This document shows, in pieces, positions 1 to 64,000 of a stretch of 64,000 nt of DNA. Under the pieces are notes generated by a model. That model did no database searches. It saw only the letters and a list, made by a program, of their open reading frames with translations, and was not told where the DNA came from. Source of the DNA: Candidatus Omnitrophota bacterium (GTDB taxonomy: Bacteria > Omnitrophota > Gorgyraeia > Gygaellales > Profunditerraquicolaceae); contig JAQURC010000001.1 of the NCBI GenBank assembly GCA_028715785.1, positions 140,766 to 204,765 on the forward strand. Direction: 5' to 3'. Position numbers and translations under genes: made by a program. Within the stretch, counting starts at the first letter, position 1, and each line of letters begins with the position of its first letter.

Positions 1-469
1 CACCTTTATCAATTTCGGCACTAAAATCGGTATGGATACGGTGATTTATCCCTTTACAGTAATTGAAAGGGGTGTTAAAATTGGAAAGCGTTGTTCGGTA
101 GGTCCTTTTGCGCACCTGCGTGAAGATGTCTCCCTTGGCGATAATGTAAGAGTCGGAAATTTTATTGAAATAGTGCGCGCCAAAATCGGCGCTAAAACGT
201 TAGTCAAGCACTTTTCTTATCTCGGAGACAGCTCTGTCGGCTCAAGCGTTAATATTGGAGCAGGGGCAGTTACGGCTAACTTTGATGGCCTAAAGAAAAA
301 TCACACGGTCATTAAGGATAATGTTAATATTGGTTCAGATACCGTGATCGTTGCTCCGGCAAAAATCGGTAAATTCGCCGTTACCGGCGCCGGCTCGGTA
401 ATTACTAAAAATGTTCCGGAAGGGGTTGTTGTGGCAGGGGTTCCGGCCAGGATCTTAAAGAAACGCTAA
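1..469 (+). CDS. glmU: GlmU C-terminal acetyltransferase domain (gene continues upstream of the window)
   Basis: Left-handed beta-helix hexapeptide repeats (VGNF.EI, IGAGAVTANFDG); the frame is open to base 1. Followed by prs, as in many genomes. Confidence 0.7.
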   Translation, partial: TFINFGTKIGMDTVIYPFTVIERGVKIGKRCSVGPFAHLREDVSLGDNVRVGNFIEIVRAKIGAKTLVKHFSYLGDSSVGSSVNIGAGAVTANFDGLKKNHTVIKDNVNIGSDTVIVAPAKIGKFAVTGAGSVITKNVPEGVVVAGVPARILKKR

Positions 470-572
470 GGTAGAGATGGACCCCGCACCTTCTAAATAT
501 TCGTTGTTTAATACGCCGAAGGTTTAAGGGGTTAAATAAAAAAATATTATTAAATAAGAAAGAAGGTGCGGG

Positions 573-1511
573 GTGGATAAGCTGGCAATTTTTAGCGGTA
601 ACGCAAACCCGGAGTTAGCCTGCGCTATCTGTAAAAATTTAAGGGTAAAATTACAGGATGCCCTGGTTGGCAGGTTCAGCGAAGGCGAGATACGGGTAAA
701 GATCAATGAGAATGTGCGCGGAAAAGATGTCTTTATCGTGCAGCCGACCTGCCCGCCGTCAAATGACAACCTGATGGAACTATTGATTATGATCGACGCC
801 TTGCGCAGGGCAAGCGCCAACAGGATTACCGCGGTCATCCCGTATTTTGGTTATGCCCGCCAGGACAGGAAAGACCAGCCGCGCGTGCCGATCACCGCCA
901 AATTAGTGGCCAATCTTTTGACTGTCGCCGGGGCAAACCGGATCCTGACCATGGATTTGCACGCCGGCCAGATCCAGGGTTTTTTCGATATCCCCGTGGA
1001 CCATCTTTTTTCCGTGAACGTATTCGTGGATTATTTTTCCAAGATGGATATTAAAGATCTGGTCGCCGTCTCTCCCGATGTGGGGAGCATTAAGATGGCC
1101 AGGGCTTACGCCAAAAGAGTCTCTGCGGACCTTGCCATAATCGATAAGCGCCGGGTTTCCCCCGAGAAAGCCGAAGCCATGCATATTATGGGCGAGGTAG
1201 AAGGCAAAAATGTGATTATCGTCGATGATTTGATTGCCACAGGCAGTTCTTTGGTTGAGGCGGTAGGGGCTTTAAAAAAAGCCGGCGCCAAAACTATTTA
1301 TGCCGCGATTGCCCACGGTATTTTATCCGGGCCGGCGATCCAGCGCATCGATCAATGTGACGGCCTGGAAAAACTGCTTATCTCCGACAGTGTTCCTCAA
1401 GCCGCGGAGAAAAGCAATCCAAAAATTCAAGTGCTTTCAGTGGCCAATCTTTTGGCCGAAGCGATAAAAAGAATACACAACGAGGAGTCAGTTAGCTGCC
1501 TATTTGACTAG
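573..1511 (+). CDS. prs: Ribose-phosphate pyrophosphokinase
   Basis: 312 aa; N-terminal FSGNANPELA, the PRPP-binding loop DLHAGQIQGFF, and the DDLIATGSS motif. Confidence 0.9.
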   Translation: MDKLAIFSGNANPELACAICKNLRVKLQDALVGRFSEGEIRVKINENVRGKDVFIVQPTCPPSNDNLMELLIMIDALRRASANRITAVIPYFGYARQDRKDQPRVPITAKLVANLLTVAGANRILTMDLHAGQIQGFFDIPVDHLFSVNVFVDYFSKMDIKDLVAVSPDVGSIKMARAYAKRVSADLAIIDKRRVSPEKAEAMHIMGEVEGKNVIIVDDLIATGSSLVEAVGALKKAGAKTIYAAIAHGILSGPAIQRIDQCDGLEKLLISDSVPQAAEKSNPKIQVLSVANLLAEAIKRIHNEESVSCLFD

Positions 1512-1526
1512 GAGAGAAAGGTTGAA

Positions 1527-2222
1527 ATGGAAGAGATAGTTTTAGAAGCAGAGTTAAGAGAGGGTAAAGGAAGGGCCAGTTCTAAAGATTTAAAGGAAAG
1601 CGGTTATTTGCCCGCGGTAGTTTATTCCCACGGCAAGGACGCCTTATCCGTAAAAATTTCCAGGGGCGCGCTTTTAAGATTAGTGCATCAGCATCATTTG
1701 GAAACAAGTATTATTACCTTAAAGATCAAGGATGACAAGAAGGCCAAAGGCCGCCCTTGCCTGATCAAAGAGATCCAGCATGATCCGGTAGGAGAAGATA
1801 TCATCCATGTGGATTTTAATGAAATATCGCTCACCGAGACGATTAAAGTTAATATTCCGATTGAGACCAAGGGTGAAGCTGCCGGCGTTAAACAGGAAGG
1901 CGGATCTTTAGAGCACTTACTCTGGGAGGCGGAAGTAGAATGTCTGCCTACGAATATCCCTAAGAGCATAGAAGTGGATATCAGCGCCCTTAAAATGGGT
2001 GAAGCTATCCATGTGAAAGACATGGCTTTTCCTTCGGGGGTCAAGTGTTTGAATGACCCGGCCGCGGTTGTCTTGCATGTAGTGGCTCCGATGAAGGAAG
2101 AGGCGCCGGCGGAAGCAGTTGAAGGGGAAGCTAAAGAGGAACCCGAAGTTATTAAAGAAAAGAAAGAAGTTCCTGCCGAAGGCGCTCCAGCTAGCGAGGC
2201 TAAAGAGAAAGAAAAGAAGTGA
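1527..2222 (+). CDS. rplY: 50S ribosomal protein L25 / general stress protein Ctc
   Basis: The N-terminal L25 fold motif (LEAELREGKG..YLPAVVYSHGKD) with an acidic/lysine-rich C-terminal extension typical of the Ctc form. Confidence 0.8.
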   Translation: MEEIVLEAELREGKGRASSKDLKESGYLPAVVYSHGKDALSVKISRGALLRLVHQHHLETSIITLKIKDDKKAKGRPCLIKEIQHDPVGEDIIHVDFNEISLTETIKVNIPIETKGEAAGVKQEGGSLEHLLWEAEVECLPTNIPKSIEVDISALKMGEAIHVKDMAFPSGVKCLNDPAAVVLHVVAPMKEEAPAEAVEGEAKEEPEVIKEKKEVPAEGAPASEAKEKEKK

Positions 2223-2797
2223 AGATAATTGTGGGTTTAGGGAATCCCGGTTTAATCTATTCGGGTTCCCGGCACAATATCGGTTCGGCAATCGTAAAAT
2301 CTTTAGCGGTTTCTTTAAAGGTCGCCCTTAAAAGGGATAATTCGGTTCTTTCTTCAGTAGGCGCGGCTAAATTAGGCCAGCATAACATAGTATTAGCCCT
2401 GCCGCGGACCTTTATGAATTTGAGCGGTAAAGCCGTCAGCGCCTTGCTTAAGAAATTTAAAGGCGTGCCGTCCGACCTTTTGGTAGTCTGCGATGATTTG
2501 GATCTGGAGCTGGGCAGGATGAAGATTCGCCCCAGCGGTTCAAGCGGCGGCCACCGCGGGTTAGTTTCGATCATTGAGCATTTGGGAACACAAAATTTCA
2601 GCCGCCTGCGTATCGGCATCGGCCGGCCAAAAAACGCAGTCGATGCGGCGGATTATGTGCTTACGGGTTTTTTACGCGGCCAGAGAATGCTGGTCCAAGA
2701 GGTAAAAGAGGACGCCGTCAATTGCTGCCTAAGCTGGGCGGAAAAAGGCGTAGTTGAAACCATGAACATGTTTAACACAAGGAGTAGAAATGAATAA
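2219..2797 (+). CDS. pth: Peptidyl-tRNA hydrolase
   Basis: MKIIVGLGNPG...RHNIG signature; GTG start; 192 aa. Confidence 0.9.
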   Translation: MKIIVGLGNPGLIYSGSRHNIGSAIVKSLAVSLKVALKRDNSVLSSVGAAKLGQHNIVLALPRTFMNLSGKAVSALLKKFKGVPSDLLVVCDDLDLELGRMKIRPSGSSGGHRGLVSIIEHLGTQNFSRLRIGIGRPKNAVDAADYVLTGFLRGQRMLVQEVKEDAVNCCLSWAEKGVVETMNMFNTRSRNE

Positions 2798-3077
2798 GTA
2801 TGAAGCAATGGTAATTGTCAGGCCCGATTTATCCGATGAAGATAAAAAAACGTTATTTAAGCAGATTGATGAGGCGGTAACTAAAAATGGCGGCCAGATC
2901 TCCAGCTCGGGAGTCTGGGCGGAGAGGCGTAAATTTTATTTCCCGATCAATAAATTCATGGAAGGGATTTATTACCTGGCGGCATTCAGCGCCCCGTCGC
3001 CGGCAATCAAAGAGATCCGCAATATTTATAAACTTAATGAAAATATCCTGAGAGTCCTGTTTACGCGGATGGAGTAA
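2790..3077 (+). CDS. rpsF: 30S ribosomal protein S6
   Basis: MNKYEAMVIVRPDLSDE..., the typical S6 N-terminus; 95 aa; followed by ssb–rpsR–rplI. Confidence 0.85.
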   Translation: MNKYEAMVIVRPDLSDEDKKTLFKQIDEAVTKNGGQISSSGVWAERRKFYFPINKFMEGIYYLAAFSAPSPAIKEIRNIYKLNENILRVLFTRME

Positions 3078-3082
3078 AAACT

Positions 3083-3119
3083 TAGGGGACGGTTCTCTTT
3101 TTTAAGAGAACCGTCCCCT
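3083..3119 (+). terminator. Perfect 15-bp-stem hairpin after rpsF
   Basis: GGGGACGGTTCTCTT / AAGAGAACCGTCCCC are exact inverted complements. The same stem sequence recurs after lpxI (12704). Confidence 0.5.
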
Positions 3120-3145
3120 GGATTTAAATTTAACAGGGGGTTATC

Positions 3146-3607
3146 ATGGCCAGCTATAATAAAGTATTATTGATGGGCAATCTTACCAAGGATCCTGAAT
3201 TGCGCTATACCCCGCAGGGCACAGCCGTAGCTAACCTGCGCCTGGCGGTAAACCGTAAATACCGCACTAAAGACCAGGAGTTAAAAGAAGAGGTTTGTTT
3301 TATTACCGCGGTAGTTTGGAATAAGCAGGCCGAAACTTGTAACCAGTATTTGCATAAAGGAAGCAGTGTTTTTGTCGAAGGCAGGCTGCAGTCGCGCAGC
3401 TGGGAGGATAATGCCGGAGCAAAGCGCTCGGTAATCGAAGTCAGGGCGGAGCGCGTTCAATTTATGGGCGCTCCGGGGGGAGCGGCTAAGGCGCAGGAAC
3501 AAGCCGGCCAGGTACATACTCAGGCAGCGCCTGAGGCAATGCCTGAGGAGCCGACTAGTGAATCAACATGGTTAGCAGAAAGCGAGGATGAAGCACATGA
3601 AGGTTAA
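3146..3607 (+). CDS. ssb: Single-stranded DNA-binding protein
   Basis: NKVLLMGNLTKDPELRYTPQG OB-fold start, with an acidic C-terminal tail (ESEDEAHEG). Confidence 0.85.
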   Translation: MASYNKVLLMGNLTKDPELRYTPQGTAVANLRLAVNRKYRTKDQELKEEVCFITAVVWNKQAETCNQYLHKGSSVFVEGRLQSRSWEDNAGAKRSVIEVRAERVQFMGAPGGAAKAQEQAGQVHTQAAPEAMPEEPTSESTWLAESEDEAHEG

Positions 3608-3875
3608 GACACGAGGTTTTGATAAAGACAAAAAGAAGCTGTTGAAGAAAAAGAAGGACGCGCTTGGCCCGGCGAGAAAAAGATTTTGCCGGTTTTGCGC
3701 GGATAAGTTAGGCAGTATTGATTATAAGGATATAAAGAGGCTGGAAGTTTTTATCACCGAAAAAGGCAAGATCAATTCCAGCCGTTTTTCCGGTAATTGC
3801 GCCAGGCATCAAAGAAGGATCAGGGAGTTAATCAATAAGGCCAGGTTCCTGTCTTTGATTCCCTACACGCGTTAA
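3588..3875 (+). CDS. rpsR: 30S ribosomal protein S18
   Basis: CRFC..IDYKD..LEVFITEKGKI..SRFSGNCARHQR motif. The true start may be an internal Met. Confidence 0.8.
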   Translation: MKHMKVKTRGFDKDKKKLLKKKKDALGPARKRFCRFCADKLGSIDYKDIKRLEVFITEKGKINSSRFSGNCARHQRRIRELINKARFLSLIPYTR

Positions 3876-3882
3876 ATTTAAG

Positions 3883-4326
3883 ATGGAAGTAATTTTAAAT
3901 AAGGACGTGGAAAAAATCGGCAAGGCAGGCAGCGTGGTCCAGGTTAAAGAAGGGTTTGCCAGGAATTTCCTCTTCCCGCATAATTTAGCCAAGCCGGCTA
4001 CCAGCGGCAGCCTTAAAAGATTGGAACAGGAGAAACAGATAAAAAGCGCCCAATCCGCTAAAGTTAAAGAGGAGCTGCTTGCGGTTAAAGACCGCCTGGC
4101 AGGGCTTTCTTTGACCATTTCCGCGCTGGCCCAGGATGACCAGAATTTATACGGCAGCATCAGCGCCCAGGATATCTGTGCGGCCTTAAAGGAAGAAGGT
4201 TTTTCCATCGATAAGAACATTATCGATTTGGCTGAGCCGATAAAATCTTTGGGGATCTATGAAATCCAGATAAAACTGCATCCGGAAATAACCGCTAAAC
4301 TTAAATTATGGGTAGTCAAAAAATAA
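3883..4326 (+). CDS. rplI: 50S ribosomal protein L9
   Basis: MEVILNKDVEKIGKAGSVVQVKEGFARNFLFP, the canonical L9 N-domain. Confidence 0.85.
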   Translation: MEVILNKDVEKIGKAGSVVQVKEGFARNFLFPHNLAKPATSGSLKRLEQEKQIKSAQSAKVKEELLAVKDRLAGLSLTISALAQDDQNLYGSISAQDICAALKEEGFSIDKNIIDLAEPIKSLGIYEIQIKLHPEITAKLKLWVVKK

Positions 4327-5675
4327 TCTCTCCGCAAGATATGATCTTGGATAAACTGCCTCCGCAGAACCTGGAAGCCGAGATGGCGGTATTGGGATCC
4401 ATGCTCCTGGATGAAGAGGCGGTATCTTCGGCGGCTGAAAAATTAGACGCCGGCTGTTTTTATAAAGATACGCATAAGAAAATCTTCCAGGCGATAATGG
4501 ATCTTTATAATGCCAATAAAGCCGTGGACCTGATCACCCTGACCGATGCCTTAAAGAAGGATGGTTCGCTGGATGAAACCGGCGGGGCAAGTTACCTTAC
4601 CTCTTTAGCCAATGCCGTTCCGACTGCCGCCAATATCAACCATTATGCCGGAATCGTGCGCGAAAAATATATCCTGCGCACCTTAATTAATAACTCCACC
4701 AGGATTATTACTGTTTGCCATGAAAGCCAGGGGAATGTCGCCGAGGTCGTGGATACCGCCGAGAAACTTATTTTTGAGGTCAGCGACCGGAAAAATCAAG
4801 GCACCTACCTGCACCTTAAAGAAATTATCAAGGATAGCATTGAAACAATTGACAGGCTTTATCAGAATAAGGCGCATGTTACCGGAGTGCCCACCGGTTA
4901 CGTGGATTTTGATATCAAGACCGCCGGGCTCCAGCCGTCGGATTTAGTGATTATCGCCGGCCGGCCTTCAATGGGAAAGAGCGCTTTTGCCTTAGGGATA
5001 GCCGAATACGCCGGGGTGATTGAAAAAATACCCACCGCGGTCTTTAGCTTAGAGATGTCCAAAGAGCAATTGGTGCAAAGGATGCTTTGTTCGCACGCCC
5101 GGGTGGACGCGCATAAAGTAAGGACAGGATATCTGGCCACTAGCGATTGGCCGCGCTTGACCGCCGCAGCCGGCAAGCTTTCAGAGGCCCCTATATTTAT
5201 TGACGATACTCCGGCAATCTCGGTTATGGAACTGCGCGCCCGCGCCCGGAGGTTAAAATCCCACCACGACATAAAATTAATTATTTTGGATTATATGCAG
5301 TTAATGCGCGGATCGGCGATGAATATGGAGAGCCGCCAGCAGGAGATTTCGGAAATTTCGCGTTCGCTTAAAGCTTTGGCCAGGGAATTAAATGTTCCGG
5401 TGATTGCCATCAGCCAGCTGTCCCGGGCGGTTGAATCGCGCACCGACCATCGCCCGCAGCTTTCAGATCTGAGGGAATCCGGAGCCATTGAACAGGATGC
5501 CGATGTCGTCGTGCTTATTTTAAGGGAGGAATATTATAATCCTTCTCCCGATAATCAGGGCATTGCCGAAGCCATTATTGCCAAGCAGCGTAACGGCCCG
5601 GTGGGTTCTTTAAAGTTAGCTTTTATCAAGGAATTTACCAGGTTTGATAATCTGTCCAGAGTAGGGGAGGTTTAA
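4308..5675 (+). CDS. dnaB: Replicative DNA helicase DnaB
   Basis: 455 aa; N-terminal NLEAEMAVLGSML, Walker A GRPSMGKSAF, ILDYMQLM, and the arginine-finger region. Confidence 0.9.
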   Translation: MGSQKIISPQDMILDKLPPQNLEAEMAVLGSMLLDEEAVSSAAEKLDAGCFYKDTHKKIFQAIMDLYNANKAVDLITLTDALKKDGSLDETGGASYLTSLANAVPTAANINHYAGIVREKYILRTLINNSTRIITVCHESQGNVAEVVDTAEKLIFEVSDRKNQGTYLHLKEIIKDSIETIDRLYQNKAHVTGVPTGYVDFDIKTAGLQPSDLVIIAGRPSMGKSAFALGIAEYAGVIEKIPTAVFSLEMSKEQLVQRMLCSHARVDAHKVRTGYLATSDWPRLTAAAGKLSEAPIFIDDTPAISVMELRARARRLKSHHDIKLIILDYMQLMRGSAMNMESRQQEISEISRSLKALARELNVPVIAISQLSRAVESRTDHRPQLSDLRESGAIEQDADVVVLILREEYYNPSPDNQGIAEAIIAKQRNGPVGSLKLAFIKEFTRFDNLSRVGEV

Positions 5676-5690
5676 ACCTCCCCTACTATT
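5661..5690 (+). terminator. Hairpin GTAGGGGAGGTTTAAACCTCCCCTAC after dnaB
   Basis: Perfect inverted repeat immediately after the dnaB stop. The same GTAGGGGAGGTT arm recurs after bamA. Confidence 0.45.
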
Positions 5691-5739
5691 GTGGATAAAT
5701 TGCATTGATTTAGAGAATATATTCCGATATAATAATTAA

Positions 5740-8133
5740 ATGCGTAAATTAATTCAGGTATTTCTGGCGTTCCTATTTATCTTTAGCGCGGCTATTTTAG
5801 TTTTGGCTGAAGAAAAACCTCAGGATCAAACTGAACAAACTACAGCCGGTTCTCTCGTATCATCCCCTGCAACCTTAAAAAATGTCACCGCCATGGAGGT
5901 CATCGGCAACAAATCTATCAGCACCAACGTGATCATCTCCAAGATGAAGACGCGCATCGGCAGCGCCTATCAGGAGAATATCGTCAGTGATGACTTAAAG
6001 AGGCTTTACCTGCTGGGATTTTTTAGCGATATTAAAATCGATACGCAGGATTATAAAGGCGGCCTGAAGGTTATTATTAACGTTGTGGAGAGGCCGATTA
6101 TTGAAAAAATTACTTTTTCCGGGATTAATCTGATCACGATGAAGGATGATAAATTAAAGCAGCAGTTAAAGAGCCGGGAGACGCAGTATTTGGATTATCC
6201 TTCTTTGGCCGAGGACGTGCGGATTTTAAAAAAGATGTATGAAAAAATGGGTTATAGCCAGGCCGATATCACTTACAAAGTCGATTTAAATGCCGAAAAT
6301 AATAAAACCAGGATAGAATTTACGGTTGTCGAAGGCAAGAAGGTGCGCATCAAAGATATTATTATCCGGGGGAATAAAACTTTTTCCAGCGGCCGCGTCC
6401 TGAAGCTGCTGAAGACCAAGCGCGCCTGGTTTTTTAATGCCGGGGTTTTAAAGGATGAAGTGCTGACGGAGGATATCGCGCGGATCAAATCTTTTTACCA
6501 GCGCGAAGGTTTTACCGATGTTACGGTGGATTATGAAGTTAAATCCGATGCCAAAAAACCGTATCTGCTTTTTATTACCATCAAGATTAATGAAGGAAAA
6601 AAATACCTGGTCGGTTCGGTTATAGTAAAAGGCAATAAGGAGATTACTGAAAAAGAGATCTTAAGCCGTCTGACCGATTGTGTTCCCGGAAAAGTTTTCG
6701 CTCAAGAAGCGATGAAGAAAGATATTATCAATGTCCAGGGCCTGTATTTTGACCGGGGGTATATTTCCGCGGTTGTCCAGGAGTCCACGATAATTAACGC
6801 CGACAGCGGCCGGGTGGATATAACTTACGTGATTACCGAAAACCAGGTTGTTTATGTCGATAAGATCAAGATCCGGGGCAATATTAAAACCAAGGATCTG
6901 GTTATCCGCAGGGAATTGAGGATCCATCCCGGAGAAAAATTCGACGGGGAGAAGCTGCGGCGCAGCAAGGAGAGGCTGACAAATTTAGGATACTTTGATG
7001 AGGTAAGTTACGATACCGAGGAGAGCCCTGAACCGGATAAAAAGAACCTGCTGGTCGATGTAAAAGAGGCCAAGACCGGCTCATTCAGCTTCGGCGGCGG
7101 TTACAGCACGGTTGATCAGTTTATCGGTTTTATTGAGGTTGAGCAGAAGAACTTTGATTGGAAAAACTGGCCTTATTTTACCGGCGCCGGGCAGAATTTA
7201 AAGGCGCGTGCTTCCATCGGTAATTTAAGCAACGGTTTTGAATTAAGTTTTACCGAGCCCTGGATGTTTGATTACCCGGTTTCTTTTGGGTTTGATTTAT
7301 ATCGCCGCACGCACAAGCGCGATACCGACGTAGGCTACGGTTATGACGAAAAAGTTACCGGCGGAGATTTACGTTTAGGCAAAGAGATATCCGAGTATTT
7401 AAGAGGCGACCTGATGTACCGTCTGGATGAGATAGATATCAGCAATATCTCTTCGGATAATACTGAATTAGATCCTGAAAAGGGCAAAAACCTGATTAGT
7501 GTTGTTACTCCGAGCTTATCCTATGATTCAAGGGATAATGTTTTTGATACCAGGAAAGGCGATTTATTAACGGCTTCAATTGATTTTGCCGGCCTGGGAG
7601 GGGATAAAAATTACACGAAATTTTTTGGCCGGGCCTCGCATTATTTCCCGATGCCCCGGGGCGCGGTACTTGAAGTAAGAGGCAGGCTTGGGTTGGCGCA
7701 GCCGTATGGCAGCACAGATAAGGTCCCTATTTATGAAAGGTTTTTTGCCGGCGGCGCTTACACGATTAGAGGTTATGAAGAAAGAAAAGTTGGTCCGGTT
7801 AGCAATAATTCTTCTCATGACCCGCTGGGCGGCGCTTCAATGGCAGTCGGTAATATCGAATATACTTATCCTTTATTTGGTTTTTTAAAGGTTGCCGCGT
7901 TTTATGATGTGGGTAATGTTTGGGAAAAAATAGGGGATATTTTCTCCAATAAGGATGCCAACGGAGTATCGGATTCCGGAGGGCTTAAATCCGGTTTCGG
8001 CCTGGGCTTGCGGATTAAAACCCCGATCGGCCCGATAATGCTGGATTACGGCATACCTTTAGACAAAGAGCCGGGGGAGAGTTCCAAGAAAAAAGGCGGC
8101 AGATTCCATTTCAGCGCCAGCCATGGATTCTAA
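5740..8133 (+). CDS. bamA: Outer-membrane protein assembly factor BamA
   Basis: 797 aa; signal peptide, multiple POTRA-like repeats, a C-terminal beta-barrel with a terminal aromatic residue (..SASHGF). Conserved bamA–skp–lpxD context. Confidence 0.85.
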   Translation: MRKLIQVFLAFLFIFSAAILVLAEEKPQDQTEQTTAGSLVSSPATLKNVTAMEVIGNKSISTNVIISKMKTRIGSAYQENIVSDDLKRLYLLGFFSDIKIDTQDYKGGLKVIINVVERPIIEKITFSGINLITMKDDKLKQQLKSRETQYLDYPSLAEDVRILKKMYEKMGYSQADITYKVDLNAENNKTRIEFTVVEGKKVRIKDIIIRGNKTFSSGRVLKLLKTKRAWFFNAGVLKDEVLTEDIARIKSFYQREGFTDVTVDYEVKSDAKKPYLLFITIKINEGKKYLVGSVIVKGNKEITEKEILSRLTDCVPGKVFAQEAMKKDIINVQGLYFDRGYISAVVQESTIINADSGRVDITYVITENQVVYVDKIKIRGNIKTKDLVIRRELRIHPGEKFDGEKLRRSKERLTNLGYFDEVSYDTEESPEPDKKNLLVDVKEAKTGSFSFGGGYSTVDQFIGFIEVEQKNFDWKNWPYFTGAGQNLKARASIGNLSNGFELSFTEPWMFDYPVSFGFDLYRRTHKRDTDVGYGYDEKVTGGDLRLGKEISEYLRGDLMYRLDEIDISNISSDNTELDPEKGKNLISVVTPSLSYDSRDNVFDTRKGDLLTASIDFAGLGGDKNYTKFFGRASHYFPMPRGAVLEVRGRLGLAQPYGSTDKVPIYERFFAGGAYTIRGYEERKVGPVSNNSSHDPLGGASMAVGNIEYTYPLFGFLKVAAFYDVGNVWEKIGDIFSNKDANGVSDSGGLKSGFGLGLRIKTPIGPIMLDYGIPLDKEPGESSKKKGGRFHFSASHGF

Positions 8134-8157
8134 GGAACAAGGGGACGGTTTGGTTGC

Positions 8158-8187
8158 TGTAGGGGAGGTTACCTCCCCTACAGCTGT
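8158..8187 (+). terminator. Hairpin CTGTAGGGGAGGTTACCTCCCCTACAG after bamA
   Basis: Perfect inverted repeat, preceded by a GGGGACGGTT motif shared with the 3083 and 12704 hairpins. Confidence 0.45.
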
Positions 8188-8225
8188 TGATAATTGAACG
8201 TAATAACAAACAGGAGGGAGCGGAA

Positions 8226-8729
8226 ATGAGAAGGTTGACAGTAGTTTTGTTGGGGGTAATTTTTAGTTTAGTTTTATTTATGGGGATCGCTCAGGCCGCG
8301 GATAAGTTTGGTTATATCGATTTAAGCCGCACCTTTACCGAATATGGCAAGACCAAGGGGTATGATAAAACTTTAAGCGATAAAGAAAAGGCCTATACCG
8401 AAGAACGTGACAAAAAAGTAGCGGACCTAAAGGCTTTTCAAGATAAATTGAATTTGCTTAATGACAAAGAAAGGGAAGCAAAAAAAGACGACCTTCAGAA
8501 TAAAGTAAAAGCCTTTCAGGATTATGACCGCCAGAAACAGGCCGAACTGCGTAAAGAGCAGGATGAAAGAATGAAAGAGATCCTTAAAGATATCGAGGAA
8601 GCGGTTAAGAAATATTCCGAAAAAGAAGGATACACCTTTGTTTTTAATGACCGGGTCTTGGTTTATCAAAATAAGAGCCTGGACATTACCAACCAGATTA
8701 TCGCCATCTTGAATAAGAGCGGTAAATAG
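8226..8729 (+). CDS. skp: Periplasmic chaperone Skp/OmpH
   Basis: Signal peptide (MRRLTVVLLGVIFSLVLFMGIAQA), a lysine/glutamate-rich coiled region, and position between bamA and lpxD. The start was moved to the Met at 8226, which has a GGAGGGAG ribosome-binding site. Confidence 0.7.
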   Translation: MRRLTVVLLGVIFSLVLFMGIAQAADKFGYIDLSRTFTEYGKTKGYDKTLSDKEKAYTEERDKKVADLKAFQDKLNLLNDKEREAKKDDLQNKVKAFQDYDRQKQAELRKEQDERMKEILKDIEEAVKKYSEKEGYTFVFNDRVLVYQNKSLDITNQIIAILNKSGK

Positions 8730-8748
8730 GCTGATTTTTCAATAGGCT

Positions 8749-9783
8749 ATGCAAAAAACACTTAAGGAAATAGCCGAATTTATCGGCGGACAGGTTGTTG
8801 GCAACGGCGACATCCTGATTACCGGGGCTTCAGGAATCAAAGAGGCCGCCGAAGGGGAGATTACCTTCCTGGCTAACCCCAAATACAGTCCGCTTATGGA
8901 TAAGACCCGCGCCGCGGCGATTGTTACCTCGGCTGAGGCGCAGAAAACTACCAAGCCGATAATCTTGATTGAAAATCCTTCCTTGGCTTTTGCCAAAATT
9001 ATTTCCATGTTTATGCCCGATGAAGTAGGGCATCCTAAGGGCATAGATTATACAGTGGTCTTGGGTAAAGGTGTTTCTTTAGGCCGCGACGTGGCTATCG
9101 GGCCTTATACGGTTATCGGCGATAATGCCGTAATAGGGGATAACGCCATAATTTACGCCGGCTGTTATATCGGCCACCACACAAAAATCGGCGCTAAAAC
9201 TTTAATTTATCCGCATGTTTCCATACGCGAACGCATCAGTATCGGCAGAGGCGTAATTATCCATTCCGGCACAGTCATCGGTTCGGACGGTTTTGGGTTT
9301 GCTACGATTAAGGGGATGCATCATAAGATCCCCCAGGTGGGGACAGTGGAGATCGGCGATGATGTCGAGATCGGCGCCAATGTTACCATTGACCGGGCGC
9401 GTTTTGACAAGACGGTTATCGGCCGGGGCACTAAAATCGATAACCTTGTCCAGATTGCCCATAATGTGGTTATCGGCGAAAATTCCCTTATCGTCGCCCA
9501 GGTAGGCATATCCGGCAGCACGATTATCGGTAATAACGTGACTTTAGGCGGCCAAGCCGGCTTGGTCGGCCATATCAGTATCGGCGATAACGCCATTGTA
9601 ACCGCTCAAACCGGAGTGGCAAAATCCGTCCCGCCGGATACTATGGTTTCAGGTTATCCGGCACGGCCTTTTATGACTACGCAAAGAGCAAACGCCAGCC
9701 TCCAGAACTTACCTAAGCTGTTCGATCTGGTTAAGGAATTAAAGAAAAGGATCGAGAGCCTTGAGGCTAAGTTAAATAAATAA
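8749..9783 (+). CDS. lpxD: UDP-3-O-acylglucosamine N-acyltransferase
   Basis: N-terminal LpxD domain plus long hexapeptide repeats; 344 aa. Confidence 0.85.
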
Positions 9784-11076
9784 ATGGAAAAACAGAGAAC
9801 AATCGCCAAGGAAATTCAGCTTAAAGGCATTGGTATCCATACGGGCAATAAGGTTAATATTGCTCTTAAGCCGGCTCCGGCAGACAGCGGCGTAGTTTTT
9901 ATCCGCACGGATATTCCAGGGGCCCCCAGGATAAAGGCCAATGTGGAATTTTTACTGGCGCAGAAATTAAGCCGGCGTTCTTCCATCGGAAACGGCCAGG
10001 CAGAGGTGCAGACTGTAGAGCATCTTATGGCCGCATTATCCAGCTTGGGGATAGATAATATCAATATCCAGATGGATAATAACGAGCTTCCCGGTTTAGA
10101 CGGCAGCGCCAGTGGTTTTGTCGAGGCGCTGGAAAAGGCCGGGATAGCTCAACAGGAAAAAGAAAAATATGTTTATACCGTTAATGCGCCCATCAGTATC
10201 CAGGAAGGGGCAAGTTCGATTACGATCCTGCCGTCTAAAGAGTTTAAGGTTTCCTATACTTTAAGCTACGACCATCCCCTGCTTGAGTCGCAGTTTTTCG
10301 AGGTGGCGGTTAACCCGGAGTCTTTTAAGAAAGAGATTGCCCCGGCGCGGACTTTCTGCATGGAGAGCGAAGCCCGCCAATTGCAAGACCAGGGCTTGGG
10401 CCTGGGGGCCAATTATGAAAATACCCTGGTCGTCGGCACCGAGGGGGTAATTAAAAATAAGCTCAGGTTCAAGGATGAGTTTGTCAGGCATAAGATCCTG
10501 GACTTAATCGGCGATCTTTATTTGGCGGGTTGTCCGATTTGCGGCCATGTGATCGCGATAAAAAGCGGGCATTCTTTGAATCTCAAGATCGCCCAGAAAA
10601 TCTATGAGCAAAGAGCAAAAACACAAGGAGCTGCCGATATGAAAGAGGTCCTGGATGCTAACGAGATTATGAAGATTTTGCCGCACCGCCAGCCATTTTT
10701 GTTTGTCGACCGGGTTACCCATTTGGAAAAAGGCAAGCGGGCAGTCGGCATTAAAAACGTGACCATGAACGATTATTTTTTCCAGGGGCATTTTCCGGGC
10801 CGTCCGGTTATGCCGGGAGTGCTTATTTTAGAGGCGATGGCCCAGGTCGGCGGAGTGATGATGCTGGCCAGCGAGGAGAACCGCGGGAAATTAGCGTTTT
10901 TTATGGCCATCGATAACGCAAAGTTCAGGAAGACGGTTGTCCCCGGGGACCAATTGGTTTTTGAAGTAGAGGCGGGAAAAATGCGTTCAAAGATCGGCTC
11001 GGTGCATGGCAAGGCATTGGTAGACGGCAAAGTTGTCGCCGAAGCCGATTTAATGTTCGCCTTGGTAGAGGATTAA
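9784..11076 (+). CDS. lpxC-fabZ: Bifunctional LpxC deacetylase / FabZ dehydratase fusion
   Basis: N-terminal half has LpxC motifs ([25 protein letters not shown]). C-terminal half is the FabZ hot-dog ([29 protein letters not shown]). 430 aa. Confidence 0.85.
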
Positions 11077-11078
11077 TT

Positions 11079-11861
11079 ATGCAGGTACACCCTTCAGCGA
11101 TAGTTTCTCCGAAAGCAAAATTAGCATCGGGGGTAAGTGTCGGTCCCTTTAGCATAATCGGCGATAATGTCGCTATCGGCGCCGATACCAAGATCGGCGC
11201 GCATTGTGTCGTCGAAGGAAATACCACTGTCGGCGGAGGTTGTGAAATATTCACCGGAGCGGTAATCGGCAGCCGTCCGCAAGACCTTAAATTCAAAGGC
11301 GAAAAAGTATTCTTGGAGATCGGCAACAATAATATTATCCGCGAGTATTGCACGCTTAATCCGGGGACAAAAGAAGGGGCAAAAACAATCATCGGCGATA
11401 ATAATTTACTTATGGCTTATTCGCATATCGCTCACGATTGCCGGGTCGGCAACGGGTGTGTTTTGGCCAATAACTGCACCCTGGCCGGCCATGTTACCAT
11501 TGAAGATATGGTAGTTATCGGCGGCATAGTCGCCATACATCAGTTTGTGCGTATTGGCATGCTTTCGATTACCGGAGGATGTTCTAAGGTTGTCCAGGAT
11601 ATTCCTCCGTTTTCTACCTGCGACGGCCATCCGGCGCGCGTCTACGGTTTGAATCTTATCGGTTTAAGGCGCAAAGGCATTTCCAACGCCTCCATCAAAC
11701 AGCTTGATCAAGCGTTTAAAATGATCTTTAATTCCGGATTATCCGTAAAGCACGCCGTCGAAAAAGCGGAAAAAGAGCTGGAGAAAAGCCAGGAGATAAC
11801 TTATCTGGTTAATTTCGCTAAAAACTCTGAGCGCGGTTTGACCCGCTCTTGTAAAAAATAG
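11079..11861 (+). CDS. lpxA: Acyl-ACP–UDP-GlcNAc O-acyltransferase
   Basis: MQVHPSAIVSPKAKL plus hexapeptide repeats; 260 aa. Confidence 0.85.
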   Translation: MQVHPSAIVSPKAKLASGVSVGPFSIIGDNVAIGADTKIGAHCVVEGNTTVGGGCEIFTGAVIGSRPQDLKFKGEKVFLEIGNNNIIREYCTLNPGTKEGAKTIIGDNNLLMAYSHIAHDCRVGNGCVLANNCTLAGHVTIEDMVVIGGIVAIHQFVRIGMLSITGGCSKVVQDIPPFSTCDGHPARVYGLNLIGLRRKGISNASIKQLDQAFKMIFNSGLSVKHAVEKAEKELEKSQEITYLVNFAKNSERGLTRSCKK

Positions 11862-11883
11862 AACCGCCCCCTGGATTTCCAAT

Positions 11884-12687
11884 ATGAAAAAAATCGGTTT
11901 AATCGCCGGAAACAAAAAATTCCCCCTGCTTTTTGCCGCCGCCGCCCGCAAAAAAGGCTGCGCAATCGTCGCTATCGCCATTAAAGGCGATACCTCCCCA
12001 AAACTAAAGAAACTGGTCGATAAAATATACTGGATCGGCCTGCCTGAATTTCAGAAGATCTTTGAGATATTTAAATCCGAAGCGATAGAGGGCGTGGTCA
12101 TGGCCGGACAAATCAGCCCGCACAGGTTATTCAGTAAAGAGATTAATAAAAGCCCGGAATTAAAACAGATTTTAGAGAGCCTAAAAGACAAAAAGACGGA
12201 TACATTATTCGGGGCGGTGGCGCAAAAATTGGAAGCCGCCGGATTTTCTCTTTTGGATTCAACGACCTTTATGGAGGAGTATCTGCCTGAAAAAGGCGCG
12301 CTGACCAAACATCAGCCGGATTTTAATACCTGGGAGGATGTTTATTTTGGCCTAAAACTGGCTAAGGCAGTAGCCAGCTTAGATATCGGCCAGGCGGTGG
12401 CGGTGAAAAGCAAGGCCATAGTTGCGGTTGAGGCTTTCGAAGGGACGGATAATTTGATCCGGCGGGCAGGCAAGATCGGATGCGGCAGGATTGTTATCGT
12501 TAAGGTAAGCAAGCCCAGGCAGGACATGCGTTTTGATATTCCGGTTATCGGGTTAAATACCATAAAAAACCTGGCCAAGGCCAGGGCCAGGTGCCTGGCG
12601 TTTGAGGCAGGCAAAACACTTTTTATCGACAGAGAAGAAAGTATCCGGCTGGCGGATAAAAAGGGTATCTCGATAGTTGCCGTGTAA
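11884..12687 (+). CDS. lpxI: LpxI-family UDP-2,3-diacylglucosamine hydrolase (DUF1009)
   Basis: MKKIGLIAGNKKFPLL..., and position immediately after lpxA where lpxI normally sits. Confidence 0.65.
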   Translation: MKKIGLIAGNKKFPLLFAAAARKKGCAIVAIAIKGDTSPKLKKLVDKIYWIGLPEFQKIFEIFKSEAIEGVVMAGQISPHRLFSKEINKSPELKQILESLKDKKTDTLFGAVAQKLEAAGFSLLDSTTFMEEYLPEKGALTKHQPDFNTWEDVYFGLKLAKAVASLDIGQAVAVKSKAIVAVEAFEGTDNLIRRAGKIGCGRIVIVKVSKPRQDMRFDIPVIGLNTIKNLAKARARCLAFEAGKTLFIDREESIRLADKKGISIVAV

Positions 12688-12703
12688 AGAATCAAGGGGA
12701 CGG

Positions 12704-12745
12704 TTCTCTGTTTTAGAGAACCGTCCCCTATATTTTTCTTGACAG
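12704..12745 (+). terminator. Rho-independent terminator after lpxI
   Basis: GGGGACGGTTCTCT / AGAGAACCGTCCCC stem followed by TATATTTTT. Confidence 0.55.
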
Positions 12746-12837
12746 CGGCTGTTTGTAGTGCCAGAATAGTATAACTAATACCCCGCGCTTATAAGGTATT
12801 GCGCGGGTATGCCCATTGTGGGCAGAAGGAGGGAGAT

Positions 12838-13116
12838 ATGCCACGGACAGCATCTGGAACAAAACCAACGGAGTTTAAGCTATATGCCCCTGGGGCTAAA
12901 AAGGTTACGGTTGCCGGAAGTTTCAATAAATGGGATGCCAAGAAATTGGCGGCCAAGAAAGATAGCAAGGGTAATTGGCTGGCAAAGGTAGCCCTTACGC
13001 CGGGCAGGTACGAGTATAAATTTGTCGTGGATGAAAACTGGACAAATGACCCCCGCTGCACCTCTTGCGTAACCAACCCGCTGGGGTCGCAAAACTCTGT
13101 AATTGAGGTTAAATAA
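12838..13116 (+). CDS. Small CBM48 / AMPK-beta glycogen-binding-domain-like protein
   Basis: FKLYAPGAKKVTVAGSFNKWD....GNWLAKVALTPGRYEYKFVVDENWTNDP matches the AMPK1_CBM/CBM48 fold signature. Ribosome-binding site AGGAGGGAG before the ATG at 12838. Confidence 0.55.
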   Translation: MPRTASGTKPTEFKLYAPGAKKVTVAGSFNKWDAKKLAAKKDSKGNWLAKVALTPGRYEYKFVVDENWTNDPRCTSCVTNPLGSQNSVIEVK

Positions 13117-13184
13117 TTTAACCTTTTTATTGATTAGAAAGTTAACTTTAGGGCGCTGCTTATTAAGTAGCGCCCTATCAATTT

Positions 13185-13904
13185 ATGAAATATATCTACG
13201 GGCCGATAAAATCGCGCCGGCTGGGGCTTTCCTTGGGCTTGAGCTTAAGCCCTGATAAAATATGCAACCTGGATTGTATCTATTGCCAATGGGGCTCTGT
13301 CGGCAAGACTTTTGCGGAAAGAAAAAAATACGCCAGCGCCGATAAAATCATCTCCGAGTTAAAATCCTGGATCCAAAACAATCCCCAAGAATTTAAAGAG
13401 CTCAAATTCGTCACCCTTTCCGGTTTAGGCGAGCCGACGCTAAATACTTGTATCGGGGAACTGATCGATCAGGTAAAGGCACTTACCGGATGCCGCATCG
13501 CTGTAATCACTAATTCCGCGCTTCTGGGGGATCCCTTGGTGCGTAAAGGGATTTTGAAAGCGGATTTAATCGTTCCTTCCCTGGATGCGGTTGACCCGCG
13601 GATCTTTAAGCAGATTGACCGGCCTGATGCGGCTGTAAAATTAAATGAAATTATCGACGGCCTGATTGCTTTAAGGAAAGAATTTCACGGTAAGATCTGG
13701 CTTGAGATAATGCTGGTTGCCGGGATCAATGACGATTTTGGCCATATCGAGAAATTAAAGAATGTTATCCAGCGTATCAATCCGGATAAAATCCAGCTTA
13801 ATTCCCCGGTGCGCTCAACCGCCGAAAAAAACGTCTTTGCCGTTGAGCGGGGCAGATTAGAGAAGATAAAAGAGGTCCTGGGAGATAAAGCGGAGATTGT
13901 TTAG
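13185..13904 (+). CDS. Radical SAM domain protein
   Basis: CNLDCIYCQ (CxxxCxxC) near the N-terminus, and the G-rich SGLGEPTL SAM motif. Specific family not resolved. Confidence 0.65.
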   Translation: MKYIYGPIKSRRLGLSLGLSLSPDKICNLDCIYCQWGSVGKTFAERKKYASADKIISELKSWIQNNPQEFKELKFVTLSGLGEPTLNTCIGELIDQVKALTGCRIAVITNSALLGDPLVRKGILKADLIVPSLDAVDPRIFKQIDRPDAAVKLNEIIDGLIALRKEFHGKIWLEIMLVAGINDDFGHIEKLKNVIQRINPDKIQLNSPVRSTAEKNVFAVERGRLEKIKEVLGDKAEIV

Positions 13905-13927
13905 GATTTCGCGCCAGCCTATATTGC

Positions 13928-14001
13928 GCGCCTGTAGCTCAACTGGATAGAGCATCAGTCTTCGGAACTGATTGTTGCTGGTTCGACCCCAGCCAGGCGC
14001 A
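13928..14001 (+). tRNA. tRNA-Arg(TCG)
   Basis: Cloverleaf hand-folded: acceptor GCGCCTG/CAGGCGC, anticodon loop CTTCGGA, T-loop GTTCGAC; no encoded CCA. Confidence 0.75.
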
Positions 14002-14056
14002 TATTTGCATATTGAATTTTATTAATTTTTAAGGTAAAATAAACAAACTGATTTTT

Positions 14057-14129
14057 GGGCCATTAGCTCAATTGGCAGAGCAGGACACTCTTAATGTCAA
14101 GGTCGGTGGTTCGACTCCACCATGGCCCA
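14057..14129 (+). tRNA. tRNA-Lys(CTT)
   Basis: Acceptor GGGCCAT/ATGGCCC, anticodon loop CTCTTAA, T-arm GGTGGTTCGACTCCACC. Confidence 0.75.
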
Positions 14130-14151
14130 TTTTTTTCTACTTAAAAACCCG

Positions 14152-14568
14152 ATGAAGAATTATGAAGTATTAGAGCATACCGCCGATATCGGTATCAGGG
14201 TAAAATCCTCATCCTTAGAAGGTTTATTTAAGAGCGCTGGCCTGGCCCTAGTCGAGCTTTGCGCAAAAAAACAAAAAAATCAATTTCCGGAAAAACATAA
14301 ATTCGTAATTACGCAAAAAGCAGCTAATGTCGAGGAGCTTTTTATCAATTGGCTTAATGAATTATTGTCATTATCTTCCGCGGAGGCGCTTATTTTTGAA
14401 GATATTAAAATAAATCAGATCAACGAGCAGTTTGTCGACGCTATCGCCACAGGAACCGATAGCAGGAATTACAAGACCAACGTCGAGATCAAGGCAGCAA
14501 CCTACCATCAGCTTAAAGTCCAAAAAGTCAAATCTCACTGGCAGGCAGAAGTAATTTTTGACGTCTAA
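14152..14568 (+). CDS. Archease (RtcB activator)
   Basis: EHTADIGIRV signature; about 138 aa; immediately upstream of rtcB. The start was moved to the Met at 14152 so it does not overlap the tRNA. Confidence 0.8.
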   Translation: MKNYEVLEHTADIGIRVKSSSLEGLFKSAGLALVELCAKKQKNQFPEKHKFVITQKAANVEELFINWLNELLSLSSAEALIFEDIKINQINEQFVDAIATGTDSRNYKTNVEIKAATYHQLKVQKVKSHWQAEVIFDV

Positions 14569-14576
14569 GGGTTAAA

Positions 14577-16031
14577 ATGCCCGATCATATCCAATTAGAA
14601 AAAATCGATGATTACCGTTGGCGTATTCCCAAAAGCTATAAGCCGGGGATGCGGGTGCCCGGGTTGATTTATGCCAATGAAAAATTATTAGAGAGTATTT
14701 ATAAGGATAAAGCTTTGGAGCAGGTGGCCAATGTGGCGTTTTTGCCCGGAATTGTAAAATATTCCCTGGCCATGCCTGATATCCACTGGGGGTACGGCAT
14801 GCCCATAGGAGGAGTAGCTGCTACAGATATTGATAATGGGGGTGTTGTAGGAGCTGGTCTTGTTGGTTATGACATTAACTGCGGCGTCAGATTAGTTAAA
14901 ACAAATCTGCAATATGATGATGTTAAAGACAAGCTTGAAGATTTAACTAATCGTTTATTTTCCGATGTTCCCGCCGGAGTCGGCTCTGAAGGCAATATCA
15001 AGGTAGGGGCCAAAGAAGAGAAGCAGATATTATTAAAAGGTTCCCGCTGGGCGGTAGAAAACGGATTTGGCACAGAGGATGACCTTGAATGTACCGAAGA
15101 AAACGGCGCGATCCCGGGGGCGGATCCTGAAGCGGTTTCCGAGCGCGCTTTTCAAAGAGGAAAAGCCCAATCAGGCACCCTGGGTTCGGGAAATCATTTT
15201 TTAGAGGTGCAGGTAATCGATCAGCTTTATGACCGGGAGGCTTGCGATACGCTGGGCCTGAATTTAGGCCAGGTGATGGTAATGATCCATTCCGGCTCGC
15301 GCGGATTTGGCTACCAGATTTGCGAGGATTACGCGCGCAAGATGGTCGAAATTTTACCAAAATATAAAATAAACGTTCCCGACAGGCAATTGGCTTGCGC
15401 TCCGGTTAACTCCAGCGAAGGTAAAGCTTATTTGGGGGCAATGCGTTGCGCGGCAAACTATGCCTGGGCAAACCGCCAATGTCTGATGCATTTAGCCCGT
15501 CAGGCGTTTGAGAAAGTTTTTGGTTTATCCTGGCAAAAGCTGGGGATGTTTTTGATTTATGATGTTGCCCATAACATCGCCAAGATCGAAAAGCATGAGG
15601 TTGACGGGCTAAAGAAAAATCTTTGCGTGCATCGTAAGGGCGCCACGCGCGCCTTTGGCCCGGGGGATCCGGCAATACCGCAAAGGTATCGAAAAATCGG
15701 CCAGCCGGTAATTATCCCGGGAGATATGGGCAGGAATTCATATTTGCTGGTGGGCACGCAGAAGGCAATGGAGGAGACTTTTGGCAGCACTTGTCATGGA
15801 GCGGGCCGGCTGATGTCGCGCACCGCCTCGGCCAAATCTACCAGCGCAGATATGTTGTTGAAAGAATTAAGATCTAAAGGTATAATAGTGAAAGCTTCCG
15901 GCCGTAAAACCGTCGTCGAAGAAGCGCCAAAGGCATATAAAGACGTCAATGAGGTGGTCGATGTGGTGCACAACGCCGGAATCGGCAAGCGTGTCTGCCG
16001 GATGCGGCCGCTGGGCGTGGTTAAAGGATAA
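14577..16031 (+). CDS. rtcB: RNA 3'-phosphate ligase RtcB
   Basis: 484 aa; [20 protein letters not shown] motifs. Confidence 0.9.
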
Positions 16032-16033
16032 AA

Positions 16034-17302
16034 ATGTTAGATATAAAATTTATCAGAGAAAATCAGGAATTGGTCAAGAACTCGATCAAGAATCGCGCCT
16101 TGAAAATTGACATTGATGGCCTGATTAAAATCGATGATGAGCGCCGCAAGGCATTGGCGGAGTTTGAAGAGCTGGCTTCTAAGCGCAATAAAGCCAATGA
16201 TGAGATAGGTGTTCTTTTAAAAGAAAAGAAAGACGCAAAAAGTAAAATCTCGTCGATGAAAGAGATTTCAAAGCGCATCGGGGAGCTGGAAGCCCAAATA
16301 AAAGAGAAGGAAGGACAGTTAAATAAACTGCTTTTAAATATCCCCAATGTCGCCCATGCTTCCTTACCAATCGGAGACGCTTCCCAGAATAAAGTTGTGC
16401 GCAGCTGGGGGGAGCCCGGAAAATTTAATTTTAAACCGCTTAGCCATATCGAGATCTGCCAGGATTTGGATATTATAGATTTTAACCGCGCGACCAAAAT
16501 CACCGGTTCCAATTTCATTCTTTTTAAAGGCTGGGGGGCAAAATTAGAACGGGCGCTGATTAATTTTATGCTGGACCTGCATACGGACAAGCACGGTTAC
16601 ACGGAAATTTTCCCGCCGTTTTTAGTCAACCGCGCTTCGATGCTGGGCACCGGGCAGCTGCCGAAACTGGAAGAGGATATGTATAAATTAAAAGATGATG
16701 ATCTTTTCCTGATTCCCACGGCGGAGGTTCCGGTAACCAATATCTTCCGCGATGAAATACTGGAAGAAGAAAAACTGCCGATTTATTATACTGCCTATAC
16801 GGCATGCTTCAGGAGAGAGGCGGGTTCTTATGGCAAAGATACCCGGGGCCTGTCTCGCGTGCACGAATTCGATAAGATCGAGATGGTTAAATTTGTTAGG
16901 CCGGAAGAATCTTTTGATGAATTGGAAAAACTGGTAGCTAATGCCGAAGAGGTCTTACAGCTTTTGGAGCTGCCTTACCGGGTGGCCGTACTTGCCACGC
17001 AGGATTTGAGTTTTGCCGCCGGCAAATGCTATGATCTGGAGGTATATAGCGCCGGGGCCGATAAATGGCTTGAGGTATCCAGCTGCAGTAATTTCGAAAG
17101 TTTCCAGGCCCGCCGGGCAAATATCAGGTTCCGCCGTAAAGAGGGGAAAAAAGTTGAATTTGTACATACTCTCAACGGTTCAGGGGTAGCTTTGGCGCGC
17201 ACGGTTATCGCGATATTAGAAAATTATCAACAGGAGGATGGCTCGGTATTGATCCCTAAAATACTGCAGCCATATTTAAATGGCCAAAAAAGAATTTCCT
17301 GA
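16034..17302 (+). CDS. serS: Seryl-tRNA synthetase
   Basis: N-terminal coiled-coil arm ([14 protein letters not shown]...), class II motifs ([24 protein letters not shown]); 422 aa. Confidence 0.9.
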
Positions 17303-17996
17303 AAAATTAGCGCCGAAAGGCAAAGAAGGCCCCGCGCAAAATGATTTTGGCGCAGGGCTTTCCGGAGATTTTTCCAGCAAGATGTCCGGATTATCCAGTA
17401 AGCTTTTTGGATTAGTTAAAGTTCTTTTAGCGGTGCTTATCCTGCCGTTTGTTTATTCATCCGTCATCTCTTTCCTGAATGAATTCGCGCAGGTTGATAA
17501 ATACCTTCAGCAAATTTTCTGGAACGGGACAATTACTTTTTTGGCAGTCTATCTATTTGTCTGGGAGCCGGTAATAATTTATAATCGAGGACATAAGCTT
17601 TTGGAGATTATGTTTAGTTTCTTCAAGCCGATGGTTAATGTGGCGCCATTTCTATTACCCATATACACGATCTTGTTTTTTATTATTTACGGCCTGTTAT
17701 CGCTGGGGATTAAGGACAGTTGGTTGATTGAATACACGCTTTTTTTGATTGGATTTAGCTCTATCTTACATTTGACTTTTTCGGCTAAGACGATTCGTTC
17801 TAAAAAAGGGGATTTCTTAAAGGCAAATTACATTTTCGGTTTTTCGTTCATTTTTATCCTGAATATCGCCTTGCTTGCCTTTGGCTTTAGCCTTATTTTT
17901 TCCAAGTTCTCATTCGTTAATTTCTGCAACATCTCCTTTGACATAGCTAAGAGTATATTTTACGCTGTTTTTAAACAACTTTTTATTTTTAAATAA
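17280..17996 (+). CDS. Hypothetical polytopic membrane protein
   Basis: Several predicted TM helices, no recognisable motif. Overlaps the serS 3' end, so the true start may be the internal Met near 17382. Confidence 0.4.
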
Positions 17997-18003
17997 AGAA
18001 TTT

Positions 18004-18093
18004 GGAGAGGTCGCATAGGCTGGTCGATTGCACCGGTCTTGAAAACCGGAAGGGGACTTGTTCCCCTCGCGAGTTCGAATCTCGCCCTCTCCG
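18004..18093 (+). tRNA. tRNA-Ser(TGA)
   Basis: Acceptor GGAGAGG/CCTCTCC, anticodon loop CTTGAAA, long variable arm GGGGACTTGTTCCCC, T-arm GCGAGTTCGAATCTCGC. Confidence 0.75.
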
Positions 18094-18118
18094 TTTATTT
18101 TTTAATTTTAAAGGTGCT

Positions 18119-19156
18119 ATGGCAGAGCAGATTAAAAATAAAAGGGTAAAATTTCCCGAAGGTAAACAGAAATTGTTTATCGCAAACGTTAGTAAGAGAT
18201 TAAACTTAGGACGGGATAAGCTGTCTAAAATTTTTAATATAAGCAGGCGGACATTAAGTGATTGGTGCAGAGAAAAATCTACTATGAATTATAAAGCTCT
18301 TTTAGATTTGTATGTTAATTGTAATATACCAATTCCAAAAGAAATTAAGATTTTACCACAATTTTGGTACGTTAAGAAAGCGGCTAAGCTTGGAGCGTTT
18401 ATGCGGAATAAACTTTACGGAAATTTTGGTACGCCCGAAGGAAGACGGAGGGGTGGCCTTGCTACAATAGAGAAATTTATGCGTAAGCCTGAGCTAGCTA
18501 AGAAATTAGGATTAAGAATTATTAAAGATATAAACCGCCCTAAAAGGGGCTTGCAATTAGCGGAATTTGTGGGTATAGTATTGGGCGATGGAGGACTAAC
18601 AGATTATCAGCTGAAGATTACTTTTAATAGAGACACAGACGCTGAACACGCGGATTTTATGAAAGAGTTGATAAAAAAACTCTTTAAATTAACACCAAAA
18701 ATAATTTCAAAAAAGTTAGATAAAGGAAGTGATATCGCGGTTTATAGTAAGAATTTGGTAGAGTTTTTAGAGAGTAACGGCTTGAAGAGGGGAAATAAAG
18801 TTAAAAATAAAGCAGATATTCCCTTCTGGATAAAAAGGAATAATAATTTTCAATTATCTTGCCTGCGGGGATTGATGGATACCGATGGTTCTTGCTATAC
18901 ATATTCGCATAACGTTAATAAAAAGAGATATTATAATGCCGCGCTTTGTTTCGCTAATGCTTCAGAGCCTTTGCTAAGAAGTGTTTACAATATCTTTGAC
19001 ATGAATGGATATTATCCTTGTATTACCGGCAGGCGTGTTTATGTGTATGGGAAGAATGAAATCGCAAAATATTTTCAAAAAGTAGGCACGCATAATCCTA
19101 AACATTTGCAAAAGTACCAAAAATTTATTAGTCCTAAGAATAACTTGAATAAGTAG
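18119..19156 (+). CDS. Free-standing LAGLIDADG-family homing endonuclease-like protein with an N-terminal HTH region
   Basis: Two dodecapeptide motifs (GIVLGDGGL and LRGLMDTDGSC). ATG at 18119; the upstream part of the track ORF is just tRNA-Ser read-through. Confidence 0.7.
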   Translation: MAEQIKNKRVKFPEGKQKLFIANVSKRLNLGRDKLSKIFNISRRTLSDWCREKSTMNYKALLDLYVNCNIPIPKEIKILPQFWYVKKAAKLGAFMRNKLYGNFGTPEGRRRGGLATIEKFMRKPELAKKLGLRIIKDINRPKRGLQLAEFVGIVLGDGGLTDYQLKITFNRDTDAEHADFMKELIKKLFKLTPKIISKKLDKGSDIAVYSKNLVEFLESNGLKRGNKVKNKADIPFWIKRNNNFQLSCLRGLMDTDGSCYTYSHNVNKKRYYNAALCFANASEPLLRSVYNIFDMNGYYPCITGRRVYVYGKNEIAKYFQKVGTHNPKHLQKYQKFISPKNNLNK

Positions 19157-19161
19157 ATTTT

Positions 19162-19246
19162 GGAAGGATGGGAGAGTGGTTGAATCCAGACGCCTCGAAA
19201 GCGTCCAGGCCGCGAGGCCTCGCAGGTTCGAATCCTGCTCCTTCCG
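19162..19246 (+). tRNA. tRNA-Ser(CGA)
   Basis: Acceptor GGAAGGA/TCCTTCC, anticodon loop CTCGAAA, long variable arm, T-arm GCAGGTTCGAATCCTGC. Confidence 0.75.
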
Positions 19247-19284
19247 CTGTAAGATTTAGCCAAATTTAGTTAAAATTTATTTTT

Positions 19285-19369
19285 GGAGAGGTGGCAGAGT
19301 GGTCGAATGCGCGCGCTTGGAGAGCGCGTGACTCGCAAGGGTCCCAGGGTTCGAATCCCTGCCTCTCCG
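19285..19369 (+). tRNA. tRNA-Ser(GGA), the integration target whose 3' end is repeated downstream
   Basis: Acceptor GGAGAGG/CCTCTCC, anticodon loop TTGGAGA, T-arm AGGGTTCGAATCCCT. The 3' 15–25 nt recur at 33971, 40589 and 43174. Confidence 0.75.
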
Positions 19370-19561
19370 TTGTCTTATTTATGCTAAGCAAAAGCATAGC
19401 AACATATACCCGCCAAAATTACCGCAACTCCTATTAAAATCAGTTAGTTACATTGCAGGAAAAGCAAAGCCATTTCAAGATATGACAATATCTCTGGAAT
19501 GGCTTTTTTTGCTTTCTGGTGGTGTTTTGGTGGTGTTTTTGGTGAAAGACCAGTGAGAAGG

Positions 19562-20104
19562 ATGACTCCGGCGACAAGGTTGCTTCGCGATAGATTAGTA
19601 GGTAAATACCTGCATTTTTCTAAACGAAATAAGTTAGCGGATGACGGCTCATTTTATTGCGCTGATAAATACTTAATGGAGCAATTAGGCATTAGCAATA
19701 GTACGATTCAAAGAGCGCGTAGTTATTTAAAAGAAACCGGGGAAATTGATTATGTTATTGGCAAACATAAGGGTAATCCTACGCGGTACTGGATCATATC
19801 AAAGGGTATCAAAATGGAACCCTTTGGACAAGAGATAAAGGGTGTCAAAATGACTGCAAAGGGTGTCAATTTGGTTGTCAAAGGGTATCAAAATGAGACC
19901 CTCTATAATAATGAAGTAAAGAAGGAAGAAAGTAAAAAGGATATACCCGATGCCCTTTCTTTTACCGAAGAAGACAAAGAGGGGATAAGGGCTTTTGCTA
20001 AGTCATATGGGGATGAGAAAGCAATTAAAACCCTGTCAGATAAAGGCTATAATCCGGAATCAATAAGGCAGATACTTGAGGGCATGGCATCATGCAAAGA
20101 ATAA
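19562..20104 (+). CDS. Hypothetical DNA-binding / replication-initiator-like protein of the integrated element
   Basis: wHTH-like segment (LMEQLGISNSTIQRARSYLKETGEI), KG[IV]KM peptide repeats encoded by DNA iterons. The start is uncertain: the track start at 19499 lies inside a hairpin + T-run. Confidence 0.35.
   Translation: MTPATRLLRDRLVGKYLHFSKRNKLADDGSFYCADKYLMEQLGISNSTIQRARSYLKETGEIDYVIGKHKGNPTRYWIISKGIKMEPFGQEIKGVKMTAKGVNLVVKGYQNETLYNNEVKKEESKKDIPDALSFTEEDKEGIRAFAKSYGDEKAIKTLSDKGYNPESIRQILEGMASCKE
19800..19900 (+). repeat. Four tandem ~20-bp iteron-like direct repeats AAAGGGT(A/G)TCAAAATG inside the Rep-like gene
   Basis: Seen directly at about 19801, 19838, 19858 and 19879. Confidence 0.5.
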
Positions 20105-20214
20105 AGACAAATCAAGATATTCATAGCCAAAATAATGCACATTTTTTTGATACTAAATTCCAAATAATGGACACTTGACTGTGCACTCTTTATATTTACT
20201 CATGCGCATTAATT

Positions 20215-20320
20215 GCTATTTGCCTGCGGTAAGCCTTCGCGCAATTCTTCCAACAAGCCTTGCGAAGGCTACCGCATACCAAGCACCAAAAAAATCACTC
20301 AAAACCACTAAGGGAGGCTA
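20215..20320. repeat. Left arm of a 106-bp near-perfect inverted repeat
   Basis: The reverse complement of 21709..21814 matches 20215..20320 with a single mismatch (A/G at 20281). Confidence 0.8.
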
Positions 20321-20333
20321 AAGCCTAAAGAAG

Positions 20334-21110
20334 ATGAGAAAAGGAAGGGTTTGTAAAGAAGAACAGAAACGCAGGATTAAGTTGTTATTAAGATTTATAT
20401 TTACTTTCAAATATGCCACTAGAAACCAAGCTGATATATTCATTCAACAGATAATGAATATGACATATACTCGCAGGCTTATTGCCTATTGTTTAAAAGA
20501 GGGTTATCTCAAATCGTGCCGGGAGCGCTGGTCTAAAGTCAAGATCTATTACTTGACTAAAAAAAGCACGGATTTTATCTTTGAAGAAGAATGTTTTGCC
20601 GAAGATTATCGCTTTGAAAAAAGCTGCCTTGGCGTAAACACGTTTAACCTGCATAATATAGCAGTCGAAGTTTATTTCAAGTTGAAAAAGCTCCTGATTA
20701 TCAAAGAATGGTTCTGCGCGTGGGTTTTGAGGATAGGCGAGCATAAAAGGGCCCTAATCCCGGATAGCGTTATAGCGCTTCAGTCCGGAACAGTTATCGC
20801 CCTGGAAATCGAAACCCAAGTTAAGAAGCTTTCTGAGTTAAAGCATTTGATTGATATATATCGTTATGATATTGACAAAAAGCCCAAGTATGATGCTGTC
20901 TTAATGGTAATTGAATATAAGTTTGATTACGAAGGCATTAAAAAAAGGCTGTTTCACCTTGCGCCGGAATTTTGTTCCAGGACCTTCCTTTTGGCAGATC
21001 TAGATATGTTTAATCAAGGATTGTGTTTTTATGCAAATGAAGTCAGAAGCTTAGAAGAAGCGTTTAAGCTATTGGAAGAGAAAAGTAGAAGTTCACCTTT
21101 GATTTCTTAA
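20334..21110 (+). CDS. Hypothetical protein; possible PD-(D/E)XK-like / replication-relaxation-like protein
   Basis: IPDSVIAL....IALEIETQVKK resembles a restriction-endonuclease-like D...ExK core. Weak call. Starts 14 bp after the left inverted repeat. Confidence 0.35.
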   Translation: MRKGRVCKEEQKRRIKLLLRFIFTFKYATRNQADIFIQQIMNMTYTRRLIAYCLKEGYLKSCRERWSKVKIYYLTKKSTDFIFEEECFAEDYRFEKSCLGVNTFNLHNIAVEVYFKLKKLLIIKEWFCAWVLRIGEHKRALIPDSVIALQSGTVIALEIETQVKKLSELKHLIDIYRYDIDKKPKYDAVLMVIEYKFDYEGIKKRLFHLAPEFCSRTFLLADLDMFNQGLCFYANEVRSLEEAFKLLEEKSRSSPLIS

Positions 21111-21231
21111 AATAAGCCTGCCAAAATCCTTGCTAAAGGCACAAGCGCGCATTAAAATATTGTTGTTTAAGGCCTGAAGAAGGGCACTAATATTGTTTTA
21201 AGCTTTCGCTCCATATAACGCTAAATCTTAA

Positions 21232-21711
21232 ATGTGGAAAACCTACCAGTACATTGCCCGCCGTTATCCAACATGGTTAACTCGAGATGAAGCAAGGCGT
21301 TTAATTCTAGAGGCCCAAAACGGCTCAAAACAAAGTAAGGATGAACTTATTCTTCGACACATTGGGTTTCTAATTTTTAAAGTCCGTACAAAACTATTTC
21401 CTGGGGTACTTAAGCGATACGGAGAGGATATGCTTGCAGAGGTTATTTTACATGCTTATGAGAAAATCAATACTTATGATTTAAATTACTGCGATAAGCA
21501 GGGGAATCCTTTACCCGTCAAATTTACCACTTATATTTGGAAGGACATAGACTGGTTTATAATAAAATCACTAAAGAGGGAGTTTGGATTAAATAAGACG
21601 CATAAGGAATATTCCAAGAATGAAGAACTTTATGAAGAAGATGACGAATTCAACGCCTACAAAAAGAATAAAATTGATCACAGAAGAAACCAACAATGGA
21701 GGCCTATTTAG
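21232..21711 (+). CDS. Hypothetical protein, possibly sigma-70 region-2-like
   Basis: DELILRHIGFLIFKV....AEVILHAYEKINTYD loosely resembles a sigma region 2 signature. Its stop codon is the first bases of the right inverted repeat. Confidence 0.3.
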   Translation: MWKTYQYIARRYPTWLTRDEARRLILEAQNGSKQSKDELILRHIGFLIFKVRTKLFPGVLKRYGEDMLAEVILHAYEKINTYDLNYCDKQGNPLPVKFTTYIWKDIDWFIIKSLKREFGLNKTHKEYSKNEELYEEDDEFNAYKKNKIDHRRNQQWRPI

Positions 21712-21814
21712 CCTCCCTTAGTGGTTTTGAGTGATTTTTTTGGTGCCTGGTATGCGGTAGCCTTCGCAAGGCTTGTTGGAAGAATTGCGCGAAGGCTTAC
21801 CGCAGGCAAATAGC
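21709..21814. repeat. Right arm of the 106-bp inverted repeat
   Basis: See the left arm at 20215..20320. Confidence 0.8.
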
Positions 21815-21901
21815 TTTAAGTGCTTGGGGATAACTGGAAATAAACCTTGACATTTCTTCCCTAACGCTATACACTTATTAATAAATGTATAGCAAAAGGG
21901 A

Positions 21902-22510
21902 GTGTACATGGGTAATAGAGAAACAGAGCTTATAAATTTCCTTAAGAGAAAAAGTGGGCTAGCTAGTTACGCGGAAATAAAAGAAGCCGGTTTTAATAAA
22001 GCCCTTCTTAAGGTTAGCCTGAATTCCGGCCGCATTCAGAAAGTTGATCGTGCGCTGTATGAACTATCCGAAGGTATTTCAGTCTCGAACCCTGACTTGG
22101 TAGCTATTTCAATCAAGGCCCCAAAGGGTGTTGTATGCCTAGTTTCTGCTCTTGCTTTTCATGGAGCGACAACCGAGATTCCTCAATTTGTAGCTATAGC
22201 TATTCCCCGCGGCGCCCATGCCAATAAAATCAAGTATCCGCCAGTAAAGTTTTACCGTTTTGCTTCCAAAGCTTGGGAAGCTGGTATAGAAGAACATAAA
22301 ATTGAAGGCCACAAAATCAAAGTCTATAATCTTGCTAAAACAATTGCGGATTGCTTTAAATTCCGTAACAAAATCGGTATGGACGTTGCGCGTGAGGCTC
22401 TTAAGGTAGCTATAACAGAAAAGAAGATTCTCCCAAAAGACATTATGAAATATGCTAAGATCTGCCGTATTGATAGTATTATTAAACCGATACTGGAAAC
22501 AATGATATGA
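21902..22510 (+). CDS. abiEi: AbiEi-family antitoxin / transcriptional regulator (type IV TA)
   Basis: N-terminal wHTH (ELINFLKRKSGLASYAEIKEAGFNKALL...RALYEL) typical of AbiEi. Overlaps the next gene by 4 nt. Confidence 0.65.
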   Translation: MYMGNRETELINFLKRKSGLASYAEIKEAGFNKALLKVSLNSGRIQKVDRALYELSEGISVSNPDLVAISIKAPKGVVCLVSALAFHGATTEIPQFVAIAIPRGAHANKIKYPPVKFYRFASKAWEAGIEEHKIEGHKIKVYNLAKTIADCFKFRNKIGMDVAREALKVAITEKKILPKDIMKYAKICRIDSIIKPILETMI

Positions 22511-23421
22511 AAAAAGATATCACTAATATTCAAGCTTCTATTCGGACCAGGCTTAAAAATAAAGCTAAAGAAACAAATCGTCCGTTTGCAGAAATTCTGC
22601 AATATTACGGCATGGAAAGATTCCTTTATAGGTTTAGCCGTTCAAAATACGCAGATAAATTTATCTTAAAGGGAGCGCTTTTGTTTACAGTATGGCAGGT
22701 TCCTGAAAGGCGGATAACATTAGATATTGATTTCTTAGCGCGCTATGATAACAAGGTGGCTAGTATTGAGACAGTAGTTAGAGATATCTGTCAGGTGCCT
22801 GTTGATTCTGACGGGCTTATATTCGATTCAGAGACGGTTCAAGGGCGCAAGATTAAAGAAGACGCTGATTACGAAGGAGTCCGCGTGAAATTTATCGGAT
22901 TTCTGGAGCGTTCACGTATACATATGCAAATTGATGTGGGTTTTGGCGATATCATCTATCCGAAGCCCCAAGTGATTGATTATCCTACTATTCTAAGTTT
23001 GCCAAAACCGCATTTTAAAGGATATCCTGTGGAAAGTGTAGTTAGTGAAAAATTTGAGGCTATGGTTAAGCTTGGTCTTTTAAATAGCCGGATGAAAGAC
23101 TTCTATGATATCTGGCTTATGATACGGCAGTTTAATTTTAACGGATCGGATCTTGCCGAAGCACTAAAAAGAACATTTGAGCATCGTAAAACTAATATTC
23201 CCGCAGGAAAGCCATTATTCGCGGAAGAAATCTATGACGAAAAATCTGATCGTCAAACACTCTGGAAAGCGTTTTTAAGAAAAGGTAATATTAAACACGC
23301 ATCGGAAAAGCTGGCTATAACAGCAAAAGAGATAGAAAATTTTCTTATTAAACCGCTGGATGCTATTAATAAGTCGAAGAAGTTTATAGGCGCATGGAAG
23401 GCTCCTGGACCATGGAAATAG
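22507..23421 (+). CDS. abiEii: AbiEii/AbiGii-family nucleotidyltransferase toxin (DUF1814)
   Basis: N-terminus ...IRTRLKNKAKE..RPFAEILQYYGMERFLYRFS...FILKGALLF is characteristic of the family. Confidence 0.75.
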   Translation: MKKDITNIQASIRTRLKNKAKETNRPFAEILQYYGMERFLYRFSRSKYADKFILKGALLFTVWQVPERRITLDIDFLARYDNKVASIETVVRDICQVPVDSDGLIFDSETVQGRKIKEDADYEGVRVKFIGFLERSRIHMQIDVGFGDIIYPKPQVIDYPTILSLPKPHFKGYPVESVVSEKFEAMVKLGLLNSRMKDFYDIWLMIRQFNFNGSDLAEALKRTFEHRKTNIPAGKPLFAEEIYDEKSDRQTLWKAFLRKGNIKHASEKLAITAKEIENFLIKPLDAINKSKKFIGAWKAPGPWK

Positions 23422-23615
23422 CTTTAACTTTGGAATATAATATTTAATCCAAAGAAATAAGTATGTGGCCCAAGATTTTTACGAGCATATGCAATCAAGA
23501 AGAAAAGAAACCTTCATGAGCCGTAGTTCATAGAACAAAGACAAGTGAAGGTTTTTTATTTAACAATATAATCTAATAACTATGGTTCATTTGGTAGGGT
23601 TGAGAGGAGGACGTA

Positions 23616-25019
23616 ATGGCAAAATTAACAAAACCAATAGTTAGAGAAATTATTGATGATTTCGTTCAAGAGATTGAAAGGCGTAAAACGAAAGGACCTA
23701 AACCCTCGAAGGAAGTAATCAATTTTAGAAATGAATTAAAAACGGGATTCGAAAGAGATGTATGGTTAGTCCCAGCCGAACTATTGCTTTATAGAAAGGA
23801 TAATGGAAGAATTGCTTCCGATGTGTTGAATTATGAAAAAAACTTTGGTAAGCTCGATGAAAAAACAGAAGAAGGGCAAAAAATTATCAGGAAATTTCTT
23901 GAAGATAAAGACGAAGAAAAGACAAAAGAATTAATGCAATCTGTTAAACATGAAGGACAACGAGAGCCTGCGATTATTACCTGTGACGGGTTTCTTATTA
24001 ATGGCAATAGAAGAAAGATGGTTTTAGAAAAACTACATGGGCAAGCGCATGATATTTATATGAAAGTAGTGATTCTTCCGGGAAAAGATGACCAAGGAGG
24101 GTCGCCTTCTCAACTCGAGATAGAACAAATCGAAAATAGATATCAACTTCAAAGTGATGGAAAAGCAGAGTATTATGCATTTGATCGAGCATTGTCAATT
24201 AAAAGAAAAATGGCTTTGGGGATGAGTCTTGAAGATCAATTAAAAGATGATCCTGTTTTTGCAGGATTGGATGACAAAAAATTTAAGAAGGCTGTTAGGG
24301 ACCATTATGACGAATATCTTAAACCCTTAGAATGCATAGATAGATATTTAGCATTATTAGGTAGAGAAGAATTATACGGTACTATATCAACTGGAATGGG
24401 AGATAGAGAAGGAAGATGGCAAGCTTTTTTAGATTATTATAATTTTGTTTATAAAAAACTTGAGGATGCAAAACAAAGGATGGAATTAGGGGTTGAAGAT
24501 AAAGAGGTGGGTAAAATTGAGTCTGTGGCTTTTAAAATAATACGTTTGAGAGGGATCGAAGGTATTTCTGATATGTCAAAAGTTCATCAAGTAATGAGAA
24601 AACTTGGCCATTGGCTTAAGAATAGAGATGCAAAGAAAGAATTAATGGCTCTTGCTAATATTGGTTTTGAACTGCCAAAAAATGAATGTTGTGATAAGGA
24701 TGGTAATGAGTATGAAATGGACATGATTGACAGATTATGGTGTAACAAAAACAGAAGCGAAATTATAAGAAGGGTAAAAAAAGCCAAATTTTTAAGAGAT
24801 AATGACAATGAAAGGGAAATTACAATTATACTGCTTGAAAAGGCATTGGAAATATTAAATGACGATTCTCTTGATCCCGAGACCGTTCCATTTGACAGTT
24901 ATTTAAATGCTATGAAATCGGCGAGAGACATTGGAGCGAGAGCCAAAGAAATTGAAGCAGAATTTTATCATTTACAAAAAAAGAATAACGAATTTTTAAA
25001 GAACAAAAAATCAAAATGA
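23616..25019 (+). CDS. ParB/Srx-like nuclease-domain protein
   Basis: QREPAIITCDGFLINGNRRKMVLEKL resembles the ParB N-terminal motif (hydrophobic–GERR–A). Strong ribosome-binding site GAGGAGGA. Overlaps the next gene by 4 nt. Confidence 0.5.
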   Translation: MAKLTKPIVREIIDDFVQEIERRKTKGPKPSKEVINFRNELKTGFERDVWLVPAELLLYRKDNGRIASDVLNYEKNFGKLDEKTEEGQKIIRKFLEDKDEEKTKELMQSVKHEGQREPAIITCDGFLINGNRRKMVLEKLHGQAHDIYMKVVILPGKDDQGGSPSQLEIEQIENRYQLQSDGKAEYYAFDRALSIKRKMALGMSLEDQLKDDPVFAGLDDKKFKKAVRDHYDEYLKPLECIDRYLALLGREELYGTISTGMGDREGRWQAFLDYYNFVYKKLEDAKQRMELGVEDKEVGKIESVAFKIIRLRGIEGISDMSKVHQVMRKLGHWLKNRDAKKELMALANIGFELPKNECCDKDGNEYEMDMIDRLWCNKNRSEIIRRVKKAKFLRDNDNEREITIILLEKALEILNDDSLDPETVPFDSYLNAMKSARDIGARAKEIEAEFYHLQKKNNEFLKNKKSK

Positions 25020-26926
25020 TCTATATTTCATTTAAGGAAAATGCGTTAATTATTCCTGATGTTAAACAAAATCTAAGCGCTGAGCAAATAAGCCAGCTTG
25101 TCTGGTTTGGTTTAAAACGTCATCCCGATAACAGTTCAATCTTATTTAATCAGGTATCTGAAGAAATCTTTCTTAAAATAATAGATTACTTAGAAACTGA
25201 AAAAGTTAAGTTTGCTTTATCTAATGATGTAAAAAATATCTTAGAACGAATTAGGCTTAGTGAAGATCATTTCCGTGATCGGTCAAAAATGGCACAAGAA
25301 TTTAAAGATGGTAAATTAAGAAGTGAAGAAATCAAACAATTCTGCCAATTTGTATCTAAGCTTCCTCGGAAATTTAAGGTCCATCAAATAAAAGCGGCGT
25401 GTCATTTGTATCTTTTAAAAGATAGTGCAAATTTTTCTGTTCCTGGTAGCGGAAAAACATCGGTCGTTTTAGCGGTTTATGAAAAATTGCGAGTAGAAAA
25501 GAAAGTAAATGTTTTGTTTGTAGTGGGACCTCCTTCTTGTTTTGGGCCGTGGAGAAAGGAATTTGAAGCTACGCTTGGAAGGAAGCCTAAAGTCAAAATA
25601 CTCTCTGGTATAGGGCAGAAACATAGAATGAATATTTATTGGGACTATCCGGAAAACGCCGAATTATGCTTAACAACATTTCAAACATTATTAAATGACA
25701 GTCTTGCGGTTAAGCAATTTTTTAAGAGGAAGAATATCGACATATTTTTAGTAATAGATGAAGCGCATTACATAAAACAGGTAGGGGGGAATTGGGCAAA
25801 AGCTGTCTTAGATATCTCATCACTAGCTAAATGTAAATGCGTACTTACAGGAACACCTATGCCTAGAAGTTATACTGATGTTTTTAATATGTTCGATTTC
25901 TTATATGGTAAATATTCGCCCTTTTCATTACAAGAAAAGATTAAGGTCCAATGGCTAGAAAAGAAGAAAGATGACGAAAAAATAAGAAACATGCTTGATC
26001 AAAAAATTGGCCCTTTGTTTTATAGGGTGCGAAAAAGAGACCTAGGGTTATTGCCTCAGATTTTCCACCCCGAAAGATTAATTAAAATGAATAAATATGA
26101 GGAGCTAATTTATAAAGCAATTGAAAATAAAATCCTCAACTATTCAAAAGACGCCTTTCTTAACAATATTGAAACGATTATGCAATTAAGGAAAGGTAGG
26201 ATTATACGTTTACGGCAATGTGTATCTTATGCAGGATTACTTGCGAAGCCTATCGAAGATTACCCTGAGAATTTAATAAAAGGGGAAATTAACCTAAGAA
26301 AAATTATTCTTAACTATGATAAGCTTGAAAAACCGGCTAAGCTTGAATTATTACTTGAGATGGTTAAGAAATTCAATTCAGATAAAGAAAAAGTAATTGT
26401 TTGGGTTAATTTCATTGGGACGTTGGAATTATTAAGGAAAGCATTGCTAAAATCAGGAATCATTTGCGAAAAGATTTATGGAGCAACTCCGGTTGAAAAT
26501 GAAAAATTAGAAAATGCAATTACTAGGGAAAAAATTATCGATAAATTTAAGAAACAAAATAGCGGACTCGATGTTTTATTATTAAATCCTGCGGCTTGCG
26601 CTGAATCAATTTCACTCCATCAAACATGTTTTAGGGCGATTTACTACGATTTATCGTATAATTGTGCGCAGTATCTTCAGTCATTAGATAGAATCCACCG
26701 TGTAGGAGGTTCTGAACATAAGACAGCGCATTATTATTTCCTTCAATATAAGAATACAATCGATGAAGATATAAAAAGCAATTTGGATAAGAAAGTTATA
26801 AGAATGAATAAAATCTTTGAGAAAGACTATTGTATTTATTCTCTTGATATGTTTGAAGAAGATGGGGATTTGGCCGCATATGAAAGACTTTTTGGTCAGA
26901 GGAAGCAAACAATTAGAAAGAATTAA
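25016..26926 (+). CDS. SNF2-family (DEAH) helicase
   Basis: Motif I GSGKTS, II VIDEAHYIK, III LTGTPMP, VI LQSLDRIHRVGG. Confidence 0.8.
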   Translation: MIYISFKENALIIPDVKQNLSAEQISQLVWFGLKRHPDNSSILFNQVSEEIFLKIIDYLETEKVKFALSNDVKNILERIRLSEDHFRDRSKMAQEFKDGKLRSEEIKQFCQFVSKLPRKFKVHQIKAACHLYLLKDSANFSVPGSGKTSVVLAVYEKLRVEKKVNVLFVVGPPSCFGPWRKEFEATLGRKPKVKILSGIGQKHRMNIYWDYPENAELCLTTFQTLLNDSLAVKQFFKRKNIDIFLVIDEAHYIKQVGGNWAKAVLDISSLAKCKCVLTGTPMPRSYTDVFNMFDFLYGKYSPFSLQEKIKVQWLEKKKDDEKIRNMLDQKIGPLFYRVRKRDLGLLPQIFHPERLIKMNKYEELIYKAIENKILNYSKDAFLNNIETIMQLRKGRIIRLRQCVSYAGLLAKPIEDYPENLIKGEINLRKIILNYDKLEKPAKLELLLEMVKKFNSDKEKVIVWVNFIGTLELLRKALLKSGIICEKIYGATPVENEKLENAITREKIIDKFKKQNSGLDVLLLNPAACAESISLHQTCFRAIYYDLSYNCAQYLQSLDRIHRVGGSEHKTAHYYFLQYKNTIDEDIKSNLDKKVIRMNKIFEKDYCIYSLDMFEEDGDLAAYERLFGQRKQTIRKN

Positions 26927-27869
26927 ATTTCCTCAAATAGCGATATTTCTGAATATACTGTTTGAAAATCGCTTATTAGAAGAAGAATTTATTCGAAGAA
27001 ATTTTCGTAGGCATTCTTACAACTACGAAAGTACAAAAAATTTTTTGATTGACATCGGTTTGGCTAAAATCGATAAGAAAGCTATTATTCCCTTAGAAGA
27101 TTTGGAAAATATAGATATTAGGAATGAAAAAGAAGAAGGTAAATTTAAAAAGTATATTATAACTAAGATAGTAAATTCTAACTCCTTTTACAAGGCTCTC
27201 TTGAAGAGTTTTCTCGGAGAATTTAGACAGGAAGAATCAGCATTAATTTTTACACCCAAATTGAAGCAAAGATTAGATTTAAGTGGCATTAGAAATTTTC
27301 TGATAGATTTTGGAGTAATCCGTTTTGATGAAGGGAACAAAGCTTATATAGTAGAAAAAGATTTTGAGGATTTATGTCCAGCTAAACGAAAAGCAAATGT
27401 CACCCTAGTTAATTTTTTACGCTGCAGGAGGGAAGAAGAGAGGCTAGGAAAGAGTGCAGAGCTTAAAATTTTAGAATTTGAAAGAAACAGATTGGCAAGA
27501 TTCCCTACTTTGTTAAAAAGAATTAAACGAATTTCTGATGTAAATATTTCTGCAGGATATGATATTCTTAGTTTTGAAGAAACTCAAGAAAATTTTCCTA
27601 ACAGATTTATTGAAGTCAAAGCAGTTCCTAACGAAGATTTTCATTTTTATTGGTCAAAGAATGAAATAGAAATGGCTATTAGCCAAAAGGAAAGATATTA
27701 TTTATATTTATTGCCAGTTGTCAGAAGGAACAAGTTTGATCTAGAGAAATTATTGATTATAAGTAATCCATATAAAAAAATCTTTGAAAATAAACATGAA
27801 TGGATGAGAGATATTGAAATATATAGCTTCCAAAAATCTGCTGGACCTCAACAATCCATTCTGTTATAA
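26880..27869 (+). CDS. DUF3883-like PD-(D/E)XK-fold protein
   Basis: C-terminal GYDILSFEE....RFIEVKAV (D...E-V-K) restriction-endonuclease-like core. Start uncertain: no Met for a long stretch after the helicase stop, so it may be translationally fused or coupled. Confidence 0.45.
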   Translation: MKDFLVRGSKQLERIKFPQIAIFLNILFENRLLEEEFIRRNFRRHSYNYESTKNFLIDIGLAKIDKKAIIPLEDLENIDIRNEKEEGKFKKYIITKIVNSNSFYKALLKSFLGEFRQEESALIFTPKLKQRLDLSGIRNFLIDFGVIRFDEGNKAYIVEKDFEDLCPAKRKANVTLVNFLRCRREEERLGKSAELKILEFERNRLARFPTLLKRIKRISDVNISAGYDILSFEETQENFPNRFIEVKAVPNEDFHFYWSKNEIEMAISQKERYYLYLLPVVRRNKFDLEKLLIISNPYKKIFENKHEWMRDIEIYSFQKSAGPQQSILL

Positions 27870-27879
27870 TAAGAATAAA

Positions 27880-28803
27880 ATGAAAGCACAGTTAAAGAAG
27901 AATAAACATGCTAGAATTGTAAAAAGTCCATTTGGGTATTTTGGATCTAAGCATAGAATAGCCCTACCACTTATTAAATATATACCTCCACATAATGCAT
28001 GGGTTGATGCATTCTGTGGTTCTGCAGCTGTAACTTTTGCTAAATCACCAGCCCAAATAGAAATAATTAATGATATTAATGGGGAAATTGTAAACTTTTT
28101 TCGGCAATTGAGAAGAAATGGTTCTGAGCTTTGCCGCGAGATTGCCATGACGCCTTATGCTAAGGAAGAATTGTTTTCTGCCCGCTTACATAAGAAAAAT
28201 CTTTCTTCTTTAGAACGAGCTAGGAGATTTTTAGTTTCTTCAATGATGGCTATCAATGGGATATTTGGGGAAGAAAAAGGAGGTTTCTCTTTTTCTAATT
28301 CTTATGCAAGGAATGGGAAAGAGGCAAGGGTTAGTCGATGGTATAATTTACCAGTCCGCTTAGAGGCAATCGTTGAACGATTGAGGAATATAAGGATTGA
28401 ACATAAGGATGCCAGAGAGCTGATTAAAGGTTTTCTTAAACGGCCTGCTACGCTATTATATCTTGACCCGCCATACTTTGCAGAAAGAACCCAAGGTTAT
28501 GAATTTGATCAGAATAATGAAAAATTCCATAAAGAACTTCTTAAATTAGTTTGTAAAGCTAAATGTATGGTAATGATAAGTAGCTACAATAGCGAATTAT
28601 ATGAATCCATTCTTACGAGCAAGCTTGGATGGAAACAGATAAAAATCGCAACACATACCCAGGGTTCAAATGGTAAGCGCATGACTAGAACGGAAATCTT
28701 GTGGTTGAATAAAAATTGTATTGATGCTAAGCGATCACAAATTGTCCCCGTGGTATTATCCAAGAAAGAAAAAAAGACGGGGAAGGTAAATCCTATCAAA
28801 TAA
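27880..28803 (+). CDS. Dam-family (D12 class) N6-adenine DNA methyltransferase
   Basis: SPFGYFGSKHR...AFCGSAAV (SAM motif) and LLYLDPPYF (DPPY catalytic motif). Confidence 0.8.
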   Translation: MKAQLKKNKHARIVKSPFGYFGSKHRIALPLIKYIPPHNAWVDAFCGSAAVTFAKSPAQIEIINDINGEIVNFFRQLRRNGSELCREIAMTPYAKEELFSARLHKKNLSSLERARRFLVSSMMAINGIFGEEKGGFSFSNSYARNGKEARVSRWYNLPVRLEAIVERLRNIRIEHKDARELIKGFLKRPATLLYLDPPYFAERTQGYEFDQNNEKFHKELLKLVCKAKCMVMISSYNSELYESILTSKLGWKQIKIATHTQGSNGKRMTRTEILWLNKNCIDAKRSQIVPVVLSKKEKKTGKVNPIK

Positions 28804-28809
28804 TAGGGA

Positions 28810-30309
28810 ATGCTTATAACAGCTAGTAAGCTATACGACTATTTACAATGTCCCCATAAAGTATGGAGGGATATTTATGGACCTCAAGAAGAAAAAATTG
28901 ATGAAAAGAATCCATTTGTTGAATTGCTTTGGGAAAAGGGCGCACTTCATGAAAAAGAAATAATTTCTGGAATTGGTTCATTTATTGATTTAAGCGAAGG
29001 AACTATTGAAGAAAGAATAAACAAGACATTAGCAGAGATTAAAAAGGGGACGACGTTAATTTATCAGGGTGTTATTCGTTATGAAAACCTCTTAGGCATA
29101 CCAGATTTGCTTAGAATAATGCCTACCGGTAATTATCTTCCCATTGATATTAAGTCAGGAAAAGGATTTGAGGGCCCAGATGAATCCGAAGATGAAGAGA
29201 TAATGCCCAAAAAGCATTATGCAGTACAGCTTTCTCTCTACGTTGAAATTTTATTGAACTTATCCTTTGCAAGCGAGAAAAAGGGAGCCATAATTGATAT
29301 TAGTGGCCGGGAGCTCGTTTATTTGTTAGAAAACGCCCAAGGGGTAAGGAATACGCAGACTTGGTGGGAACTCTATTTAGAAATAAAGAATAGAGTTTCA
29401 GAATTAGTTTCGAATCAAGTGCAGGATAAGCCTGCAATAGCTGGGTCGTGTAAATTATGCCCTTGGTATAATAGCTGTAAAAAATGGTGCTTAGAAAAGG
29501 AAGATTTGACCAAGATTTTCTATCTTGGAAGAAGCAATAGAGAGATTTTAAACAAGGATCTGGGTATAGAGAAAGTAAGAGAGTTGAAAACATTAAATAT
29601 TTCTGATCTTTTAGCTAAAAAGAAGAAAGACAAGACATTCCTTAAAGGATTTGGTGAGACACTTTTAAAAAAGTTTATCACTCGCGCAATAATATTAGAC
29701 GAAACAAAAAAGCCAGTTTTGCACCAACAAGTGCACTTACCAGAAGTTAAAAAAGAACTATTCTTTGATATTGAAGATGATCCAACCCAAGATTTTGTCT
29801 ATCTACATGGAATTTATTCTCGGGATGCAAAGAGTGAAGAGTATATTTATTTCTTGGCTAAAGAAAACACGCGAGATGCTGAGAAGAAAGCTTGGCAAGA
29901 ATTCTGGAATTATATTGATACTTTACATGTTAGTGACTATTCAATTTACTACTATTCTCATCATGAGAAAACAGCGTATAGAAGGTTAAGTCAGAGATAT
30001 CCTGAGATAATCGCAAAAGAAAAGTTAGATACTTTTTTCGACAATCCGAACGCAATTGATTTATACCGAGTAGTAGAAAAGCATACAGATTGGCCTCTTT
30101 CTAGCTATTCACTCAAGGATTTGGCCACTTATCTTGGTTTTAAGTGGAGAGATGAGAGTCCTTCTGGAGCATTGTCTATCCGTTGGTATAACGATTTTCT
30201 ACAAAATCACTCCGAAGAATTGCTTAAACGAATACTTGAATATAACGAAGATGATTGTCGGGCTACGATGGTTCTTAAGGATGGAATCTCGAAGTTAAAT
30301 AAGGAGTAG
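28810..30309 (+). CDS. Cas4/RecB-like PD-(D/E)XK nuclease fused to an RNaseH-like (DEDD-type) exonuclease domain (TM0106-like architecture)
   Basis: N-terminal LQCPHKVWRD, GIPDLL....PIDIKSGK nuclease core, Cys cluster CKLCPWYNSCKKWC (Fe-S type), C-terminal EYNEDDCRATMVL. Confidence 0.6.
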   Translation: MLITASKLYDYLQCPHKVWRDIYGPQEEKIDEKNPFVELLWEKGALHEKEIISGIGSFIDLSEGTIEERINKTLAEIKKGTTLIYQGVIRYENLLGIPDLLRIMPTGNYLPIDIKSGKGFEGPDESEDEEIMPKKHYAVQLSLYVEILLNLSFASEKKGAIIDISGRELVYLLENAQGVRNTQTWWELYLEIKNRVSELVSNQVQDKPAIAGSCKLCPWYNSCKKWCLEKEDLTKIFYLGRSNREILNKDLGIEKVRELKTLNISDLLAKKKKDKTFLKGFGETLLKKFITRAIILDETKKPVLHQQVHLPEVKKELFFDIEDDPTQDFVYLHGIYSRDAKSEEYIYFLAKENTRDAEKKAWQEFWNYIDTLHVSDYSIYYYSHHEKTAYRRLSQRYPEIIAKEKLDTFFDNPNAIDLYRVVEKHTDWPLSSYSLKDLATYLGFKWRDESPSGALSIRWYNDFLQNHSEELLKRILEYNEDDCRATMVLKDGISKLNKE

Positions 30310-30407
30310 CCATTTATCTTGACTTTTAGATAAAAAGGAGTATTATTTATTTAACAATTAGGTGTGTCCCGTGTTTGAAGGGGGAAGTCCCGGACGTTAA
30401 AAAAGTA

Positions 30408-30455
30408 AAACCTTCGTTGGTCAAGTTAAGACCGGCGAGGGTTTTTTGTTTTATA
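30408..30455 (+). terminator. Rho-independent terminator after the nuclease gene
   Basis: About 12-bp stem (CCTTCGTTGGTC...GACCGGCGAGGG, with G·U pairs) followed by TTTTTTGTTTT. Confidence 0.5.
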
Positions 30456-30500
30456 ATATTAATTTAGAAAACCAACTAAACTAACAAAAGGTGGTGAAAT

Positions 30501-31976
30501 ATGACACAAGAAAAGATTAAATGTCCACAATGCGGCACACAATTTGAACTAACAGAGGTTATTTCTCGAGAAATTGAAGCAACTATAAGTCAGAAATACG
30601 AAACACAAATTAGTACTCTAAGAACAGAAGCTGAAGCGCGAGAAAAGCAACTAAAAGAACAGTTTAAATCTGAGCAACACAAGATAGCAGAACAAGCTAA
30701 AAGAGACGCTGCTGAAGCATTGAAAATCGAGCTTGAAACAATAAGATCTCTGCTATCCGAGAAGTCAAAGAAACTTGAAGCTGCCGATAAGAAAGAACTC
30801 GAATTAATAAAGCGTGAGCAATCTGTGCAAGAAAAAGAAAGATCAATGTCGCTTGATTTTGAAAATAAGCTTGCTGTTAAAGAAAAGGAAATTCGAGCTT
30901 TACTCGATAAAGAGAAGAAGGCTGCTGAAGAAAAAGTGCGTAAGCAAGCCGAACAGGCTTATTCCGTTGAGCTAAAAGACACTCAAGAGCAGCTAAAGGA
31001 TTTATCAAAACAATTAGAAGAAAGTCGACAGCAGGAACTGGCATTACGCAAAAGGCAAAGGGAGTTAGAAGATAGGGAGAAATCTCTTGAGTTGGATGCG
31101 ATGCGGAAAGTTGATGCTGAGAAGGGCAAGATTACCGAAGAAGCTAAACGTCAGTTTGAAGAGAAGCACCGGCTTAAGGATGCTGAAAAAGACAAGAAGT
31201 TGGCCGATATGACCCGCCAAATAGATGAACTTAAGCGTAAGGCAGAGCAAGGATCACAACAAGCGCAGGGTGAAATTCTTGAGCTTGATTTGGAAGGCAG
31301 ATTACACTCAAGATTCCCGATGGATGATATTGAGCCCATCCAAAAAGGGATTAAAGGCGGAGATGCTCTTGAAACTGTAAAGTCTCAATTGGGCCATGCA
31401 TGTGGGAAAATCTTGTGGGAGTCTAAGCGAACAAAGGCTTGGAGTGATTCCTGGATACAAAAGGCAAAAGACGATCAATTGGCCGCAAAAGCTGATTTAG
31501 TCGTTATTATGACAGAGATTTTGCCGAAAGGTGTTCAACAATTTGACCAAATTAATGGTGTTTGGGTAGTAGATATCTCTTCAGCGATCAACCTGGCAGT
31601 TGCGCTTAGAACAGGCATGATTCAGGTGGCCCGAGAGCGTGAGCTGCAAGCAGGCAAACAGGGTAAGATGGAGCTAGTCTATAATTATCTGACTGGTCCT
31701 GAATTTAGAAATAGAATAGAGGCTATGGTTAGTTCCTTTGTTGCTATAAAAAGCGTATTAGACGCTGAAAAAAGAGCGATGCAAAAGCTTTGGGCTAGAA
31801 GGGAAAAGCAAATTGAGCGCGTCATAGATAATATCAGTGGTATGCATGGGGATTTAGAGGGTATAGCCGGGAAGGCATTACCAGTTATAAGGGTTCTAGA
31901 GCTACCGGTGGATGGTGGTGAAGGGGAATCCGTTGAGACACAAGAATGGCTGAAAGACGATTCGTTAGAATCTTAA
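30501..31976 (+). CDS. DUF2130-like protein: N-terminal zinc ribbon, long coiled coil, C-terminal globular domain
   Basis: MTQEKIKCPQCGTQFELTEV start, followed by about 280 aa of heptad-rich E/K/Q/R sequence. Confidence 0.5.
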   Translation: MTQEKIKCPQCGTQFELTEVISREIEATISQKYETQISTLRTEAEAREKQLKEQFKSEQHKIAEQAKRDAAEALKIELETIRSLLSEKSKKLEAADKKELELIKREQSVQEKERSMSLDFENKLAVKEKEIRALLDKEKKAAEEKVRKQAEQAYSVELKDTQEQLKDLSKQLEESRQQELALRKRQRELEDREKSLELDAMRKVDAEKGKITEEAKRQFEEKHRLKDAEKDKKLADMTRQIDELKRKAEQGSQQAQGEILELDLEGRLHSRFPMDDIEPIQKGIKGGDALETVKSQLGHACGKILWESKRTKAWSDSWIQKAKDDQLAAKADLVVIMTEILPKGVQQFDQINGVWVVDISSAINLAVALRTGMIQVARERELQAGKQGKMELVYNYLTGPEFRNRIEAMVSSFVAIKSVLDAEKRAMQKLWARREKQIERVIDNISGMHGDLEGIAGKALPVIRVLELPVDGGEGESVETQEWLKDDSLES

Positions 31977-31991
31977 AAAGAACAATATGAT

Positions 31992-32411
31992 TTAGAGCGA
32001 TTCTGCCATATCCTCTAACTTCTTTATTGTACTCGCAAATTTAGCTACTATTACATTAAGCTTAGCTTTATACTCTTCCAGGCGCCTTTTTATTTCTTTT
32101 TTCTCTTCCGGCGTCTTGTGCTCTTTTAGGGCATTCCTTATGCTCTTCAAAAATTCATCAGCAATATTCTTTTGTCCTTCCTCAAATTCTTTACAGACTT
32201 CTGGGTATTTTGTTCGAAGATAAAGGTCGCCTAGCATCGGATCGTCAAGTGCTTCCTCGATCCTCTTCATTACGGCAGGGGAGGGGATCTTGCCATGCTT
32301 TTCGATATAAGTAATATAAGTAGGGTCTACTCCAATCTTGTTTGCTAAATCTTTGGCTGTTAGTTTAGAAATTTTCCTGCTCGTCTTTATTTCCTCTCCT
32401 AAATTTTTCAT
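31992..32411 (-). CDS. XRE-family HTH transcriptional regulator (element repressor candidate)
   Basis: N-terminal HTH (ISKLTAKDLANKIGVDPTYITYIEKHGKIPS). Divergent from the xis–int module. Confidence 0.65.
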   Translation of the reverse strand: MKNLGEEIKTSRKISKLTAKDLANKIGVDPTYITYIEKHGKIPSPAVMKRIEEALDDPMLGDLYLRTKYPEVCKEFEEGQKNIADEFLKSIRNALKEHKTPEEKKEIKRRLEEYKAKLNVIVAKFASTIKKLEDMAESL

Positions 32412-32427
32412 GGCTACATTATAAATT

Positions 32428-32518
32428 AAATCCTATGAATAGTCAATCATTTTTTTCTTGACAAAAGGCTAATTCGTTTATATAATATCCAATGAATGGT
32501 CAGTCAATTAAATGAGCT
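32428..32518. promoter_or_regulatory. Divergent near-consensus sigma-70 promoters with two operator-like repeats (ATGAATNGTCA..)
   Basis: Plus strand: TTGACA 32468-32473, 17-nt spacer, TATAAT 32491-32496. Minus strand: TTGACT (complement of 32451-32456), 17-nt spacer, TATAAT (complement of 32428-32433). Repeats ATGAATAGTCAATCA at 32445-32459 and ATGAATGGTCAGTCAAT at 32502-32518. Confidence 0.6.
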
Positions 32519-32607
32519 AGCAGATGCCACAATAATCCTCATGCTGATCAAAGAAATGTTTTCAGGTATGTTTAGTAGTTATGGGCAGAGAAAGGAAAGT
32601 GAGGGTA

Positions 32608-32790
32608 ATGATGGATAAAGAAATTCTTACGGTTGAAGATATAGCAAGCATATTGCATATTAGGCCCAATACGATACATAGCAAACGTTGGAAAGAAAGG
32701 ACTGGCTGCCCTTTAAATAAACACGGAAAAAGATTGCTGTCTCACGCTCCTGAATTTTGGAAGTGGTTTGAATCGCAGAGAAACCAATGA
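32608..32790 (+). CDS. xis: Excisionase / AlpA-family HTH DNA-binding protein
   Basis: MDKEILTVEDIASILHIRPNTIHSKRWKE matches the excisionase-family HTH. Overlaps the integrase start by 4 nt. Confidence 0.55.
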   Translation: MMDKEILTVEDIASILHIRPNTIHSKRWKERTGCPLNKHGKRLLSHAPEFWKWFESQRNQ

Positions 32791-33887
32791 AAAGATATGC
32801 TGGCGTAAAAGAAACCAAAGCAGGGAATTACCAGGTGAACTTTCGCCTAAACAAAGGCGGGAAGAGGTTCTGGGAGACTATCGAAGCCAATTCCATGCAA
32901 GAGGCTTATAACAAAAGGGCAGAGCTGATAACCCAGAGGCAAAAGGAACTACAGACTCCCGAAGCCGAGAAACTCCGTCTCACATCCGGATTCTCAGAGG
33001 TATGGAAAGGTATAGGTGACGGAATATTAGGAGAACGCAAGCCATGGAAGACTTATCTTCATTATCAAAAGGTCTTTTGGCGGATGTTTGATGATTTTAG
33101 AAATTTGGAATTTCCTTATGTGCAAAACCCAAGCCAATTGACCTTAGCATTCTTTGAGCAATATAAGAATTATTACTCTAGTGATTTAAATCGGCCAAAA
33201 GGATTAAGGGGGGAATTAATTTATGTTAAGGCAATTATGAAACGAATGTATAAGCTGGGTTTTTGCAGTGAGAAGATAATTAAAGATATAGCCGAAAACA
33301 TCAAAAAGCCAAGGCCGAATAAGAAACAATATCCTGAGATTACCAATAGCAAAATTAATGAACTATTAGCTTTTATAAAGAAGGATAAACCGGATTATTA
33401 CAGGCCAATTTACTTTATGAAGCGCACAGGCCGGAGAGTTGAAGAAACAACGCTTATTGAGAAAAGGGATGTTGTTTGGGATGGAATTAAACCCATTAAA
33501 ATCAATATACGCGCAGAAACGACTAAAACCAATGAATATGCTCCTTTGAATAAATTAGATCCAGAGCTAGAGATCCTTATTAGCCAGGCATATAAAGAGT
33601 CGTCCCGGCACAGGGCGCCTTATTTATTCCTCACTAAACGCAACAAGAAATTTAACCAGCGTAGAATTTGTGAGTATTTAAAAGAAGTCAGCGAAAAGAT
33701 TACAGGTGTAAAATTTACTTGTCACTACTTCCGGCATAGATATTGGGTTGAGTGCGGGAAAAACAATGTACCTATTATAGACGCTATGGCAATATCAGGG
33801 AACAAGGATTCAGATGTTGTGATTAATTTTTATAGCCACAGTACAAGTGAAGGTTTGGCAAAAGTGCTTGAGTTGACGAGGTTATAA
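32787..33887 (+). CDS. int: Tyrosine-type site-specific integrase
   Basis: C-terminal catalytic region with R...HYFRHRYW...Y. 366 aa. Lies immediately upstream of the att repeat at 33971. Confidence 0.85.
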   Translation: MKRYAGVKETKAGNYQVNFRLNKGGKRFWETIEANSMQEAYNKRAELITQRQKELQTPEAEKLRLTSGFSEVWKGIGDGILGERKPWKTYLHYQKVFWRMFDDFRNLEFPYVQNPSQLTLAFFEQYKNYYSSDLNRPKGLRGELIYVKAIMKRMYKLGFCSEKIIKDIAENIKKPRPNKKQYPEITNSKINELLAFIKKDKPDYYRPIYFMKRTGRRVEETTLIEKRDVVWDGIKPIKINIRAETTKTNEYAPLNKLDPELEILISQAYKESSRHRAPYLFLTKRNKKFNQRRICEYLKEVSEKITGVKFTCHYFRHRYWVECGKNNVPIIDAMAISGNKDSDVVINFYSHSTSEGLAKVLELTRL

Positions 33888-33970
33888 TGATATGATTACT
33901 GAATTAGGAGAGGTTTTTGGTGGTGTTTCTGGTGGTAAAAGGGGCTTTTTAAGATTAAATTCTAATGTAT

Positions 33971-33985
33971 CCCTGCCTCTCCGAT
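33971..33985 (+). repeat. attR-like direct repeat: 15-nt exact copy of the tRNA-Ser(GGA) 3' end
   Basis: ATCCCTGCCTCTCCG is identical to 19355-19369. It lies 84 bp after the integrase stop. Confidence 0.6.
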
Positions 33986-34387
33986 ATACTTTTTGGATTA
34001 TATTGGGGAATTGGCAGTTACGACACAACTTATTGAAAGTGGGTAAGTTGTGTTTGTTTTTATATGGTAGTGTTTGTTTCTTTTTTTCACTAATAGCGCC
34101 TAAAAGCCGTATAGTTCTGTAAAAACTGTATACCAAGTGTATACCTAAGGTACGGGAAGGGTGGGGACGTACACCATTCAGCCTACTTGATTCGGAAGGT
34201 CTTCATGTGTCATTAGAGGCCCCTGATATTACTTTGTGCCTTTGAGCGCTAAGGAAGTATATCTTCTGCCAAAGGAGATATATCCGGTAAGTGGTTGATA
34301 TTCCACTAGATGTTGTAAGGGTTGGGTAAGGATGAATAAAAGAAAGTAATTGACTTTTTTTGTAGTCATGGTAAGCTTACATTGATT

Positions 34388-34744
34388 ATGAATAGGAAAA
34401 CGTTAGGAGAGAGGATTCGAGAATTGAGAGCCCAAAGGGATTTCTCTCTTCGTGAATTCGCAAAAAAATTAGGTGGGCTTTCGGCGGCATTTCTATCTGA
34501 TGTAGAACTTGGCCGGCGCCATCCGTCTGAAAAGGTGCTAGTCGACATAGCTAGAGTACTTGATACAGCACTTGAAGAGTTACGAAACTATGATACTCGT
34601 GCACCGGTTGAAGATCTCAAACGTCTCGCGTCATCGAACCCTGCATATGGGCTTGCTTTTCGGAAATTAATTGATAAGAAGGTTAGCCCTGAAGATTTAA
34701 TGAAGCTTGCTGAAAAAACGTCCAAGAAAGACGGAAAAAAATGA
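34388..34744 (+). CDS. XRE-family HTH regulator (CapH-like)
   Basis: LGERIRELRAQRDFSLREFAKKLG....LSDVELGRRHPS HTH signature. Overlaps the downstream peptidase by 4 nt. Confidence 0.65.
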   Translation: MNRKTLGERIRELRAQRDFSLREFAKKLGGLSAAFLSDVELGRRHPSEKVLVDIARVLDTALEELRNYDTRAPVEDLKRLASSNPAYGLAFRKLIDKKVSPEDLMKLAEKTSKKDGKK

Positions 34745-35448
34745 AAAGTTTTCGCACAAAGGTAGGTCCATTCGCTGAAAGGCCCTATTATAAACTGAGT
34801 GATATTGAAAATATCTGTAACGATGAATTGCGAAAAGTTGATTTGTTGCCATCGGAACCATCACCAATTCGAATTGAGCGATTTATTGAAAAAAGATTTA
34901 GGATTTTTCCCTCTTATGAAGATTTACCAGAAGGTGTTCTAGGGTGTATTAAATTCGGCACTAAAGGCGTAGAGGAAATAAAAATTTCTAAGTTTCTTAG
35001 CGAAGATGGCGACAAGGTTTCCGAGCGGAGAATTAATACGACTTTAGCTCATGAAGCTGGCCATGGTCTTTTGCATGCACATCTTTTCGTGCTTGGCTTG
35101 CCATCTCAGTCTCTCTTTGAGAATGAAGTTGTAAATACCCCCACAATCCTTTGCAGGGAAGGGGCCGTCACTGGTATCGGCGGAAAAAGTAACTACGATG
35201 GACGCTGGTGGGAATTTCAGGCCAATAGGGCGATGGGCGCACTTCTGCTGCCCAGGTTCCTCGTGCAGAAAAGTACTGAAACGTTCCTTGTGTCTCGCGG
35301 CGCAATGGGTATAAAGACTATTGAAGCAAAGAACCGGGAGTCTGTAATTAAAACGTTGGTCGACGCGTTCGACGTTAATCCCGCCGTTGCTCGTATCCGC
35401 ATTGACGAAATGTATTTCAGGGACAATAAAAATCAGTTGACATTCTAA
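34741..35448 (+). CDS. ImmA/IrrE-family zinc metallopeptidase (CapP-like)
   Basis: HEAGHGLLH (HExxH) in a DUF955/COG2856-type context, paired with an upstream XRE HTH. Confidence 0.7.
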   Translation: MKSFRTKVGPFAERPYYKLSDIENICNDELRKVDLLPSEPSPIRIERFIEKRFRIFPSYEDLPEGVLGCIKFGTKGVEEIKISKFLSEDGDKVSERRINTTLAHEAGHGLLHAHLFVLGLPSQSLFENEVVNTPTILCREGAVTGIGGKSNYDGRWWEFQANRAMGALLLPRFLVQKSTETFLVSRGAMGIKTIEAKNRESVIKTLVDAFDVNPAVARIRIDEMYFRDNKNQLTF

Positions 35449-35465
35449 TTTTTTTTTGCTAAAAT

Positions 35466-35506
35466 GTAAGCATCGTCAGCTTACGAAATAGTAACTTTTC
35501 TATTAT
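35466..35506 (+). promoter_or_regulatory. Palindrome GTAAGC-N7-GCTTAC overlapping a -10-like TATTAT upstream of the Ubl operon
   Basis: Seen in sequence at 35466-35484 and 35501-35506. Strong ribosome-binding site AGGAGGAGG at 35536-35544. Confidence 0.35.
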
Positions 35507-35548
35507 GCAGAAGACCCGGAAGGTTAAGATAAAAAGGAGGAGGTAAAA

Positions 35549-35794
35549 ATGGAACATGAAGAGCATCATCAAGGCGAGCAGAAGTATTTTGTCAATATTG
35601 AGGGTACGGATTATCCTTGGCATGAAGAGGACATTCTTACTGAAGAAATAAGGAAGCTGGGTAATTTGCCTCAGGATCTGCCTGTTGTTGAGGAATTTCC
35701 TGATGGTACTGAAATAACTCTTAGGGCAGGAGAGGTTGTTCATTTGAAGCCCGGTCATAGATTCGGTCGCGCCCCAAAGTTTAAAAGGGGCTAA
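35549..35794 (+). CDS. Small ubiquitin-like protein (multiubiquitin / BilA-like) ending in a C-terminal Gly
   Basis: 81 aa ending ...KFKRG-stop. Immediately followed by E2-like, JAB and E1 genes. Confidence 0.55.
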   Translation: MEHEEHHQGEQKYFVNIEGTDYPWHEEDILTEEIRKLGNLPQDLPVVEEFPDGTEITLRAGEVVHLKPGHRFGRAPKFKRG

Positions 35795-35797
35795 AGG

Positions 35798-36184
35798 GTG
35801 GAAGAAAGAATCGCTGAAGAAGTCCGCATGCTGAAGGATAAATATCCAAGCCTTCAGCATGGGGAAGGCTATGCATGGGTAATGATCCCGGATTTTAATT
35901 TACCGGAAGGATATAACCGTAAAAAGACAAGACTACTTTTTTTAATTTCAGGTTCATATCCACGTACATCCCCAGATAATTTTTATGTTGATGCAGGATT
36001 GAAGTTCGATAACAACAATCTACTGACAAATTACAGTGAGGGAGCTCAGGTACCGATAGAAGGATCGTGGGGTTGTTTCTCTTGGCATCCTGAAATATGG
36101 CAGCCGGTAGCCGAAATTAAAAAAGGAGATAACCTACTTACATTTATGAAATCTGTGAACATTAGGTTACGGGAGAAGAATTGA
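35798..36184 (+). CDS. E2-like ubiquitin-conjugating-fold protein (prokaryotic E2 family)
   Basis: 128 aa. Candidate catalytic Cys in WGCFSWHPEIW. GTG start. Its stop overlaps the JAB ATG. Confidence 0.5.
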   Translation: MEERIAEEVRMLKDKYPSLQHGEGYAWVMIPDFNLPEGYNRKKTRLLFLISGSYPRTSPDNFYVDAGLKFDNNNLLTNYSEGAQVPIEGSWGCFSWHPEIWQPVAEIKKGDNLLTFMKSVNIRLREKN

Positions 36185-36732
36185 TGCGGGTAATCCTGTT
36201 TTTAACAGAACAACAATACAACCTCGTACGGTCGCATCTTTTCAAAGGAAAAAAGGAGCAGGGGTGTTTCCTGTTTGTCAACAGTATCATGGATGCCCAG
36301 TTAATTGAGCTTAAAGTAAAGGATGTCCATAAGGTAGAAGCTGGTGGCTGGAGTTATCAAAGCGGATGTCATCTAGAGCTTGAAGAAAAAGAGAAAGTGA
36401 AGGTAATGTTAAAAGCACGAGAATACGGCTGCGATTTGATTGAATGCCACTCTCATCGATTTGGCGGATTAGCCACTTTTTCCCCGAGCGATATACATGG
36501 CTTGAGTGAATTTGTCCGATACATTTGGTGGAAATTGCCGGGTAAGATATACGGTGCCGTAGTATTTACTAAGAGTGATGTTCGGGGACAGATTTGGCTG
36601 CCTAAACAGGAGAATTCCGTATTTATAAGTGAAATCAAGGTTATTGATAATAAGGGCAACTTTAAAAGATTATGCGGCGTTCCTATTAAAAAATCTTTTT
36701 TTAACATCATTAAGAGGCGGAATAATGATTGA
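36184..36732 (+). CDS. JAB/MPN (JAMM) metalloisopeptidase
   Basis: Canonical JAMM motif ECHSHRFGGLATFSPSD (HxHx7Sx2D) plus an upstream Glu. Confidence 0.8.
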   Translation: MRVILFLTEQQYNLVRSHLFKGKKEQGCFLFVNSIMDAQLIELKVKDVHKVEAGGWSYQSGCHLELEEKEKVKVMLKAREYGCDLIECHSHRFGGLATFSPSDIHGLSEFVRYIWWKLPGKIYGAVVFTKSDVRGQIWLPKQENSVFISEIKVIDNKGNFKRLCGVPIKKSFFNIIKRRNND

Positions 36733-37609
36733 ATCACGGGAGCAATTCTCTAGGCAAATTCTAGCCTTTGGTGCAGAAGGACAAGCAGCCATTATGAATA
36801 CTAAGATTGGAATTGTTGGTTTGGGTGGCATGGGGTCATGCGTTGTGCAAATGCTAAGTCATTTAGGAATCCAGGAATTTATGCTTCTTGACGATGACCG
36901 AGTTGAAAAGTCGAATTTGAATAGGCTTGTTGGCGCTACAAGAGAAGATGTCATAAATAAGACCCTCAAGGTTGAGGTGGCCCAACGAGTCATTAAATCT
37001 ATAAATCCTGAAGCCAAGATAACTTCGCTAGGGAATCTGCGTACTGCGGAAGCCATAGAAGTCCTTTCGACTTTTCCTGATGTGATTTTCGGTTGCGTAG
37101 ATAATGATAGCGCGCGTATGATCCTTACTGATCTTGCAGCAGCATATAAGAAGACATTGGTTGATTGTGCAACTGAAATAGATTTAAAAGGTGATAATGG
37201 CATAAGTTTCGGGGGCAGGGTAGTTGTCGCTCAGCCCGGGGACTTCTGTTTATGGTGCGCAAATCAGATTGATCCGCAAATAGCAAATGAGGAGCTTGAG
37301 AGCGAGCAGGAAAAATCTTTTCGTCGGCATCATGGTTATGGCTTGGGAGCGGAAGTAGTGGCTCCTGCAGTGATGTCTTTAAATGGGGTTATAGCTGGTT
37401 TGGCCGTTACAGAGTTTATTATGTTAATTACCGGCATGAGAAAGCCGGAACGTATGCTGACTTATAAGGGAACGCGAGGAATTGTTGTTGCGACTAAAGA
37501 TGTTAAGAAGCCGGGATGTTTAGTGTGCGATTCATTAATCGGTAAGGGAGATAAGGCAGGTTTAAAGAGATACTTAAGGTCAAATTTACCAAAAGATTTG
37601 CCCGAATAG
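36725..37609 (+). CDS. E1-like ThiF/MoeB-family adenylyltransferase
   Basis: Rossmann IGIVGLGGMGS, LLDDDRVEKSNLNR, two CxxC pairs (CLWC, CLVCD). Overlaps the JAB gene by 8 nt. Confidence 0.8.
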   Translation: MIESREQFSRQILAFGAEGQAAIMNTKIGIVGLGGMGSCVVQMLSHLGIQEFMLLDDDRVEKSNLNRLVGATREDVINKTLKVEVAQRVIKSINPEAKITSLGNLRTAEAIEVLSTFPDVIFGCVDNDSARMILTDLAAAYKKTLVDCATEIDLKGDNGISFGGRVVVAQPGDFCLWCANQIDPQIANEELESEQEKSFRRHHGYGLGAEVVAPAVMSLNGVIAGLAVTEFIMLITGMRKPERMLTYKGTRGIVVATKDVKKPGCLVCDSLIGKGDKAGLKRYLRSNLPKDLPE

Positions 37610-37725
37610 AATAGGGATGCATATAAATAACAAGAAAGGAGCTAATAGCGGCCAAGAAAAACTTCCATAAAATTCCTAAGTTAATTATCCTAAAATTAAA
37701 TAAAATTGCTTCTGATCAGATTGTT

Positions 37726-38604
37726 GTGGGTTGCGTTGAAACTTTTTCAGCAAACGATATTAAGCAGGGATTATTAGGTCATTTATCTATTAAACTAACT
37801 GATTCCGGCTTATCTTTTCTCCCTAGTATTTTACCGTCTCAAAATCGTGGGAAATACAGTGGCCGTAATAAAAATGGTTATGAGATAAAAAGGCGGGATC
37901 TACCCATGGAATCTTATACCCATAGTGTTGAGGCGCCTAATTATGGAGACAGAGGAAGGGGAACTCACGATGTAAGTTGGACTAAGGAGAGATATCAAAA
38001 GGAATTTCACGCACCCGAATCTCTAAAGATTAGAATTGAATCTCCTAATAATGCTCTGGGACAGGATAAATATGTGATTAAGTTTGAGGTAGAAGAAGTC
38101 ATGGGTAAGAAATCTCGTGATTTTAAGGAGCGGCTACTGAAAAACTTAAATATTTTACAGGAAAACATTGGCTCATGCGATGTTCTGCCTGCGGGAAGGA
38201 GTCTCGAGGAATATTTAGAAACATTGCGTGTTTCGTGGGAAATATTGCCTTCAGGAACACGCGAAGAGACGTTGGCAAGGCTAAGCAAGGGGCGGATTCT
38301 TTCAGAACAAGAGCGGAAAGATATGGAAGATCGATTTGATTTTTTTCAGACTTTAAAACCATCAAAGTTTGTTTATGGTATGAGTGGATCAGAAAGGTAT
38401 CTTGGTGCTTTATTACGCGATGATCTTGTTGTTTTTGAAAATATGGAATATGGGAATGCTATCTATGTGATGTTTGAAGATTGGCAGACTTTGAGCCAAA
38501 AAAGCCGAGTTGAATTACTCTCAGGAAGGTATGGAAAGAATTTTGAGCGAATTGTGCATAGAAAAGGATGGAAGGACAATGTAAAAAAAACAATAAAGAC
38601 ATAG
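37726..38604 (+). CDS. Hypothetical protein downstream of the E1 gene (no recognisable motif)
   Basis: 292-aa ORF with a GTG start. Could be an accessory or effector component. Confidence 0.4.
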   Translation: MGCVETFSANDIKQGLLGHLSIKLTDSGLSFLPSILPSQNRGKYSGRNKNGYEIKRRDLPMESYTHSVEAPNYGDRGRGTHDVSWTKERYQKEFHAPESLKIRIESPNNALGQDKYVIKFEVEEVMGKKSRDFKERLLKNLNILQENIGSCDVLPAGRSLEEYLETLRVSWEILPSGTREETLARLSKGRILSEQERKDMEDRFDFFQTLKPSKFVYGMSGSERYLGALLRDDLVVFENMEYGNAIYVMFEDWQTLSQKSRVELLSGRYGKNFERIVHRKGWKDNVKKTIKT

Positions 38605-38816
38605 AGCTATCATAGAAAGGGGTTAAGATGTCGATAATTATTTCAGTTAGAACTCCCTAATGGGGTTAGGTTTAGTATTAATGGGATAGAAGATTGGTTG
38701 AAAAGCAGGAAAGTTAGGGAAGATGTAGTTATAAATTTAATCAAAACACTTTTATTCCTTAAAGATTGAGGTATAATAAATTAAAGTTCATTCCTTTTTA
38801 ATGAAAGGAGTTCAGA

Positions 38817-38993
38817 ATGGCAACTCTAACGTTAGGTAAAAGACAGCGACCTTTAGTAAAAACTTTTCATGAAGCTAAGAAAGACATAGTTGTAAGAAGC
38901 TATGTTCCGGCAGGTATACAGAGGTTATCTTCGACTTCTGTTAGTACTGGTAAACTAGTTATTGTCATGAAAAAAATAAGTAGACATCGGTAA
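38817..38993 (+). CDS. Possible small ORF (58 aa)
   Basis: ATG preceded by AAAGGAG. Below the ORF-track length cutoff. No homology call possible. Confidence 0.2.
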   Translation: MATLTLGKRQRPLVKTFHEAKKDIVVRSYVPAGIQRLSSTSVSTGKLVIVMKKISRHR

Positions 38994-39013
38994 GAGTATA
39001 ATTACTCTCTTGT

Positions 39014-40471
39014 ATGAAATATACTAATAATGATGAAAAAAGATATTTTCCGAAAGAAAAGAATGAAAATAAAGACTATAGAACAGAATGGAGAAGAGAT
39101 TTTGCTCGAATAATCCATTCTTCCTCATTCCGAAGACTGCAAGGAAAAACTCAATTATTTCCTGGTAACGAAAGTGATTTTTTCAGAAACCGCCTCACCC
39201 ATTCATTAGAAGTAGCTCAAATCGCAAAATCTATAACATTAAAACTAAATAACGACCTAAGGAAGTCGAGAAAAAAATATTTCATTGAACCCGATATCGT
39301 TGAAATTGCTGGTCTTGCCCATGACATTGGACATCCTCCTTTTGGTCATTTCGGTGAAGAAGTGTTAGATAGGGGCATGGTGGATTACGGAGGATTCGAA
39401 GGCAATGCTCAAGCTCTCAGGTTATTAGCTACTGTTGAGAAAAAAACTAATCCTTCCTCGACACGTTATGGTATTCTGGATAATGGAAGAGATACTCGTG
39501 TTGGTTTAAATCTTACAGCCCGTTGCTTAGCGTCAATTATAAAATATGACCAAGAGATTCCCAGAGAAAGTACACAAAGAAATCATCTACTCGAGACCGG
39601 AATTATAAAGAAAATTTCGCCTATTAAAGGTTACTATCAAGAAGAAAAAGCCAAAGTTGATTTTATTAAAGCTGCTGTTGTTGGAAAAACAAAACTTACA
39701 AAAGGATTGAAAACAATTGAATGCCAAATAATGGATCTTGCAGATGATATTGCCTATTCGACATATGATCTTGAAGATTCATTCAAAGCGGAATTTATAA
39801 AACCCATTGATATTATGTCTGTTAATGACAATATTCTTGATGAAGTTGTGAGAGTAATAAATGAGCGTTTAAATATAAATTTGAATAAAGGTAATATTCA
39901 AGAAGTAATCTATGAAATATTTAAAGATATATTTGAGGTTCCTTACGCAATAAAAGGTATTTTGAAAAATCCGTCTAAAAAATTTCTTCAGAATCTACAT
40001 AACTATGGATTGAGAGATGCAAATGTGTCCTCAAATAGGTTTGCTCAAGACGGATATTATAGGACAGATCTTACATCTGGTCTCGTGAATAGTTTTATTC
40101 AAAGTATAGAAATTAATCATATTGATAAAGAAACCCCAGCCCTGTCAACTATAAAAATCAATCCGAAACACCTGTTGGAAATTGAAATCTTAAAAGTATT
40201 AACTTATGAATGTCAAATTCAATCTCATAAACTCAAGATTGTTGCGTATAGGTGCAAGGATATTATTGAGTTTATCTTTAATACATTGATGGCAGAGAAA
40301 GGATTTCAATTACTTCCTTCAGATTTTAAATCAATTTATGAAAAGATTGATTCAAATAAAAGACCTCGCATCATATGTGATTTTATAGCAGGGATGACCG
40401 ATAGATACGTGCTTGAATTTTATGGAAGGTTAACTTCTGAAAATCCTCAGACTATTTTTAAACCTTGTTGA
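39014..40471 (+). CDS. dGTPase-family HD-domain triphosphohydrolase
   Basis: FRRLQGKTQLFP....RLTHSLEVAQIAKS....AHDIGHPPFGH matches the dGTP triphosphohydrolase HD motif order. Confidence 0.8.
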   Translation: MKYTNNDEKRYFPKEKNENKDYRTEWRRDFARIIHSSSFRRLQGKTQLFPGNESDFFRNRLTHSLEVAQIAKSITLKLNNDLRKSRKKYFIEPDIVEIAGLAHDIGHPPFGHFGEEVLDRGMVDYGGFEGNAQALRLLATVEKKTNPSSTRYGILDNGRDTRVGLNLTARCLASIIKYDQEIPRESTQRNHLLETGIIKKISPIKGYYQEEKAKVDFIKAAVVGKTKLTKGLKTIECQIMDLADDIAYSTYDLEDSFKAEFIKPIDIMSVNDNILDEVVRVINERLNINLNKGNIQEVIYEIFKDIFEVPYAIKGILKNPSKKFLQNLHNYGLRDANVSSNRFAQDGYYRTDLTSGLVNSFIQSIEINHIDKETPALSTIKINPKHLLEIEILKVLTYECQIQSHKLKIVAYRCKDIIEFIFNTLMAEKGFQLLPSDFKSIYEKIDSNKRPRIICDFIAGMTDRYVLEFYGRLTSENPQTIFKPC

Positions 40472-40474
40472 GCT

Positions 40475-40542
40475 TGTGCCCAGAATGTGTTCATTCGAGT
40501 GAAAACAATCTGAAGAAACTGTACGATTTCTGTATACCAAAT
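40475..40542 (+). repeat. Conserved ~68-bp block, copy 1
   Basis: GTGCCCAGAATGTG...AAACAATCTGAAGAAACTGTACGATTTCTGTATACCAAAT. Nearly identical to 43060-43126. Confidence 0.6.
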
Positions 40543-40588
40543 CGGTTGTATTAACGTAACTTGTTGATTATAATTACCTTGTGAGTGT

Positions 40589-40613
40589 CAGGGTTTATTT
40601 CCCTGCCTCTCCG
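40589..40613 (+). repeat. attR-like repeat: 25-nt imperfect copy of the tRNA-Ser(GGA) T-arm/acceptor 3' end
   Basis: CAGGGTTTATTTCCCTGCCTCTCCG versus the tRNA's CAGGGTTCGAATCCCTGCCTCTCCG. Confidence 0.65.
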
Positions 40614-40753
40614 CCAATTAAGAAATGGGGCGTCTTTGAAGAAGGGACGGAAGCGAGCTTCCGTCGAAAAATTGAGGCGGCGCTTTTTTAAAATATTCTT
40701 ACACTACATTTCTTATTTTATGATATAATGTAGTGTAAAAGGAGAAAGTAGGA

Positions 40754-41059
40754 ATGAAGGTGTTACAGGGCATACTATCAGAGAGTAAAGAATACTATTT
40801 AGACATTAAGAAAAAAATAGAAAAGAGGCTAGTTAACCTTCCTATTGGGAGCATTAAGGAAAGAGAGATATCCGGGAAGAGATATTATTATTTGCAGTTT
40901 CGTAAAGATAAAAAAGTTATTCAGAAGTATCTGGGAAAAAATAAGCCGGAAGAAATCATTAGGCAGATAAGAGAGCGTAATGTTTTAAGGGGGGAGTTAA
41001 AGAAGGTGAACGAGGCTTTGAAGATAGTTAAAAGATCCGAGGGTAAAAAGCGTGGTTGA
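40754..41059 (+). CDS. Small basic protein, upstream partner of the nucleotidyltransferase
   Basis: 101 aa. Overlaps the next gene by 8 nt. No firm motif. Confidence 0.35.
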   Translation: MKVLQGILSESKEYYLDIKKKIEKRLVNLPIGSIKEREISGKRYYYLQFRKDKKVIQKYLGKNKPEEIIRQIRERNVLRGELKKVNEALKIVKRSEGKKRG

Positions 41060-41738
41060 ACCGATTAGGAGAATCTTAAAGGTATTTGCCGATAACGGCC
41101 TTTTTGAAGAAGGTGTTGAGCTTATCGGCAGTTGGTGTTTTAAGTTGTACCAGGATTACCTGGGAGTAAGAAAGTTTCCCTTAAGCAGCCTCGATGTTGA
41201 TTTCTTGATTCCCGTTCCTTTCCATGGCAAAAAGCATTTGGGCTTTATAGAACAATTAGAGGATTTAGGGTTTGAGGCGGATTTTAAACGAGACGGTTCA
41301 TTATTTTTATGGAATGCGGATTTAAAAATAGAGTTTATAACAGTTGAGAAAAGCGGAGGGACTGACAAGGCGATAAGAATTAAGAAACTCGGTATCGATG
41401 CTATTCCTCTAAGGCGCGTTGGGTTTCTTTTGGATGGATCGGTAAGCATAACGGATGCAGGCCTAAGAATAAAAGTTCCTTCGCCGGTTCGTTTTTGTCT
41501 TCATAAACTGATTATTGCGCCACTAAGAAAGAAGCCGGATAAGAACTTAAAAGACTTACAACAGGCTATTTATACGTCTACAATCGTAGACAAGAGAGAA
41601 ATGTGGCAAATGTTCCTTTCTTTACCTAAGAAATGGCAGCAAACTGTTTTGAGGTCGATAGATAAGGCTGAAGGAGAGTTACCATTACTTAAGGAAGATA
41701 TAGATAAACTTAGGCTTACACTACAGAATGTGAAATAA
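41052..41738 (+). CDS. Nucleotidyltransferase-fold (pol-beta superfamily) protein
   Basis: GS....SSLDVDF (hG[GS] x(n) DxD) motif. Confidence 0.5.
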   Translation: MVEPIRRILKVFADNGLFEEGVELIGSWCFKLYQDYLGVRKFPLSSLDVDFLIPVPFHGKKHLGFIEQLEDLGFEADFKRDGSLFLWNADLKIEFITVEKSGGTDKAIRIKKLGIDAIPLRRVGFLLDGSVSITDAGLRIKVPSPVRFCLHKLIIAPLRKKPDKNLKDLQQAIYTSTIVDKREMWQMFLSLPKKWQQTVLRSIDKAEGELPLLKEDIDKLRLTLQNVK

Positions 41739-41754
41739 TAGAGGTTGTAGTGTA

Positions 41755-41940
41755 ATAACTGCTCGGTGAGGACGCTGGATGCTGCAGCCGCCCCCCACCC
41801 GGCTGCAGCATCCAGCTGCGCCGCACACGCATTGCATTAGCAAGAAGGCCGCCGGCCCAGGCGGCCGCCAAGTGAGGCTTTGCCCAAGCAAAGCCGAACG
41901 GTGAAACACAAGATACGGGAGCCGCCCAGGCGGCGGGACA
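41755..41940. other. GC-rich, highly palindromic ~190-bp segment (possible structured ncRNA or recombination site)
   Basis: 16-bp perfect hairpin CTGGATGCTGCAGCCG / CGGCTGCAGCATCCAG, plus GGCCGCC/GGCGGCC, GGCTTTGC/GCAAAGCC and GCCGCC/GGCGGC hairpins. Confidence 0.3.
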
Positions 41941-42059
41941 TATTGATAGATAGATTAAGGTGCGTTAAAGATTGTTAGAACATATTGGTAAACGCACCGA
42001 TAATTTTTAGTTGGTTTTAAAGCGTACATATAAATAGTAACACTAATCTGAGGTGAGAA

Positions 42060-42962
42060 ATGAAAAAGATAGCTGTTTTATTATTCATAGCAATATTTGC
42101 TAGTGGGTGCGCTACATTCCCCACACAACAAGTTAAATCAATTTGGCCGCAACCATCTAGTCAGGTTAAGTGGTATTGGTCAAATTGGCAGATGCTCTCT
42201 AGCGCGGATGAAGCAATTGGGGTTTTAAAAAATCTCCAACAAAATTTTGTTGAATATGCCGCTGGGCAGCCTTTTAAAACATTTGATGTGGATAAATATG
42301 GATTACGCGTAAAGTGGGAGTGGACCGAAACATCGCAGACTACTGAATATGTTCCTACCTATGGAGGGTCTTTCTTTGGTTCGACTTATGTGCCTTATTA
42401 TGGCGGGACTAATCAGACACGCACCAATACCAGTCAGTATGCAGGGGCGTTTGTAATTCCTTTTGCTGAAGTTTCCGATATATGGATGGCCCATGTTCCG
42501 GGTTTACCTCGTGAATACAAATGGCAGATTTCAGTTTCTTTGGGAGACAAGCCTATTGTTAATCTGCGTGCTCCTGATGAGCAAACAGTCCGACAACTGG
42601 GTAATGCTATTGCTACCTTAAGCCGCGAACAAGGCCGTATTCTTCCCCGCTGCCTCTTCGGGATGACAGTTTTCTCGCTAACTCCAGAACAGTCAGCAGA
42701 GCTTGTACTTAGCCCGGGGACTGGTGTTTTGGTCGTTAATGTAGATGTAGGTGGCCCGGCAGAGAAGGCGGGCGTGCTTTTTCTAGATGTAATTTTGGAA
42801 GTAGACGGCCAGCCTGTAAAAAATAATGAAGAATTAAATGCCCGGTCTTTAAATAAGAAAAGCGTAAAATTTAAAATTTTACGCCGCCAAAAGATTACCG
42901 ATGAGACAGGAAAGACCAACTTACAAAATATCGAGGTTTTTCTTTCCGTGAATGTTGGATAA
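42060..42962 (+). CDS. Lipoprotein (lipobox LFIAIFASGC) of unknown function
   Basis: Signal peptide + Cys lipobox. C-terminal region has a PDZ-like G-rich segment. Confidence 0.5.
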   Translation: MKKIAVLLFIAIFASGCATFPTQQVKSIWPQPSSQVKWYWSNWQMLSSADEAIGVLKNLQQNFVEYAAGQPFKTFDVDKYGLRVKWEWTETSQTTEYVPTYGGSFFGSTYVPYYGGTNQTRTNTSQYAGAFVIPFAEVSDIWMAHVPGLPREYKWQISVSLGDKPIVNLRAPDEQTVRQLGNAIATLSREQGRILPRCLFGMTVFSLTPEQSAELVLSPGTGVLVVNVDVGGPAEKAGVLFLDVILEVDGQPVKNNEELNARSLNKKSVKFKILRRQKITDETGKTNLQNIEVFLSVNVG

Positions 42963-43059
42963 TAGAAAGATTTGAGGCGGGATTTCGCTAGATAAAAGAT
43001 TAAGGTGTTCAAAAACTCGACTAATTAGGGCTGGGTTTAACCATTCAGTCCTTTTGTTT

Positions 43060-43126
43060 GTGCCCAAAATGTGCCCAAATAAAGGGAAACAATCTGAAAA
43101 AACTGTATGATTTCTGTATACCAAAT
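43060..43126 (+). repeat. Conserved ~67-bp block, copy 2
   Basis: GTGCCCAAAATGTG...AAACAATCTGAAAAAACTGTATGATTTCTGTATACCAAAT. Confidence 0.6.
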
Positions 43127-43173
43127 GAGTTTTGCAGCTATAACCTCTTGCTATAATAGCGTTTGGAAAAGGC

Positions 43174-43198
43174 GGGTTTAGTTCTCCCTGCCTCTCCG
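43174..43198 (+). repeat. attR-like repeat: imperfect copy of the tRNA-Ser(GGA) 3' end
   Basis: GGGTTTAGTTCTCCCTGCCTCTCCG. Confidence 0.65.
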
Positions 43199-43241
43199 AA
43201 ATATACCGAAAAAATAAAATTATAGAAAAGGCGGATGGAGG

Positions 43242-44918
43242 ATGGTGAAGACAAATATAGCCGTAGTGACTACCGGGGCGGTGTCGCTGGGCAGTTATGA
43301 GGCAGGGGTCTTATATGAACTATTTCATATCCTGCGTTTGCCCGCTAATGCGGGTAAGTATGAAGTTGATGTATTGACCGGCGCTTCCGCCGGCTCGGTC
43401 AACAGCATAATCTATGCCTTGGCCGCAGTGTATGATCCTGCGTTGATTGATTTCATGCGCAAGATTTGGGTAGATAAACTGGATATCCTGCAGCTTATGC
43501 GCGGAAAAAGTTTTTCAAAGAGTTCCATTTTTTCCGACAAGGCCATTAAAAAAATAAGAAAAGAACTGACAGAAAAGATTCCTGATGCCGGGCCGATAGG
43601 CGCCGCTTCCTCCGGCAAGGTAAAGGTGGGTTTGACTTTGACAAACCTTTCGGGTATCCCATATGCGGTCAATTTTACGAATATTGAAAAAGAGTATAAA
43701 CTTACTACCTTTGCCGACTGGTATTCCTGTGAGGTGCCCGGTGATATCAAAGATGCGGAAGATGTGGGTAAATTGATTGATGTGGCCACTGCTTCCGGGG
43801 CGTTTCCTTTTGCTTTTCCCGCCGTAAATTTGAAACGCCGGGCAAAAGATTACGCCAATACCGCCTTGCCTTCGGGGCAAGACACGTTTGATTTTATCTA
43901 CGTAGATGGAGGCCTCTTTAATAACGAACCGATTAATCGGGCCAGGGAGTTGGTGAAAGACCTTGATGGGCAATATGCCAAACAATCGCAGGAGGCAAAA
44001 GCGCCCCAACGCATCTATCTTTTGGTTGACCCGACTCCGCCTGAAGAATGCGCGCCGTTTAATAATAAAAAACCAAGTATAGCCGAGGTCGCCGGAAGGC
44101 TTATCCCGGCAATATTGACTGAAGCGCATTATCGCGATTGGAACGATGCCATCAAAATAAACCAGCGGCTAAAATGGCAGATTGATTTTCTAAAAGATCT
44201 CAAAGAACAGTTTATTCGCCCAGCCGTGTATTCCGTCGAGGTTTTAAATACGCTCGGCAGCATCTTTGCCGTTTATGCCACGAGATTAGCCAAGGAAAAA
44301 TTAGAATTGACGCACAAAGAGACAAGGGGTGAAAAAATACGCGTGAATGAAGATACGATCAAGAAATACAAAAATGATAATCTGGATCGTGTAAGGGCCT
44401 ATCTACGCAGTGAGAAAATATTGGAGGGAGGAGAGGAAAACGAACTAAAAGAAGGAGAAAACGATGCTCCTTTAGATAAAACGCTGATCAATTTGGCATT
44501 TATTATGGAATGCGTCGGAGCTCTGCGCGCCAAAGTTGAATTGGATATCCGGCCGGTATTTCCTGCCTCAAAAAAGCCTCTTGCCGGAAAATTCTTGGGA
44601 AATTTCGGAGGGTTTATGTGGCAAAGACTGCGCGAACACGATTTTGAGGCAGGGCGCGCCGCGGCAAGGAATTTCGCGGCTTCTCCTGTAAGCGAAGGCG
44701 GATTGGGGTTAAGTGTTAAAGATATGCCGCCATTAGGAAGTATAAAAAAATTTACAGGGATATGTAAAGACGTGCCGTTGCCGCGCTGGATAAGAATTAC
44801 GATAGCGGCAATTTTCAGGCTGATAGTAGCCATAGTCAGGGCAATGGTCAGCCGGCGGATGCTGCTTATCTATCTTTGTGCCGGTATTATTATTGTTTTA
44901 TTTTTGATTATGAAATAG
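43242..44918 (+). CDS. Patatin-like phospholipase with C-terminal transmembrane anchor
   Basis: Oxyanion/glycine-rich start (VVTTGAVSLGSYEAG), GxSxG nucleophile motif GASAGSVN, DGG (YVDGGLFNN) Asp. C-terminal hydrophobic helix. Confidence 0.75.
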   Translation: MVKTNIAVVTTGAVSLGSYEAGVLYELFHILRLPANAGKYEVDVLTGASAGSVNSIIYALAAVYDPALIDFMRKIWVDKLDILQLMRGKSFSKSSIFSDKAIKKIRKELTEKIPDAGPIGAASSGKVKVGLTLTNLSGIPYAVNFTNIEKEYKLTTFADWYSCEVPGDIKDAEDVGKLIDVATASGAFPFAFPAVNLKRRAKDYANTALPSGQDTFDFIYVDGGLFNNEPINRARELVKDLDGQYAKQSQEAKAPQRIYLLVDPTPPEECAPFNNKKPSIAEVAGRLIPAILTEAHYRDWNDAIKINQRLKWQIDFLKDLKEQFIRPAVYSVEVLNTLGSIFAVYATRLAKEKLELTHKETRGEKIRVNEDTIKKYKNDNLDRVRAYLRSEKILEGGEENELKEGENDAPLDKTLINLAFIMECVGALRAKVELDIRPVFPASKKPLAGKFLGNFGGFMWQRLREHDFEAGRAAARNFAASPVSEGGLGLSVKDMPPLGSIKKFTGICKDVPLPRWIRITIAAIFRLIVAIVRAMVSRRMLLIYLCAGIIIVLFLIMK

Positions 44919-44953
44919 CGTAAAATAAGTGAAGGCGTTTGTATTTATGCCGG

Positions 44954-45322
44954 TTAGTTTTGTTTTTGTTCCGGAATATATTTTTTTATTATTCTATGCA
45001 TTTCGTCTAGATCTATAGGTTTAATAAGGTAATCGCTTGCCCCCAGCGCCCGCGCTTCGTTTTGGTTTGAGCTGTCCTCTCCTGCGCTAATCATTATAGC
45101 TTTTATGCTGATGTTTATTTCTTTCATTTTCCTCAAGAGGTCAAGCCCGTCTATATCCGGCATTTTAATATCCAGAAAAACCCATTCAGGCTTGTGGCGG
45201 TTAAATAACTCGAGCGCTTCCTGGCCGCAAGTTGCCTTTTCTACGTTTAGGCCAAGGCGTTTAAGGAAAATACTAAACAAATTAACAACTTCGATTTCAT
45301 CATCAACGACAAGGACATTCAT
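44954..45322 (-). CDS. Single-domain response regulator (CheY-like receiver)
   Basis: MNVLVVDDE..., phospho-acceptor D in FLDIKMPDIDG, conserved K. 122 aa. Confidence 0.8.
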   Translation of the reverse strand: MNVLVVDDEIEVVNLFSIFLKRLGLNVEKATCGQEALELFNRHKPEWVFLDIKMPDIDGLDLLRKMKEINISIKAIMISAGEDSSNQNEARALGASDYLIKPIDLDEMHRIIKKYIPEQKQN

Positions 45323-45332
45323 AGCTGCCTCC

Positions 45333-47498
45333 TTATTCCGCTGCCGGTTTTTTCGGTAATTCTATAATAAAAGAAGTCCCTTTCATATATTCTGAAGTAA
45401 ACCAGATTTTGCCTTTATGATTTTCTTCTATAATCCTTTTTACTACGTAGGCCCCTATGCCTGAGCCGGATTTATAGGAAGTTTTGGTGGTAAAGAAAGG
45501 GGCAAACACCTTAGGTTTATCCTCTTCTTTTATACCTATGCCGTTATCCGATATTTTTATTATTTGATGGTCTTGCGTGCGCGTTAAGCTTAATTCTATC
45601 GCGGGAACAAAGGACTCCAGCTCTTTTGCGCTGCTCTGCATTTTTCTTTCCTTGATGGCTTCATAGGCATTATCCAGCAAATTATAGATAACTTCGGTTA
45701 ATTGCGATTTCACTCCGTATATCGCGTCTTCACTATCAATTTTTACACTAAGAGGCAGGGAGGCGGCTTCGTGTTTAAGCATTAAAAGCAGAGAGGAGAG
45801 TTCTATGGTTTCTTTAAAGGAAAAAATGCCGAAGAGATTTTCTTTTTTTTCTACTTTGGCAAAATCAAGGATCCCCTTGATGATACTGTCAGTCCTTTTT
45901 ACGTTATCCATGATGGAAACGGCTATTTCATCCAGGTACTTAAAAGTTTTGTCTAATTCCGGGTTGCTATTAATCAGCTTGGCATGTTTTGCCACGAAGC
46001 TTCTTCCCACGATTTTTATTTCTCCGCCTGCTAAGGAAAACAGGTTAAGCCTGTTTTTAATCTGGTGGGCAATGCCATCAGCCATGCCTCCAATCGAAGC
46101 AAGCTTCTCGGCGGCGAACATCCTTTGCTGCGAATCTTTTGATTCTTCAAAAAATATGCAGTTTTCAATGGCCAGCGCCGCCTGGCGCGAGAGGATCTTA
46201 AAGACATTGATATCTTCATTAGAATAAGGATGGGTGTTTATTTTCTCGCCTAGAAATACAAAGCCAAAAAGCTCCTCACCGATTAACACGGGGATAACTA
46301 TTTTGGATTTGGAAAGTATGTTTGAAGAACCTTTTATTTGTTCGGGCGCATTTTCGAAAAAAAAGTTTCCGTGGTTTTCCTTAAGGTAATCGATAAAAGG
46401 ATCGTCCATAGCGAAACTTTTAACGCATTCTCCGATATTGGATTCTCCGCGTATTGACTTTAGTTGATACAAATTGTTTTTTTTGTCTCTAATAAAAATC
46501 GCGCTAAAATTAAGCCTTATCGTGTTTTTCAGGGTAAAAACAATGCGTTTTGATAACCTGGCTAAATCATGTTCGGTAACCATGCCAACCGCGGCCCGCA
46601 AAAGTATCCTTTGATAACGGCGCTGTTGGGCTAAAATGGCTGATTCGGCTTTCATCTGCAGGAAACGGTAGACCAGCGGCCCTATTGTTGCGAAAATAAC
46701 CGCAAGAGAAGTAGCGAGTAATCCCGAACCCGTGCGCTTAAGCACGATAAACGGTATACCTAGAACAATAGTGTAGACGGCAAGAAATATGCCTGCGCGG
46801 GTAAAGATAATTTTGATATTCATAAGACGATATTTAATTATGGCATAACTGACAAAAGCTACGTAAATCGAAACCAGAGGGTTAAGAAATGGAGGAATTG
46901 GTAATCGATACCAGGGGAAATAATTAAATACACCGGCAGTATATCCTATAGCTGTCCCAATGAAAATATAAAGAATTTGATTTCTAAAAACGCCTGAATG
47001 GCGTTTAAGGGCACCTATCATCAAGATGTAAGAGTAAATAATATTACCAAGAAAGTGAATCAGGTGGAAATGGAAAACAGGCCCGGGTTTCAACCAATAA
47101 GGAAAAATAAGGAAAGGACCAAGATCTTTTGCAAATAATTGCGTATAAGCGGTACATCCGATGATAAGGCTGATAAGATAATTGACAAGGTTTATTCTTT
47201 TATTAAAATTTGGCTTAAGGAAAACTGATATAAAATGGGTGGAGGTAGCGGGCATGAATATTACAAATAACATTACGGTTCGCAGATAAAACTCAGCTAG
47301 GGAACTATTTTTGACGGTACTCAGCCATAAAAAATGAAAAAGCCCCCAGCCCGAAGCTACTAAGGTAAAAACAGCAAAGATTCTGTTGACAGGAGATTTT
47401 GGATTCTTGGAAAGGACAAAAATTGATAATACAAAAAGGGTGATAAAATTAAGCAGGCCAGATAACGCATAATAATTTAACGGGATATGTTCCAGCAT
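45333..47498 (-). CDS. Sensor histidine kinase with N-terminal multi-TM sensor, GAF-like domain, HisKA and HATPase_c
   Basis: About 7 TM helices. H-box AHQIKNRLN, G-box DNGIGI, GSGIGAYVV. Confidence 0.8.
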   Translation of the reverse strand: MLEHIPLNYYALSGLLNFITLFVLSIFVLSKNPKSPVNRIFAVFTLVASGWGLFHFLWLSTVKNSSLAEFYLRTVMLFVIFMPATSTHFISVFLKPNFNKRINLVNYLISLIIGCTAYTQLFAKDLGPFLIFPYWLKPGPVFHFHLIHFLGNIIYSYILMIGALKRHSGVFRNQILYIFIGTAIGYTAGVFNYFPWYRLPIPPFLNPLVSIYVAFVSYAIIKYRLMNIKIIFTRAGIFLAVYTIVLGIPFIVLKRTGSGLLATSLAVIFATIGPLVYRFLQMKAESAILAQQRRYQRILLRAAVGMVTEHDLARLSKRIVFTLKNTIRLNFSAIFIRDKKNNLYQLKSIRGESNIGECVKSFAMDDPFIDYLKENHGNFFFENAPEQIKGSSNILSKSKIVIPVLIGEELFGFVFLGEKINTHPYSNEDINVFKILSRQAALAIENCIFFEESKDSQQRMFAAEKLASIGGMADGIAHQIKNRLNLFSLAGGEIKIVGRSFVAKHAKLINSNPELDKTFKYLDEIAVSIMDNVKRTDSIIKGILDFAKVEKKENLFGIFSFKETIELSSLLLMLKHEAASLPLSVKIDSEDAIYGVKSQLTEVIYNLLDNAYEAIKERKMQSSAKELESFVPAIELSLTRTQDHQIIKISDNGIGIKEEDKPKVFAPFFTTKTSYKSGSGIGAYVVKRIIEENHKGKIWFTSEYMKGTSFIIELPKKPAAE

Positions 47499-47503
47499 CT
47501 AAA

Positions 47504-48880
47504 TTAAATTTTCGTTAACGTAAGAAAGAAAATTGTCCCTGTGCCTTCTTTTTCAATCTTCAAGGAATATTTATCCGAACCCAATTCCTTAGTGGCATTA
47601 ATTAAATCCTCCCTACCTCTCTTAATAAAAGACCAATTAGATATCCATTCCGGGCCCAAAGAGGGAAATGTTATATCCTTATCTTTGTACGTAATAACCA
47701 GCATGCCTTTATCATTCAGCAACTGGAATAAGAAATGCAATAATTTCTTAAATATCCTGTCTGGTAAATATTCAGTTAAGCCAAGAATGTAAATGATGTC
47801 TTGCTTGCCTATGAGATCACGGTACTTAGCATTTTTAGAGATATCCAAAACATTTTCATGCAAAAATCTTGTTTCAATATTTGAGGGCAGATTATTCAGA
47901 GCTGACTCGGAGAATTTTAAAGCATCTTTATCATTATCAAGGCCGGTAAAAATTATCTTTTTCCCAGATATTTCCGATAAAAGAAGCGGATCGGAAAACA
48001 ACTCCCTTATATCTCTACTCGGGCCACAGGCTATATTTAGCATTCTGATAGTAGATAAATTACTATTTTCCATAAAATCCTGTAAGATATTTTTCATTTT
48101 ATTTTTGCGAGCTCTGGCAGCCATAGCGTATTCACTGTTCAAAAAATATCTATCGCCATAGAAACCGAAACTTTTATTTTCTGCTAACGGTTTATTATTA
48201 TAAATTATCTCAAAGAGTTCAAAATCCCCGGGATACCCCCGTGGCCTATCGTAAGCCATTTTTATAACGGGGCTTTTATAAAACCAACAGCCGGTTATCT
48301 CCCTAAATATTTGTTTTGTCTTTTTCATATGAATATTACTATCGACTATCTTCTCTAAGGCCTCCCCCTTAAGAAGGAATTCATTGCTAAGCGTAACTAG
48401 TTTTTTTTCTGCCTCTTCCGATTCAATTTTTCCTTCGCCTGTTTCCTGAGCCAGCGCAGATAAATTTTCGTGGTGCTGTCTAATATCCTTATTAAAGAAA
48501 TCCTCTATTTTTATTTTTAAATTTTCATCTTTGATGTCAGCGCTGGCCTTTTTTGCGAAGCTATCAAATATAAAATCTCTTGTTTGAAGTAAGTGATTTT
48601 TATCTAATAAGGAAAACCGTGCCCCAAATTGAGATTTATTCCCTGGCAGGATTTTATGCCAGACTACTTTCGCAGAGATTTTAGTAGGTTGTTTAGGTTT
48701 GGGAGATATTAAATTCATTAACAGCGAAATATTTTCGGGTAATACCGGTTTTTCACAATCAAAGCATATACCTGTTTCACTAATATTAAGGACATTAGCT
48801 TCTGCGTCGGGGAATAATCTGATAGGAAAATTTACTGCTATTCTCGGGGAGTATCTATTATCTACTTGTGATAGCATCAA
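47504..48880 (-). CDS. PilZ-domain protein fused to a putative class-I SAM-dependent methyltransferase-like domain
   Basis: N-terminal PilZ motifs (RYSPRIAV...NISETGI). C-terminal MLNIACGPSRD resembles a SAM motif I. Confidence 0.45.
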   Translation of the reverse strand: MMLSQVDNRYSPRIAVNFPIRLFPDAEANVLNISETGICFDCEKPVLPENISLLMNLISPKPKQPTKISAKVVWHKILPGNKSQFGARFSLLDKNHLLQTRDFIFDSFAKKASADIKDENLKIKIEDFFNKDIRQHHENLSALAQETGEGKIESEEAEKKLVTLSNEFLLKGEALEKIVDSNIHMKKTKQIFREITGCWFYKSPVIKMAYDRPRGYPGDFELFEIIYNNKPLAENKSFGFYGDRYFLNSEYAMAARARKNKMKNILQDFMENSNLSTIRMLNIACGPSRDIRELFSDPLLLSEISGKKIIFTGLDNDKDALKFSESALNNLPSNIETRFLHENVLDISKNAKYRDLIGKQDIIYILGLTEYLPDRIFKKLLHFLFQLLNDKGMLVITYKDKDITFPSLGPEWISNWSFIKRGREDLINATKELGSDKYSLKIEKEGTGTIFFLTLTKI

Positions 48881-48943
48881 AGCACCTCCTTAGGTTATAT
48901 TTGTTGCTATGTTAATAGGATCTCTTTTTACCTCCATTATTTT

Positions 48944-50266
48944 TTAAAGTTTAAAGGTCAAAGTCAAGAGGTAGACATTGATAAATGTATCGTATTTCCC
49001 GTTAATATTTGCACCGCTTGATGAACCTACGGCATTATTGATTTTTCTTTGGTTATAAAACATTGCCGCATACGCGAAATCAAGGCTTAAATTTTTATTG
49101 ATCTGATACCCCGTTCCCAGGGTCAGAGAATTTGAAGTGGAATCCGGTAAAGCGGTATCGAAAGTTCCCTCGGGTATGGGTGTTTTATGGAAAAAATAGC
49201 CCGCCCTTAGTTTCCAGTTGTCATTAACTTTGTATTCTGTCCCGAAAGCCCAAGACAAAACAGCCCGCCAATCCCTTTGAACAGGATTGCCGGCATTTAA
49301 AACAGCCAGCCGCGCGGCATCTGTTTCCGACGGATAATCAATCTGTTCTTTATCTACTGAAGACCAATCCATCCACTCTATGTCGGCCTCAAACCGCCAT
49401 TTGTCATCCGGCTTAAAACAATAGCCCAGTAATATGCTCTGCGGCAATCTTGATTTTGTAGACATATCGGTTTCATAAGAAGCTCCTCCGAAAGTGCTTT
49501 GATAGGTGCCGTTCAAGTCATTAAGATAAACCTTGCCTTTATACGTTAAATCCACAGCGCTGCGGTACATCAGCCCAAAAGAATGGTTTTTATTAAGCTT
49601 ATATAGCGTAGATAGCCTGTAGCCCCAGGCATTATTATCTCTCCCTTTTAGCTGGAAATCTCCGTCGGCTCCGCCCCAGGAGGCCTGGTTGAGTTTTTTC
49701 TTTTTATTTGCCAGGGCTTTTGTATAATCCAGGCCTGCGCCCACAGAAATATTATCATTTATTTCATATGCCGCGGTAAGCATAACATCCTGCGTGATTA
49801 CATCGCTTTTCGTAGCCACGTATTTTGAGAAACTATCTTCCGCCCAATAAGTCCCTAAGCCCCAATAAGAAGTTGCGCCCAGGCCAAAGGAAAATTTTTC
49901 CAGGCCAAAGTCGCTTACGACAAAACCGTTAGGAATTGTAAATACCTGCCTGCGCCTGTCTGTTTGGTTTCCGGCAGTATCTTCATAAGTGCAAAATGGC
50001 TGGACTACGGAAGCGCCCACGGAAACATACGTTTTTCCTTTTAACTGGGTAAGGCCGGCGGGATTATAGTAAATAGCCGAAGGATTATCCGCCTGCGCCA
50101 CGAAAGCAGAGCCTTTTCCCAAGGCTTCAGCGTCCGGGACCTCAAGGCGATACGCTCCTGAACCGGCAGAATAGGCATTTTTTAGAGGAAAGGTTAATGC
50201 CAACCCGAGCAAAAAGATAACTACTATCTTTTTCGTTTTTATGCTCATTATTTTGGTTTTGAGCAT
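48944..50266 (-). CDS. fadL: FadL/TodX-family outer-membrane hydrophobic-compound transporter
   Basis: Signal peptide, AIYYNPAGL motif, a beta-barrel with a C-terminal aromatic residue (..LTFKL). Confidence 0.75.
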   Translation of the reverse strand: MLKTKIMSIKTKKIVVIFLLGLALTFPLKNAYSAGSGAYRLEVPDAEALGKGSAFVAQADNPSAIYYNPAGLTQLKGKTYVSVGASVVQPFCTYEDTAGNQTDRRRQVFTIPNGFVVSDFGLEKFSFGLGATSYWGLGTYWAEDSFSKYVATKSDVITQDVMLTAAYEINDNISVGAGLDYTKALANKKKKLNQASWGGADGDFQLKGRDNNAWGYRLSTLYKLNKNHSFGLMYRSAVDLTYKGKVYLNDLNGTYQSTFGGASYETDMSTKSRLPQSILLGYCFKPDDKWRFEADIEWMDWSSVDKEQIDYPSETDAARLAVLNAGNPVQRDWRAVLSWAFGTEYKVNDNWKLRAGYFFHKTPIPEGTFDTALPDSTSNSLTLGTGYQINKNLSLDFAYAAMFYNQRKINNAVGSSSGANINGKYDTFINVYLLTLTFKL

Positions 50267-50456
50267 GGAACATCATGCCATTGTTAAAGTTGCGGAATTT
50301 ATTTTCAGCAAAACTTACAAAAATCATTATAATCGATTTCTTAGGTTTGTCCACGGTTTTTTTTATTTAACTATAAGAAAACAGGAGAGTTAGGAGAGTT
50401 AAGAATTGACTTTTATATGTTAAGGTGGTATTATTTATTCAAAACGGGGAGGGGGG

Positions 50457-50849
50457 ATGGGAAAGAATAAGATTATGATTATTGATGACGAGAGCGGCGC
50501 CGTTGATTTATTAAAACACCGCCTGGAAAGCGAAGGTTATCAGGTGTTTGCGTTGTCGGATGCCAAAGAAGTTATTTCTGAACTTCATAGTTTTGTTCCG
50601 GATTTGATAATATTGGATTTGTTGATGCCGGAATATGGGGGATTGGATGTCTGCGAGATGTTGAATAAAGAACCCCTGGGGTTAAACACGCCGATTATCG
50701 TCGTAAGCGGTTTGAATAAAGATACCGATAAAAAGAAAGCTTATAGCCTGGGGATAGAGGAATATTTTGTAAAACCTGTTGACATGAATGTTTTGTTGGC
50801 GGCAATTAAGAAGCTCATAAAGAATAAGCATGATACAGCCGAAAATTAA
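50457..50849 (+). CDS. Single-domain response regulator (CheY-like)
   Basis: IMIIDDE..., DLLMPEYGG, conserved K. Confidence 0.75.
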   Translation: MGKNKIMIIDDESGAVDLLKHRLESEGYQVFALSDAKEVISELHSFVPDLIILDLLMPEYGGLDVCEMLNKEPLGLNTPIIVVSGLNKDTDKKKAYSLGIEEYFVKPVDMNVLLAAIKKLIKNKHDTAEN

Positions 50850-51972
50850 AATACTCTTGCCAATAATTTTTACAACGCTTATAATCGCCGGATTTTTTCT
50901 TGCGCAAGGATTCATTTCTAATTTGTCAAGATCCTTGGCTAAAGATAAACTTGCCCCGAAAGAATTAAAAGAAGCATTATATTGGCAGGAGGCCGGCGAA
51001 GGCAAGGTGCAGTGTTTTTTATGCCCCAGGCGATGTTTGATACCTTTGGGCCAGCGGGGTTTTTGCCGCGCAAGAAAGAATATCAAAGGCAAGCTCTATG
51101 CCTTAACTTACGGCCAGCCCGTGGCCATACATATCGACCCGGTAGAGAAGAAGCCGCTTTTTCATGTTTACCCGGGGACAAGATCTTTTTCCATTGCTAC
51201 CGCCGGATGCAATTTAAGATGCAAGTTTTGCCAGAACTGGGAAATTTCCCAGATGGATCCGGAAACAGTGAAAACGGTTTATGTTTTGCCGCAGGATATC
51301 GTAAGAGAGGCCAAGCAGAGCGGTTCAAAGACAATAGCTTTTACTTACACCGAGCCGGTGATCTTCTATGAATATATGCTTGATATCGCCAAACTGGCCA
51401 AAAAGGAGGGCATTGCCTGCGTTATGCATTCGGCGGGTTTTGTTAATGAGGAGCCCCTGCGCCAGCTGTCCAAATACTTAACCGCCGCAAATATCGACCT
51501 GAAAGGTTTTAGCGATAAATATTATTCCTCTTTTTGCGAAGGCAATTTAACCAGCGTCCTTAATTCTCTTAAGGTATTAAAAGAGGAAAAAGTCTGGGTG
51601 GAGGTAACCAATCTTATCATCCCTTCCGCCAATGATTCCGACGAAGATATCGGCAATCTTTGTTCATGGGTAAAAGATAACCTGGGCCCGGATACCCCGG
51701 TGCATTTCTCCAGGTTCTTCCCGATGTATAAGCTGGTGGATTTGTCTCCTACTCCGCTTAAAACATTAATCCGCGCAAAAGAGATCGCTAAAAAAACAGG
51801 ATTACATTATGTATACATCGGCAATGTCCCGGAAAATTTAGGAGAAGATACAATTTGCCCCGTATGCGCCAAACTTCTGGTTAAGCGCGCAGGCTATACC
51901 ATATTGGAGAATAATGTTATTAAAGGTAAGTGCAGATTCTGCGGCGCTAAGATCCCCGGAGCATGGGATTAG
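50830..51972 (+). CDS. AmmeMemoRadiSam-system-type radical SAM enzyme
   Basis: GCNLRCKFCQNWEIS (CxxxCxxCQN) signature, N-terminal TM segment. Overlaps the response-regulator 3' end. Confidence 0.7.
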   Translation: MIQPKIKILLPIIFTTLIIAGFFLAQGFISNLSRSLAKDKLAPKELKEALYWQEAGEGKVQCFLCPRRCLIPLGQRGFCRARKNIKGKLYALTYGQPVAIHIDPVEKKPLFHVYPGTRSFSIATAGCNLRCKFCQNWEISQMDPETVKTVYVLPQDIVREAKQSGSKTIAFTYTEPVIFYEYMLDIAKLAKKEGIACVMHSAGFVNEEPLRQLSKYLTAANIDLKGFSDKYYSSFCEGNLTSVLNSLKVLKEEKVWVEVTNLIIPSANDSDEDIGNLCSWVKDNLGPDTPVHFSRFFPMYKLVDLSPTPLKTLIRAKEIAKKTGLHYVYIGNVPENLGEDTICPVCAKLLVKRAGYTILENNVIKGKCRFCGAKIPGAWD

Positions 51973-54080
51973 CCGCGCAGGTTTTTCAGGGCAAAAATCG
52001 CGTTGAAGAAGATTAAGGCCAGAAGGCTATGCGGTATCCCCAGAAATGGTATAAGCAGTATCCCGCTTACGATTGTCCCCAGGAATGCTCCGATTAAATC
52101 CGCTGAATAGATAGTCATAGCTAAGTTTTTATCGTCAAATTTATTTTTAAGCAGGCTTTGCGCCAGGAGCGGATAGGAACTGCCGGTAAGGAAGCCGCAG
52201 ATCAGGGAGTAGAGATAGAAGATAAGCTCGGCGTAACCAACCTTTGCGATTATTTTCAGGTTCCAAAATAAAATAAAGACCGAGATCATCCAGAAGAGAT
52301 AAAGCCCCGAGAGCATGCCGGCACGATAGGTTTTAATTGTATTTAAGAGGAATGTCCCGATGCCAAGGGCGGCCATAAACAAGGCGATTAATAAGCCTAG
52401 CTTCCAAAACAAAGCCCCGCAATAAAGCTGGAATAACACAAAGATTATCGAACTAAAGCTGATCGAGGTAAATCCGACCATCCCGGTATTTAAGAAGCAG
52501 GAGATTTTTTTAAAAAGATAGCCGAAAATCATTATCAACGCTGCCAAAAACAAAAGAGACGCGGTTATGCCTGAGCGCATTTTCTTGAAATCTATTTTGA
52601 GGTTAGGATAAAACTTGATTTGTTCCAGGATAAGATAATTAAGGAAACCCGACGGGTTAAGGTCGGTATTTGCCGGAATATTTCTATCCAGCATGCTTTC
52701 TGTGTAACCGCGCATCGCAGGGTCAAGATAGTCTTTAAAATGATAGATTGTGAAAAAAATAGTCCGGGGGTTTGCCTTGGCAAAATTATCCAGCAGATCA
52801 CCGGCATTGATTTTTTGCCCCCCGGAAGCGATTATGATCATGGAATCCGAAGGGATAACAAATCTATTCGTAAATACCCTGTCTATGGCATTGATTATGC
52901 TGGAGTCAAATCTGGCAAATTGCGGGCTTAGTATCTCTCTTTTAGAAGGGATGGTAAATGAAAATACGCCTTTTGGTTTCAGGCGCCCGGGAATAAGTTT
53001 GAAAAAATCTTCGGTGAAATAGCGGTTTAAGGCCAGGTTAACCGGCGCGGGCATATTCATTAAAATAGCGTCATATTGCCTGTTTGCGTTCTTAAGGTAT
53101 AGGCGGGGATCATCGGTAATAAAATTAACCTTGTTTTTCAACCCCGCAGGCGACCTCTTTTGCGCAAGTTTTGAGATCAGCGGGTTTATCTGCAGGCAAT
53201 CCAGCGAGTTTAATTTATATTTAGCTATTTCTCCCACCTGCCCGGAGAGGGCCGCGCCGATAAAGAGGATATCTTTATTAACTAAGGGGTTGGTCGCGGA
53301 CAAGCTCATGTGGATGAATTCTTCATTGGCGGATTTATCTTCGCTTGTAACTAAAGAGGACCCTCCTGAAAATAATGTGGTTGCCCCTGCCTTATAGGCG
53401 GTGATAACCGGCCCGTAGCTGGAGCCAAGATTTGCCAGGATATCAGAGCCAGCGAATTCTTTCCTAAGAATAGGGTTAAAACTTACTGCGGAGATTATGG
53501 TTATGATAATGATGAGGCAGGCCGGCAGGATTTTTTTATAGTGATTTTTAATGGCGGGCAATAAAATCAGCGGTGATAACGAGAAAATCAACGGGTTTGT
53601 ATAATCGATAAAGCAAAAAGTAAAAGCGATGCCTCCTAAGAAAAAGCCTGCTGCCTCAAAGGCAAAGAACTTGGCGTAGATATCTTTTTGCGTCTGATTG
53701 CCTTTTAGGTATTCCTGCACAAAATGCCTGAAGGCAAGGCCGATGGTAAAAGCAGTTGGCCCGATCAGGATAATACTTAAAAATAATACAAGGCCAAGGC
53801 TCGCTGCGTCATAATATTTTAATCCTGCCAGTGATTTTGCCAGGTGGATCAGGCATATGGAAAGCGCAAAAGACAGGGAGGCCAGGATAGAGAGCGTTAT
53901 TGTGCGCAGTTTTTTAGAAGTTTTGAGGATACTGCCTAAGGAGCAAAAAATAATCCAGAAACCCACGGCGACCACAAAGGCCAGCTCGTTTTTGGCGATG
54001 GAGAAGCTGAATTCGCGCAAGATGACCAGCTGGAATATTGCGGCAATTATCCCTAAGGGTATGAAGATAATCATAGACAA
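51969..54080 (-). CDS. Fused multi-TM (MFS-like) / spermidine-synthase-family protein
   Basis: 703 aa. About 8 N-terminal TM helices, a central aminopropyltransferase-like Rossmann domain (DILFIGAALSGQ..., DAILMNMPAP), C-terminal TM helices. Confidence 0.6.
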   Translation of the reverse strand: MSMIIFIPLGIIAAIFQLVILREFSFSIAKNELAFVVAVGFWIIFCSLGSILKTSKKLRTITLSILASLSFALSICLIHLAKSLAGLKYYDAASLGLVLFLSIILIGPTAFTIGLAFRHFVQEYLKGNQTQKDIYAKFFAFEAAGFFLGGIAFTFCFIDYTNPLIFSLSPLILLPAIKNHYKKILPACLIIIITIISAVSFNPILRKEFAGSDILANLGSSYGPVITAYKAGATTLFSGGSSLVTSEDKSANEEFIHMSLSATNPLVNKDILFIGAALSGQVGEIAKYKLNSLDCLQINPLISKLAQKRSPAGLKNKVNFITDDPRLYLKNANRQYDAILMNMPAPVNLALNRYFTEDFFKLIPGRLKPKGVFSFTIPSKREILSPQFARFDSSIINAIDRVFTNRFVIPSDSMIIIASGGQKINAGDLLDNFAKANPRTIFFTIYHFKDYLDPAMRGYTESMLDRNIPANTDLNPSGFLNYLILEQIKFYPNLKIDFKKMRSGITASLLFLAALIMIFGYLFKKISCFLNTGMVGFTSISFSSIIFVLFQLYCGALFWKLGLLIALFMAALGIGTFLLNTIKTYRAGMLSGLYLFWMISVFILFWNLKIIAKVGYAELIFYLYSLICGFLTGSSYPLLAQSLLKNKFDDKNLAMTIYSADLIGAFLGTIVSGILLIPFLGIPHSLLALIFFNAIFALKNLRG

Positions 54081-54111
54081 TCTTTCCTTTTCTTATTATA
54101 TTAATCCCAAG

Positions 54112-54759
54112 ATGAATGAAAGTCTATATTATTTATTTTTAAGCGGCTTGATCCTTGGATCAGGCCCTTGTTTAAGCTTTTGCGCGCCGATTTTGATCAG
54201 TTTTACCGCCGCTTATAAACCGTCGCTAAAAGGGGCGCTGTTTTCCTATTTGTCTTTTTCTTCGGCCAAGCTGGCCAGTTATATGGTTATCGGAGCTTTA
54301 TGCGGCGTATTTTCCGGCATATTAAAAAGCGGTTTCTTTACGAACTACCTTAATATCATAAACATAACTTTAGGTTTTTTTATTTTACTCGTCGGTATTT
54401 TGACAATTATTTCCAAAGAACCGTTAAGCAGCAGGTATTGCGCGTTTCTCTCTAAAGGGAACTTAAGGAACGCCGGCATTCTGGGTTTCTTGGCGGGTTT
54501 TTCTCCCTGCTTTCCCCTTTTGGGCATCTTAAATTACATTATTATTATTTCTCACTCGCCGTTTCAAGGATTGTTTTATGCTTTTATCTTCGGGTTGGGG
54601 ACCAGCATCTCTCCGGTTGTCTTGTTGGTTGGGTTATCGGGCAGGCTTGCCGGTAATCTCTCGAGCAATAATAAAATTAAGGCATTAATTAGATTCGTCT
54701 CCAGCTTTATTTTGATCTATTTGGGGGCAGGAATAATTTTGCAGAGGTTTACGCGTTAG
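54112..54759 (+). CDS. Membrane protein with paired Pro-Cys motifs (CcdA/DsbD-like or related transporter fold)
   Basis: GSGPCLSFCAP and GFSPCFPLLG within TM helices. Start moved to the Met at 54112 to avoid overlap with the convergent gene. Confidence 0.4.
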   Translation: MNESLYYLFLSGLILGSGPCLSFCAPILISFTAAYKPSLKGALFSYLSFSSAKLASYMVIGALCGVFSGILKSGFFTNYLNIINITLGFFILLVGILTIISKEPLSSRYCAFLSKGNLRNAGILGFLAGFSPCFPLLGILNYIIIISHSPFQGLFYAFIFGLGTSISPVVLLVGLSGRLAGNLSSNNKIKALIRFVSSFILIYLGAGIILQRFTR

Positions 54760-54848
54760 CAAAACTTATGGATTGACAATGAGGCAGTAACATTGTAATA
54801 TGTTGTAGCGACGGGAGCTAGAGAAAATTTGCCGGCTAAAAAGAGGCA

Positions 54849-55241
54849 GTGATGGCAGAGGAAAAGATCATAAAATCAAGACGCCGAGGTTTTTCATTAA
54901 TTGAATTGATGTTTGGTGTTGTTGTTTTATTGGTTACGATTATCGCCGCCCTCTCTTCGACTATTAACTCTATGTTCCTGAATGAATCCAGCAGGAACAT
55001 TGTCACCGCAGCCAATGATGCGCAGTATGTGTTGGAGTTGATAAAAACGCAGAGTTTCGGTAATATCCCGGCCTATGTTTCAGGTTTTTCTCCTACGAAA
55101 TTCAATAATTTATCGGCAGAGACAGTTACTTTCCCCGGGCCTGTATATACCGCCAATCTGGATACAATAACCGTGAACATTACTTGGAATGAGAGAAATG
55201 CTGCCAAAACCTTCTCGATTACTACGCGTTTTGCGCAATAA
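54849..55241 (+). CDS. Type IV pilin-like / pseudopilin (prepilin N-terminal methylation motif)
   Basis: RRGFSLIELMFGVVVLLV, a class III signal-peptide cleavage motif. Confidence 0.65.
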   Translation: MMAEEKIIKSRRRGFSLIELMFGVVVLLVTIIAALSSTINSMFLNESSRNIVTAANDAQYVLELIKTQSFGNIPAYVSGFSPTKFNNLSAETVTFPGPVYTANLDTITVNITWNERNAAKTFSITTRFAQ

Positions 55242-55809
55242 CAATAAGTTAAGAGGTTTTACCCTGATGGAAACGCTCTTTGTCGCCCTTATTTTAGGCG
55301 TGATTATCGGGGTATTCTTTTACGCTGAAAACGCAGTGCAGCATTCTTTTAACTTAAGCTCGGCAAGAGGCAGCCTCCAGTCGGAAGTGAGGCGGACAAT
55401 TAGCTGGATAATCAAGGATACCCGTCAGTCGGTTAGCTGGGATATAGCCAATAATAATCCTACCCCAAGTTATATTAAATTCAGGCAAGTTACCGGGTGG
55501 GATACAACCAACAGCACCTTATTATTAACTAATTATTATATAGAATATACCTATGATGCCGTTGATCATAAAATCACCCGTAGGACAAGCGACTTAAACA
55601 ATAATACTATAGGGTCATGGACTTTAAATAACGTAATCGCTGCGCCTTTTTTTACTGTAAATTCTTTGGGGGAGATTGTCCCGTTGAATAATGGCGACTT
55701 ACTTACCAGCAAGCAGTTAGTTATTGCTATATCCGGAAAGGACAAGGTGTTAGGTATGCCAGATACAACCTATAGCTTAACTGAAGAGGTGCAAATAAGA
55801 AATGGTTAA
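55231..55809 (+). CDS. Type IV pilin-like / pseudopilin
   Basis: ...KLRGFTLMETLFVALILGVIIG. Probable TTG start at 55231 giving a short leader; the track ORF starts at 55189. Confidence 0.55.
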   Translation: MRNNNKLRGFTLMETLFVALILGVIIGVFFYAENAVQHSFNLSSARGSLQSEVRRTISWIIKDTRQSVSWDIANNNPTPSYIKFRQVTGWDTTNSTLLLTNYYIEYTYDAVDHKITRRTSDLNNNTIGSWTLNNVIAAPFFTVNSLGEIVPLNNGDLLTSKQLVIAISGKDKVLGMPDTTYSLTEEVQIRNG

Positions 55810-56701
55810 TAATCGAAGCGTAGTTTTGGTCTATTCTCTTTTGGTAACCATGGTTTTGTCTGTTTTGCTTGGCTCGTTATATCTTAGCAGTATAAACGAA
55901 AATCAGCTTGCTACTAGATACGCGGATTCTACGCGGGCACTTTGGTTGGCAGAAGCAGGAATCGCGGAGGCAAAAAGTAATGCCGGTGTTAGTAGCATAC
56001 CTGAGAAGCCCCTTGATGATAGTCGGTACACTTACCGCGTTGACATAGCTCAAATAGGAGCAACAAACTATTATAATGTAACTTCTACCGGCACTGTGAC
56101 CTCACCAAGCGGTAGGATTACAAGGCGTGCAGTGAATGCCACGATGAAGTTGACCCCTCCCAGCGCCGCGCAGTTCCAATATGGCGTTGAAACGACAAGC
56201 GGTACTCTGGATTATAAACCTAAGTGTATTGAGAATACGGAAAATCCTGCTAATATTGCTAAAACAGGTTCGACCCAGACTTTCGATAATCTTTTTGGTA
56301 TTAGTAAAGCTGAAATGAAAGCGATATCCCAGGCGCAAGGGACTTATCTGAGCGGTAACTTTGGCAATACGATAAATGGAAGCGGAGTAACCTGGGTGGA
56401 TGTGACTCTAGGTCAGGTACTGGATATACAGCATTTAAATGGCAGCGGAATTGTTATTATAAACGGGAATTTCAAAGTTGATGGTGTGCCGGGAGACGGT
56501 TTTAACGGTATACTTTACATTATCGGGCAGTTGGAAACGCTGGGTAATAGTTCTGTTAATGGGACTGTTTTTGTAGAGAGCAGCGCGGCAATAGGCGCGG
56601 ATTTTTCCGGGAGTTCTTTAATAAAGTATAACTCTACTAACATAGCCAGCGTTTTGCTTGCCGTAGCTACTAAATCAACGGTTTCCTGGCGGGAGCAATA
56701 A
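55802..56701 (+). CDS. PilX/GspK-like minor pilin-type protein
   Basis: N-terminal hydrophobic helix followed by the ...ATRYADSTRALWLAEAGIAEA pattern seen in PilX-like proteins. Confidence 0.4.
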   Translation: MVNNRSVVLVYSLLVTMVLSVLLGSLYLSSINENQLATRYADSTRALWLAEAGIAEAKSNAGVSSIPEKPLDDSRYTYRVDIAQIGATNYYNVTSTGTVTSPSGRITRRAVNATMKLTPPSAAQFQYGVETTSGTLDYKPKCIENTENPANIAKTGSTQTFDNLFGISKAEMKAISQAQGTYLSGNFGNTINGSGVTWVDVTLGQVLDIQHLNGSGIVIINGNFKVDGVPGDGFNGILYIIGQLETLGNSSVNGTVFVESSAAIGADFSGSSLIKYNSTNIASVLLAVATKSTVSWREQ

Positions 56702-56710
56702 GCTGCAGCG

Positions 56711-57226
56711 ATGAAAAAGGTAAAACAAAAATCTAAAAATAATCAAGCAGGCGGCGCAAAGGGCCCGGATTATTTACAAATAATAGAACGCCGCCATTTT
56801 ATCCGCCATCCGTTGTCCCTGCCCCTTACTTACAAGATTATTAATTCGGGATTAGGCAGGAGCCGGGAGGATGTGCGGGCTCAAACAAGCAATGTAAGCA
56901 TGGGAGGATTGCTGTTTCCGGGAAAACATTCTGTCCAGCCCAATTCTATGGTTGCGATAAAAATGCCTTTTGAGGATAAGATGTTTAATATCAAGGCAAA
57001 AGTTGTCCGCTGCGTTAATAATCCGGAGACAAAGCTTTATGATATCGCGGTAAGTTTTTTCAGGTTTCACGAAGCTTTTAAGGCAAAAATGATCGAGCAG
57101 ATCTATCTTATTTCAGAATACCGGGACCTGCTTATTTTACAATCGGGCAAAGAGGTTTCTCTTGCCGAAGCGTCGCGTAAGTGGATAAAACGATATTCGG
57201 AACGGTTTAAAAGGCTCTACTGGTAG
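56711..57226 (+). CDS. PilZ-domain c-di-GMP-binding protein
   Basis: RRHFIRHP (RxxxR) and NVSMGGL (D/NxSxGG). Confidence 0.65.
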   Translation: MKKVKQKSKNNQAGGAKGPDYLQIIERRHFIRHPLSLPLTYKIINSGLGRSREDVRAQTSNVSMGGLLFPGKHSVQPNSMVAIKMPFEDKMFNIKAKVVRCVNNPETKLYDIAVSFFRFHEAFKAKMIEQIYLISEYRDLLILQSGKEVSLAEASRKWIKRYSERFKRLYW

Positions 57227-57241
57227 GACCATAAGGAACTG

Positions 57242-57751
57242 ATGAATATATTCGTAGGGAATTTATCTTTTGAGGCCAAAGAAGCGGATGTGCATAAAGC
57301 TTTCGCGGTTTTCGGCGCGGTTTCTTCCGTGGCAATCGTAATGGAGAAGAAAGGCAAGAAGTCGCGGGGGTTCGGGTTTGTTGAAATGGTTAATGAACAG
57401 GAGGCGCTTGCCGCGATTGCGGCTTTGGCCGGCAAGGAAATATTGGGCAGGCCGGTTAATGTCATGCCTTCTGTCGCCAAGCCCAAGAAACCAAAAAATA
57501 AGTTTTCAGCTAAAAAGGACACGCGTCCTCCGGTTTTTAAGCGGACAGGAAAGTATAAAGAAGGCAGGCGCACAATTAGTTATATGAAGCAGCGCTTAGA
57601 CGCCGGGATTACCACTCCGGTTGCCCAGCGTAAATACAAGCCTAATCCTCTGCGTTGGCGTAAGGCAGCTAAGCCTTGGCGAAAGAGCAGCGATGCTCGT
57701 ACGCAGCCGAATTTCAAAAAACGCAGCAGCCCAGCCAGCCATAAAAAATGA
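57242..57751 (+). CDS. RRM-type RNA-binding protein with basic C-terminal tail
   Basis: RNP-2 IFVGNL and RNP-1 RGFGFVEM. Confidence 0.8.
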   Translation: MNIFVGNLSFEAKEADVHKAFAVFGAVSSVAIVMEKKGKKSRGFGFVEMVNEQEALAAIAALAGKEILGRPVNVMPSVAKPKKPKNKFSAKKDTRPPVFKRTGKYKEGRRTISYMKQRLDAGITTPVAQRKYKPNPLRWRKAAKPWRKSSDARTQPNFKKRSSPASHKK

Positions 57752-57993
57752 AATTAAAGCTTAATCTTTTTCCGCCGGTTGCGGATATGGAAGATAAGAT
57801 GGCCAAGATTTTGCAAGAGGCGGTGGATGGCCGGGCCAGCATAGTCGAGATTGCCTACGGCAGCGCTTCGGATGACGTGAAAAAACGCATCCTTAATTTT
57901 TTAAATAAAAAAGAGGTCCGCCGGCTTTATTCAAGATTAGAGAAAACCGATAAAGGCTGGGGGAGGGTTTATTTGCATTTCAGGTGGAAGTAA
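57748..57993 (+). CDS. Small Smr-domain-like protein
   Basis: VEIAYGSASDDVKKRILNFL....KGWGRVYLHF resembles the Smr core. Weak call. Confidence 0.4.
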   Translation: MKLKLNLFPPVADMEDKMAKILQEAVDGRASIVEIAYGSASDDVKKRILNFLNKKEVRRLYSRLEKTDKGWGRVYLHFRWK

Positions 57994-57999
57994 AAAAAT

Positions 58000-60009
58000 A
58001 TGGAAAAAAATAAGCTTCTTGAAGAATTCCATTCATTAGTCCAGGTCGATGACCATGACGGCCATTACGCTGAAGATATAAAGGACGGCGACTATTTTGG
58101 CATGCCCTTAAAGAGCATTGTCGAGGCGGAAAAACGCCTGCGCTCTTCCGGCCACCGCGGCATTGCCTATTTTTCCATGGAGTATGGCCTGGCCACCAGC
58201 TGTTATAATAAATTATCCAGCCAGTTTCCTTTAAATCCCGTTAATAAACTGCCGGAAAACGCGGTTTTTTCCAATTTTCGCGTGGCAGATTATTTTTTTG
58301 CTTTGCACCAGGATAATATCATTGATTTGCCTATTTACAGCGGCGGCCTGGGTATTTTAGCCGGGGACACCGTCAAGACCATGGCTGACTATAAGCTTCC
58401 GGTAGCCGCCATCGGGATACTTTGGAGCTCCGGTTATTTCCGGCAAAAGTTTTGGTTTAAATACGGCCAGGCCCCCGAGAAAATGCGCTGGGACCCGTAT
58501 ACTTATCCGGGCCTGGTCCCTTTAAAGAATAAAATAAAAATTTCTCTTAAATCCGAAGATGTTTACCTTAAGCTTTGGAAATATTATGCCTATAACCATA
58601 AGCACGATTACGTTGTGCCGCTGGTCTTATTGGATTCCAATATTGAACGCAACAGCCAGCCCGCCAAAGAGTTGACCGACCAGCTTTACCGCAGCGATAA
58701 TGTATTTTTGAAGTTATTGCAGAGGGTGGTGCTGGGGTTTGGCGGGGTAAGCGCGTTGAATGAATTAGGGTATCATATCGATACCTATCATCTTAACGAA
58801 GGCCATGCCGTATTTGCCTTTGTGGCCAAAGCGCGGGGCTTAAGCAGCGATGAAGTGGACAAGCTTAAAAACAATTTTGTTTATACCTGCCATACCCCCG
58901 TTGAAGCCGGCCACGATAAGTTTTCTTTCGACGACCTGGGTAAGGTGCTTAAGAAAGAAGACACGGAGATTATCGAAAAATTCGGCAAGGAGCATTCGGG
59001 ATTAGCCAACCTTACGCTGCTTTCGATGAATATTTCTTCGGCGATTAACGCGGTTTCCCATAATCATCAAAAGGTAATGCATATCCAGTTTCCCCAATAT
59101 AAAAACCGCATACAGTATATTACTAACGGCGTGCATCACTGCACCTGGATGTCGCAAAAGTTCCAGGAACTTTTTGAAAAGTTCCCCGCGACATTCCCTG
59201 ATTTTAAGAATAATCCGATGATCTTGTCGCAGGCGCCGGAGCTTAAAAACAATCCTGATTTTCGCGCCCAGCTTTGGGAAGCGCACCAGTCGAATAAAGG
59301 CGATTTCTGTAAATTCCTGGAGAAATGGTCGCTGAAGAAGGATCTATTTACGATCTGCTGGGCAAGGAGGATCGCCGCGTATAAGAGGCCCAGCCTTATC
59401 CTGCACGATATCAACAGGCTGGTGCGTATCGCCGAGGAGACCGGGCCTCTGCAGATTATTCTGGCCGGCAAGGCCCACCCCAACGATAACCTGGGTTTTA
59501 CTTATATTAATGAAGTGCTGGATAAAGTGGATAAGCTGAATGTAGATTATGAAAAATTAAAAATAATCGTGCTGGAAAATTATGATATTTCCCTTGCGCG
59601 GATGCTCACTTCCAGCGTCGATGTCTGGTTAAACAATCCCCTGCCGCCTTTTGAGGCTTCCGGGACCAGCGGGATGAAGGCGATTTTAAATGCCGTCCTG
59701 CAGATGAGCACGGTTGACGGCTGGGTGGCTGAAGCAACGGACAGAAAAATGGGCGCGTTCTTCGGGTATAAGAATAGCGAAGGCAGCGTTGGTGATGAAT
59801 TTGACCTGCACATGGATGATGATTCCGAAGAATTGTATCAAGCCTTAGAGAGGATGGCCGGCCTTTATTATAAGACCAACCGCAAAGGCAAAGTTGATAT
59901 TTCTTCCAGATGGATAGACATGATGATTGAATGTGTCTGCACCGCCGCGCAGTTTAATACCTATCGCATGCTCGATCAATATAAACACCTTGTTTGGAAA
60001 ATTGCTTAA
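58000..60009 (+). CDS. glgP: Alpha-glucan (glycogen) phosphorylase, GT35
   Basis: PLP-lysine motif EASGTSGMKA. 669 aa. N-terminal YFSMEYGL. Confidence 0.85.
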   Translation: MEKNKLLEEFHSLVQVDDHDGHYAEDIKDGDYFGMPLKSIVEAEKRLRSSGHRGIAYFSMEYGLATSCYNKLSSQFPLNPVNKLPENAVFSNFRVADYFFALHQDNIIDLPIYSGGLGILAGDTVKTMADYKLPVAAIGILWSSGYFRQKFWFKYGQAPEKMRWDPYTYPGLVPLKNKIKISLKSEDVYLKLWKYYAYNHKHDYVVPLVLLDSNIERNSQPAKELTDQLYRSDNVFLKLLQRVVLGFGGVSALNELGYHIDTYHLNEGHAVFAFVAKARGLSSDEVDKLKNNFVYTCHTPVEAGHDKFSFDDLGKVLKKEDTEIIEKFGKEHSGLANLTLLSMNISSAINAVSHNHQKVMHIQFPQYKNRIQYITNGVHHCTWMSQKFQELFEKFPATFPDFKNNPMILSQAPELKNNPDFRAQLWEAHQSNKGDFCKFLEKWSLKKDLFTICWARRIAAYKRPSLILHDINRLVRIAEETGPLQIILAGKAHPNDNLGFTYINEVLDKVDKLNVDYEKLKIIVLENYDISLARMLTSSVDVWLNNPLPPFEASGTSGMKAILNAVLQMSTVDGWVAEATDRKMGAFFGYKNSEGSVGDEFDLHMDDDSEELYQALERMAGLYYKTNRKGKVDISSRWIDMMIECVCTAAQFNTYRMLDQYKHLVWKIA

Positions 60010-60057
60010 AATCCGTATAGATTTATTCCCGGAATATGATAAAATAACTGACAATTT

Positions 60058-60131
60058 GCGCCCATAGCTCAACTGGATAGAGCACCAGCCTACGGAGCTG
60101 GTTGTTGCTGGTTCGACCCCAGCTGGGCGCA
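60058..60131 (+). tRNA. tRNA-Arg(ACG)
   Basis: Acceptor GCGCCCA/TGGGCGC, anticodon loop CTACGGA. Near-identical backbone to tRNA-Arg(TCG) at 13928. Confidence 0.75.
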
Positions 60132-60162
60132 TTAAATCGTGATCAAAAAACACATCATATAT

Positions 60163-60645
60163 ATGCAGGAGGCTTTAAAAGAAGCAGAGAAGGCTTCCGG
60201 CGAAGATGAAGTTCCCGTCGGAGCGGTAATTGTCCATCAGGACAAAATTATCGCCCGCGGCCACAACCAGATTGAGCGCCTGAAAGACCCCACAGCGCAT
60301 GCCGAAATAATCGCCATAACGGGCGCCGCCAGTTATCTGGGGACAAAGTGGTTGAACCAGGCCAGCCTCTATGTTACAATTGAGCCGTGCAGTATGTGCG
60401 CGGGGGCATTGGTTCTGGCGCGGATAAAAAACCTGTATTTTGGCTCAAGCGACCCCAAAACCGGCGCCTGCGGCTCGGTAGTTAATATCGCAAACCATAA
60501 AAAATTAAATCACCGGATTAAAGTAACTAAAGGAATCCTTGCGGCAGAGTGCAGTTCTTTGTTGAAAGATTTTTTTAAGCAAAAACGAAAAAAATCTAAA
60601 GGCCCTGGAGAGGTGGCTGAGTGGTCGAAAGCAACTCACTGCTAA
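60163..60645 (+). CDS. tadA: tRNA-specific adenosine deaminase TadA
   Basis: HAEIIAI (HAE) and EPCSMCAGAL (PCxxC) zinc motifs. The 3' end overlaps tRNA-Ser(GCT) by about 39 nt. Confidence 0.8.
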   Translation: MQEALKEAEKASGEDEVPVGAVIVHQDKIIARGHNQIERLKDPTAHAEIIAITGAASYLGTKWLNQASLYVTIEPCSMCAGALVLARIKNLYFGSSDPKTGACGSVVNIANHKKLNHRIKVTKGILAAECSSLLKDFFKQKRKKSKGPGEVAEWSKATHC

Positions 60646-60695
60646 TGAGTTGACCTGGGCAACTGGGTCCCTGGGTTCGAATCCCAGCCTCTCCG
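60607..60695 (+). tRNA. tRNA-Ser(GCT)
   Basis: Acceptor GGAGAGG/CCTCTCC, anticodon loop CTGCTAA, long variable arm, T-arm CTGGGTTCGAATCCCAG. Confidence 0.75.
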
Positions 60696-60852
60696 AAATT
60701 GATATCATTTTGAACCATCAGGGTCATTTTCGCGGTCCTTTCGGTTCGATTGTAAATGCGTCCGCCAATTGAAAAATGTCTTTCTTGCTTCGTCCCCAAG
60801 TTTACCCCAAGAGGTTGCTCGATTAAAAATGTTATGCAAAATTTCCGCAGGC

Positions 60853-63800
60853 AGTAAATAATATGAATAAAAGAATACTGACGGCCATAGCAGTGTTGGT
60901 TATTATAATTGCCTTTGCAGGCTGGCAATACAAGCCTAAGCCGATTTCGAAAGCGCCTGTATCTGCCGCTTTGGCCGAAAGAACCTGGCTTAACGATGGG
61001 GCAATATATGAAACACATCCTTACTATTACCCGAATCATTCTTTCAGGGAAATAACCGACGATATTCCACGCATTGCTGATTTAGGCGTCAAGACAATAT
61101 ATATACTGCCTGTCTGGGAACACCAGGATTCAAATCCTCCGCAGAATTATATCTACCTCATTACTAATTATTCGCGCTTGGATCCGTTGTACGGCACAGG
61201 GGCAGAGCTGAAAGAGCTTGTGAATACAGCCCATAATTATAACATGAAAGTGATATTTGATCTTGTCACCTGTTGCGCATCGTGGAAAAGCATACCTTTT
61301 GTGAATAATTGGACTCTCAAGATTTCTTTATCTGAACTTCGGGCAAAGGCAGCGCAGTTAGGATGGAAGCTGCAAAACAGCACAGACGGAAATGGAAACA
61401 AATATACGTACTATAATTGCCGGGCAGGATATGGCGGGCAGAATAAATGCGATTTCTTAGGCAAGGTTGATGGTGATGTTGTGACAGCATATTATTATCC
61501 TATAGCCACATTCGGCCCTGCCATCGACAGGACAAATCCTGATGCAGTAAATTATTTCGTAAACGCTGCAGAATATTCCGTGAAAGAGTACGGCATTGAC
61601 GGCTGGAGGCTGGATGTGCCCAACAATCACTGGAATCCGGATATATTTTCCGACGAACATTCAAGCCTTCAGATGTTAAGAAATGCAAAAGCATTGATGC
61701 AGGCAAATAAACCAAATGTTGTTTTCTTTGCAGAGCTTCCGTACCTCGATCCCTCGGATTCTGCATTGGACGAAGTTGCAGAAGCATCTTACAGCCATGG
61801 CTTTAGCAAATATGTGTTCTATAAACTCATTCCGGGGCAGGGAAGTTCAAAAGAGCTTGTGGATCTATTGCAGCTAGAAAATGAAAAAGTAGAGTATGGC
61901 AGGACACGGTCGCGGATGGTGGAAGAGCATGGAAGTCAGAGGTTGGCCAACAGCGCCCCGAAGCTGAATAAGCCGCTGCTTGTGTTAATATCGACAATCC
62001 CGGGTATCCCGATGATACAGGCAGGACAGGAAATCGGAGCGACAGAAGAATGGTTCTACAATGGGAAAGCGCAGGCACAGGTAAACTGGTCCAAGGGAGA
62101 TTATGCATTGCGCGATTTTTACAAAAAAGTGTTTGCAATCCGCAATTCCAATAACGTTTTAAAATATGGCGACATAAAAAATGTCTGGAAATCCGGAGAC
62201 AATATCTATGCATATTCAAGGACATACGGAAACGAAACGGTAATCATAGCGATTAATTTCAACGGCAATCAGGCGGAAAGTATTTTGGAGGTTCCGTTTG
62301 AGAAAGGAACGCGGTTAACAGATGAACTGTCGGGCGAAACTTTCACGGTAGAGATACCGTCGAGTTTTAAAATAACCATACCGGCTTATAGTCCGAGAAT
62401 TTTAACAATAGAAGGTTTTGCAAAGTTCAACGCCTCGCCAAACAGCGGATTCTCCGGCGAAAAATTGAATCTTGGGCCCAAGGGAGAAGAAACTTTGGTA
62501 ATTGCAGGCATCCCGCAGATGAATCTTCCCAATAAAGGGGTCTCTAAGCCTTCGTGGAAAGAAATTGAAGCGGCGCTTCCGCAATATAAAGATATCGGAG
62601 TAAACACGATTTTCATCTGGACTCCTTATGAGGCGATATGGCCGGAAGAAGGGCGGACAATGCCGGTGAAAACGGAGAAAGGCATTGAGAACATTGGAAT
62701 AAAGAATTCCTTTATAGTCAAAGATTACCTGAAGACCGATCCTGAACGGGGAACTGAAGAAGAATTTCTACATATGGTGCAAACAGCGCATTCGCTTGGC
62801 ATTAAAGTAATTGCGCAATTGCAAATTACGGTTACCGCTCCCGGAACTTTTGTTTATGAAAATCATCCTGATTGGATGTTGAAAAGCATCTACGGAGAGC
62901 CGGCGATTTTTTGGCCTTGGGGTATAACGCAATATGGGTATGTTGTGAACAAGGCTGACCCCGGGCTCATTAATTATGTAACTGATACGATCCTTCCTCT
63001 TTGGATAAAGAAATGGGATGTAGACGGAGTGTATTTGGATTCGGGAGGAATGGCATACTGCGATTCTTATATAAAAAATCTATGCGATAAGTCAAGCTAC
63101 GCGGAAGGTTTTGAATGTCTGACGCCTGTTGATGGATATTTTAGTCCTGAGCCGCTCACCAAAGCCATGAGGGAGAAAATTGAAGAATTAGGTAAGGAGA
63201 CGGGGAAGAACCTGATATTCGCAGGCGAGATACCGTTTTTGACCGCGCGGGATATGCCTGATGACATTATCATTAAGACATGCAATGGTGACGTATCGGG
63301 GTGGTGGGTTGACCCTGGCGGCAACAGGACGCTTGGAAAGTATTTTGATTGGGTGCAGGGCTATAATTTCAGGGGACTGCTAAAACTGGTTTACGAAGGA
63401 AAACTTCCGCATTCGGATGATTATGTCAGCACTGTCAAGTTAGTGCAGAACGAACTCGAAGGAAAATATGCGAAAACCGCGAAATTCGTTAACATGTGGG
63501 TGGAGGCTCACAAATTCGCCGGCCTTCTTAACCCGGACGTCTCGAATCCTTATATAACCCTTGTCGCCACGGCTCCGGGCAATATTATCTGGATAGGAGA
63601 ATATCAGATAATTCTGAATGAAGAAATAGCCAAAAGGCTCGGATATAAGCCGGACATTTTAAAGGAACAATACAAGAAACTCATTGCAATCAAGAAAGCC
63701 TTTCCGGCTTTGCAGTCGGATAATATCGAAGACGCGCTGATAAGCCCGAAGATCCCGAAACTTATCGCCTACAACCGATGGGAGGGGGATGGATCGGTTA

Positions 63801-64000
63801 CCGTGATCGTAAACATAGACGGCAAACCCGTTGATGCGGTTGTAAAGACGCGCTTTAGCGGAAATGATGTTGCTATTTATGATTTGTTGAGCGGCGAAAC
63901 ATTTTCAGGTGATCCTCAGAATCTGAAAATCGGAATGGCATCTTATGGCTCAAGGATTTTAACAATCCGGCAGGCCCCGCCGAGATCTCCTCTTCAAATA
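60853..64000 (+). CDS. Large secreted/anchored glycoside hydrolase family 13 protein with two tandem alpha-amylase-type catalytic domains (3' end beyond window)
   Basis: Read directly from the sequence, not from the ORF track, because there is no stop inside the window. MNKRILTAIAVLVIIIAFA signal/anchor. GH13 region I (MKVIFDLV), region II (GIDGWRLDVPNNH). A second domain has IKVIAQLQ and DVDGVYLDSGG. Confidence 0.6.

Follow-up and report, generated by a model that had tools for sequence, protein, structure and literature searches.

A probable Bub-type ubiquitin-like conjugation system, fully split and without BubE, in a Candidatus Omnitrophota bacterium

Type I Bub operons (6E.1/DUF6527), exemplified by BubAB-BubCD-BubE of Citrobacter sp. 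RHBSTW-00271 (Ye et al., PMC11601596), combine a Multiubiquitin-type ubiquitin-like protein (Ubl) ending in Gly, an E2 of the Prok-E2_E family with an Asp-Ser-x-His site, a JAB domain (BubC) and an E1 whose crossover loop has an invariant Tyr and which lacks a catalytic Cys. BubE (DUF6527) is present in every described Bub operon. Type I/II BilABCD operons (Bacterial ISG15-like; Chambers et al., PMC10557695) consist of separate genes ordered Ubl-E2-JAB-E1; their E2s work through a conserved Cys (plus His), their E1s are built as IAD-AAD-CYS, they are located in defence islands, and some of them are controlled by CapH/CapP. A preliminary description of the locus reported here treated operons of both types as antiviral; such activity has been demonstrated for Bil, but not for Bub (PMC13373217). 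In published work, CapH+CapP accompany 31% of Bub operons and CapK+CapS lie upstream of 231. CapH/CapP of E. coli MS115-1 and Thauera CBASS (Lau et al., bioRxiv 10.1101/2022.04.27.489752), like DdrO/IrrE and ImmR/ImmA, comprise an XRE HTH repressor followed by an HExxH M78-type peptidase, with inverted-repeat sites in the promoter of the adjoining operon.

The stretch of DNA analysed here (the window, 64 kb) comes from Candidatus Omnitrophota bacterium, a member of a candidate phylum, and holds a four-gene ubiquitin-like conjugation operon beside an HTH/peptidase pair. The ORFs of the system and a following 292-aa ORF, read from the window, all lie on the + strand.

19284–19370: tRNA-Ser(gga) gene
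33970–33983, + strand: left att-like repeat, exact copy of the tRNA-Ser(gga) 3′ end, left boundary of the segment
34350–34380, + strand: putative capH promoter, TTGACT at 34350–34355
34371–34380, + strand: 10-bp palindrome GTAAGCTTAC, a short way upstream of the capH ATG
34388–34744, + strand: CapH-like XRE-family HTH repressor, 118 aa from ATG (alternative TTG at 34382)
34741–35448, + strand: CapP/ImmA-like Zn-metallopeptidase, 235 aa, HExxH
35437–35465, + strand: operon promoter TTGACA-17-TAAAAT with TG extension, strong (11/12 promoter matches)
35466–35484, + strand: inverted repeat GTAAGC-N7-GCTTAC, abutting the operon promoter
35549–35794, + strand: Ubl (BubA-like), 81 aa, ending ...APKFKRG before the stop
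35798–36184, + strand: E2 (BubB-like, Prok-E2_E family), 128 aa
36184–36732, + strand: stand-alone JAB/JAMM metallopeptidase (BubC-like), 182 aa
36725–37609, + strand: E1 (BubD-like ThiF-family adenylating enzyme), 294 aa
37726–38604 as annotated (GTG start), 37645–38604 extended, + strand: 292-aa ORF, a neighbour and not a component
39014–40471, + strand: dGTP triphosphohydrolase, a neighbour within the same att-bounded segment
40600–40613, + strand: right att-like repeat, exact tRNA-Ser 3′-end copy, right boundary of the segment

Both the ORFs and their family matches bear out the proposed Ubl-E2-JAB-E1 operon downstream of an XRE-HTH and HExxH peptidase pair. Direct reading of the sequence also confirms the tight couplings reported before, TGATG where the E2 stop overlaps the JAB start and an 8-nt overlap of JAB and E1; capH and capP overlap by 4 nt (ATGA), and 3 nt separate the Ubl stop from the GTG start of the E2 gene. 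Among the HMM searches suggested at the outset, those for E2 (Pfam Prok-E2_E, the 6E family, 1.9e-11), JAB (PADLOC JAB, 5e-6) and E1 (ThiF, 1e-42) gave matches, but Pfam Multi_ubiq matched the Ubl at 1.1e-4, below the Pfam cut-off. A profile of 14 Ubl orthologs matches PDB 9d59, a ‘Multi-ubiquitin domain-containing protein’, at 5.9e-12. The Ubl does end in Gly as claimed, and its C-terminal R80-G81 is invariant in all 14 orthologs. It consists of one beta-grasp domain of the Multiubiquitin family and is synthesised in its mature form, so that, unlike in Type I Bub, no BubAB cleavage is needed. One relative (L004) encodes a di-Ubl ending in RGLL.

The sole PDB match of the E2 is Citrobacter BubB (1.6e-7 by sequence, 1.2e-9 by profile). 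All 18 close homologs retain D60, S95 and H97; of 151 representatives of the family, 132 have Ser in the S95 column, and 51 have the full D-S-H combination, BubB itself among them (D299, S333, H335). Only the alignment of the 151 sequences and the pattern of conservation place S95 at the BubB S333 position, HMMER pairwise and profile alignments pairing S333 with G92 instead. We predict D60, S95 and H97 to be the catalytic residues, matching the BubB Asp-Ser-His site. The earlier label of a small Cys-containing E2-like protein holds for the family and for the presence of one cysteine, C93, but this residue is not conserved: 5 of the 18 close homologs have Tyr there, and the column is hypervariable in the family as a whole.

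Citrobacter BubCD is the best PDB match of the E1 (1.3e-23); in the alignment, HHGYGLG stands against ERGYITG, the stretch that includes Y370. The Rossmann motif and two CxxC pairs noted before are both there and conserved (GLGGMG; pairs of the MoeB/ThiF type), alongside R67 (43/44 relatives) and D126 (44/44). Citrobacter BubCD, in contrast, lacks the first of the two zinc sites. Of 44 relatives, 43 have the crossover-loop Y205 and just three a loop Cys; the 294-aa protein is a single adenylation domain, with neither a CYS domain nor a conserved loop Cys. From this pattern we infer that Y205, matching Y370 of BubCD, replaces the catalytic Cys.

In the JAB protein the JAMM motif reads E25...H89-S-H91-x8-S100-x2-D103 and is invariant in 36 homologs; its description as a canonical HSHx7Sx2D was right about the motif but not about the spacer, which is one residue longer, also relative to Type I Bub. 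The top Foldseek PDB match of its AF2 model (pLDDT 88.9) is again Citrobacter BubCD (3.8e-13, TM 0.79), the BubC domain being the closest fold, followed by BRCC36, Rpn11, JAMM1, Cap3 and AMSH. The JAB of a close relative, L002, has HSN in place of HSH.

Taken by their closest solved relatives, the four proteins thus point to Type I Bub: BubB for the E2, BubCD for the JAB and for the E1 (of the same lineage), and multi-ubiquitin structures for the Ubl. The gene order Ubl-E2-JAB-E1 equals the A-B-C-D domain order of BubAB plus BubCD, and intermediate fusion states of the modules exist in relatives. With D60, S95 and H97 fixed but C93 variable in the E2, and with an invariant Tyr and no conserved loop Cys in the E1, a Bub-type oxyester pathway (6E family) is the best reading of the system, not a Cys/thioester, Bil-like one. 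It departs from described Bub operons in that each of the four parts has a gene of its own and that BubE is absent, both from the window and from the whole window-like clade. Overall, we consider it probable that the locus encodes a stress-inducible Bub-type conjugation system, fully split into translationally coupled BubA, BubB, BubC and BubD and without BubE.

The HTH protein matches Pfam HTH_3 (4.4e-14) and PADLOC capH (9.3e-12), and its PDB matches include Deinococcus DdrO (2e-6 to 3e-5). The peptidase has HEAGH and a downstream WWEFQANR...LLP motif; it matches PADLOC capP at 4.1e-7, only over model positions 19–123 of 242 (the N-terminal half), and Pfam Peptidase_M78 at 0.0053, under the cut-off, and finds no match among PDB sequences, including solved CapP and IrrE. 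Since it is 235 aa long, with only ~65 residues past the E-x-x-A-N motif, a GAF domain cannot fit. The earlier assignment of the pair to the CapH/CapP kind is supported, but for the peptidase ‘CapP-type’ is therefore a working analogy and not demonstrated membership. Unlike CapH/CapP, the pair is co-directional with its operon, not divergent.

No Shine-Dalgarno sequence precedes the capH ATG, so the capH mRNA may be leaderless. The palindrome GTAAGCTTAC, also present before capH in the ortholog L014 (a Planctomycetota contig), is a candidate autoregulatory operator, and GTAAGC-N7-GCTTAC, which covers the start of transcription of the Ubl operon, a candidate operator for CapH. The half-site motif GTAAG…CTTAC occurs only twice in the 64 kb, once at each of the two promoters; it is short, and 7 of 100 shuffled sequences contain at least two matches. 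It stands at the same two places in L014 (operon-promoter copy at 1807–1825), the only other locus with this CapH, and is absent from 59 other loci. Related operons elsewhere carry other HTH+M78 pairs or CapK/CapS-like pairs, in agreement with the published association of Bub operons with CapH+CapP and CapK+CapS.

The att-like repeats said to flank the unit are genuine: the window contains four exact copies of TCCCTGCCTCTCCG, the tRNA-Ser(gga) 3′ end (at 19356, 33970, 40600 and 43185), with 0.02 expected. The element was also called integrase-less, and indeed segment 33984–40613 contains no integrase, but a tyrosine recombinase (32787–33887; Phage_integrase 1.9e-9), accompanied by an excisionase-like gene, ends just outside, 83 nt left of the 33970 repeat. 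Integrase-less att-flanked segments can accrete in tandem at tRNA genes, in the manner of cis-mobilizable elements (ICE/CIME accretion). Here, too, exact tRNA-Ser 3′-end repeats bound a segment without a recombinase, and the adjoining element with xis and int has the same att core; the segment differs in lacking oriT and relaxase and in carrying defence-type genes only. The Ubl cassette is cargo of this integrase-less segment in a tandem island array at tRNA-Ser(gga), and the neighbouring recombinase could move the segment in trans. A second cargo gene, the dGTP triphosphohydrolase (PADLOC dGTPase 8.8e-119; NCBIfam TIGR01353 335.7 bits, above cut-off; antiphage_dGTPase 369.8 bits, slightly under the cut-off of 400), is an independent defence gene of the anti-phage dGTPase kind.

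A canonical thioester system of the Bil type, with E2 catalysis by C93, would explain the separate genes in BilABCD order; C93 shares a loop with S95, two residues away, pairwise alignment with HMMER sets it beside the BubB S333 position, and Cys does occur in 12 of the 151 E2 representatives, but in the S95 column. The variability of C93, the single-domain E1, the lack of a PADLOC BilB match, a weak and partial BilD match (7.7e-6), and HMM and PDB searches that lead to Bub and not to Bil make this reading highly improbable. Both CxxC pairs of the E1 and its good scores with ThiF and MoeB models, together with the HSN of L002, could instead suggest a ThiF/MoeB plus ThiS/MoaD pair of the sulfur-carrier or cofactor type, or an operon that has degenerated and lost its function. 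We regard this as extremely unlikely, as E2 and JAB are present and tightly coupled, all catalytic motifs are intact here and conserved across phyla, the best matches are Bub proteins and not ThiF, and the surroundings are a defence island without thiamine or molybdopterin genes.

It is also unlikely that the HTH/peptidase pair is an ImmR/ImmA-type switch for excision or transfer of a mobile element, with the Ubl operon as unregulated cargo. The pair lies ~400 bp from an att copy and near the xis/int pair, and its peptidase is short and GAF-less as in ImmA; however, the same pair (HTH 2e-60, peptidase 1e-124) precedes the same operon in L014 behind an unrelated upstream flank, the half-site motif is shared over the operon promoter start, and an att copy and a terminator-like hairpin part the integrase from the pair. 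Very little probability remains for the 292-aa protein as a fifth component or effector functionally replacing BubE; that it may be an additional component or effector was suggested in the preliminary description and is rejected here. Its gene lies 3′ of E1 on the same strand, where classic loci have BubE, with no terminator-like site found between, and its product has no recognised fold; but the protein is found in none of ~50 related loci (44 genome loci and L001–L006), in each of which the gene 3′ of E1 differs. It belongs to a large orphan family, normally 318–335 aa, of at least 553 clusters, ~ten times as many as the same kind of search returns for the close E2 (35) or JAB (72) families, and elsewhere follows LexA-like repressors, CBASS, Thoeris-like or R-M genes. 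The gene has its own Shine-Dalgarno sequence; the N-terminal 26–27 codons can still be read in frame, but the ATG that should open them is lost (ATA-GCG), and the GTG start at 37726 would truncate the first helix and strand.

For the split Bub-type pathway we propose the following course. Judging from the position of the half-sites and their conservation in L014, the CapH-like repressor would bind at its own promoter and right after the operon −10, keeping Ubl-E2-JAB-E1 off. By analogy with CapH/CapP, DdrO/IrrE and ImmR/ImmA, a stress signal (perhaps DNA damage or phage-derived ssDNA) would activate the HExxH peptidase to cleave the repressor; the sensor is uncertain, as the GAF domain is absent. 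By homology to Citrobacter BubCD Y370, the E1 would then adenylate Gly81 of the ready-made Ubl and form an oxyester on Tyr205, and by homology to BubB S333, H335 and D299 the Ubl would be handed to E2 Ser95, with His97 and Asp60 assisting, and from there to target lysines. As the Ubl requires no trimming at its C-terminus and the operon lacks BubE, the JAB, standing alone, most likely serves for deconjugation or editing, as has been proposed for BubE in classic Bub operons; it would act in processing only where relatives encode Ubls in tandem or with C-terminal extensions. With a component universal in described Bub operons missing, the pathway may differ from theirs in unforeseen ways.

The regulator pair and the operon behind it can be read as the preliminary description gave them, all on the forward strand. 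The four modification modules are separate open reading frames with stop codons between them, and neither the Type I nor the Type II Bub fusions are present.

Open reading frames of the regulator pair, the operon and the gene that follows
34382/34388–34744, + strand, CapH-like HTH protein
34741–35448, + strand, HExxH peptidase
35549–35794, + strand, ubiquitin-like protein (Ubl), 81 aa
35798–36184, + strand, E2, 128 aa
36184–36732, + strand, JAB
36725–37609, + strand, E1
37726–38604, + strand, further ORF (292-aa gene)

As read from the DNA, capH and capP overlap in ATGA, a 3-nt gap separates the Ubl stop from the GTG of E2, the E2 stop overlaps the JAB start in TGATG, and JAB shares its last 8 nt with E1.

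Most of the protein families named in the preliminary description are recovered. The E2 matches Pfam PF14462 (Prok-E2_E; 1.9e-11, above the cut-off), and its sole PDB match is Citrobacter BubB, found both by sequence (1.6e-7) and by a profile of 18 homologs (1.2e-9). The E1 matches ThiF in the family scan (1e-42); its top PDB match is Citrobacter BubCD (1.3e-23), with ThiF, MoeB and Uba4 ranking behind. The JAB is recognized by PADLOC (5e-6), and no Pfam match is found for it or for any of its 72 homolog clusters. Its AlphaFold2 model (pLDDT 88.9) is closest in Foldseek to the JAB domain of BubCD (3.8e-13, TM 0.79), followed by BRCC36, Rpn11, JAMM1, Cap3 and AMSH. The JAMM motif is present, with the spacing H-S-H-x8-S-x2-D (H89 to D103) in place of the x7 first read. 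For the Ubl the expected family was missed at the single-sequence level, the Multi_ubiq match (1e-4) lying below the Pfam cut-off; a profile of 14 orthologs matches solved multi-ubiquitin domain proteins (5.9e-12), and this profile homology points to a beta-grasp fold of the Multiubiquitin type. No NCBIfam model covers the Ubl, E2, JAB or peptidase, and a pattern scan of IMG/VR based on the aligned E1 sequences turned up no viral relative. The nearest solved relatives of E2, E1 and JAB are the Type I Bub proteins, and those of the Ubl are multi-ubiquitin proteins. Since family scans, PDB and profile matches and the JAB model contradict none of the folds and motifs originally proposed, we regard the four parts as real.

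All 14 Ubl orthologs share R-G as an invariant C-terminal end; one related locus (L004) carries a tandem Ubl ending in RGLL. The beta-grasp domain is preceded by a His/Glu-rich N-terminal tail (MEHEEHHQGEQ, 35549–35585), which differs in length and composition among orthologs.

The Cys of the E2, on which the preliminary description laid stress, is not supported as the key residue. C93 alternates with Tyr among the 18 homologs (58–92% identity), in which D60, W91, G92, S95, W96 and H97 are invariant. An exhaustive profile search for the E2 family yielded 725 clusters at E ≤ 1e-3, and our alignment holds 151 sequences, made up of the window E2, 149 family representatives from this search and a Citrobacter BubB fragment. 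The C93 column is hypervariable here as well, while the S95 column holds Ser in 132 sequences and Cys in 12. The BubB residues W-S333-R-H335 fall opposite F94-S95-W96-H97, and BubB D299 opposite D60; D, S and H come together in 51 of the 151 sequences, BubB among them. In Type I systems, BubB carries the Ubl as an oxyester on this Ser, together with His and Asp (Ye et al., PMC11601596). When HMMER aligns the E2 to BubB, pairwise or by profile, the register shifts by 3–4 residues and S333 falls opposite G92. We prefer the 151-sequence register because it brings the most conserved W-x-P (W101, P103) into line as well, and because F-S-[WF]-H is likewise found in the Ubl-E2 fusion proteins of the set; it is family conservation only that decides for S95, rather than G92, as the probable counterpart of S333.

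The E1 motif HHGYGLG aligns to ERGYITG of BubCD, where the Tyr is Y370 (chain numbering offset by 2, checked against D104). Among 44 E1 relatives, the crossover-loop Tyr and R67 are each kept in 43 and D126 in all; a crossover-loop Cys occurs in only three, at non-conserved positions. Because C93 of the E2 varies while D/S/H is kept, and because the E1 has a practically invariant Tyr and no conserved loop Cys, the operon is best read, by homology, as a putative Bub-type Tyr-to-Ser oxyester relay.

The wider E2 family is heterogeneous at these columns. In about half of it, Tyr replaces Asp in the D60 column and the H97 column lacks His. The 12 6E E2 sequences with Cys in the catalytic-Ser column (family representatives P0192, P0212, P0234, P0237, P0254, P0261, P0280, P0292, P0294, P0295, P0296 and P0299) mostly read F-C-x-H, so that some natural relatives may use a thioester instead of an oxyester.

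In mechanism the window system is nearest to Type I Bub, and in layout it is like BilABCD. Membership of the Bil type was considered and rejected. The Bil E2 (BilB/CEHH family) has a conserved catalytic Cys and His, whereas the Cys of the window E2 is not conserved, and PADLOC found no BilB match in the window. The Bil E1 has an IAD-AAD-CYS architecture with a catalytic Cys, whereas the window E1, at 294 aa, has one adenylation domain, neither a CYS domain nor a conserved loop Cys, and a BilD match in PADLOC (7.7e-6) over residues 52–168 only. The published Bub operons are BubAB (Ubl-E2), BubCD (JAB-E1) and BubE in Type I and BubA, BubBD and BubE in Type II, and it is stated that "all Bub operons possess bubE" (PMC11601596). 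The window system has neither BubE nor the fusions. As it lacks these features of Bub and the Cys features of Bil, it is a member of neither type as published, but a variant near them.

The absence of BubE extends to the closest relatives. Neither the operon proteins nor the neighbours tested match DUF6527/PF20137. An HMM made from six BubE genes of distant loci was run on 60 fetched loci and detected BubE in 11 of them, all among the more distant ones; an ORF in one locus (L044), used as positive control, matches PF20137 at 6.6e-24. With this HMM the six-frame translation of the window gave no BubE (best E 0.095), nor did L001–L033, which have the E1 proteins closest to that of the window, or the archaeal Methanocella loci (L037–L039, L046). 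A four-gene core like that of the window also occurs in Omnitrophota, Planctomycetota, Nitrospinae, Thermodesulfobacteriota, Verrucomicrobiota and one Vogelbacteria MAG. Every intermediate fusion state is found among relatives: in some, Ubl and E2 are fused and JAB and E1 stand alone; in others, JAB is fused to E1, and Ubl and E2 are separate genes.

Since the Ubl here needs no processing and BubE is absent, we infer that deconjugation in this split variant falls to the stand-alone JAB. Whether a third, unnamed Bub type exists, with split BubA-B-C-D, no BubE and the JAB as sole deconjugase, and widespread in uncultivated phyla, we judge to be evenly balanced. It would span Omnitrophota, Planctomycetota, Nitrospinota, Thermodesulfobacteriota, Verrucomicrobiota and a candidate-phyla-radiation lineage, and would have been overlooked because Bub operons were catalogued through DUF6527. 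The split form without BubE may be the unfused ancestral state behind the BubAB and BubCD fusions.

Archaeal MAGs and genomes also contain E1 and JAB relatives (L032, L037–L039, L041, L046 and P0363) from Methanocella, Thaumarchaeota, Nanoarchaeota and Thermoproteota; the Methanocella and Thaumarchaeota loci have separate E2 and JAB-E1-sized genes. In a close bacterial relative (L002:8387–8935, same as L013; E2 82% identical), the JAB reads H-S-N for H-S-H at the zinc site, and so it may be inactive.

The 292-aa protein had been proposed as an additional component or effector, a role that we reject: no Bub-like locus examined has a member of its family, and the gene 3′ of E1 differs between related loci. 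The family comprises at least 553 clusters with a usual length of 318–335 aa. The N-terminal codons missing from the window gene lie in frame upstream, behind a Shine-Dalgarno AAAGGAG, and the expected ATG reads ATA-GCG. Elsewhere, family members follow LexA-like S24 repressors (L007, L009, L058), a CBASS operon (L060) or ThsA-Macro/ART/Macro genes (L010), and one lies between UvrD and an R-M system (L056).

The 14-nt 3′ end of a tRNA-Ser(gga) gene has exact further copies at 33970–33983, 40600–40613 and 43185–43198. These four copies in total delimit three tandem att-bounded segments in a low-GC region.

Mobile context of the operon
19284–19370, tRNA-Ser(gga), its 14-nt 3′ end being the att-like core
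Segment 1, AbiEii, SNF2, NOV_C, Dam methylase, Cas4-like protein, DUF2130, xis-like gene and tyrosine recombinase
Segment 2 (33984–40613), regulator pair, Bub-like operon, orphan 292-aa gene and anti-phage-type dGTPase
Segment 3, NTP_transf_8 pair and PDZ protein

Together the three segments form a low-GC defence island. The preliminary view of the operon as part of an integrase-less element between att-like repeats holds, as exact repeats bound 33984–40613 and no recombinase lies within. The xis and int genes occur in the first segment only, whose tyrosine recombinase ends 83 nt before the 33970 copy. This upstream integrase does not overturn the integrase-less reading, since an exact att copy stands between it and segment 2; it is the natural candidate for a helper acting in trans. 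Each of the last two att copies has a 74-nt repeat ahead of it (40474–40547 and 43058–43131, 81% identical), and Rfam found nothing in 33800–43400.

The proposed CapH/CapP-type switch is best supported in its HTH half. The XRE protein adjoining the operon matches HTH_3 (4e-14) and PADLOC capH (9.3e-12 over residues 4–115) and has DdrO-like PDB matches; it resembles CapH and DdrO. The peptidase may be of the IrrE/M78 type and carries HEAGH and a downstream WWEFQANR...LLP (E-x-x-A-N), with a capP match (4.1e-7) restricted to the N-terminal half of the model (positions 124–242 unmatched) and a Pfam M78 score of 17 bits (cut-off 22); searched by sequence, the PDB gave no match to it, neither CapP nor IrrE. 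Unlike CapP and IrrE, it has no C-terminal GAF domain, for which the approximately 65 residues after E-x-x-A-N leave no room.

A near-consensus promoter (TTGACA-17-TAAAAT, 35437–35465) lies upstream of the Ubl gene, directly followed by GTAAGC-N7-GCTTAC (35466–35484), and the palindrome GTAAGCTTAC (34371–34380) sits just 5′ of capH. The pattern GTAAG-N0-12-CTTAC occurs in only two places in the 64 kb, at both promoters, against 0.35 expected. A Planctomycetota contig (L014) keeps the co-directional order capH-capP-Ubl-E2-JAB-E1 with an unrelated upstream flank, and there too the motif sits at both of these positions; none of the 59 other loci has the motif. The footprint speaks for the HTH protein repressing both promoters via candidate operator sites. 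The pair might instead serve only the mobile element, as its ImmR/ImmA switch, a reading that the footprint shared with the Planctomycetota contig disfavours. In the region 34350–34390, the capH ATG (34388) has no Shine-Dalgarno and lies 8 nt past the palindrome, which overlaps the likely −10; the repressor mRNA may be leaderless.

Other relatives of the operon have HTH and M78 pairs (L004, L006, L016, L019, L024, L033), an M78 peptidase for which no matching HTH was detected (L023, L026) or a CapK/CapS-like pair 3′ of a type III R-M system (L002/L013, L012). The CapK/CapS-like pair of L002 comprises 291 aa (weak HATPase_c match) and 184 aa and neighbours terminase and ParB-methylase genes. 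This variety agrees with the published regulator modularity of Bub (PMC11601596, PMC13373217).

The preliminary description treated Bub-type operons as proven antiviral systems; since no anti-phage phenotype has been demonstrated for Bub (PMC13373217), we only hypothesize an antiviral role for the window operon, from its island context and regulator type. Its conserved promoter and candidate operator pair provide a directly testable regulatory hypothesis.

To our knowledge, Bub systems are the only ubiquitin-like cascades using oxyester (Tyr/Ser) and not thioester intermediates. A natural variant free of BubE and of fusions is a simpler test bed, with four small proteins that can each be expressed alone, a Ubl not requiring processing and a single peptidase whose role can be cleanly assigned: a minimal system for oxyester ubiquitin-like chemistry and JAB function. 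The find, unsurprising in kind, extends a recently described family and does not overturn its current understanding. The window and its relatives point to a clade that does without BubE and would escape catalogues based on DUF6527; BubE is dispensable in at least one lineage, which bears on its function.
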